Source of the DNA: a virus
Lineage: Duplodnaviria > Caudoviricetes
Virus record (IMG/VR): IMGVR_UViG_3300037785_000025
Coordinates: 1 to 30,056 of that record
Length of the DNA: 30,056 nt
Reading direction: 5' to 3' (one strand)
Made by a program: the position numbers and the translations under genes. This document shows, piece after piece, positions 1 to 30,056 of this stretch. The notes below the pieces were generated by a model. That model searched no databases, was not told the DNA's origin, and saw only the letters and a list, made by a program, of their open reading frames with translations. Position 1 is the first letter of the stretch, and every line of letters begins with the position of its first letter.

Positions 1-25
1 GTAGTGACCACGGACCAAAGCCTGG
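1..25. repeat. 25-bp terminal overlap identical to 30032-30056 (circular assembly junction)
   Basis: GTAGTGACCACGGACCAAAGCCTGG at both ends; an ORF reads in frame across the join. Confidence 0.95.
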
Positions 26-183
26 CCAGACTTAGCCTTGACTTGCATGCCTGTGGAGTCAGCGAACACCTCTAGTTCGTTGAGAGCGCCAGTTTTGACA
101 CCCTCTCCAATGTTGCGGGCCCATTGTGAGAACTGTGTTTCAGAGGTGTCTATGTTCTCAAAAGGCCATGATGACTGTGCCAT
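1..183 (-). CDS. 5' part of a junction-spanning minor tail protein (continues at 29273-30056; 313 aa in total)
   Basis: ATG at 183 gives MAQSSWPFENIDTSETQFSQWARNIGEGVKTGALNELEVFADSTGMQVKAKSGQALVRGHY, in frame with ORF 29273..30049; starts 3 nt after the stop of the 187..1764 gene. Confidence 0.9.
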   Translation of the reverse strand, partial: MAQSSWPFENIDTSETQFSQWARNIGEGVKTGALNELEVFADSTGMQVKAKSGQALVRGHY

Positions 184-186
184 GTA

Positions 187-1764
187 TTATCCCTCTATTT
201 CGTAAGTGCCAGAAATGTCAAAGTGGTCATCCACCGTTAGTGTCTTTGGAGCGTTGTGTTCAAATGCTTGCATGAGCCCGTTAGACCCAAGGTAAAAAAG
301 TTTCATCACATTTGAATCAGCATCTACCTGACCAAGCATCAGGTAAAAATCATTAGCGCTGAAATCCTCTAGGTGACCGCTTGAAAACACATAATCTGTT
401 TTTGCTGGGTAGGGCAAGGTTAGGTAATACTGCCCTGTTCCAAAATCTGTCACATTGTCAAAGTCCACATTTATAGTGAAATGAACCAGGTTACCAATGC
501 GGTTGAATGTGCCAATGATGTCATCAGGGTCAAAGATAGGTGGTGTGCCACCAATGGTCCCACCCTCAACTATGTAGCCTGTGTTGATGCCGTAACCGCT
601 GTTAGACCGCTCTAGGTTGCTAATGCGGTCCTCATGGTTCTGTTGCTTTGCCAGCACCTTAGACTCAAACTCTATGCCAACTGGAGTGCCAACTGTAGCG
701 CCAACCCTCACGCCATCTGCGGCAATCTGAATTCCAACCTCAGTCACCACAGCGGTGGTCTCTATCTGGTTAGCCACCACGGTTACACGGTCACCCAAAT
801 TCCAGTCAGTGCCATAAATCATGGTCTGGTCATCTGATGGGGTTACGCTCATCTCAGTGATGGTCTTACCCAGGTCCACTAGCAATTCATCACCAGCGGT
901 GTTTAGGGCATCAGTGTCCTCTGACTGGCGGGCATCCTTGAACACCTCAATGCGGCGGTTCCAAGCCACCTCAGCATTTAGTGAATCAGCGTTAGAGCGC
1001 TCTATAAAGATTCTGTTTTCAGCCTCACCACGGCCTGCCACAATGGCTCTGGTGACCTTGGCTGTGCCATAGCTGTAAGTGGAGCTAGACAGCTTTCTGT
1101 TCTGGATGTCCATTCTCACCAGTTCACTGCGGTCCAGTGGCTGATACATGGAAAACACTAGAGTGCCGTTTTGCTGTGTGACCTTGTAGCCAAGCTCTCC
1201 AACCTGGGCTAGGTCATAAATCAAATCCTGAATCTGGTTGAACCTGGCTGTGGCCGCTAGCGTAGTTCCCCTGGCGGCATCTGCCTCAATGTTTAGGTAA
1301 GGAATTGTGCGCTCAGCTGGAGCACTTGGGCCCATGTTGACATCAATGTATTGCTTGATGACAGTCTCAGCTGGTCCAGTCCTGATGTCATAGCCGCTGG
1401 TTTGTGCCGTCACATCTGCGGTTGATGGAGTTGGGTAAGCTAGGCGCTCTGACAAAATGATGTCATCACTGGAGCCCTCAATGAGCCAGGTTCCATCAGT
1501 GTTGTCCTGGGTCTGCTCTAGCTTGGCTGTCAGCGTAGGCCCAGAGATGAGCACCTGGTCTCCAGGACCAGTTACCACAATGCCATAGCCAGGAAGTCTT
1601 AGGAACTCGCCTAGGCGGTTGTTATAGGGGACTGTTACTGACCAGGTTCCCACATTGTTGTAGCGCACCACAAATGTAGCGCCCACTAGGTCTTGGACAG
1701 GGATAACGCCAATGCGGTCTAGTGACCTGTCTCTGACCTCAACAACTAAGTCCTCAACCCGCAT
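187..1764 (-). CDS. Minor tail / baseplate hub protein (ReqiPepy6 gp37-like) with a C-terminal putative receptor-binding beta domain
   Basis: 525 aa directly after Dit; RYNNVGTW, TRAIVAGRGE and DWNLGDRVTV motifs typical of actinophage hub proteins; coiled-coil linker (HEDRISNLER) before the C-terminal domain. Confidence 0.75.
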   Translation of the reverse strand: MRVEDLVVEVRDRSLDRIGVIPVQDLVGATFVVRYNNVGTWSVTVPYNNRLGEFLRLPGYGIVVTGPGDQVLISGPTLTAKLEQTQDNTDGTWLIEGSSDDIILSERLAYPTPSTADVTAQTSGYDIRTGPAETVIKQYIDVNMGPSAPAERTIPYLNIEADAARGTTLAATARFNQIQDLIYDLAQVGELGYKVTQQNGTLVFSMYQPLDRSELVRMDIQNRKLSSSTYSYGTAKVTRAIVAGRGEAENRIFIERSNADSLNAEVAWNRRIEVFKDARQSEDTDALNTAGDELLVDLGKTITEMSVTPSDDQTMIYGTDWNLGDRVTVVANQIETTAVVTEVGIQIAADGVRVGATVGTPVGIEFESKVLAKQQNHEDRISNLERSNSGYGINTGYIVEGGTIGGTPPIFDPDDIIGTFNRIGNLVHFTINVDFDNVTDFGTGQYYLTLPYPAKTDYVFSSGHLEDFSANDFYLMLGQVDADSNVMKLFYLGSNGLMQAFEHNAPKTLTVDDHFDISGTYEIEG

Positions 1765-2618
1765 TAGTGAACTACCTCATAGAGCGGTGAGTAATCCAGG
1801 CGAACCTCAGCGGCCTGGGTTGCGGCCACACCGTTCACAGAGATAGAGCTCACACCTGGTTCAATTCTGAATAGCTTTGGAGCTGGGCCCAGGATGCTGT
1901 AGCGGTTAGTGCCAAGGTCATCAGTCACCTGTCCAGTTGCTGTGTTGACTGTGATGGTTTCACCATCTGCCACGCTCTCAACAAAACTAAAGCTCTGAGT
2001 GCCGTTGCTAATCTCAACATCAGAGATAGGGCCACGGATAAACCAGGTTGGGTAGGCTGGCACATCTCCCTCATTGTCCACGGTGATAACACCATAGACC
2101 TGGGAGCTGGTTACTTTTAGCTTGCTTAGCTCTGGCAATAGGCCACGCCCAGTGTTGCCCGTGGTGACTCTAAATTCCTCTAGGGCATCTGACTCCCAGT
2201 AAGGGTTAGGGCACTGGAAAGACAGCACCCACTTATTCCATACCAGGCCAGCATCTGTTCCCCACTGACTCTCAGCGCCGCCCACATAATGAGCCTCTAG
2301 GGTCAGAGACTCGCCACTGGAGTAGGTAGCTTTGATAGTGGTTGGGCCAGAGGTGTCCTGGAGCAAGCGACTCAGGCGGCGTAGCTTGGTCTGAACATCA
2401 TTGCGGTCAGTCCCAAGAACTGTGATTGGTAGGTCCACATCTCTAACCCCACGCTTGCTGTGTCTCCAGACACCGCCATCACCAGCACTGTTCTCAATTC
2501 TTACCTGAGCTGGCGGGATGCCAAAGCCCACAAAGTTTTGGTTTAGAACATAGGTGGAGTAGTCAAAGCTAATCTCATCACCGTTAGCGCCAACTAATGA
2601 ATAGTTCACATTTACCAA
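1764..2618 (-). CDS. Distal tail protein (Dit)
   Basis: 284 aa after the tape measure gene; RDVDLPITV, FQCPNPYW and DNEGDVPAYP motifs of siphophage Dit. Confidence 0.75.
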   Translation of the reverse strand: MVNVNYSLVGANGDEISFDYSTYVLNQNFVGFGIPPAQVRIENSAGDGGVWRHSKRGVRDVDLPITVLGTDRNDVQTKLRRLSRLLQDTSGPTTIKATYSSGESLTLEAHYVGGAESQWGTDAGLVWNKWVLSFQCPNPYWESDALEEFRVTTGNTGRGLLPELSKLKVTSSQVYGVITVDNEGDVPAYPTWFIRGPISDVEISNGTQSFSFVESVADGETITVNTATGQVTDDLGTNRYSILGPAPKLFRIEPGVSSISVNGVAATQAAEVRLDYSPLYEVVH

Positions 2619-5137
2619 TTAGCTACCACCTTAGCTCGCCTCATAGCCTGGAACAGGGCCTGCTCATTATCTAGTGACTGGTTTGGAGCGGCATAGTAAT
2701 TCATGGTCTTACCCTTGCCATCCATGCCCATCATACTTTCAAATCTGTTTAGCGGGATGACTACCTCAGGCCCAGCCTCACCAATCAGTGCCGCTGTTGG
2801 TCCTGTAACCAGGCCGCCATCTGCAAAGGGTGTAAGCCCCTTTTGAGCAACCTGGTCATTTAGGCTATCAATTACATCTGTCAATTCCTCAACGGACTTG
2901 TCTAGTTTTGGCAAAGCCTCAAACCCAGGACCCAGGACCTTTTCTAGTGCTTCCTCTGTCAGCCCTGGACTAACAACAGTTTGCATGCCAGTCTTGGGGT
3001 TGTAATAAGTTTCCTGTGGTAATAGTGCATCAAAAACTTGCTGTAATGAGCCGCCAAAGGCCTGTTGGGCCACATTGCTATACCCAGCCCGCTCTAAAGC
3101 ATTTAGGGTGTCAGTAATTTTACCAGTGTCAAACATTCCACCAGCCCTGGTGGGCGCTAGACTTTCGACACCATAGCCGCTGTAAGACTGAACTAGCTTG
3201 CCAGCCTCATCAAATTTGGCAAAGAATCCCTCTACTTCATCAGCCATCTTACGGGCCTGAGCCACTGTCAGTTCAAAGGCTTCCTCCATGCCCTGAGTGA
3301 GCATGCTAGGAATGTTGGTAATGATTTCAAAGGTAGATGTGAAATCCTCCACGGCGGCCTTAGCGGCACTGGTAGCGGCGTTACCCATCTTAGTAGCGGC
3401 TGTAACTACAGCCTCAGTCTCATCCTCAATGCCCTGGGCCACGCCCTGGCTTACCATCATTCCATAAGGAATCATCACCCTGGCTGGGGAGTTGATGCCC
3501 ATGAAATCTTTGAACCCGTTGACAATGTTGCTACCCAGGCTAGAGACAGCTTCGCCAATTAGGCGTGGAGCGTTGTCAAAAATGCCCTTGGCAACGCCAA
3601 CAACAATCTGCTTACCAGCCTCAATAATCTTGGGGATGTTCTCAATGAGGGTGTCCACAATGACTGGGATAAGGTCAAAGACCGCATCAATGATGACAGG
3701 CGTTGCCTCAATGATTCCCTCAGCAATACCAGCAAACAGCTCCATAGCCGCATCAATAAGCTCTGGGAGCATGTCTAGCAATGTGCTAGTAATCTTTGGG
3801 AGCAACTCAATGACAGCATCAATGAGGTCTGGAGTAATCTCAATCAACGCATCAACAATGGCGTTGAATAGCGCAATAGCACCATCAAGTAGGTCTGGAA
3901 TCATCTCAACCAGAGTCTCCACCAGCTGAGGTAGCAAAGTCACTACTAGGTCAAGCAACTGCCTGATAATAATGGTCCATTGCTCCAGCAATCTTGGGAG
4001 CATGGTGTTCATGAAAAAGTCAACTAGCTGTGGCAGGAACTCCATAAAGGCTTCAAGGATGCCAGGCACGGCCTCCAGCACAGCATTGAAAATTGTTTCT
4101 CTATAACCAGCTAGGGTCTCAAAGGCATCTGTCAGGCCGCCGCCCTCAAAGAATGAGCGAATCTTGGCGGTAATCCTGTCTAGGACTCCATCAAAGTCCA
4201 GGTAGCCAGAGGTGAACTGCCCAACCAGGCGGCGCACATTCTGAGCCGCATTGTCCAGGACTGGGACCAGGTGAGTGTTTACAAAGTCTGCAATCTTGGG
4301 GAAGATAGTGTCAGCCAGGGGAACCAAGGTGCTGACAAAGGTTGCCATGACTGGGGCAAGGTTCTCACCAATTTGTGCCTGGAGCCCGCTGAAATTAGCC
4401 TGGAGGATTCTCTGTGAGTTGGCCAGACCATCAGAGGTGTTAGCAAAGTCACCCTGTGTCTTAGCTGTGCTTTCCAGCAAAAGGCCGTAACGGGCCTGGA
4501 CTTTCTCAGTCTCAGTAAGTGCTTCACCCACAGAGGCAATGCCAGCCCTGTAGGCATAGGCGCTAACCTCTGAATCAAGTAGGTTGATACCAAAGCGCTT
4601 TAGCGGCTCAGCTTCACCCGATAGACCAGACTGGAATACCTGGAGCGCCTCAGACACATCAATGTTGAATACAGAGGCAAAGTCAGCGGCCCTGGTAGTG
4701 ATGTCATCAACAAAGCCAGCAACATTGCCGCCCTGCCCAACCACACGCTCAGCAAAGGCGCTGAACCTAACAGCGGCGGCGTTGAAATCCGTAGTGCTTA
4801 GACCTAGCCTGGAGGCTACATCTCCACCAAGCGCCAAGACCTCATCAGCAAACTCACCGTAGGAAACATTGACAGCGTTGATGGACTCGCCAAGGTCAGA
4901 GGCCTTTTCAATGGAATCAGCAAAGAATTTACCAACACCCACTGCGGCCAGTGCGCCACCAACAGCCACTGCCAGGCCTTTGAGCGGCCCTGCAAAGCCT
5001 TTGGAGAATGTCTTACCCGTCTTTTCCCCAGCGGTCTTACCAACGCCCTTAGCCCCGCCAAGTTCCTTGGCTACAGCTGACTGGAATCCCTTGGCTACAG
5101 GGATGAGTGTCACATAGGCGTAGGCTTGTTCTGCCAT
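2612..5137 (-). CDS. Tape measure protein
   Basis: 841 aa Ala/Gly-rich; AYVTLIP N-terminus, SGEAEPLKRFGI motif, 11-residue Pro-periodic repeats (LPQLVETLVEM IPDLLDGAIAL...), GINSPARVM and FADGGLVTGPT..IGEAGPE motifs; follows the tail chaperones. Confidence 0.93.
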   Translation of the reverse strand: MAEQAYAYVTLIPVAKGFQSAVAKELGGAKGVGKTAGEKTGKTFSKGFAGPLKGLAVAVGGALAAVGVGKFFADSIEKASDLGESINAVNVSYGEFADEVLALGGDVASRLGLSTTDFNAAAVRFSAFAERVVGQGGNVAGFVDDITTRAADFASVFNIDVSEALQVFQSGLSGEAEPLKRFGINLLDSEVSAYAYRAGIASVGEALTETEKVQARYGLLLESTAKTQGDFANTSDGLANSQRILQANFSGLQAQIGENLAPVMATFVSTLVPLADTIFPKIADFVNTHLVPVLDNAAQNVRRLVGQFTSGYLDFDGVLDRITAKIRSFFEGGGLTDAFETLAGYRETIFNAVLEAVPGILEAFMEFLPQLVDFFMNTMLPRLLEQWTIIIRQLLDLVVTLLPQLVETLVEMIPDLLDGAIALFNAIVDALIEITPDLIDAVIELLPKITSTLLDMLPELIDAAMELFAGIAEGIIEATPVIIDAVFDLIPVIVDTLIENIPKIIEAGKQIVVGVAKGIFDNAPRLIGEAVSSLGSNIVNGFKDFMGINSPARVMIPYGMMVSQGVAQGIEDETEAVVTAATKMGNAATSAAKAAVEDFTSTFEIITNIPSMLTQGMEEAFELTVAQARKMADEVEGFFAKFDEAGKLVQSYSGYGVESLAPTRAGGMFDTGKITDTLNALERAGYSNVAQQAFGGSLQQVFDALLPQETYYNPKTGMQTVVSPGLTEEALEKVLGPGFEALPKLDKSVEELTDVIDSLNDQVAQKGLTPFADGGLVTGPTAALIGEAGPEVVIPLNRFESMMGMDGKGKTMNYYAAPNQSLDNEQALFQAMRRAKVVANW

Positions 5138-5508
5138 TCAATGTCTCCATCTTTAGCTTTTCTCAGGATAGCTTTAGCATCCCTGCGGGTTCTGCCCAGT
5201 CTTTGGGAGTTGGGGTCACCCCACGGCCTTGGCCATGCTTTGGGTTTCCTCTTAGAGTTGACCTGAGCAAGCAAGTCATAGGTTGCGGCGGCTATTGTCC
5301 AGTCATAGCTAATGGGGTGTTGCCACTCGCTTTTGGCTGTCTGTAGCCAGCTGGTAGGGTCCCTCAACAGGACAGCTACCAGGCTGACCACTTCATCCCA
5401 GGGAACCGTATTCCCCAGGGAGTCCAGGCCTAAACCAAACCTGGCTCTGAAATCATAAGTAAATGCGGGCTTATAGTCCTCTAGGATTTGGAGGACTGCA
5501 ATGATTCC
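5110..5508 (-). CDS. Tail assembly chaperone, -1 frameshift extension (gpGT-like)
   Basis: -1 frame ORF (GIIAVLQILEDYK...) overlapping the end of the chaperone gene at a slippery site, directly before the tape measure gene. Confidence 0.85.
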   Translation of the reverse strand, partial: GIIAVLQILEDYKPAFTYDFRARFGLGLDSLGNTVPWDEVVSLVAVLLRDPTSWLQTAKSEWQHPISYDWTIAAATYDLLAQVNSKRKPKAWPRPWGDPNSQRLGRTRRDAKAILRKAKDGDIEWQNKPTPM

Positions 5509-5732
5509 CCCAGTGGGGCTCCCTGTGTCCATCCATTCATGGCCTCTGTGAACTCTGACAGGCTCATGCTGTCAATCACTGCCATGCCTTTTTCATCTAG
5601 GACTGTCTCCAACATAAACCACATCTGCTCATCTACATCCATTTTGCGGGCTTTGCGAATCACGCCCACTGGGAGATTAGTAAATGCTGGGAGGGTAACT
5701 TTCTTACCCTTGTGTTCAATTGTGTAATTCAT
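5481..5732 (-). CDS. Tail assembly chaperone (gpG-like), 83 aa
   Basis: Likely start MNYTIEHK at 5732 after a purine-rich RBS; lies between the major tail and tape measure genes and ends GAPLGES. Confidence 0.85.
   Translation of the reverse strand: MNYTIEHKGKKVTLPAFTNLPVGVIRKARKMDVDEQMWFMLETVLDEKGMAVIDSMSLSEFTEAMNGWTQGAPLGESLQSSKS
5505..5511 (-). promoter_or_regulatory. -1 programmed ribosomal frameshift site G GGG GAA
   Basis: CTG GGG GAA in the chaperone frame; a -1 slip enters the 5110 frame exactly. Confidence 0.85.
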
Positions 5733-5753
5733 TACGGCTCTTTTCTTTGCGGT

Positions 5754-5826
5754 TTGCGGCGGGAGTGGGCCACTAGGACCCACCCCCTATTTTACCTGGA
5801 GAGCCGCCGCAATTTGACTCTCCAGG
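5754..5826 (-). promoter_or_regulatory. Two-hairpin RNA element with a possible pseudoknot between the major tail and chaperone genes
   Basis: Stem CCTGGAGAG/CTCTCCAGG (5795-5826); 11-bp stem at 5761-5787; loop TTGCGGCGG complementary to downstream CCGCCGCAA. Confidence 0.55.
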
Positions 5827-5832
5827 AAGTTA

Positions 5833-6366
5833 CTAAGCCTCTAGGGTGCTGAACCACTTAGTGAAACTGGTTGAGCCAGTGTCAGCATAAGCGGTAATGG
5901 TTACTTGGTAACCAACTGCCTCACCTGAGGCTAGAGTGCGGGTTCCAACAGAGGTGATTTCACCAGCTGGAATGTAAATGCGCTCCACGCTGGAACCATC
6001 TACAACATCAATTACAAATGACTGGCGGCCACCTGTGCTGGTTGGGTCAATGTTGAACTCACCAGAGCTGTTAGCGGTTCCATAGTAAAGCTCTAGGACT
6101 GCCTCATTGGTCTCAATGAAAGTCATGTCCACAGAGTAGGTTCCCTCTGAGGTGACCTCACGGACTAGGGAGCCGTTCTGCCATGCACGGATTTGGTTTG
6201 TGGTGCGGTCAATGTTCTCAGTGATTCCATCAGCTGATACATAGCCCAGGTCCACAAAGGCCGCATCCAAAGCTGAGCTGGAGGTGGTTGGTCCTGTAGT
6301 TCCTGTTGGGGCTACATAGACTGCACCAGTCACCGCAACTCTTACATTGTCTGAATCTAATGCCAT
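5833..6366 (-). CDS. Major tail protein
   Basis: 177 aa; VRVAVTGAVYVAP, DLGYVSADG and IRAWQNG motifs of actinophage major tail proteins; position before the chaperones. Confidence 0.9.
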   Translation of the reverse strand: MALDSDNVRVAVTGAVYVAPTGTTGPTTSSSALDAAFVDLGYVSADGITENIDRTTNQIRAWQNGSLVREVTSEGTYSVDMTFIETNEAVLELYYGTANSSGEFNIDPTSTGGRQSFVIDVVDGSSVERIYIPAGEITSVGTRTLASGEAVGYQVTITAYADTGSTSFTKWFSTLEA

Positions 6367-6386
6367 TATTATTCCTAACTAATTAG

Positions 6387-6770
6387 TTAGAGGTTTGACC
6401 CTCTATGGGTTACAGCGAAACGCATAAATCTGCGCTCGCCTTTTAGGTCTGTCACATCCTGGATGGAGGACTGAACAGAGGTTGCCACAATGGGGTTTCC
6501 ATCTGGCAAGTCATCAAAAATTGCTTCCACCATCAGAGCCAATCCCTCTGCGGCGGCGTAGCTTGCTTCATAAATGTTCACACCAATTACTGAGCTCATA
6601 AGGGTCTTGCTGTCTCTGCTGCCGCCGTCACGGCGAATAATCACCTGTGAGGCGCTGTCATCTGCCTTGATACCAACTCTGGTGCTTGTGTAGCCCTGAG
6701 CATCTAGCTCAGTGTTTAGGCGGCTAACTAGGTGCGCCATAATGTCGCTAAAAATTACGGCATCAGCCAT
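6387..6770 (-). CDS. Tail terminator protein
   Basis: 127 aa immediately before the major tail gene; VIIRRDGG motif. Confidence 0.7.
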   Translation of the reverse strand: MADAVIFSDIMAHLVSRLNTELDAQGYTSTRVGIKADDSASQVIIRRDGGSRDSKTLMSSVIGVNIYEASYAAAEGLALMVEAIFDDLPDGNPIVATSVQSSIQDVTDLKGERRFMRFAVTHRGSNL

Positions 6771-7069
6771 TAGTCACCTCTCTTTGGTTTGCGGGTCTTT
6801 ACCTGAGTGCCACGCTCTCCACCTGCCAAGTCAAGTGCCCTTGACAAATCTCCAGTGTTAGCTTCCTCATAGTCTGAGCCCCTGAGCACCTTGACCCTTA
6901 CACGGGTTGGTGACTTGGAGACCTCTAGCTCACTGCCAGGCAAAGCCGCCTGGACTTTTCTCATACGCTTTTCCAGCATTTTACCCAGGTCATCAGAGCG
7001 CAATAGCTCTCTCATGCCTTTGAAATTTAGTTTGACTTCACCCTGCCCCCCAGGGATTCTGCTAGCCAT
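6770..7069 (-). CDS. Neck / tail completion protein
   Basis: 99 aa; VKLNFKGMRELLRS and LSRALD motifs; synteny. Confidence 0.6.
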   Translation of the reverse strand: MASRIPGGQGEVKLNFKGMRELLRSDDLGKMLEKRMRKVQAALPGSELEVSKSPTRVRVKVLRGSDYEEANTGDLSRALDLAGGERGTQVKTRKPKRGD

Positions 7070-7382
7070 TGACTTCCCTCTGTAGGTCTATCACCGTTCC
7101 TGGTGTCCAGGCTCCAAATGGGTTGCGCCAGTCAAAGGGCTCTCCATCTAGGACATAGCGCTCACCACGGACAACAAAGATGTCATCATTTTGAATGTCT
7201 GTGTCTGGCGGCAAGTAAACAGTTAGCCCTGAGGTCACTGTTATCTCAGCGGCTCCCACGGTCTTAGAGCCTGTCCTAGCCGCTACCTTGGCCTCTAGGG
7301 TTGTCTCAGTAGTGACAATGATTGGCTCACCGTAGGCATCAGTCCCGCTGGAACTTTGTCGGATTTGGGTAATTGATTCCAT
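7062..7382 (-). CDS. Head-to-tail stopper
   Basis: DAYGEP, LTVYLP, DIFVVRGERYVLDGEP..W motifs; start MESITQ at 7382 (alternative 7391). Confidence 0.75.
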   Translation of the reverse strand: MESITQIRQSSSGTDAYGEPIIVTTETTLEAKVAARTGSKTVGAAEITVTSGLTVYLPPDTDIQNDDIFVVRGERYVLDGEPFDWRNPFGAWTPGTVIDLQREVNG

Positions 7383-7941
7383 AGTTGCCATTTCCCATGA
7401 TAGATGTGGAGCGGAAAGAAAGGCCACGGTAGTAATCTGCCACCTTGACCTCAGCGGGGCTCATCATTACCTGAGCTCCAACGGCCCATGAGGCGTAGGA
7501 CTGACTGAATGGACCAACAGCTTGCTGTTGAACTCCAGCCGCCGCATCAGGGCTGATTGAAAGGGTCCTGGCAACCATGCCAGCTACAACTGCCACAACA
7601 TCATCAGGGATGTCAGCTGAGCCGTGCTCATAGTTGACAACTACCCCTCTAAAGTCACCCAGGTCATAAAGGCTCTGGCGGCCATCCCAGGTGTAGTCAA
7701 TGTCCACGCCGTCAATGTCTCTGACATAACCAATGGAGATAACTGGGCGCTGAACCAATCGGACAACGCCATCCCTAGGGAATAGGCGAACAGTGGACTC
7801 TGCCACCTCAAACTTTTGGACAGCTCTCTGGACAAACAGCGCTGTGGCATCAGCCAGGTAGGCGTTAGCTTTGCTGGTTTCTGCAACAGTCAGACTGCGC
7901 CCCAGGCGGGCCTCTACATCTGAAATTGTGGCTAGTGCCAT
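7339..7941 (-). CDS. Head-to-tail adaptor
   Basis: 200 aa after the capsid gene; LATISDVEARLGR and QQAVGPFSQSY motifs. Confidence 0.8.
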   Translation of the reverse strand: MALATISDVEARLGRSLTVAETSKANAYLADATALFVQRAVQKFEVAESTVRLFPRDGVVRLVQRPVISIGYVRDIDGVDIDYTWDGRQSLYDLGDFRGVVVNYEHGSADIPDDVVAVVAGMVARTLSISPDAAAGVQQQAVGPFSQSYASWAVGAQVMMSPAEVKVADYYRGLSFRSTSIMGNGNYGINYPNPTKFQRD

Positions 7942-7972
7942 CAGGACCTCTCTTTGAAAAACTTAGTGTGTG

Positions 7973-8004
7973 GCCAGGGGGCCAGCGTTAGCCAGCCCCC
8001 CAGC
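7973..8004 (-). terminator. GC-rich hairpin after the major capsid gene (terminator or mRNA stabiliser)
   Basis: GCTGGGGGGCTGGC-TAAC-GCTGGCCCCCTGGC, 14 bp including G-U pairs on the - strand; no immediate U tract. Confidence 0.6.
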
Positions 8005-8015
8005 GGTTAGCCTAT

Positions 8016-8825
8016 TTAGGCAGATACATACTTTACGACAGCCTCAGACTTGACAACCTTTGCGCCGTAAACATTGAGACCACGCACAATGTCAGCGAAC
8101 TTAGTTGGGTTGCGTAGGCTCTCTACATTCTCAACCTGGTTGACAAATGCAACCATGTCCTGGTGGTAACCAATAGCGGCTGGGTCAGTCTGACCAGTCA
8201 GCGGGCTCTCAATTACATCCATGCCGTAGAGACGGAGGATAGCGCCGTCACGGAGCTCTGAGCTGGAGCCAGCGGTGCTGACATCAGACAGGTCCTGGAG
8301 TAGTAGGTCAGCAAACTCTGGGTTTACTACAATGAAACGGCCATTGGCTGGAACCTTGTTCTGTGCCATGGTCTTGCGGATTTCACGGACAGCGGTCTTT
8401 GCCTCAGCGGCGGTGTCAACCACTACAGAGCCAGTGTTTGCATCACTAGCACCAGCGAACATCTGGGTTAGGACATACTCCTCAGCATCCTCAGCTAGGG
8501 CACGGCCAGCGGCCTCAGTCCAAGCGTTGAACTCACCTGCGGCCTGAACACGGTCAACATCATCAACATTTACAGAAAATGCTTTTTCCTGGTTGATGAG
8601 TAGCTGAACCTCAGTGTCTGCCAGCGCCTCAGCCGTAATGGTGCGGCCTGCGGCGGCGTAGTCGGTGATGGTTGGGGTTGTTGCGTTGATGATGTGGACA
8701 GTGTTGCCACGGGTTGCCTCACCTGAATACTGAGTGTTCAGGGTTGGGATAACAACCTGGTTAGCAATGAAAGACTGGGTAACACCAGCCGCCCACACCT
8801 CTGGGATGAAATTATCAATCGCCAT
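8016..8825 (-). CDS. Major capsid protein (HK97 fold, P22-coat-like actinophage type)
   Basis: 269 aa; NFIPEVWA, GNTVHI, VDDVDRVQ, GRFIVVNP and DIVRGLNVYGAKVV motifs; follows the scaffold gene. Confidence 0.92.
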   Translation of the reverse strand: MAIDNFIPEVWAAGVTQSFIANQVVIPTLNTQYSGEATRGNTVHIINATTPTITDYAAAGRTITAEALADTEVQLLINQEKAFSVNVDDVDRVQAAGEFNAWTEAAGRALAEDAEEYVLTQMFAGASDANTGSVVVDTAAEAKTAVREIRKTMAQNKVPANGRFIVVNPEFADLLLQDLSDVSTAGSSSELRDGAILRLYGMDVIESPLTGQTDPAAIGYHQDMVAFVNQVENVESLRNPTKFADIVRGLNVYGAKVVKSEAVVKYVSA

Positions 8826-8840
8826 GTTTTATCTTCTCTC

Positions 8841-9434
8841 TTATAGTTTGCCCATCAGAGTATCCAGGCGGCCCTCATTACGGGCCTGGAGGATTTCTGC
8901 GGGTGACATGTTGGAAAGCTCATCTCTACTGCGGATTTGAGCCTTTGATGGATTCTTGCCACGGTTGCCCTGCCCTAAATCAGGTGCTGGGGTTTCCGTA
9001 GTGTTGCTGTGCGCTTCTACCCATGACTGAATAGCCTCTGAGTCAATGTTGCCGTCATCCTGAATGAATGAGGACTTGTCAAATGAAAGCAAAGCTCCAG
9101 CATCCAATACCTTGCCAGATAGCTGGGATTTGAGCTCAGCATCAACCAATTTACTAGCGAACTCCCTGCGAACACTGAGAGCGGTTTCCTGTTTGGTCTG
9201 CTCTATCAGTTTCTCAGTATCGGTTAGCTGAGACTGTTTGATTTCCTCTAGCTCTTTAGCGGCGGCCAGGTTGGCTTTAGCTTGCTGTTCATTTTTGCGG
9301 CTCAGTGACTTCCATTTGTCAACCTCTGCCTGTAGCTTGTCCGTTTCGGACAGCTCTGGGGTCTCAGTATCTACCACATCTGTGGTGTCCTCTGTAACCT
9401 CTGTGTTTTCAATCTGGTCTGTAGAATCAGCCAT
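8841..9434 (-). CDS. Capsid scaffolding protein
   Basis: Acidic N-terminus, coiled coil, KWKSLSRKNE motif, directly before the capsid gene; start MADST at 9434 with a GGAG RBS. Confidence 0.85.
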   Translation of the reverse strand: MADSTDQIENTEVTEDTTDVVDTETPELSETDKLQAEVDKWKSLSRKNEQQAKANLAAAKELEEIKQSQLTDTEKLIEQTKQETALSVRREFASKLVDAELKSQLSGKVLDAGALLSFDKSSFIQDDGNIDSEAIQSWVEAHSNTTETPAPDLGQGNRGKNPSKAQIRSRDELSNMSPAEILQARNEGRLDTLMGKL

Positions 9435-9436
9435 TA

Positions 9437-9452
9437 TTGTCTCCATTTCGGA
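9437..9452 (-). repeat. 16-bp repeat TCCGAAATGGAGACAA over the scaffold RBS (copy 1)
   Basis: Exact match to 13950-13965. Confidence 0.85.
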
Positions 9453-9497
9453 TAGGGGTGTTGCGCTCTTTGCGAGCTAATCAGCTTTTGCTGAAAT

Positions 9498-10298
9498 CTA
9501 AATTGCGCCAGGACCAGTGAAGTTCTGGTCTGCCACGGTAAGCATTGGGCCAAGTTCGCCGTGCTCTCTGATGGCTATCTGCCTATAGTCTGGCTCTCTG
9601 GCTCCAGGGTCTGAGATGCCAAACCTTTGCTCTACAGCCTCATGAGTTGCATTTAGCCTTACTTCATCTATGACTTGGCCTGGGTCTTGGTTGCCATAAA
9701 TTGGCATCTCGCCACAGTCACAGCCAGGGTGAATTGGCATCAGGTCTCCCCTTGTGTAGCGCTGTGTGCTTGCTACATAACAAAGGGCACAGTTCTCAGC
9801 TCCAGTAAGCGTTCTGGCATAGCCCACAATTCTGTCATTGCGAGACCTGGCTTGAAACCCAGCATTGCGCCTAGCTAGCTGAATGTCAGTTGATGCTATG
9901 GAGCTAATTCTTTGAGCACCTGCATTGATAGCCTGAGTCACCTGTTTGCCCTCACTGAGAGCTGTATAGACATCTACAAATGGCCGCCTATAAACCTCTG
10001 TTGCCTGAGCTCCATTTCTTAGAGCCTCCACGGAAAAGTCCTGTGGCCGTAGGTCTGGAGCGGTGAAACGCTCACCAGAGATTTCAGCCATCTGTTTGTA
10101 GAAAGCCACCTGCAACCTGGCCGCTTGTAAGCTGGCCCCGCTTAGAGTCTGGCTAATGACTTGCAAGAACTGTTCAAAGTCAGAATCTCTCCATGAGCCT
10201 AAACCAATAAATAGGTCTGATGCCCTTTGCCCAGTGCCTCTCACTAGCCTTGCACTTAGAGCGTTGTAAGCATCTAACAGCTCTCTCTTAGTGGCCAT
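9498..10298 (-). CDS. Minor head / capsid maturation protein (MuF-like position)
   Basis: 266 aa between portal and scaffold; GYARTL, CALC and HPGCDC motifs of the actinophage 'capsid maturation protease' family. Confidence 0.7.
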   Translation of the reverse strand: MATKRELLDAYNALSARLVRGTGQRASDLFIGLGSWRDSDFEQFLQVISQTLSGASLQAARLQVAFYKQMAEISGERFTAPDLRPQDFSVEALRNGAQATEVYRRPFVDVYTALSEGKQVTQAINAGAQRISSIASTDIQLARRNAGFQARSRNDRIVGYARTLTGAENCALCYVASTQRYTRGDLMPIHPGCDCGEMPIYGNQDPGQVIDEVRLNATHEAVEQRFGISDPGAREPDYRQIAIREHGELGPMLTVADQNFTGPGAI

Positions 10299-11830
10299 TA
10301 CTGAGCCTCAGATTGTGTCTTTTCTACCTCAGCATCCAACAGTGGATTTGGCTTTAGGGTAACTGGCATTGCATCTACAAAGTCAACGCCCTCATCTAGG
10401 CCAACCAATCTGGCGGCATCATCAGGTGTTACACCAGCACGGATAAAGGCTCCAAGCGCCTCAGCCTGCCCTCTAAGGTCTGTAGTTGGTGCGGCCTGAG
10501 CTTCGCCCTCACCTGGCTGTCCACCAATGAGAGCCTCTGTAAGAATCTGCTCTCCAGCTCTCTCAACTTGCATCTCTGCAATCTCAGCTGGGCTGAACTG
10601 ACCTATGAGCTTCATTCTGCTATTGAATGGTAGGTCCTGGAACTTGGTGTTGGCATCTGCCCGCTCTGAGAGGCTGTAGCGCTCAGCTGGCTTCCACAGT
10701 GGCTCCAGGTCAAGTAGTGTGGCCCGCTCTGTGTCACCCATCCACTTGAACATCAGGGACATAACCTTGGACCAGCCAACAGTTGCCCTGGCAATGCGGT
10801 CCTCAGTCTTGAACACTAGGCCCTCACGGGCGAGCGCTGCTCCCTCTGCGCTTTGATTAGCGCCATCTGGGGAAAGGTAGTGCATAGGCGTTCTGGTGAC
10901 AGCCGCAAAGTCTTGGATGTCAGCACGGACAGCATTGATGATGTCCTGGATGCCAGACTGGTCTAGTTCGCCCAGCTCAGCATCTGGTGGCAGAATCCAC
11001 ATTGAACCAGGGGCTCCCTGGAAAAGACCGTTGTAGTCAATCTCATTGCCGTCAGGGTCATGTGTTGGGAAGTCACCCTTGACATACTTTTGCTTGAAAG
11101 CCTGAGTGGTAGCAATGATTAGGCGCTGTAGAATCATGTGGTTGATTCTGTCAATGATGTCCAAGTAAGGCTCATACTCACCGTGGCCATCAGCGTTGGT
11201 GAACTTGACCACTGGCACTTCACCTAGTGGGTTAGGTGCGCTGGCTTCCTCATCAAACATCCAGCCATCAGTGTCATAGGGGCTGGTGTCTCCAGGCTTT
11301 CTAAATACCAGGATTTCATCTGAGTAGTAGTAATAAGCATGGTGCTGGCCGTATTCGCTCCAGACCTTGACTGCCGCTAGGACATCACTTGGGTCCTCTG
11401 GGCTTACCTCACAATAAACCTGGCGTGGGTCCTCAACAGTGACCAATGGGTATTCACGGCCTTGCTTCATGCCCACAATGGCATAGGCGTGGCCAAACTT
11501 TAGAAAGTTGGTGTGTAGGTCTGCGCTGTAAACATCTAGGTGGTTTGCTTTCCAGAGGCGGCGAGCTTCATCATCACCATTTTCATCATCTGCAGCTCCA
11601 GTGCGGAAACCGCCAATCCTCATTCTCTCACGCACAGCGGCAACAGAAAGCTGAGCCATGTTTAGGCGTGACTTTTTCTGAAACTTCCTGTAGGCCCTGG
11701 ACTGACCCTCTGCTCCCTCTGGTAGTGGGGCATCACCATCATAGTAGCGCTCTAGTAGGTTGTAGTGCGCTTGCTCTTTGGCTAGGGCTTTGAGCATGCT
11801 CATTTGTGAGCTATTGAGCTGGGTAGCCAT
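10298..11830 (-). CDS. Portal protein (SPP1 gp6-like)
   Basis: 510 aa after terL; ERYYDG, NPLGEVPVVKF, IIDRIN and FAAVTRTP..ANQSAEG motifs. Confidence 0.92.
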   Translation of the reverse strand: MATQLNSSQMSMLKALAKEQAHYNLLERYYDGDAPLPEGAEGQSRAYRKFQKKSRLNMAQLSVAAVRERMRIGGFRTGAADDENGDDEARRLWKANHLDVYSADLHTNFLKFGHAYAIVGMKQGREYPLVTVEDPRQVYCEVSPEDPSDVLAAVKVWSEYGQHHAYYYYSDEILVFRKPGDTSPYDTDGWMFDEEASAPNPLGEVPVVKFTNADGHGEYEPYLDIIDRINHMILQRLIIATTQAFKQKYVKGDFPTHDPDGNEIDYNGLFQGAPGSMWILPPDAELGELDQSGIQDIINAVRADIQDFAAVTRTPMHYLSPDGANQSAEGAALAREGLVFKTEDRIARATVGWSKVMSLMFKWMGDTERATLLDLEPLWKPAERYSLSERADANTKFQDLPFNSRMKLIGQFSPAEIAEMQVERAGEQILTEALIGGQPGEGEAQAAPTTDLRGQAEALGAFIRAGVTPDDAARLVGLDEGVDFVDAMPVTLKPNPLLDAEVEKTQSEAQ

Positions 11831-11838
11831 TCAAATTC

Positions 11839-13497
11839 CTATCTTATGCGGCGGGGCACAAATGTTGTCTTGGTGGCCTCTCCCTTTGAGAGGGCCTGTA
11901 GTCTTGCCTGGTAGGCCAGGACCGCCGCAACTGCGGCATCAATCTTATTGGGTGACTCTGGGTGCTCTTTTGCAATACTAACGCCTGAGCGGCCAATACG
12001 GCGGCGGGCGTTGAGCACATGTCTTGACAGTGCGAGCCCCTCAAATGTGAGCTCTTTGTCTAGGACAGCGTTCTGGAATTGCTCCAAGGCTCTGACAACC
12101 AAGTAGCTTCTATTTCCAGTCATCCACCATTCAATGGGGTGCTGTTGGGTTGACTTGACTTTTAGCTTTTTGCCAAAGTCAGCTTCCCACTGGGCTATGT
12201 AGCTTTCCCACTTTGCTGGGTCAGCAAACATGCCCACTACATTGTAGGTCTCAAAGGCCTGTCTAACCTGGTAGTCCACCTCAGTGATTGGGACTTCCCA
12301 TCCCTCACCTGCGGGACCATCTGGCTGTTCCCAGACCTTGATTTCAAATAAATGGCCGTCAGCGACCCTACAGCCAATCAAGGCCGTGGCATCTGTTACG
12401 CCTCTGGTTCGTTTCCTGGAGCCATCAAAGCCCAGGGTTATCTCATCACCCTTAGCCACCTCTTTTGTAGCGGCACATGCCATCCACTCAGGTGAGCTGA
12501 CCCAGGCATCTTTGGAAGATGTGGGCTGGTTGAAATAGTAGCGGCGTGAATCCTGCGGGTCATTGCGTGGGTCGTAAAATTCCGCTATAAGGCGTTCAAT
12601 GTCCATGACCTGGGCAAAGGGACCATAGGCCTCTCTAAGGCCGCCACGGACCGCCTCAGGGTCCGTGAGGTCTATGTCTGGGTCTGCCTCCCTGTGGTCA
12701 AACAGGGTGCGTTGGATTTTAGCTTTGCCCTCACGGATTAGCTTGGCCAAATCGTGAGTTTCCTCTGCTACAGATTTTTCACCTGGCAGATACATGGTGC
12801 TGGTCTCCAGTGACCAGGGCTCTGCGGCTTTACGCTTTGCCAGGTTACGCCTCACGGTGTCATACATCCGTTTGAGTTCCCTGGTTGTATAAAGGTGGGT
12901 CTCATCAAAGACCACAAAAGTTTCCTTGCCGCCATCCTTGGAGCTGTTGCTGGCGGTGCTTGGAATAATCTCGCCGCCGCCAGGTAGAAAGATTCTGGTC
13001 AATCCAGCGGCATCTCTAGGGAGCCCGTTGCCTAGTGGCCCCTCTGTAAGGTTGAAATAAACATTGTCATAGGTGTTTCCAGCCTGACCTTCCTCTGTGG
13101 CCAGACAGCGAATCACGGGAGCTGTGATGGGCTTACCTAGCGGCTCTCCAGCCTGGTAGGTGTAAGTGAAACCCTCACGCTCATAGGTCTCCCCGCCCTG
13201 TGCCCAGCCATCAAACCTTGCTGGCCCCATTGCCTCAAACAAAGTTATGAATCCTGCTAGCTCACTTTTAGCACGGCCCTTGGCACGGCTAATAAAGGCT
13301 GAGTCATAGTTACGGCGGCCTGATTCCTCTAGGGCGTAACAGTCAAGAATAAATGCGGCGAATTCCTCATCTAGCTCCACGGGCTGACCCTGGACATCTC
13401 CAGGACCGTGAACACAGAATGTCTCAATCCACCAAATAGCTAACCAGCCCAGTGACCTGTTTCTGTCATGGGTGCTTGCTTTGACCTGCTCACGCAT
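11839..13497 (-). CDS. terL: Terminase large subunit
   Basis: 552 aa; Walker A-like RAKGRAKS, Walker B VVFDETH, nuclease motifs GFDGS and KIDAAVA. Confidence 0.95.
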   Translation of the reverse strand: MREQVKASTHDRNRSLGWLAIWWIETFCVHGPGDVQGQPVELDEEFAAFILDCYALEESGRRNYDSAFISRAKGRAKSELAGFITLFEAMGPARFDGWAQGGETYEREGFTYTYQAGEPLGKPITAPVIRCLATEEGQAGNTYDNVYFNLTEGPLGNGLPRDAAGLTRIFLPGGGEIIPSTASNSSKDGGKETFVVFDETHLYTTRELKRMYDTVRRNLAKRKAAEPWSLETSTMYLPGEKSVAEETHDLAKLIREGKAKIQRTLFDHREADPDIDLTDPEAVRGGLREAYGPFAQVMDIERLIAEFYDPRNDPQDSRRYYFNQPTSSKDAWVSSPEWMACAATKEVAKGDEITLGFDGSRKRTRGVTDATALIGCRVADGHLFEIKVWEQPDGPAGEGWEVPITEVDYQVRQAFETYNVVGMFADPAKWESYIAQWEADFGKKLKVKSTQQHPIEWWMTGNRSYLVVRALEQFQNAVLDKELTFEGLALSRHVLNARRRIGRSGVSIAKEHPESPNKIDAAVAAVLAYQARLQALSKGEATKTTFVPRRIR

Positions 13498-13948
13498 CCA
13501 ACAGTTTCTGGCGGCGCTCGCTAAAGTTTGCCACCACTGCTATCTCTGGAGCATCTGGCTCTGGGTCTATGTATCGGATTCTCAGGTCACGGCGGGCATC
13601 CACCGTTGTTCCCATAATCTTTTCCCGCATCCTGAGCTCTGCCATGGCTGTTGTCTTGCCATGTGCGGCATCAGCATGGACCATAGCCGTGTCCACCGCA
13701 AACATCCAGTCTGACTTTGACCACAATACACAGTGCGGCATAGTGCTGACAGCCTGCCACCAATCCAAGGTGCGCTTTTCTAGCGGCCATTCCTGGAGCT
13801 CACCTTTAGGGTTCATCACCTGTCGGGATGTTGGGAGCTCTGGCCTGTCCCCGTCATAGGGCACATTTACTACCTCAGTCCAGTCAACAGTGGGCTTGTG
13901 CCTGGTTACTGTTGGCCTGTCTGCGGGCTTTCTGCCTGCCATTGCCAT
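13490..13948 (-). CDS. terS: Terminase small subunit
   Basis: 152 aa overlapping the terL start; GRKP N-terminus, WW..MPH..W..DW and AELRMREKIMGTT.DARRDLRI motifs. Confidence 0.85.
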   Translation of the reverse strand: MAMAGRKPADRPTVTRHKPTVDWTEVVNVPYDGDRPELPTSRQVMNPKGELQEWPLEKRTLDWWQAVSTMPHCVLWSKSDWMFAVDTAMVHADAAHGKTTAMAELRMREKIMGTTVDARRDLRIRYIDPEPDAPEIAVVANFSERRQKLLDA

Positions 13949-13949
13949 G

Positions 13950-13965
13950 TTGTCTCCATTTCGGA
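13950..13965 (-). repeat. 16-bp repeat TCCGAAATGGAGACAA over the terS RBS (copy 2)
   Basis: Exact match to 9437-9452. Confidence 0.85.
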
Positions 13966-13968
13966 CTG

Positions 13969-14532
13969 TTAGCTTTTCGCTAATAAGTGGGATAAGTCTA
14001 AGTGTGCAAAGCTAGAGCGCTGTAGCGCCTTGCCTGTCACCGTCAGATAACGGCCATTGGGGTAAATCTCAACGCTAAGGCCGTTACGGCTAAAGCGCCT
14101 GCCCTTTTCCAGGGCGGCATAACCCCAAATGTGTAGGCCCGTGCCGCTGGGGCTGACCTCTATGTAGGTCTCTGGTAGTGAGTCAATCACTGACTGTGCC
14201 TCAGGGCTTGGCCTGCCATCAAAGCAATGGTCTAGGTCAATGCACACAATCCCGTCACCGTTGAGAACAAAGCCCAGTCCATCTCCAGCCGTTGCGGCCA
14301 GTGCGGTCTGGTAGTCACTCCAGGTAGCGGGGTTTGTAGAACTGGCTGGTTGGCCTGTCACTGTGATGGGCACTTTGCGGCTATGCCTAATCCAGCGGGG
14401 CAACTGCCTCAGCTCTATTGGGATGTGGTGTCCACGGTGAGATTTGACTCTACACCTGGTCCCACAAAACTTGGGTTTGCGGCCACGGCTACCAGGGTGA
14501 ACCTGGCTACCACAGACCTGACACTTATACAT
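13969..14532 (-). CDS. Zn-finger plus prim-pol (archaeo-eukaryotic primase superfamily) catalytic-domain protein
   Basis: 187 aa; CQVC..FCGTRC finger; AEP motifs CIDLD, EVSPSGTGLH and EIY...RYLTVTG; no C-terminal helical or helicase domain. Confidence 0.85.
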   Translation of the reverse strand: MYKCQVCGSQVHPGSRGRKPKFCGTRCRVKSHRGHHIPIELRQLPRWIRHSRKVPITVTGQPASSTNPATWSDYQTALAATAGDGLGFVLNGDGIVCIDLDHCFDGRPSPEAQSVIDSLPETYIEVSPSGTGLHIWGYAALEKGRRFSRNGLSVEIYPNGRYLTVTGKALQRSSFAHLDLSHLLAKS

Positions 14533-14538
14533 GTGCCT

Positions 14539-14567
14539 AGTTTATCGTTACATCTGCCTGGGGGCAA
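14539..14567 (-). promoter_or_regulatory. Leaderless sigma70-type promoter for the prim-pol gene
   Basis: TTGCCC-17-TAAACT-6-ATG; no SD before the ATG. Confidence 0.55.
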
Positions 14568-14582
14568 GGTGCAACATCTATC

Positions 14583-14845
14583 TGACAGCCCCGTATTTGC
14601 GGGGGTCAAAGGTCTCTATTTTGCACACAGAAATAACCACAGCACCTCTCCGCTCTTGGAGGGGGGCGGGGGGAGGGGTTGCCCCCCAGGTCAAATGCTG
14701 TCTGAACCCCAGCCGTGTCACACCCTCTAGTTCCTGGCTCTGTGGGAGCTCTGGGATACCGCCTGTTTTTTGGGCGGGGGGATAACGGGGGACTATCGGG
14801 GGGATAAGAGGGGGGCAGGGACCCCCAGGGATACCCCAGGGTGTT
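14583..14845. other. Non-coding G/C-tract region, putative cos/packaging site
   Basis: Largest intergenic gap, downstream of HNH and upstream of the terminase genes; inverted repeat at 14583-14608, G-runs at 14658-14678, four G5-6 tracts at 14776-14815, CCCCAGGG twice. Confidence 0.55.
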
Positions 14846-15177
14846 TAGTTATCTGTATCTATGATGCCTGGATGTTTCTCTTTAGGTCTGCGCTCAGTCC
14901 TGTAGGTGCGGGCGGCCCTTGCTTCTTGCTGTGTCTTTTGCTTGTGATGCCAGGGGCATAACAGCTGTAGGTTGGGGAGGTCATTGCCTCCACCCTGGGC
15001 CACATTGATTATGTGGTCAACATCTGTTCCTGGAAAGCCACAGCGCTGGGGGTTACCTGGGGAGGCAGAGGTGGGGGGGGTGTATTCACACTGTCCCATT
15101 GCTCTCTGTATTACTGCCTGCCTTAGCTTGCCCCAACCAGGGGGGTCTTTTCTGCGGCGGCTTGACTCCCAAGGCAT
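14845..15177 (-). CDS. HNH endonuclease (terminase-associated, HK97 gp74-like)
   Basis: 110 aa; DVDHI...NLQLLCPWHHKQKT; adjacent to the packaging module. Confidence 0.9.
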   Translation of the reverse strand: MPWESSRRRKDPPGWGKLRQAVIQRAMGQCEYTPPTSASPGNPQRCGFPGTDVDHIINVAQGGGNDLPNLQLLCPWHHKQKTQQEARAARTYRTERRPKEKHPGIIDTDN

Positions 15178-16328
15178 CAGAGGACCTTGACCTCACCCTG
15201 GAACTCCACGCCCTTGGTCAGTGGGATTACCACTAGCCCAGTGTCTGAGTCATGCCCAGCGTTCAGTCTGAACCAGGAACTGCCAGCATCTAATGTCTTG
15301 GCCTGGACCCAGTAACGGCTAGTTCCACGCTCTGTGTTGCCATGTTCCTGGACCCTGAGGTGATGAAAGTGACCGCTAAGAAATAGTGTTGCGGCAGACA
15401 CTGGCTGGTTGCCTAGCATCTGTCCCTCAATCCACTTGGGGATTCCCTCTGGGCGGTTAGCCTGGTGGCCGTGGAATAGTCCTATGCGGTGGAAGTTGTC
15501 ACCAAAGACATCATGCACCAGGGACTCATCCCACTGTGCGGGCTCATAAAACTTGACTGGTAGCCCAACCTCACCACTGAGGCGGGCCAATGTCCTGCCA
15601 ATGTGAACACCCCAGTCATCTAGGCCTGTGCCTACTTTTTGTTTGTTTACACGCCACTGACAGTGGTTTGAACCAACGGTCAGATAGGCAATGTCATCAC
15701 AGTGCGCTGAGAGGGCTTTGAGAGTGTCCCAAATCATGGTTGTAGCCAGGTCAATCTGGCCCTGGATACTGAGCTGGTTAGTGGCGAGCTGTTGACTGTC
15801 CTGCGCTGAGGTGAATCCCTCAATGAGGTCCCCGACATCTGCGAACACGCAACGGGTTGGTTTCTCACGCTTTACCAGGTCAATCAATCTGTCCCTGGTT
15901 GCGTTCACTCGCTCTATGAGCTCTTTGACTCCACCCCTGCTATCTGCCTTACCTATCTGTAGGTCTGACCAAGCAATTACTAGGGCTTTGTCTTTGTTTG
16001 TTTTTGTTGGCGGCTTGGGTGCTTTGGCTTTCTTTGCCTGGGCATAAAGTAGTGGGAGGTTTAGCGCCTCCCCCTCATTCACCCTAAAGACCAGTTTGTA
16101 GGCCGTTCTCCAAGACCCGTCATAAACCTGCCAACGGCTGATTCTTGGTGGTGCTGTGAGCTCTACCCTGTCAGGGTCTAGTCCAGCATCCCTAAGAAAT
16201 TCTGAATAGTCCTGGCCCTCTACTAGACCAGGTGTTACTGCCTCACCAGTGGAGCCGTCAATGATAACTGAGGGCGTTCCAAAGGGGCTGTTCTCTATCT
16301 TTTTAGCCGTGTTCAGGTTTTCTAGCAT
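15177..16328 (-). CDS. Calcineurin-like metallophosphoesterase (Mre11/SbcD-like)
   Basis: 383 aa; SDLQIGK, GDLIEG, GSNH, FHGH and GHFHH metal-binding motifs. Confidence 0.85.
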   Translation of the reverse strand: MLENLNTAKKIENSPFGTPSVIIDGSTGEAVTPGLVEGQDYSEFLRDAGLDPDRVELTAPPRISRWQVYDGSWRTAYKLVFRVNEGEALNLPLLYAQAKKAKAPKPPTKTNKDKALVIAWSDLQIGKADSRGGVKELIERVNATRDRLIDLVKREKPTRCVFADVGDLIEGFTSAQDSQQLATNQLSIQGQIDLATTMIWDTLKALSAHCDDIAYLTVGSNHCQWRVNKQKVGTGLDDWGVHIGRTLARLSGEVGLPVKFYEPAQWDESLVHDVFGDNFHRIGLFHGHQANRPEGIPKWIEGQMLGNQPVSAATLFLSGHFHHLRVQEHGNTERGTSRYWVQAKTLDAGSSWFRLNAGHDSDTGLVVIPLTKGVEFQGEVKVL

Positions 16329-16561
16329 CAGTCATCCTTAGCACATGCACACAGCTGATTGCGGTGCTTTGTAATTGTGGTGTCAGCCAAGGTCAGTCCA
16401 CGCTCTCTGAGGGCTTTCTGTAATGTCTTGGCTGGCCAACTACGGTAGTCAGCTATGGCCTGGTCCAGAATTTCCTGGTCTGCCTGGTCTAGCTCAGCTA
16501 ATACCTGGCTAACACGGCAATAATAAACTTTGTTTGGTGGCGGCTTTAGTCCCTCTAACAT
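16328..16561 (-). CDS. Small Cys/His protein coupled to the phosphoesterase
   Basis: Start MLEGLKPP at 16561 with a GGGGAG RBS; C..., HRNQLCAC; stop overlaps the next start. Confidence 0.75.
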   Translation of the reverse strand: MLEGLKPPPNKVYYCRVSQVLAELDQADQEILDQAIADYRSWPAKTLQKALRERGLTLADTTITKHRNQLCACAKDD

Positions 16562-16565
16562 TGTA

Positions 16566-16769
16566 TCACTCCCCCTGTGCAAGGTTTGAAAGGTTTTTCT
16601 TGGGTCTCCCAATGCGCTTGCTCATGGTGGCTTCCACCTTGAATAGCTCATCAGAATCTATGTAGCGGCTGGTGCGGCTAAGTGCTCCCCACTCAATCCA
16701 GTTGTAGATAGTGCGCCTGGAGCGTTTCGCCAGGTAGGCGGCTTCATTGATAGTTAGTGGCTTACCCAT
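16566..16769 (-). CDS. Helix-turn-helix DNA-binding protein (Xis/MerR-like)
   Basis: LTINEAAYLAKRSRRTIYNWIEWG; C-terminal IGRPKK. Confidence 0.8.
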   Translation of the reverse strand: MGKPLTINEAAYLAKRSRRTIYNWIEWGALSRTSRYIDSDELFKVEATMSKRIGRPKKNLSNLAQGE

Positions 16770-16950
16770 TTGTCTCTTTCTTGTCGTTGCTGTAGAAACC
16801 TGAGCCCTTGAATTGGACTTTCATAAAGTCATAAACCCTGGTCATGGTAGTGCCACACTTTAGGCACTCTGGGACCTTGACTTCGCTCATGCTGTGGTTC
16901 ACGCTCACTGTCTGTGAACACTCTTTGCACCTGTATTCATAAGTGGGCAT
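16762..16950 (-). CDS. FmdB-family zinc-ribbon protein
   Basis: MPTYEYRCKEC..H..CLKCG..FKGSGFYSND, 62 aa; true start at 16950. Confidence 0.88.
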   Translation of the reverse strand: MPTYEYRCKECSQTVSVNHSMSEVKVPECLKCGTTMTRVYDFMKVQFKGSGFYSNDKKETNG

Positions 16951-17548
16951 CTCTCTCCCTCTCTGCCAGGTTGGCGTAAAACTCCATCTTTTCTGGCGGG
17001 ATGGTGAACCCGCAATTCTGGCACTTGACCTCCAGGCTGTCACCAAACTCAGCTGGTGGCTGGTAGATGGTGCGCTGGTCACACTCTGGGCATGGCAACA
17101 GTGTTGGCCTGGCCCGTTCCTCCAGGGGATAGCGGTATAGGGCTAGCCTGGTGAGCTTTACCAAGGGCATCAGGTAAGTAATCTCTTTGCGGTTGCTCAG
17201 CTCATCTATTTTCTGATGGCGGCTCTGGCACTCATCCCAGGCATTGCTATACACGACCAGGTGGTTCCAATCCAGGGGAATGTAGTCACCCGTTATTGCT
17301 TGCCACATTTCCTCTGCTATCTGCCAGGCATCCAGGTTGAATGGCGCTGGTGGGTCACGCTTGATTGGCTTAGTCCCATCCATTTCTACAGAGGGTCGCA
17401 ACACATACACCTCTCTAAGGTGCTGTAAGGCCGCTGGAGCCTTTTGTAGGGCCCACCTAAGGTTGTCATAGCAATTAGAACATAGATAGCCGTGAGTGGC
17501 CTCTACGGCCTCACCCTGGATGGTGCAACCCGTGACACAAAATCTCAT
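16937..17548 (-). CDS. Multi-CxxC Zn-binding protein, possible late regulator
   Basis: CVTGC, CSNC, CPEC and CQNC motifs; position at the end of the early region. Confidence 0.55.
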   Translation of the reverse strand: MRFCVTGCTIQGEAVEATHGYLCSNCYDNLRWALQKAPAALQHLREVYVLRPSVEMDGTKPIKRDPPAPFNLDAWQIAEEMWQAITGDYIPLDWNHLVVYSNAWDECQSRHQKIDELSNRKEITYLMPLVKLTRLALYRYPLEERARPTLLPCPECDQRTIYQPPAEFGDSLEVKCQNCGFTIPPEKMEFYANLAERERDAHL

Positions 17549-17551
17549 TTA

Positions 17552-17764
17552 CTAATTTCCCCAGTAATCTGAGCCATGTAGTATCTGCCATTTCCAGCCG
17601 TAGTCATAAAAAATTACAAAGCCATAAGCCATCTCATGCTCAGTGCGTTTTTTTATGGAAATTTCCCATCTCCACTTTGCAAAAGAAATGACAAACCGCC
17701 CATAACTAGGTGCTGTTCCTCTTTCAATTCCAAAGGCCCAATCTCTTAGTGTTTCCGTAGTCAT
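17552..17764 (-). CDS. Hypothetical aromatic-rich protein
   Basis: 70 aa, AT-richer, start overlaps the nrdH stop. Confidence 0.6.
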   Translation of the reverse strand: MTTETLRDWAFGIERGTAPSYGRFVISFAKWRWEISIKKRTEHEMAYGFVIFYDYGWKWQILHGSDYWGN

Positions 17765-18012
17765 TGTTTGCTTTCCTTTCCATGGATTGCGTTGACAATG
17801 CCCTGCAACCGCTCCAGGCGAAAGCCTGACCAGTGCTGGTCCCCTGCCTCAATGACTGGGGCCTGGCTGTAGCCAAGTTCTTGCACACGCTCCCTGGCCT
17901 TGGGTGAGCGGTTCAGACTGACTTCCTCATACTGGATGAGGTGTTTGTCCAGGAACCGCTTGGTGCTGTCACATTGGACACAGGCACTAAGGGTATAGAC
18001 CTTGACCTCCAT
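17761..18012 (-). CDS. nrdH: Glutaredoxin-like NrdH-redoxin
   Basis: VYT..CVQC, APVI and HWSGFR motifs. Confidence 0.92.
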   Translation of the reverse strand: MEVKVYTLSACVQCDSTKRFLDKHLIQYEEVSLNRSPKARERVQELGYSQAPVIEAGDQHWSGFRLERLQGIVNAIHGKESKQ

Positions 18013-18233
18013 CAGTTAGCCACCATCTCAAATAACAGTCCTAGCTTTACCATGACTGCGGCATGCTCCCTGGAGTGCTCAATCCCGTTCTTGTGAGCCA
18101 GGTTGCTGGTTGTCTCAATCTCAGCCTTTAGGATTCTGAGGACTCTCTGGCGCTCTGCCAGTTCACCCCGCCTGAACCCATCTACATAGTGCTCTGCGGC
18201 TACATCTGCGGGCACACTACTTGGTGTTTGCAT
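18012..18233 (-). CDS. Hypothetical protein
   Basis: 73 aa, overlapping neighbours in operon fashion. Confidence 0.65.
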   Translation of the reverse strand: MQTPSSVPADVAAEHYVDGFRRGELAERQRVLRILKAEIETTSNLAHKNGIEHSREHAAVMVKLGLLFEMVAN

Positions 18234-18441
18234 TTACTACCTCCATACAACGGTCCCAACCAATCGCCTGGGTTTTGGTGAGCCCTGTTTCCAGAGCCCT
18301 GGTCTTTTTGTATTCCATCTCCACTTTGATTTGAGATGACAGGTTGCGCCTGCCCTCTTGAACACCTAAGCGGAAAGCTTCATCTAGCTCATACTCAAAA
18401 AGGTAATCAGCTATGCGGTATTTCAGTTCTCTCCAGTTCAT
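18217..18441 (-). CDS. Hypothetical protein
   Basis: 74 aa; ATGA overlap with the upstream stop. Confidence 0.65.
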   Translation of the reverse strand: MNWRELKYRIADYLFEYELDEAFRLGVQEGRRNLSSQIKVEMEYKKTRALETGLTKTQAIGWDRCMEVVNANTK

Positions 18442-18743
18442 CTGTCAAACCTTTTCTGCTCTACCCAACTGCGGCCAGCATCCCCGCCCCAGAGGTCCCA
18501 GGCAACCCTCCATGGTGTTGGCTTGCCGTCCTGGATTTCATACTTGGTGGAGCGGTAGTTGCTGTGGCGGCCAAAGTAAGACCGCATCCTGCCAATGGTC
18601 TCATCTGAGATGTTGCTACCTTTGGCTAGTTGGTTTGCCCTGGCGAGTCCAACCCTGGTGAGGTTAGCCCCACCAAAGCCAGCCTCTACCCAGGCCAGTG
18701 CCCTCTTAGCGGCGTTCTGTGCGCCTGCGGGTGGTCTAGGCAT
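18438..18743 (-). CDS. Conserved aquatic-phage domain protein (...RMRSYFGRH...VAWDLWGGDAG)
   Basis: Start MPRPP at 18743 with a GAGAGG RBS; 101 aa; motif recalled from aquatic phage head proteins. Confidence 0.75.
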   Translation of the reverse strand: MPRPPAGAQNAAKRALAWVEAGFGGANLTRVGLARANQLAKGSNISDETIGRMRSYFGRHSNYRSTKYEIQDGKPTPWRVAWDLWGGDAGRSWVEQKRFDR

Positions 18744-18996
18744 GTGCTTTCCTCTCTGCCAGTAGGTTCTTGCCTGTCTTATTGACATAGTGAACCGTCT
18801 TGATTCTGTCTGGGCGAAATGAGCGCATCTGCTCACGGCCACTGGGGCCACCCCAGACATCAATCCATTCAGTGGTGGCTGTAGCTACATGCTTGATAAA
18901 GCGGTAGCGGCCACGCTCATTCTTGATGCTCAGCTCTGTGCCTGGCTCTACATGGCGGCCATTGACCTGGAGCTCTGTGGTTACTTTGGTTGTCAT
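18736..18996 (-). CDS. Hypothetical small beta-rich protein
   Basis: 86 aa with a GAAAGGACA RBS. Confidence 0.7.
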   Translation of the reverse strand: MTTKVTTELQVNGRHVEPGTELSIKNERGRYRFIKHVATATTEWIDVWGGPSGREQMRSFRPDRIKTVHYVNKTGKNLLAERKAHA

Positions 18997-19008
18997 TGCC
19001 TGTCCTTT

Positions 19009-19146
19009 CTAGCTTGCTAGGAATAGGTCTGTGAGGATTGGCCAGACTGCGGCCAGGAAGTAGCGGTGTGGCTCATAGATAGCCACTAGGGCCCCTAGGG
19101 TGACCGCTAGGGCCACCGCTAGGGTTCTGCGGATTGTGATGGTCAT
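19009..19146 (-). CDS. Small membrane protein, 45 aa (not in the ORF track)
   Basis: MTITIRRTLAVALAVTLGALVAIYEPHRYFLAAVWPILTDLFLAS; TAATG coupling; fills the gap. Confidence 0.7.
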   Translation of the reverse strand: MTITIRRTLAVALAVTLGALVAIYEPHRYFLAAVWPILTDLFLAS

Positions 19147-19379
19147 TAGAGCTTGCTTCTATCTGTTGCCTTGGCAATGCCACGGAAGTTAGGGTAGTTC
19201 TTTTTGACCTGACCAGCGCTAATGTAAATTAGGCCATCAGAAACTCCATTTATCCAGAGCAGGGCATCATAATACTTGACCGTCTGGTTAGGGTAAATTT
19301 CTTGGTGCTCATGCTCTCCCAGCACCTCAATAACTTTGTTGCCTTTGTTATTGGCGTATAGAGCGGCTAGCTGTGTCAT
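19146..19379 (-). CDS. Hypothetical protein, first gene after a strong promoter
   Basis: Start MTQLAALY at 19379 after AAGGACAAAGGACAAAC (alternative ATG at 19406). Confidence 0.7.
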   Translation of the reverse strand: MTQLAALYANNKGNKVIEVLGEHEHQEIYPNQTVKYYDALLWINGVSDGLIYISAGQVKKNYPNFRGIAKATDRSKL

Positions 19380-19432
19380 CTGTTTGTCCTTTGTCCTTAC
19401 TGCCATGAGACCACCTTGACCTCATGTGAAAC

Positions 19433-19463
19433 ATTTTAGCATGAGTGTGCAAGTTTTTGTCAA
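19433..19463 (-). promoter_or_regulatory. Strong sigma70-type promoter
   Basis: TTGACA (19458-63), 19-nt spacer, extended TGc-TAAAAT (19433-38), in an intergenic gap. Confidence 0.7.
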
Positions 19464-19482
19464 GGACATTTTTCTGGCGTGT

Positions 19483-19947
19483 CTAAATTAGATGCCAGGG
19501 GAGCTCAATTTCCTGGACCATGAAATAGACACCTATCTCATCTGGAGGTCCATAAACCTTTTGGGCATGCCAGGTCACAATCAGGGCATCATCTTTGAGT
19601 AGGGGGTTGCCGTCACAATACTTGTCCAAGGAAATGGAGTCCCCTAGAGCCCTCTGGAGCTTATCCAGGTCAGGCATCACTGAGGGCCAGGCCCGCTTGA
19701 CTGTCTTGGGCTTGGGTAGCACAAAGGTAGCTGTGACCTCTACTGGCTCTGTGAATGGTGTGGGGTCATCTGTCTTGGCCATGTGCGCTATGACTGCCTG
19801 GCCTATTGCTTGGCGAAATGGCTCTAGCTTTTTGCTGGCCTCTATGAACCTGCCCCCACTGGCACGGTTCCCGCCCACATAACGCTTAGAGCCCTGGGGA
19901 GCGGGTTCAATCCCACTCACCCAGAGCTCAACTGCGGTTTTACTCAC
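19483..19947 (-). CDS. rusA: RusA-like Holliday junction resolvase
   Basis: PAPQGSKR, PDLDKLQRALGDS and KDDALI motifs. Confidence 0.92.
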   Translation of the reverse strand: MSKTAVELWVSGIEPAPQGSKRYVGGNRASGGRFIEASKKLEPFRQAIGQAVIAHMAKTDDPTPFTEPVEVTATFVLPKPKTVKRAWPSVMPDLDKLQRALGDSISLDKYCDGNPLLKDDALIVTWHAQKVYGPPDEIGVYFMVQEIELPWHLI

Positions 19948-20101
19948 CCTCTTTGGAGAGCCTAAATGCCTGGATAATTGCGGCTAGGAACATCCATGCG
20001 GCCAGGATGTAACCAGGGACTTTTAGCCAGGGGTTAGTCGCATCTGTGCTGAGCAAACCAAGAAAAACTCCAAACACCAATGCGTAGATTATTGCTTTCA
20101 T
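19940..20101 (-). CDS. Small two-TM membrane protein, 53 aa (not in the ORF track)
   Basis: MKAIIYALVFGVFLGLLSTDATNPWLKVPGYILAAWMFLAAIIQAFRLSKEGE; TAATG-coupled to ssb and overlapping the rusA start. Confidence 0.72.
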   Translation of the reverse strand: MKAIIYALVFGVFLGLLSTDATNPWLKVPGYILAAWMFLAAIIQAFRLSKEGE

Positions 20102-20385
20102 TAGAAAGGCATGTCCTGTTCAGCCTTTTCAACCTGTGGCTGGTTGACATTGATTCTGGCATAGTGAACCTTGCCATTGTCTCCATCAAACTCATCCACA
20201 CGGACTGATAGGTTGCCAACAACATTCACGGTATCGCCCACATTGTAACCAGTTGGGTCAGTCCAGACTGTGTATTTTTCAGTCCCCTGCTCGCCATCTT
20301 TTTTGGTGTAAGTGGTTGACACTGCTAGCCCTTTATCGCTAAGTAGGCGGTCAACGGTTGCTCCAGTTATTTGTATCTTTGCCAT
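20101..20385 (-). CDS. ssb: Single-stranded DNA-binding protein
   Basis: OB-fold pattern (KYTVW..GDTVNVVGNL), acidic tip DMPF; start MAKIQ with a GAAAGAGG RBS. Confidence 0.8.
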   Translation of the reverse strand: MAKIQITGATVDRLLSDKGLAVSTTYTKKDGEQGTEKYTVWTDPTGYNVGDTVNVVGNLSVRVDEFDGDNGKVHYARINVNQPQVEKAEQDMPF

Positions 20386-20406
20386 TACGGCCTCTTTCTC
20401 CATTAT

Positions 20407-21651
20407 TTACTTACCAGCTGTTTCAGCTGGCTCATCCACCCTAGCACAGCCACCGTTGAACACCATGTCAATTTCCCCTGTAATGCCATGGCGGTTCTTG
20501 GCCACATCTATGGTGAAACCTGTCATCTCAAATTCCCTGTCAGACTGTTTCTGGTATCTGGACAGCAACATGACCACATCAGCATCTTGCTCAATCGCCC
20601 CTGAGTCTCTGAGGTCTGAAAGCTGTGGTGTTTTGTCCAGGCGGCCCTCACTGTTTCTGTTCAGCTGGGCTAGAGCGATTACAGGAACCTCAAACTCCCT
20701 GGCCATGGTCTTTAGGGCCACGGAATACTCTGTCACCGCTTCATAGCGTTTTCTGCCTGGCACGGTGTCACGGATTAGTCCCAGGTAATCAACCACTATG
20801 GCGCTCAGGCCGCCGTTCTGTTGGAGCGTTCTGGCGTGTGCCCTGATGTCGTTGATGGTCTGCCCGCCTTTGTCAATAATCGCTAGGTTGGAGCAAGCAA
20901 GCTCATCCTTTGCCTCAGCCAGCTTTTTCCAGTCATACTCGCTGAGCTTGCCTTTCTCAATGTTGCCCAGGTAAACGCTGGAGGTCATGGAATACAGGCG
21001 GTTCATCAGCTCATTCTTGCTCATCTCCAAGCTGTGGAATGAGACAGGTCCTCTGTGGCTCAGGAAGTAAGCAATCTGGAGCCCCGCCACGGTCTTACCC
21101 ACACCAGGGCGAGCGCCGATTACATACATGGCTCCAGGACGGAATCCCTGAATGGCGCTATTGAGTAGCTTCCATGGACTAAGCATGTAGGTCCTGGGCT
21201 GGTTCAGGTTGTCCAGGTGGTTCAGTGCCAGGTGACTGATGTATTCAATGCGGCCATCTGTGCGCCGCTCCACCATTTCGCCTAGTTCTCGCCTGGCTGT
21301 GTCAATGAGAGCATCTAGGTCCTCATCCTGTGACTTGCTCAACAGCCTCTGAGCGGTAAACCCAAGGTTGCGCCTAATGGCGTTGTCCCTGACCATGCTG
21401 GCGTAGAAACTTATGTTGTTAGCTGTGGGGACCTCATTCTGCCAGTCCCATAGCTTCATGGCCACATCAGGCAATCTGGCCCCTACTGTGATTGGGTCAA
21501 TGGGTTCATGCTTTTGCCGCATCTCCCTCATTGCCATAAAGACCTTGGCTAGGTGCGGGTCATTGAACTCATCTGGTGACAGGGTGAGCTCATCTAGTGC
21601 TTGGCCCTGGCTTAGTAGGACCCCTCCAATAATTGCGGCCTCAGGGTTCAT
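20407..21651 (-). CDS. dnaB: DnaB-like replicative helicase
   Basis: GARPGVGKT, SLEMS, VVDYLGL, AQLNR, LRDSGAIEQDAD and AKNRHG motifs. Confidence 0.97.
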   Translation of the reverse strand: MNPEAAIIGGVLLSQGQALDELTLSPDEFNDPHLAKVFMAMREMRQKHEPIDPITVGARLPDVAMKLWDWQNEVPTANNISFYASMVRDNAIRRNLGFTAQRLLSKSQDEDLDALIDTARRELGEMVERRTDGRIEYISHLALNHLDNLNQPRTYMLSPWKLLNSAIQGFRPGAMYVIGARPGVGKTVAGLQIAYFLSHRGPVSFHSLEMSKNELMNRLYSMTSSVYLGNIEKGKLSEYDWKKLAEAKDELACSNLAIIDKGGQTINDIRAHARTLQQNGGLSAIVVDYLGLIRDTVPGRKRYEAVTEYSVALKTMAREFEVPVIALAQLNRNSEGRLDKTPQLSDLRDSGAIEQDADVVMLLSRYQKQSDREFEMTGFTIDVAKNRHGITGEIDMVFNGGCARVDEPAETAGK

Positions 21652-22305
21652 TTAGTCCTCCACCTTGAATTTGTGCTTTGTCCTTTTCGGTTCTGGTTTG
21701 GACCATTCAGCCGCTCGCCTTACCCAGTTGCGGTAGGCGGCATCCCAGTCCTTTTTCATAGCGTTCTTGGTGGCGGCTTGCCAGTAATCCGTGAACTTAT
21801 GAGTTTCCAACTTTATGTCCACCCAGGGGAAGTGCTCTGACATGACAGCCAGCGTGTCCTCAGTTGGCTTCCAATCTTTGGGGAGGCGAGTAGCGCCAGC
21901 GCCCTCTCTTTTATTCTTATTACTTGTATTCTTAGTAATAGTATTCTTAGGGTGCGGATTATCCGTCAACGGTTTATCCGTCAACGGTTTTTCCGTCAAC
22001 GGTTTTCCCACCCACGGTGATTGAGTAGTCCACACGGCCTCAGAAAACTTGCCATCCTCCCTGGACTGCTCTCTTTTCAAGTAGCCAAATTCCTCTAGCT
22101 CGCTCACTGCGGCTTTGAGTGCATCACGGCCCTCCAAGTTTTCCTCAATGAGGCTGTTGATGCTTACAGACCATCCTGGGCTGTGACTCATCAGTAGCGC
22201 CATCAGGCCCCTGGCTTTGAGTGTTAGGCGGCTGTCCCTGACCCAGTTATTTGGTATCTGGGTGAACTGCCCATCAAAATTATGTTTTCCTCTAATTAGC
22301 GGCAT
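21652..22305 (-). CDS. Phage replication initiator (lambda O-like, N-terminal winged HTH)
   Basis: FTQIPN..DSRLTLKARGL, ELEEFGYL, internal KPLT repeats, C-terminal KKDWDAAYRNW; directly upstream of dnaB. Confidence 0.85.
   Translation of the reverse strand: MPLIRGKHNFDGQFTQIPNNWVRDSRLTLKARGLMALLMSHSPGWSVSINSLIEENLEGRDALKAAVSELEEFGYLKREQSREDGKFSEAVWTTQSPWVGKPLTEKPLTDKPLTDNPHPKNTITKNTSNKNKREGAGATRLPKDWKPTEDTLAVMSEHFPWVDIKLETHKFTDYWQAATKNAMKKDWDAAYRNWVRRAAEWSKPEPKRTKHKFKVED
21907..22005. repeat. Origin of replication: three iterons plus an AT-rich unwinding element
   Basis: TCCGTCAACGGTTT at 21962, 21977 and 21992, each with dyad CCGT-CA-ACGG; TATTCTTA at 21912, 21927 and 21942. Confidence 0.8.
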
Positions 22306-22345
22306 GTCTTATTCCTTTGTTTGTCCTTTTGTGTATCTTAGTCAT

Positions 22346-22445
22346 AGAGCATTGTTCCCCTTGGGCACGGTCCTCCTTTCTGAAGCGCAAGTTTGTCCTT
22401 TCGCTCCTAGTCCCCCTGGCTTTTAGCTGGGGGGATTAGTCTTTT
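22346..22445 (+). ncRNA. Candidate ~100-nt antisense or trans-acting sRNA
   Basis: Three hairpins; G-U pairs in hairpins 1 and 3 favour the + strand; terminator-like hairpin at 22407-22439 followed by TCTTTT; candidate -10 TATCTT at 22334-39 with no good -35. Confidence 0.45.
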
Positions 22446-22754
22446 CCCAAACTCATCATCTAGGTAATACCAGACACCCTCATAGGCATCAAACACTGGT
22501 GTTGTCAGCGGGTCCTGGCCTGCCCTCAATTTCCACCCATAACGCTGTGCGGCCTTAGATGCCGCCTCAGAGCTTTCAAACATCCCGTTGGAGTGACTAC
22601 ACACGACAACTATGTTGCTGGCGTTAGAAAGCATCCTAGAGCCTCCCATGCCTCTATTGCGCCTGTGTTGGGGCACTAAAGTCTCATCATCAATGCCACA
22701 GTGGTAGCAATGGCGGTCCCTGGCTAAGAACTTGGCAAACTCTTTCTTAGTCAC
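22407..22754 (-). CDS. HNH-like nuclease
   Basis: RDRHCYHC..QHRRNRGMGG..NIVVVCSHSN; GTG start. Confidence 0.7.
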   Translation of the reverse strand: MTKKEFAKFLARDRHCYHCGIDDETLVPQHRRNRGMGGSRMLSNASNIVVVCSHSNGMFESSEAASKAAQRYGWKLRAGQDPLTTPVFDAYEGVWYYLDDEFGKRLIPPAKSQGD

Positions 22755-22908
22755 AATCTATGCCGTCATCACAAATGCAAGCCTGTGGGCTGTCATCACA
22801 TAGGGGACAATCTGGCCCCCCGTTTTCCATCTCAGCAAGCATCCAGAGCGCCTCAAAGACTTTGCGCTCCCTGCGGGCTTCCATCCACTCCCTAAACCAC
22901 CTAATCAT
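22747..22908 (-). CDS. Small Cys-rich protein, 53 aa (not in the ORF track)
   Basis: MIRWFREWMEARRERKVFEALWMLAEMENGGPDCPLCDDSPQACICDDGIDCD; ATGA coupling; fills the gap. Confidence 0.65.
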   Translation of the reverse strand: MIRWFREWMEARRERKVFEALWMLAEMENGGPDCPLCDDSPQACICDDGIDCD

Positions 22909-23240
22909 CTAGTGGTCCTCCATTCCATCTCTACCAGCTTGCCTGCGGCCATGACAGCCATGAGGGACTCACTGAGGTGTTTGATTTTTGACTTGATTCT
23001 GTTTATCTCTACCTTTGCCAGGTCAGCCTGAAAGCGAGCATCAGCGCTCTTTAGCTTGGCTACAGCCTGGCGGTCAACTACTGTGCCTTGGGCTTTCAAC
23101 AGCTCTGAATACTCCAGTTTGTCTGCCTCTGCCTCCAGCTCTAAATACTTGGTCTCTGCCTGAGCGAGTAGGTCAATGCCTTTCTCACTCTGTTGGCGAA
23201 TCCTCTCCAGTTCCTTGATTATCTGTCCTGGGGTCTCCAT
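22905..23240 (-). CDS. Coiled-coil protein in the recombination module
   Basis: 111 aa, helical; GAAAGG RBS. Confidence 0.7.
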   Translation of the reverse strand: METPGQIIKELERIRQQSEKGIDLLAQAETKYLELEAEADKLEYSELLKAQGTVVDRQAVAKLKSADARFQADLAKVEINRIKSKIKHLSESLMAVMAAGKLVEMEWRTTR

Positions 23241-23391
23241 TTATTGCCTTTCTCAGGATGCCGCCCAAACGCCTTAGTTCCATGTATTCGCCTAGACCCT
23301 CATCCTGGCGGCCATAGTCGTAAAGCATTTGGACCAGCTCCCTCTTTTCCACTATTGCGGCTATGAGGATTTTCCTACTCTGAAAGTCCAT
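23185..23391 (-). CDS. Hypothetical protein
   Basis: 68 aa, overlapping both neighbours. Confidence 0.55.
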   Translation of the reverse strand: MDFQSRKILIAAIVEKRELVQMLYDYGRQDEGLGEYMELRRLGGILRKAINGDPRTDNQGTGEDSPTE

Positions 23392-23866
23392 CAGCCAGTG
23401 CGGTTATAGATGCCAGGATGTCTTTGTGAACATTACTCTGGCGGGCTTCGTTGTAAATGCGGCGTAGGTCATCTACATCCTTGGCCTTGGCGGCCTCAGC
23501 TACAAAGTCACGCATTTCAACCTGTCGGTTCCTAACTTCCTCTGAACTGGCTATGCCTTTCTTAGTGTCAACGGCGAGCGCCGCAACCATGGCACGGCCC
23601 CAGGCCGCTGTCTCAGCGTTCTGAACCTCTGAGTCTTTGGTGAACCTGGTTGGACCAGGCACGGGCTCCCAGGCTGTTCCAATGCCTGGCTGTTGGTCAT
23701 CAGGTGAGCGGTAAGCGGCGGCTGTGTAAACCACCCAGTCCTTACCACCAAAGGAAATGAACTGTAAATCAACCTGGGTCAGTGAGCCCTGAGGGAACTT
23801 TTCCCTGAACTCTATAATCCTGGTTGCTACATCAATGTAGTCCAGGGGCCCTTTGTAATCAGCCAT
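23375..23866 (-). CDS. Putative single-strand annealing protein (Rad52/Sak-like)
   Basis: YIDVATRIIEFREKFPQG and NAETAAWGRA motifs; downstream of the YqaJ exonuclease. Confidence 0.65.
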   Translation of the reverse strand: MADYKGPLDYIDVATRIIEFREKFPQGSLTQVDLQFISFGGKDWVVYTAAAYRSPDDQQPGIGTAWEPVPGPTRFTKDSEVQNAETAAWGRAMVAALAVDTKKGIASSEEVRNRQVEMRDFVAEAAKAKDVDDLRRIYNEARQSNVHKDILASITALADGLSE

Positions 23867-24062
23867 GGTCTGCCAACCTCACATCCACATTGTCAGTCAG
23901 GGTCAGCCAAAGGTCTATCCCTGCTACCAGGATAGCTACCTGGTCAGCCTTGAAATAGTCCTGGCGCACACCCTGGACCTCACCCACAATGTAAGTGTTC
24001 TCAGGCTCACGCCTGATGGTTAGGTCCACAATGTCACCAATCTTTAGGTCCTGCGGTTCCAT
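23859..24062 (-). CDS. Hypothetical protein
   Basis: 67 aa with a GAAAGGACAA RBS. Confidence 0.7.
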   Translation of the reverse strand: MEPQDLKIGDIVDLTIRREPENTYIVGEVQGVRQDYFKADQVAILVAGIDLWLTLTDNVDVRLADHG

Positions 24063-24953
24063 TTATTGTCCTTTCTTTGTTACTAGAAACGGCGAGCCAG
24101 TCCCTCTGGCTTGCCTGCTAAACACATGCTGGCCATCAACCAGACCACGCTTAGCAAGTCCCATCTTATCTAACACCTGGCTTTTGACTTTCAACGCCTC
24201 AGCCTTTGCCTCAGATTCTTTTTGTAGGGCGGCGAGCGCCTGAGCGCCAAGGTCACCTAGCTCAACCTCATCATCCTGAATTTCAGGGTGCATCTTTCTC
24301 ACGGTCTCATAGGTGCTCTCTGAGCCATCCCAGTCTGGAGCTTGGTCATTCTCTACTGCCTCCAGGAATCGCTCCACCAGGGCAATGTCAGCCTGTTGCT
24401 GAAAGTGGTCAGCCTCAATCTGAAACTCACGGTAGTCAGAGCCACCAATGAGGACAGCCAGAATAGCTCTCTGGATTCCCAGGGTGCTGAGATACCACTG
24501 GACCTGTGTCAGGTAATACAGCGGCACTCCCTCACTCCAGTCATCTGGAAAGCGGGCTGTTTTGATTTCTATGACCACCAGGTTGCCATGCTCATCAGTT
24601 GCTATGGCATCTGGGTTAGCGATTTGGTAAGGGCGCTCCAGGTTCTGCCAAGTGCCAACCTCAGGGATGACCTCTAGCTCTGGGTGCTCATCAATCAGTT
24701 TGCCCAGGACCACTGCCTCTAAGCGGCGGCCCCATTCCATGGCTGGTGAGTCTGCTATCTCACTGTCAATCTTGCCTGTGTATTTCGCCCAGGCGGTGTA
24801 GGCGCTCTCCCACTTATTCAGGCCAGCAATAGTCCCAACTTGGGACCCGCCAATGCCCTGATTGCGTAGCTGATGCCACTCTGGTGAACCACTCTCAAAG
24901 GTTCCCAGATGTTGCGCTATCTCAATTTGTTCTAACGGTTCAAGGTGTGTCAT
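24063..24953 (-). CDS. yqaJ: YqaJ-like viral recombination exonuclease
   Basis: EWHQLRNQGIGGS, WGRRLE, ANPD, IEIKT and YYLTQVQWY motifs; leaderless start MTHLEP at 24953. Confidence 0.93.
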   Translation of the reverse strand: MTHLEPLEQIEIAQHLGTFESGSPEWHQLRNQGIGGSQVGTIAGLNKWESAYTAWAKYTGKIDSEIADSPAMEWGRRLEAVVLGKLIDEHPELEVIPEVGTWQNLERPYQIANPDAIATDEHGNLVVIEIKTARFPDDWSEGVPLYYLTQVQWYLSTLGIQRAILAVLIGGSDYREFQIEADHFQQQADIALVERFLEAVENDQAPDWDGSESTYETVRKMHPEIQDDEVELGDLGAQALAALQKESEAKAEALKVKSQVLDKMGLAKRGLVDGQHVFSRQARGTGSPFLVTKKGQ

Positions 24954-24993
24954 AATGAGCACCTTATACCACGGAAAGGACATTGTGCAATGT
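24927..24993. promoter_or_regulatory. Overlapping divergent promoters
   Basis: - strand TTGCAC-18-TAAGGT-7-ATG(24953); + strand TTGTTC-18-CATAAT; dyad ACATTG-TG-CAATGT at 24980-24993. Confidence 0.6.
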
Positions 24994-25178
24994 TATACAA
25001 AAGGGATGATGACATTTGGGAGATGGAGTGCGACAGGTGCAAAATGAGACTTACAGAGGTCATAGCGGGTGACATGCCCATGGATGCCCCCTCAGCTATG
25101 CGCTATGCCTGGGCCTCTGGTTGGGCAATAACAAACACAGAGAACATCTGTGCGGGGTGCTCCAATGTTTCAAAGTAG
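24990..25178 (+). CDS. Small CxxC...CxxC Zn-finger protein, 62 aa
   Basis: Start MLYKRDD at 24990 after GAAAGGACA; CDRC...GW...CAGC. Confidence 0.75.
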   Translation: MLYKRDDDIWEMECDRCKMRLTEVIAGDMPMDAPSAMRYAWASGWAITNTENICAGCSNVSK

Positions 25179-25461
25179 GCTGGCCAAGCAAAAGTGGGAT
25201 GAGCTGAATGATGCCATTGATGATGCCAAGGTCAGAATTTCATGTAGGGAATCAGACCCTGATGCTTGGTTTCCTGATGAGGAAAATCCCCTGGGAAATA
25301 AATACACCATGGCAAAGCGCCTATGCGGTAAGTGCCCAGTCAGGGACCTCTGTTTAGAGTTTGCGCTGGTCAATGAGGAACAGCATGGTTTGTGGGGTGG
25401 CATGACCCACAGGGAAAGACAGAAACTTAGGGCCAGAGGTAGAGGCCGCCCCAGGGCATAA
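25165..25461 (+). CDS. whiB: WhiB-family Fe-S transcription factor with a C-terminal AT-hook
   Basis: C-x-DPDAWFP..AKRLCGKCPVRDLC..GLWGGMT..ER; tail RGRGRPR; start MFQSRL at 25165. Confidence 0.95.
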   Translation: MFQSRLAKQKWDELNDAIDDAKVRISCRESDPDAWFPDEENPLGNKYTMAKRLCGKCPVRDLCLEFALVNEEQHGLWGGMTHRERQKLRARGRGRPRA

Positions 25462-25500
25462 AAAAAAGACCCCCCAGCCGTAGCCAGGGGGATTCTTTTT
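25460..25500 (-). terminator. Intrinsic terminator between convergent whiB and holin genes (probably bidirectional)
   Basis: - strand CCCCCTGGC-TACG-GCTGGGGGG-TC-T8 (cUACGg loop); T tract on the + side as well. Confidence 0.85.
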
Positions 25501-25510
25501 GTCTGTGGTC

Positions 25511-25705
25511 TTACTTGGACTTAGCCACAATGCTAGTCAGGATTGAGAGGACAGCGGCTCCAGCGGAAACGCTACTCACGCCAACCCAGTCAATGTCCAG
25601 CACACCAATAGTGCCTCCACCCAGGGTGGCAATAGCGGTCTGTGCAAAGGTTTTGATAGCCCGCTCTCCAGCGTAGCTCCAGAACTCACGGCTCAGGATA
25701 GTCAT
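25511..25705 (-). CDS. Holin (r1t-like)
   Basis: FWSYAGERAIKTFAQT..IDW..LSILTSI. Confidence 0.88.
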   Translation of the reverse strand: MTILSREFWSYAGERAIKTFAQTAIATLGGGTIGVLDIDWVGVSSVSAGAAVLSILTSIVAKSK

Positions 25706-26006
25706 GTTTTTCCAATCTGTTTCTTTTTACATCTTCATAGGTTGCGCTGGCTGTATAGGCCGTCACAATGATGGTCAGTAGCGCTATGCCACCAGTCACC
25801 AGGTTGTTGCTTACTCCAGTGTCCCAGAAAAAGGTCACTGCGCCAAAGACTATCATGGCCACGCTCAGGCGGTAAGCGCCATAGATTAGCCGCCGCCTAA
25901 ACTTCCAGTTGTCTGAGCGGGCCTTAGACTCGCCGCCCAAAAAGAAAGCACCGTCAATAAGGGACTTAGCCCAGCGCTTTATAGTGGCCGTTTGCAAGTA
26001 GGACAT
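25686..26006 (-). CDS. Two-TM membrane protein, holin-like
   Basis: WKFRRR followed by two hydrophobic helices; between endolysin and holin. Confidence 0.65.
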   Translation of the reverse strand: MSYLQTATIKRWAKSLIDGAFFLGGESKARSDNWKFRRRLIYGAYRLSVAMIVFGAVTFFWDTGVSNNLVTGGIALLTIIVTAYTASATYEDVKRNRLEKHDYPEP

Positions 26007-26530
26007 GAGACTACTTTCTTGGCTTTTTCTTTCCTGGTTTCTTTTTGTCTTTGTATGCCATCTGTCTGCCTATCTATGAACTTGGCAATGTCATAAACTC
26101 TGCCATAAAACGGGGACTTTTTAGATGTGCCTAGCGTGAGATGGAGGTGAGCTCCACGGCTACAACGGCCTGTGTTACCCACTCGCCCAGCTGGGTCACC
26201 CATCTTTAGCTGGTCACCTGGCTTTAGCCTTACCATGCAAGTAGAGCCGTCAGGATGGTCCACAGGGCCTTTACAGTCAATGCCATGCTTGGCACAGCTA
26301 AGGTGGCAATAGCCAATGTAGTGCTTGCCTGTAGATGCTTTCTGAATCATCACCCAGCCCAAACAGTTGGACCAGGTGACATCCACACACTCACCGTCAG
26401 TGACAGCGGGGATGAGCTCTTTAGGACCTGGCGCATAATCTGTCCCACGGTGTGGAGATGTGCGCCTCACCATGGTTCCAAACTTGCTGGTGATGGTGTT
26501 TTTAGGGAAAGGGTGTTGCCAATTAGCCAA
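25979..26530 (-). CDS. Endolysin, M23 metallopeptidase
   Basis: ITSKFG, HRGTDY, GNTG and HLH motifs; Cys-rich insert; C-terminal CPTC. Confidence 0.9.
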   Translation of the reverse strand: MANWQHPFPKNTITSKFGTMVRRTSPHRGTDYAPGPKELIPAVTDGECVDVTWSNCLGWVMIQKASTGKHYIGYCHLSCAKHGIDCKGPVDHPDGSTCMVRLKPGDQLKMGDPAGRVGNTGRCSRGAHLHLTLGTSKKSPFYGRVYDIAKFIDRQTDGIQRQKETRKEKAKKVVSCPTCKRPL

Positions 26531-26768
26531 GGCGAACTACTCTGCCTGGAGTAACTGTGCCATTGAGATTGGCAAGTGTCTTGGCATAGTCAGCACGGCT
26601 TACATCAGCTGGCTTGAACTTTTCAGCCACTGTAAGGATGTTCTCTCCATCCTTGACCAGATAGGTCAGTGGCAATTCCACTGTCTCTAGTGTGGGTTCA
26701 GTGACATCTTCCATCAGGTCATCAACCATTTCAGGCTCATGTGACTTGGAGCGTTTTTTACTCGCCAT
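26523..26768 (-). CDS. Stand-alone LysM-like domain protein
   Basis: TYLVKDGENILTVAEKF...LANLNG..TPGRVVRL fits the LysM pattern; acidic N-terminal linker. Confidence 0.65.
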   Translation of the reverse strand: MASKKRSKSHEPEMVDDLMEDVTEPTLETVELPLTYLVKDGENILTVAEKFKPADVSRADYAKTLANLNGTVTPGRVVRLG

Positions 26769-26949
26769 TATTATTCCTATTCTCCCAATCGCCGCCAGGG
26801 GCTAGGTTCTCAGCACGGCTCACAGCAACCATCTGAGCTATTGCATCAGACTTTAGCCTGTGACATGCCAGGGTCTCGCCATCTTCCTTGACCACGGCCC
26901 ACCTGGGGCAACCAGTTAGGTCTGTGTCGTTGGAAATGTAGTAAGGCAT
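26758..26949 (-). CDS. Small conserved aquatic-phage domain protein (MPYYI..C..WAVVKEDGE..CH..A..QMVA)
   Basis: True start at 26949 (TGATG coupling); 63 aa. Confidence 0.72.
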   Translation of the reverse strand: MPYYISNDTDLTGCPRWAVVKEDGETLACHRLKSDAIAQMVAVSRAENLAPGGDWENRNNNGE

Positions 26950-27176
26950 CAGGTTCCTAAAGCGGTAGTAACAAACGCCACCACTAATGCGGTAGCGCTT
27001 GCACTGGCCAGAGCTGTAATCCAGGCGGTCTGCCACCTGGCTTTCTCTAGCTCCCTGATTCTTTCCTCATGGTCCTGGACCATTTTGATGGTGGCCTTAA
27101 TTTCAGCCATGTCCTGAACCAGGGCCCAGAGTAGCTGTGACTGAGTGCTTTTCTGGGTGACTGGCTGGTCAGTCAT
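26949..27176 (-). CDS. Coiled-coil protein with a C-terminal TM helix (lysis-associated)
   Basis: DHEERIRELEKARW followed by a hydrophobic helix. Confidence 0.7.
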   Translation of the reverse strand: MTDQPVTQKSTQSQLLWALVQDMAEIKATIKMVQDHEERIRELEKARWQTAWITALASASATALVVAFVTTALGT

Positions 27177-27448
27177 TACTTGACCTCTACAACCTTGACT
27201 ACTGCTCCAACTGTGTCAGAGATAGCGTAAAGCACATCATCTGATTTCAGTTCAAATACAGCGTTGTTGGTTTCACTTAGCAAGATGCCAGTGGCGGCTG
27301 AAACATCAGCCCCGCCCACATAGGTTGCGGCTCCCTCAGTGCCTGACTGGCAATAGACATAGCGCTCATAGTCATAAGTGCCTGCCGTTGCCGCTGATAC
27401 TGGGGTAATTGATGTTCCTACAGTTACGCCTGTGCTTACTACAGCCAT
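27176..27448 (-). CDS. Small beta-rich protein, possibly virion-associated
   Basis: 90 aa; YVGGADVSAATGILL..DVLYAIS; coupled starts and stops. Confidence 0.6.
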   Translation of the reverse strand: MAVVSTGVTVGTSITPVSAATAGTYDYERYVYCQSGTEGAATYVGGADVSAATGILLSETNNAVFELKSDDVLYAISDTVGAVVKVVEVK

Positions 27449-27690
27449 TATCCACCCACAATCGCTAGGGCTTCATCCTGGGTAAGACCAAGGGCCTCTA
27501 ATTTTGCTAGTGCTGATGCCTTTGCATCTGCCCTAGCCTGTTCCTCAGCCTCACGCTGAGCCTGTTCCTCAGCCGCCTGAATCTCCATTGCCTCAATTTC
27601 TGCAATTTCCTCAGCGGTTAGGGGAATGATTGATTCTCGCTGGCCTTTTGGCTTTGACAAATCAATCACTGTCTTTACTAATTTATCCAT
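27448..27690 (-). CDS. Small helical protein after the tail-tip genes (possible fibre chaperone)
   Basis: PLTAEEIA...KASALAKLEALGLT. Confidence 0.6.
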   Translation of the reverse strand: MDKLVKTVIDLSKPKGQRESIIPLTAEEIAEIEAMEIQAAEEQAQREAEEQARADAKASALAKLEALGLTQDEALAIVGG

Positions 27691-27712
27691 GATTTTTTCT
27701 ACCTTTTCTTGC

Positions 27713-28195
27713 TTAGGAGATTTTGTATAGGGACACTATTGACCCAGCTGTCATTGTTTGCAAAACATCAATTCTATTTATTGCGGCGGTGTTTTGCCAA
27801 ACAGCGGCTCTTTGAATTTGGTAAGCGGTTGAGGCATTAGTTTCTGAAACGGCATTTATAGAGACTGTTTTATGTTGTGCTCTGGTGTAATCAGAAATGT
27901 ATAATTCAGCATTTCCAAATGTGTTAGCGGTGTAACTATTGCTTGATGTAAGCCATTTCATTGCGCTGTCAGAATCATCAATTGATTCTACAAATCCCCC
28001 ATTGCCCCTATAACTGATGGCATTATAGGCTCCAGAAGTTGCATCTGCATTGAATCTAATTTCTTGCTGGATGCCGCTAGAATCTCGTCTGTCATTGACT
28101 ATTAGCAATAAATCTTTGCCGTCCTGTGGGATGTTTATTATTGATGCTGTGCCACTAGCGCTAAGTTCTACTGTTTCAATTAGTTCAATTGCCAT
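27713..28195 (-). CDS. Tail-tip paralogue 3
   Basis: IETVEL..IPQDGKDL..RFN.D..Y..W.NTAAI..SLY, pattern shared with the two upstream genes. Confidence 0.65.
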   Translation of the reverse strand: MAIELIETVELSASGTASIINIPQDGKDLLLIVNDRRDSSGIQQEIRFNADATSGAYNAISYRGNGGFVESIDDSDSAMKWLTSSNSYTANTFGNAELYISDYTRAQHKTVSINAVSETNASTAYQIQRAAVWQNTAAINRIDVLQTMTAGSIVSLYKIS

Positions 28196-28695
28196 TATGC
28201 TACCACCCCAAAAATTTTAAATGTGCTATCAGCCGCAAAATTTGTTCCCTCTGCTGTAAATTCCAGCTGGGTAATGGCAGAGTTGCTAGTCCATTTTCCA
28301 ATGCCAAAGCTTGCAAACCTGCTTTCATCATTGCCTCTAAAAAGAACATGCTTGGGCCTATCAGTTCTTTTGTAGTCAAAAAATTGCCAGATAAAAATAG
28401 AATCAAAAGAATCATCAAACTGGCCGCCATTGTCAAAATTCATGGAAGTAGTTTGGAACACATTGCTATCAACATTTGAGCCGTAACCTCTACCAAATGT
28501 CATTTGATAACTTGAACCAGTATCACCATTTATGCGACACCATAAGTATCTAACAGTTGCTATAGAAAGCTTTGGGCTAATTACGACAATAAGGTCTTGA
28601 TAGTCATAACTACCTAAGCCGCTAAAAGTTACACCTGTAGATGTGCCTGTCAGCGTTACAGAATCAATCAAATCATAAGTTGGTGTAGCCATCAT
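28195..28695 (-). CDS. Tail-tip paralogue 2
   Basis: YDLIDSVTL..F..YQDL..RINGDTGSSY..W.SNSAIT..FKIFG. Confidence 0.65.
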   Translation of the reverse strand: MMATPTYDLIDSVTLTGTSTGVTFSGLGSYDYQDLIVVISPKLSIATVRYLWCRINGDTGSSYQMTFGRGYGSNVDSNVFQTTSMNFDNGGQFDDSFDSIFIWQFFDYKRTDRPKHVLFRGNDESRFASFGIGKWTSNSAITQLEFTAEGTNFAADSTFKIFGVVA

Positions 28696-29273
28696 GCCCT
28701 CCCGTATAAAGAAAATCGTGACCCAGCCGCCGCGCTAAGGATAGAAATAGTTGTCACAGGGTTTGTGTTATACCAGGCGGCGCTTCCAAAGTGAACTCTG
28801 GCATAGGGGGGCGTTGCGCCAATTATTCTTTCATCAAAGCCGCTGAAATACCTTAGAGTTTTGTTTTTTGAATTAGACAGTGCATCTGCAATGTCAATGA
28901 CTATCGGTGAAAAAAGGTTTGCGGTAGCACCGCCATCATAGGCTGTGCCAAGAAATACATAACTGGATGAAGATGCTGCCCCTGAGGTATTTTCAGTTGT
29001 TCCACCAAATTTACCAGTTCTCATGTAATGCCATGAGTAATTATTTCCGCTATCGTTATTCACTCTAAGTGCGGGTGATGTGGTAATAGAACCACCAGGG
29101 CCCCTAATTGTGCCCCTAATTTGAAAATGATTATAACCAGAGTAACTATCAAGCCCTGTGAAATCTATGCTTCCACTGCTTGATAGGGTAATGCTTTCCA
29201 AAAAGTCATAACCACCACCCACTGCCCCACCAGCCGCCTGGCTTTGTAGGATTCCTAAAAGTGTAAAGCTCAT
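28692..29273 (-). CDS. Tail-tip paralogue 1
   Basis: LGILQSQ..YDFLESITL..IDF..Y.HFQIR..RVNNDSGNNY..WYNTNPVT..FSLYG. Confidence 0.65.
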   Translation of the reverse strand: MSFTLLGILQSQAAGGAVGGGYDFLESITLSSSGSIDFTGLDSYSGYNHFQIRGTIRGPGGSITTSPALRVNNDSGNNYSWHYMRTGKFGGTTENTSGAASSSSYVFLGTAYDGGATANLFSPIVIDIADALSNSKNKTLRYFSGFDERIIGATPPYARVHFGSAAWYNTNPVTTISILSAAAGSRFSLYGRA

Positions 29274-30056
29274 TAGACCACCGCCACATTTCCGATTAGT
29301 AGATAGCTGTCAGTTGCCACACAAAGCAGAGTTGCCGCTGAGTATTGCAAGCCAATTGTAAAGCTACCTGATGTTGTTGAAGTTTCTGCTCCAGCGACAG
29401 TTGCGCCGCTGGCCAAAACTGTCAGCTCACTTGAGCCCTCTGCAATGATGTCCACCCTGGCTCCAACTGTAAAATCTGTGCTGGCATCTACTGTGACTAC
29501 TGTAGCAGAGCCGCTGGTAAACCTGATGGTCTTACCCATGTCGCTAGAGGTTAGTGTCCTGGCTGTGGTTGCATCTGTGACAAAGCTGGCCAATGGGTTA
29601 GAGATGCTAGCCGTGATGTCTGCCAGGTCACTTACTAGGTCAGTCACATTGCTCTGGCCAATAGTAGCCGTGTCAATGTTATTGATGATTCTGTCACCGT
29701 CAATGGTGGCAACAGTAATCTCACCAGTAATCTGTGAGCCATTCAGAGTCCCAGTTAGTGTCTCAATGTAAGTCCTGGAGTCAGTGACCTTACCTGCCGC
29801 AATGGTAGTAGCGGCGGCATCAATCAAGACCTCTGCCAGCTTGACCTGGTAAACACCAGCATCAGTCTGAACTAGTGGCTGAGGCGCTGGGGCAACCGCT
29901 GGGCTACCCGCAATTACCTTTAGCACAATGCTGTTAGCTGAGGGGTCTAGCTCCAACACCACAGTGTCAATGCGTGGATTGGTTAGGTCAGCCGCCGTAA
30001 CCGTCAGAGTTTCCTGAGCGGTGTTCTGGTAGTAGTGACCACGGACCAAAGCCTGG
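29273..30056 (-). CDS. 3' part of the junction-spanning minor tail / fibre-base protein (start at 183)
   Basis: NPRIDTVVL..LAEVLI..VTDSR N-terminal region and RTLTSSDMGK..QYSAATL..LIGN C-terminal domain. Confidence 0.8.
   Translation of the reverse strand, partial: QALVRGHYYQNTAQETLTVTAADLTNPRIDTVVLELDPSANSIVLKVIAGSPAVAPAPQPLVQTDAGVYQVKLAEVLIDAAATTIAAGKVTDSRTYIETLTGTLNGSQITGEITVATIDGDRIINNIDTATIGQSNVTDLVSDLADITASISNPLASFVTDATTARTLTSSDMGKTIRFTSGSATVVTVDASTDFTVGARVDIIAEGSSELTVLASGATVAGAETSTTSGSFTIGLQYSAATLLCVATDSYLLIGNVAVV

Follow-up and report, generated by a model that had tools for sequence, protein, structure and literature searches.

The intergenic region upstream of the replication initiator gene of this phage very probably encodes a small RNA of about 100 nt, and comparison with related loci makes it probable that this RNA acts in trans as a repressor of early translation with several targets. 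The window, which is the whole 30,056-nt virus record, carries direct terminal repeats, and PHROG matches among the 50 proteins scanned describe a siphovirus with WhiB, RecE, HNH, initiator, DnaB and RusA genes, a set that points to an actinobacterial host. Neither a cI nor an integrase was found among these 50 proteins, in agreement with the remark in the initial annotation that the phage has no recognisable cI. The nearest cultured relatives by the HNH protein are the Arthrobacter phages Pitbull and MrSmee (HNH 48-51%); both possess integrase and HTH genes, and neither has such an RNA element before its initiator. When GTDB genomes were scanned once using the HNH alignment, a search of limited sensitivity, one distant locus and no prophage relative came up. 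Elsewhere in the window, a stand-alone primase-polymerase-like gene (13969-14532) lies just ahead of the terminase genes, as it does in four relatives.

The RNA element is located between the HNH and initiator genes, both of which are on the - strand, with the following organization:

22407..22754, - strand: HNH endonuclease gene (phrog_740), whose last codons are antisense to the terminator of the RNA
21652..22305, - strand: replication initiator gene (PHROG replication-initiation/HTH families)
22334..22339, + strand: predicted -10 hexamer TATCTT of the promoter of the RNA, with no clear -35; relatives have TAnnnT there
22346..22445, + strand: predicted small non-coding RNA, ~100 nt, its 5' end placed from the -10 box
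22347..22375, + strand: hairpin 1, variable in sequence; most relatives are predicted to have a 5' hairpin
22369..22381, + strand: second seed GGUCCUCCUUUCU, lineage-specific, fitting the ribosome-binding sites (RBSs) of gene 22908 and dnaB
22382..22407, + strand: hairpin 2, its stem replaced among relatives, with the main seed in the loop 22388-22401
22391..22402, + strand: main seed GUUUGUCCUUUC, within which GTCCTTTC is identical in all 12 of the close elements that were aligned
22407..22445, + strand: hairpin resembling an intrinsic terminator, followed by a U tract; the variable tail of the HNH ORF overlaps it
25460..25500: late/whiB terminator, whose hairpin sequence recurs in the terminator of the RNA

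The claim that the region 22334-22445 folds best on the + strand is borne out by its predicted energies (-42.3 kcal/mol, z -3.4, against -34.1 kcal/mol, z -2.6, on the - strand), and the terminator-like hairpin noticed at its end is indeed present as a 15-pair stem (22407-22439) followed by TCTTTT. Two structural details required revision: the 10-mer CCTCCTTTCT, described as single-stranded, is only half so, as 22373-75 pair with 22347-49 in the predicted fold, and in place of TTTGTC comparison with relatives favours the larger loop of hairpin 2 given above. The hairpin shared with the terminator at 25460-25500 is real but lies on the - strand of that terminator. The late terminator hairpin is nearly identical in the 15 phages examined and resembles the terminator of the RNA, and in two relatives (L013 and L043) an AAT-containing loop is common to both. 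A functional pairing through this shared sequence was considered and rejected, given that the late terminator is conserved while that of the RNA varies. A consensus scan recovered no -35/-10 promoter at the element in the window, where only the -10-like hexamer is seen, itself without TGn spacing. In three metatranscriptome runs 5-6% of the sequence words were present, and the metatranscriptome contigs touching the element, one of which crosses it, are unstranded and of depth 2-5.

Relatives gathered with initiator and HNH queries allow the polarity of the element to be assessed. Among 164 distinct HNH 3' ends, a terminator-like hairpin is antisense to the gene in 61 and sense in 4; in the closest tier the terminator is antisense at 30 of 32 loci and sense at none, many of these being near-identical and hence not independent. 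Across the terminator, the HNH tails differ in length and in the position of the stop. Upstream, at a similar distance, relatives have a TAnnnT hexamer whose middle is variable. When 13 clustered lineages were set against 41 control initiator leaders, with seven loci of a second element type excluded from both, TAnnnT was present in 12 of the lineages and 22 of the controls (p 0.011), TGnTAnnnT in 7 and 1, respectively (p 7e-5), and the anti-SD core in all 13 and in 5. The elements are 74-127 nt long (21 elements), and the antisense fold is more stable than the sense fold in 20 of these 21. The stem of hairpin 2 varies (GAAUCG/CGGUUC, UGACCG/CGGUUA, CAGGGUUU/AAACCCUG) around a retained loop, and seed cores are predicted to be unpaired in 23 of 27 cases. 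In seven relatives (L015, L024, L411, L102, L112, L118 and L028) a seed lies in the terminator loop, either instead or additionally. RNAalifold on a MAFFT alignment recovered the stem of the terminator, 4 of whose 10 pairs show changes on both sides, and did not recover hairpin 2. No Rfam family matched the element: in the window, a search at E<=1 gave only a chance miRNA match elsewhere, and seven related loci gave nothing at E<=0.1. A DNA-pattern scan of viral contigs returned 119 stretches, with one new member (L251), most of the others probably being chance matches.

These comparisons bear on the reading that the motif works on the sense strand or as DNA, be it as a site for a phage protein or as an RBS repeat spread by recombination, with the + strand hairpin merely stopping stray transcription. 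The intergenic copy is oriented like the - strand targets, TGTCCTTT lies within both predicted promoter regions of the window, and one A-C pair of hairpin 2 in the window favours the - strand; the SAS motif literature discussed below also leaves room for either protein or RNA readers, as far as its available text goes (PMC3203893). Against this stand the conservation of the antisense -10 box despite its variable middle, the excess of G-U over A-C pairs in hairpin 2 across elements (7 vs 3), the nearly uniform preference for the antisense fold and the shift of seeds into terminator loops. We therefore regard a sense-strand or DNA motif as improbable.

The initial annotation proposed that the hairpin 2 segment is complementary to six sites at early genes. 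All six are present with the lengths first given, and a further site for the second seed at gene 22908 is added to them here:

22319..22329, - strand: 11-nt candidate target, which lies 14-24 nt upstream of the ATG of the initiator
24066..24075, - strand: candidate target at the RBS of the gene that follows recE (ATG 24062); its covariation with the seed is the best among the sites
19382..19392, - strand: candidate target, RBS of gene 19379, the first gene past the gap after rusA
19001..19009, - strand: candidate target, RBS of gene 18996 (DUF7246), a seed complement
24974..24982, + strand: candidate target, RBS of a small Cys-rich gene (ATG 24990) ahead of whiB
22914..22921, - strand: 8-nt candidate target for the second seed, at the RBS of gene 22908
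21654..21661, - strand: RBS of dnaB, pairing with 22369-76 through 7 Watson-Crick pairs and one G-U pair, not consistently in relatives
21677..21686, - strand: seed-complementary 10-mer inside the initiator ORF, a doubtful target

The last of these had been assigned to dnaB, an assignment that fails, as it falls within the initiator ORF, upstream of the dnaB ATG by 26-35 nt. The core AAAGGACA occurs six times on the - strand, one of these being the element itself, against 0.88 expected. Net cofold energies of the window targets are modest (-7.9 to -13.0), and a capsid control reaches -9.9. The region 24950-25000 is promoter-like and face-to-face, with recE apparently beginning at 24953, almost leaderless; the seed-matching RBS of gene 24990 sits in the spacer of the predicted recE promoter.

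Matches were counted over all in-frame starts. Five genomes were compared, the window's own and those of four relatives that are whole or nearly so. Perfect complements of at least 9 nt to the genome's own seed were found at 18 of 132 early starts and at none of 158 others (Fisher 3.6e-7). The SD hexamer is itself commoner in early genes (6 early and 0 late in the window), and the early bias is therefore partly a matter of RBS style, for which shuffling of the flanks with the SD-core hexamer kept provides a stricter test: 0.13-0.7 matches were expected per genome and 5, 5, 3, 4 and 1 observed (p 0.002, 0.0035, 0.022, 0.0125 and 0.12). Divergent seeds are specific, with the seed of L411 matching 4 of its own starts and that of L024 matching 3, and neither matching any in the four other genomes. 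At the first gene after recE in eight phages (that of L024 being equivalent by position and not orthologous), the own seed matches the RBS over 7-10 nt; 2 of 40,320 permutations attain the observed sum, as does 1 of 720 when six seed types are permuted. The seeds were hand-picked and for 14 loci the matches had been seen first; six loci outside that set gave 5, 3, 2, 2, 2 and 0 matches. In L011 a match of 15 nt extends to the start codon. The target set is not uniform: the initiator is not a target in every phage, at dnaB the own seed ranks near the top in no more than 5 of the 16 phages, no seed signal was seen at ssb in the relatives tested (some starts in this comparison being mis-called), and the second seed of L015 fits the RBS of holin, a late gene. 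The covariation could also come from recombination homogenising the RBS repeats of one phage.

Two further readings of the seed copies appear far less likely. In the first, the RNA would mainly target host mRNAs, or would damp host translation by serving as a general anti-SD sponge. All seeds do contain an anti-SD core, and the window has the 10-mer CCTCCTTTCT, which is 16S-tail-like and which the initial annotation equates with the 3' anti-SD end of actinobacterial 16S rRNA. This 10-mer is, however, found in 1 of 24 elements, and the seed flanks follow the RBS flanks of the phage itself. The suggestion of a 16S mimic or anti-SD decoy as a conserved feature was accordingly rejected, and we consider an action centred on the host very unlikely. 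In the second, the seed copies would be RBSs of short - strand leader ORFs coupled to the initiator, and both window copies do precede a start (TTG 22390, 32 codons, and GTG 22368, 8 codons). Such an ORF is not conserved: a start follows the hairpin 2 copy by 3-13 nt in only 1 of 11 close relatives, and for 9 of 27 seeds overall. This reading too was rejected, and we would give it hardly any weight.

The chief rival to a trans-acting repressor is a cis-antisense RNA of the lambda OOP or plasmid ctRNA type, in which the HNH-initiator complement would be paired, the loops would kiss and the distant matches would be incidental. The layout of OOP comprises a start near the initiator and an overlap with the preceding gene's 3' end; the RNA here likewise begins ~40 nt upstream of the initiator and runs into the preceding gene at its 3' end. 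Lambda OOP is a short antisense RNA with its own promoter adjoining the replication initiator (PMC12197685, available text), and RNAII of pMV158 is an antisense counter-transcript beside a replication initiator (PMC4485353, available text). The predicted promoter and terminator of the element, its antisense orientation and its place beside the initiator all conform to this pattern. The unit also persists where the N-terminal domain of the initiator or the upstream gene has been exchanged, and seedless antisense hairpin units occupy the same position in distant relatives. OOP and ctRNAs, however, act on one cis target, whereas the loops here fit several distant RBSs and covary with them; a purely cis role leaves these specific matches unexplained, and its duplex would end short of the initiator RBS. 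No match to an OOP or ctRNA family of Rfam was obtained in the window or seven related loci. On balance, we view a role confined to cis as unlikely, if the most serious of the alternatives.

Several observations on the surroundings of initiators accompany this comparison. In L026, L027, L028, L043, L118, L126 and L251, a different HTH type has taken the place of the initiator's N-terminal domain, with its C-terminal domain and the RNA unit kept; L251 and L118 also keep an apparent remnant of the old initiator start region. A second conserved unit, seedless and consisting of two hairpins, is found upstream of the initiators of L365, L371, L169, L170, L180, L184, L207, L228, L055 and L394, and adjoins the seeded element in L098 and L364. 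It has G-U pairs on the antisense strand, ends in a U tract, faces a sense -10-like box and, by analogy, looks like a plasmid-type counter-transcript. A third arrangement, in L362, L173 and L194, is an antisense unit of ~70 nt that follows an HNH-linked gene. It comprises two hairpins, a TATAAT-like box and a terminator, but no clear seed, and in L173 its terminator stem provides one 9-nt RBS match. Finally, L366, L403 and L190 have an antisense hairpin with a CUCCU/UUCCU loop before a terminator and almost no matching starts.

Together, the polarity of the unit, its loop seeds, the confinement of the sites to early genes and the covariation of seed and site are established by comparison of sequences. 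Along with the conserved + strand box, they support the multi-target repressor of early translation that was first suggested; the transcript, its pairing in the cell and the repression we infer from them. Pairing over the SD sequence normally blocks initiation. We propose that the RNA would be transcribed opposite the early operon, from a predicted promoter of host type, that its predicted open loops would pair over the RBSs of several early genes and that this pairing would lower their translation. As it accumulates, the RNA might damp a few entry points of early expression, namely the genes after recE and rusA, the whiB operon and often the initiator, and could thus conceivably serve as an early brake or an early-to-late switch in a phage in which no repressor was found. 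It might also be bound in cis by its perfect complement in the HNH-initiator mRNA.

In its action the element resembles, by analogy, C4/CI or cuckoo-type RNAs, and in its placement OOP and counter-transcripts. The C4 and CI RNAs of phages P1/P7 and P4 are likewise phage RNA repressors that use short complementary sites, and C4 acts via such target sites. P4 CI pairs with seqA and seqC (PMC4825925, in the part available); it is processed from the transcript of its own target and causes termination, and both C4 and CI are RNase P substrates (PMC5499578, in the part available). The element differs in being antisense-encoded with its own predicted promoter and terminator, a polarity deduced from the -10 box and terminator antisense to the early operon, so that processing from the same strand as its targets is not seen. 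Its candidate targets are the RBSs of several unlinked genes, no lysogeny genes were found, and no Rfam covariance model of this group matched the window or seven related loci. The element, which had been compared with P4 CI and P1 C4, thus does not show the features of these families that were examined. The Cuckoo (CcsR) RNAs of Alphaproteobacteria similarly combine variable stems with a retained C/U-rich loop, though in theirs, which come from bacterial genomes, the loop sequence CCUCCUCCC is invariant and is displayed by 2-4 hairpins (available text of PMC4615179); the loop of the element differs by phage, following the RBS flanks, and the 24 folded elements show loops other than CCUCCUCCC. 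VpdS of phage VP882 is a further phage sRNA affecting both phage and host mRNAs, but it is Hfq-dependent and belongs to a temperate Vibrio phage, and the accessible portion of the account describes no private RBS tag (PMC12197685). The element is best placed in a working class of trans-acting anti-SD sRNAs, having a predicted unpaired seed that is complementary to several RBSs and covaries with them. Neither this RNA nor any phage RNA that covaries with RBS tags of its own phage was found described in the literature searched, outside which most subscription papers lay. Six supplementary files of Fremin 2023 (PMC10690425, seen in part) gave no match to two motifs and three sample numbers; an earlier unannotated prediction of this RNA might exist in its files 1, 2 and 4, which are not among these six.

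The tags recall the SAS motifs of cluster K and EF actinophages, which are over-conserved motifs at RBS positions before non-structural genes, the EF consensus including GAAAGGAC (PMC7302621, PMC3203893, both in available part). As in SAS, the tags are confined to RBS positions of non-structural genes (18/132 vs 0/158 starts). SAS motifs, however, are 13 bp long, occur in 10-19 copies and are often accompanied by ESAS, whereas the tags here are 8-15 nt long, number 1-6 per genome, have an evident complementary RNA gene and do not show the 13-bp GGG..CCC consensus among those listed. One SAS of opposite orientation is reported in four K1 phages (Pope 2011, PMC3203893, available text). In Anaya the loop of a long hairpin, 10 nt in size, consists of this SAS, and the hairpin belongs to a conserved intergenic region with its own promoter-like sequence; across 10 cluster K phages, the apical loop has the exact anti-SAS 9-mer in 3, an SD-like variant in 2 and neither in 5. 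This structured region (L429:29683-30067, between genes 96 and 97 of Anaya; also L431-L438 and L430) is matched by 193 records, contains a promoter-like TTGAC...TAGACT and has no relevant Rfam match. In the 48.7 of 56.7 kb of AnnaSerena covered, nine SAS-like matches are found, eight immediately ahead of a start and the ninth upstream of a gene by 22 nt, and none of the SAS cores has the opposite orientation. The putative anti-SAS loop is thus a lead and not a general explanation of SAS.

A broader and more tentative proposal, which we consider possible though clearly less likely than the repressor itself, is that phages without a repressor use an RNA to time their early programme by means of a private address code, in which each lineage tags chosen early RBSs and the loop of one small RNA reads the tag, the two co-evolving as lock and key. 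If true, such a code would also account for the SAS motifs of cultured actinophages and would provide a testable answer to a question that dates back to 2011: the possibility of an RNA reader was mentioned at that time (PMC3203893), and the role of SAS was still given as open in reports of 2024-2025 (PMC11373665) and as unverified (PMC12699233), to the extent of their available text. The pacing of early expression is unexplained in small lytic actinophages that lack recognisable repressors. A tag-reading RNA would offer a concrete mechanism for it, and one that yields exact compensatory mutations for testing.
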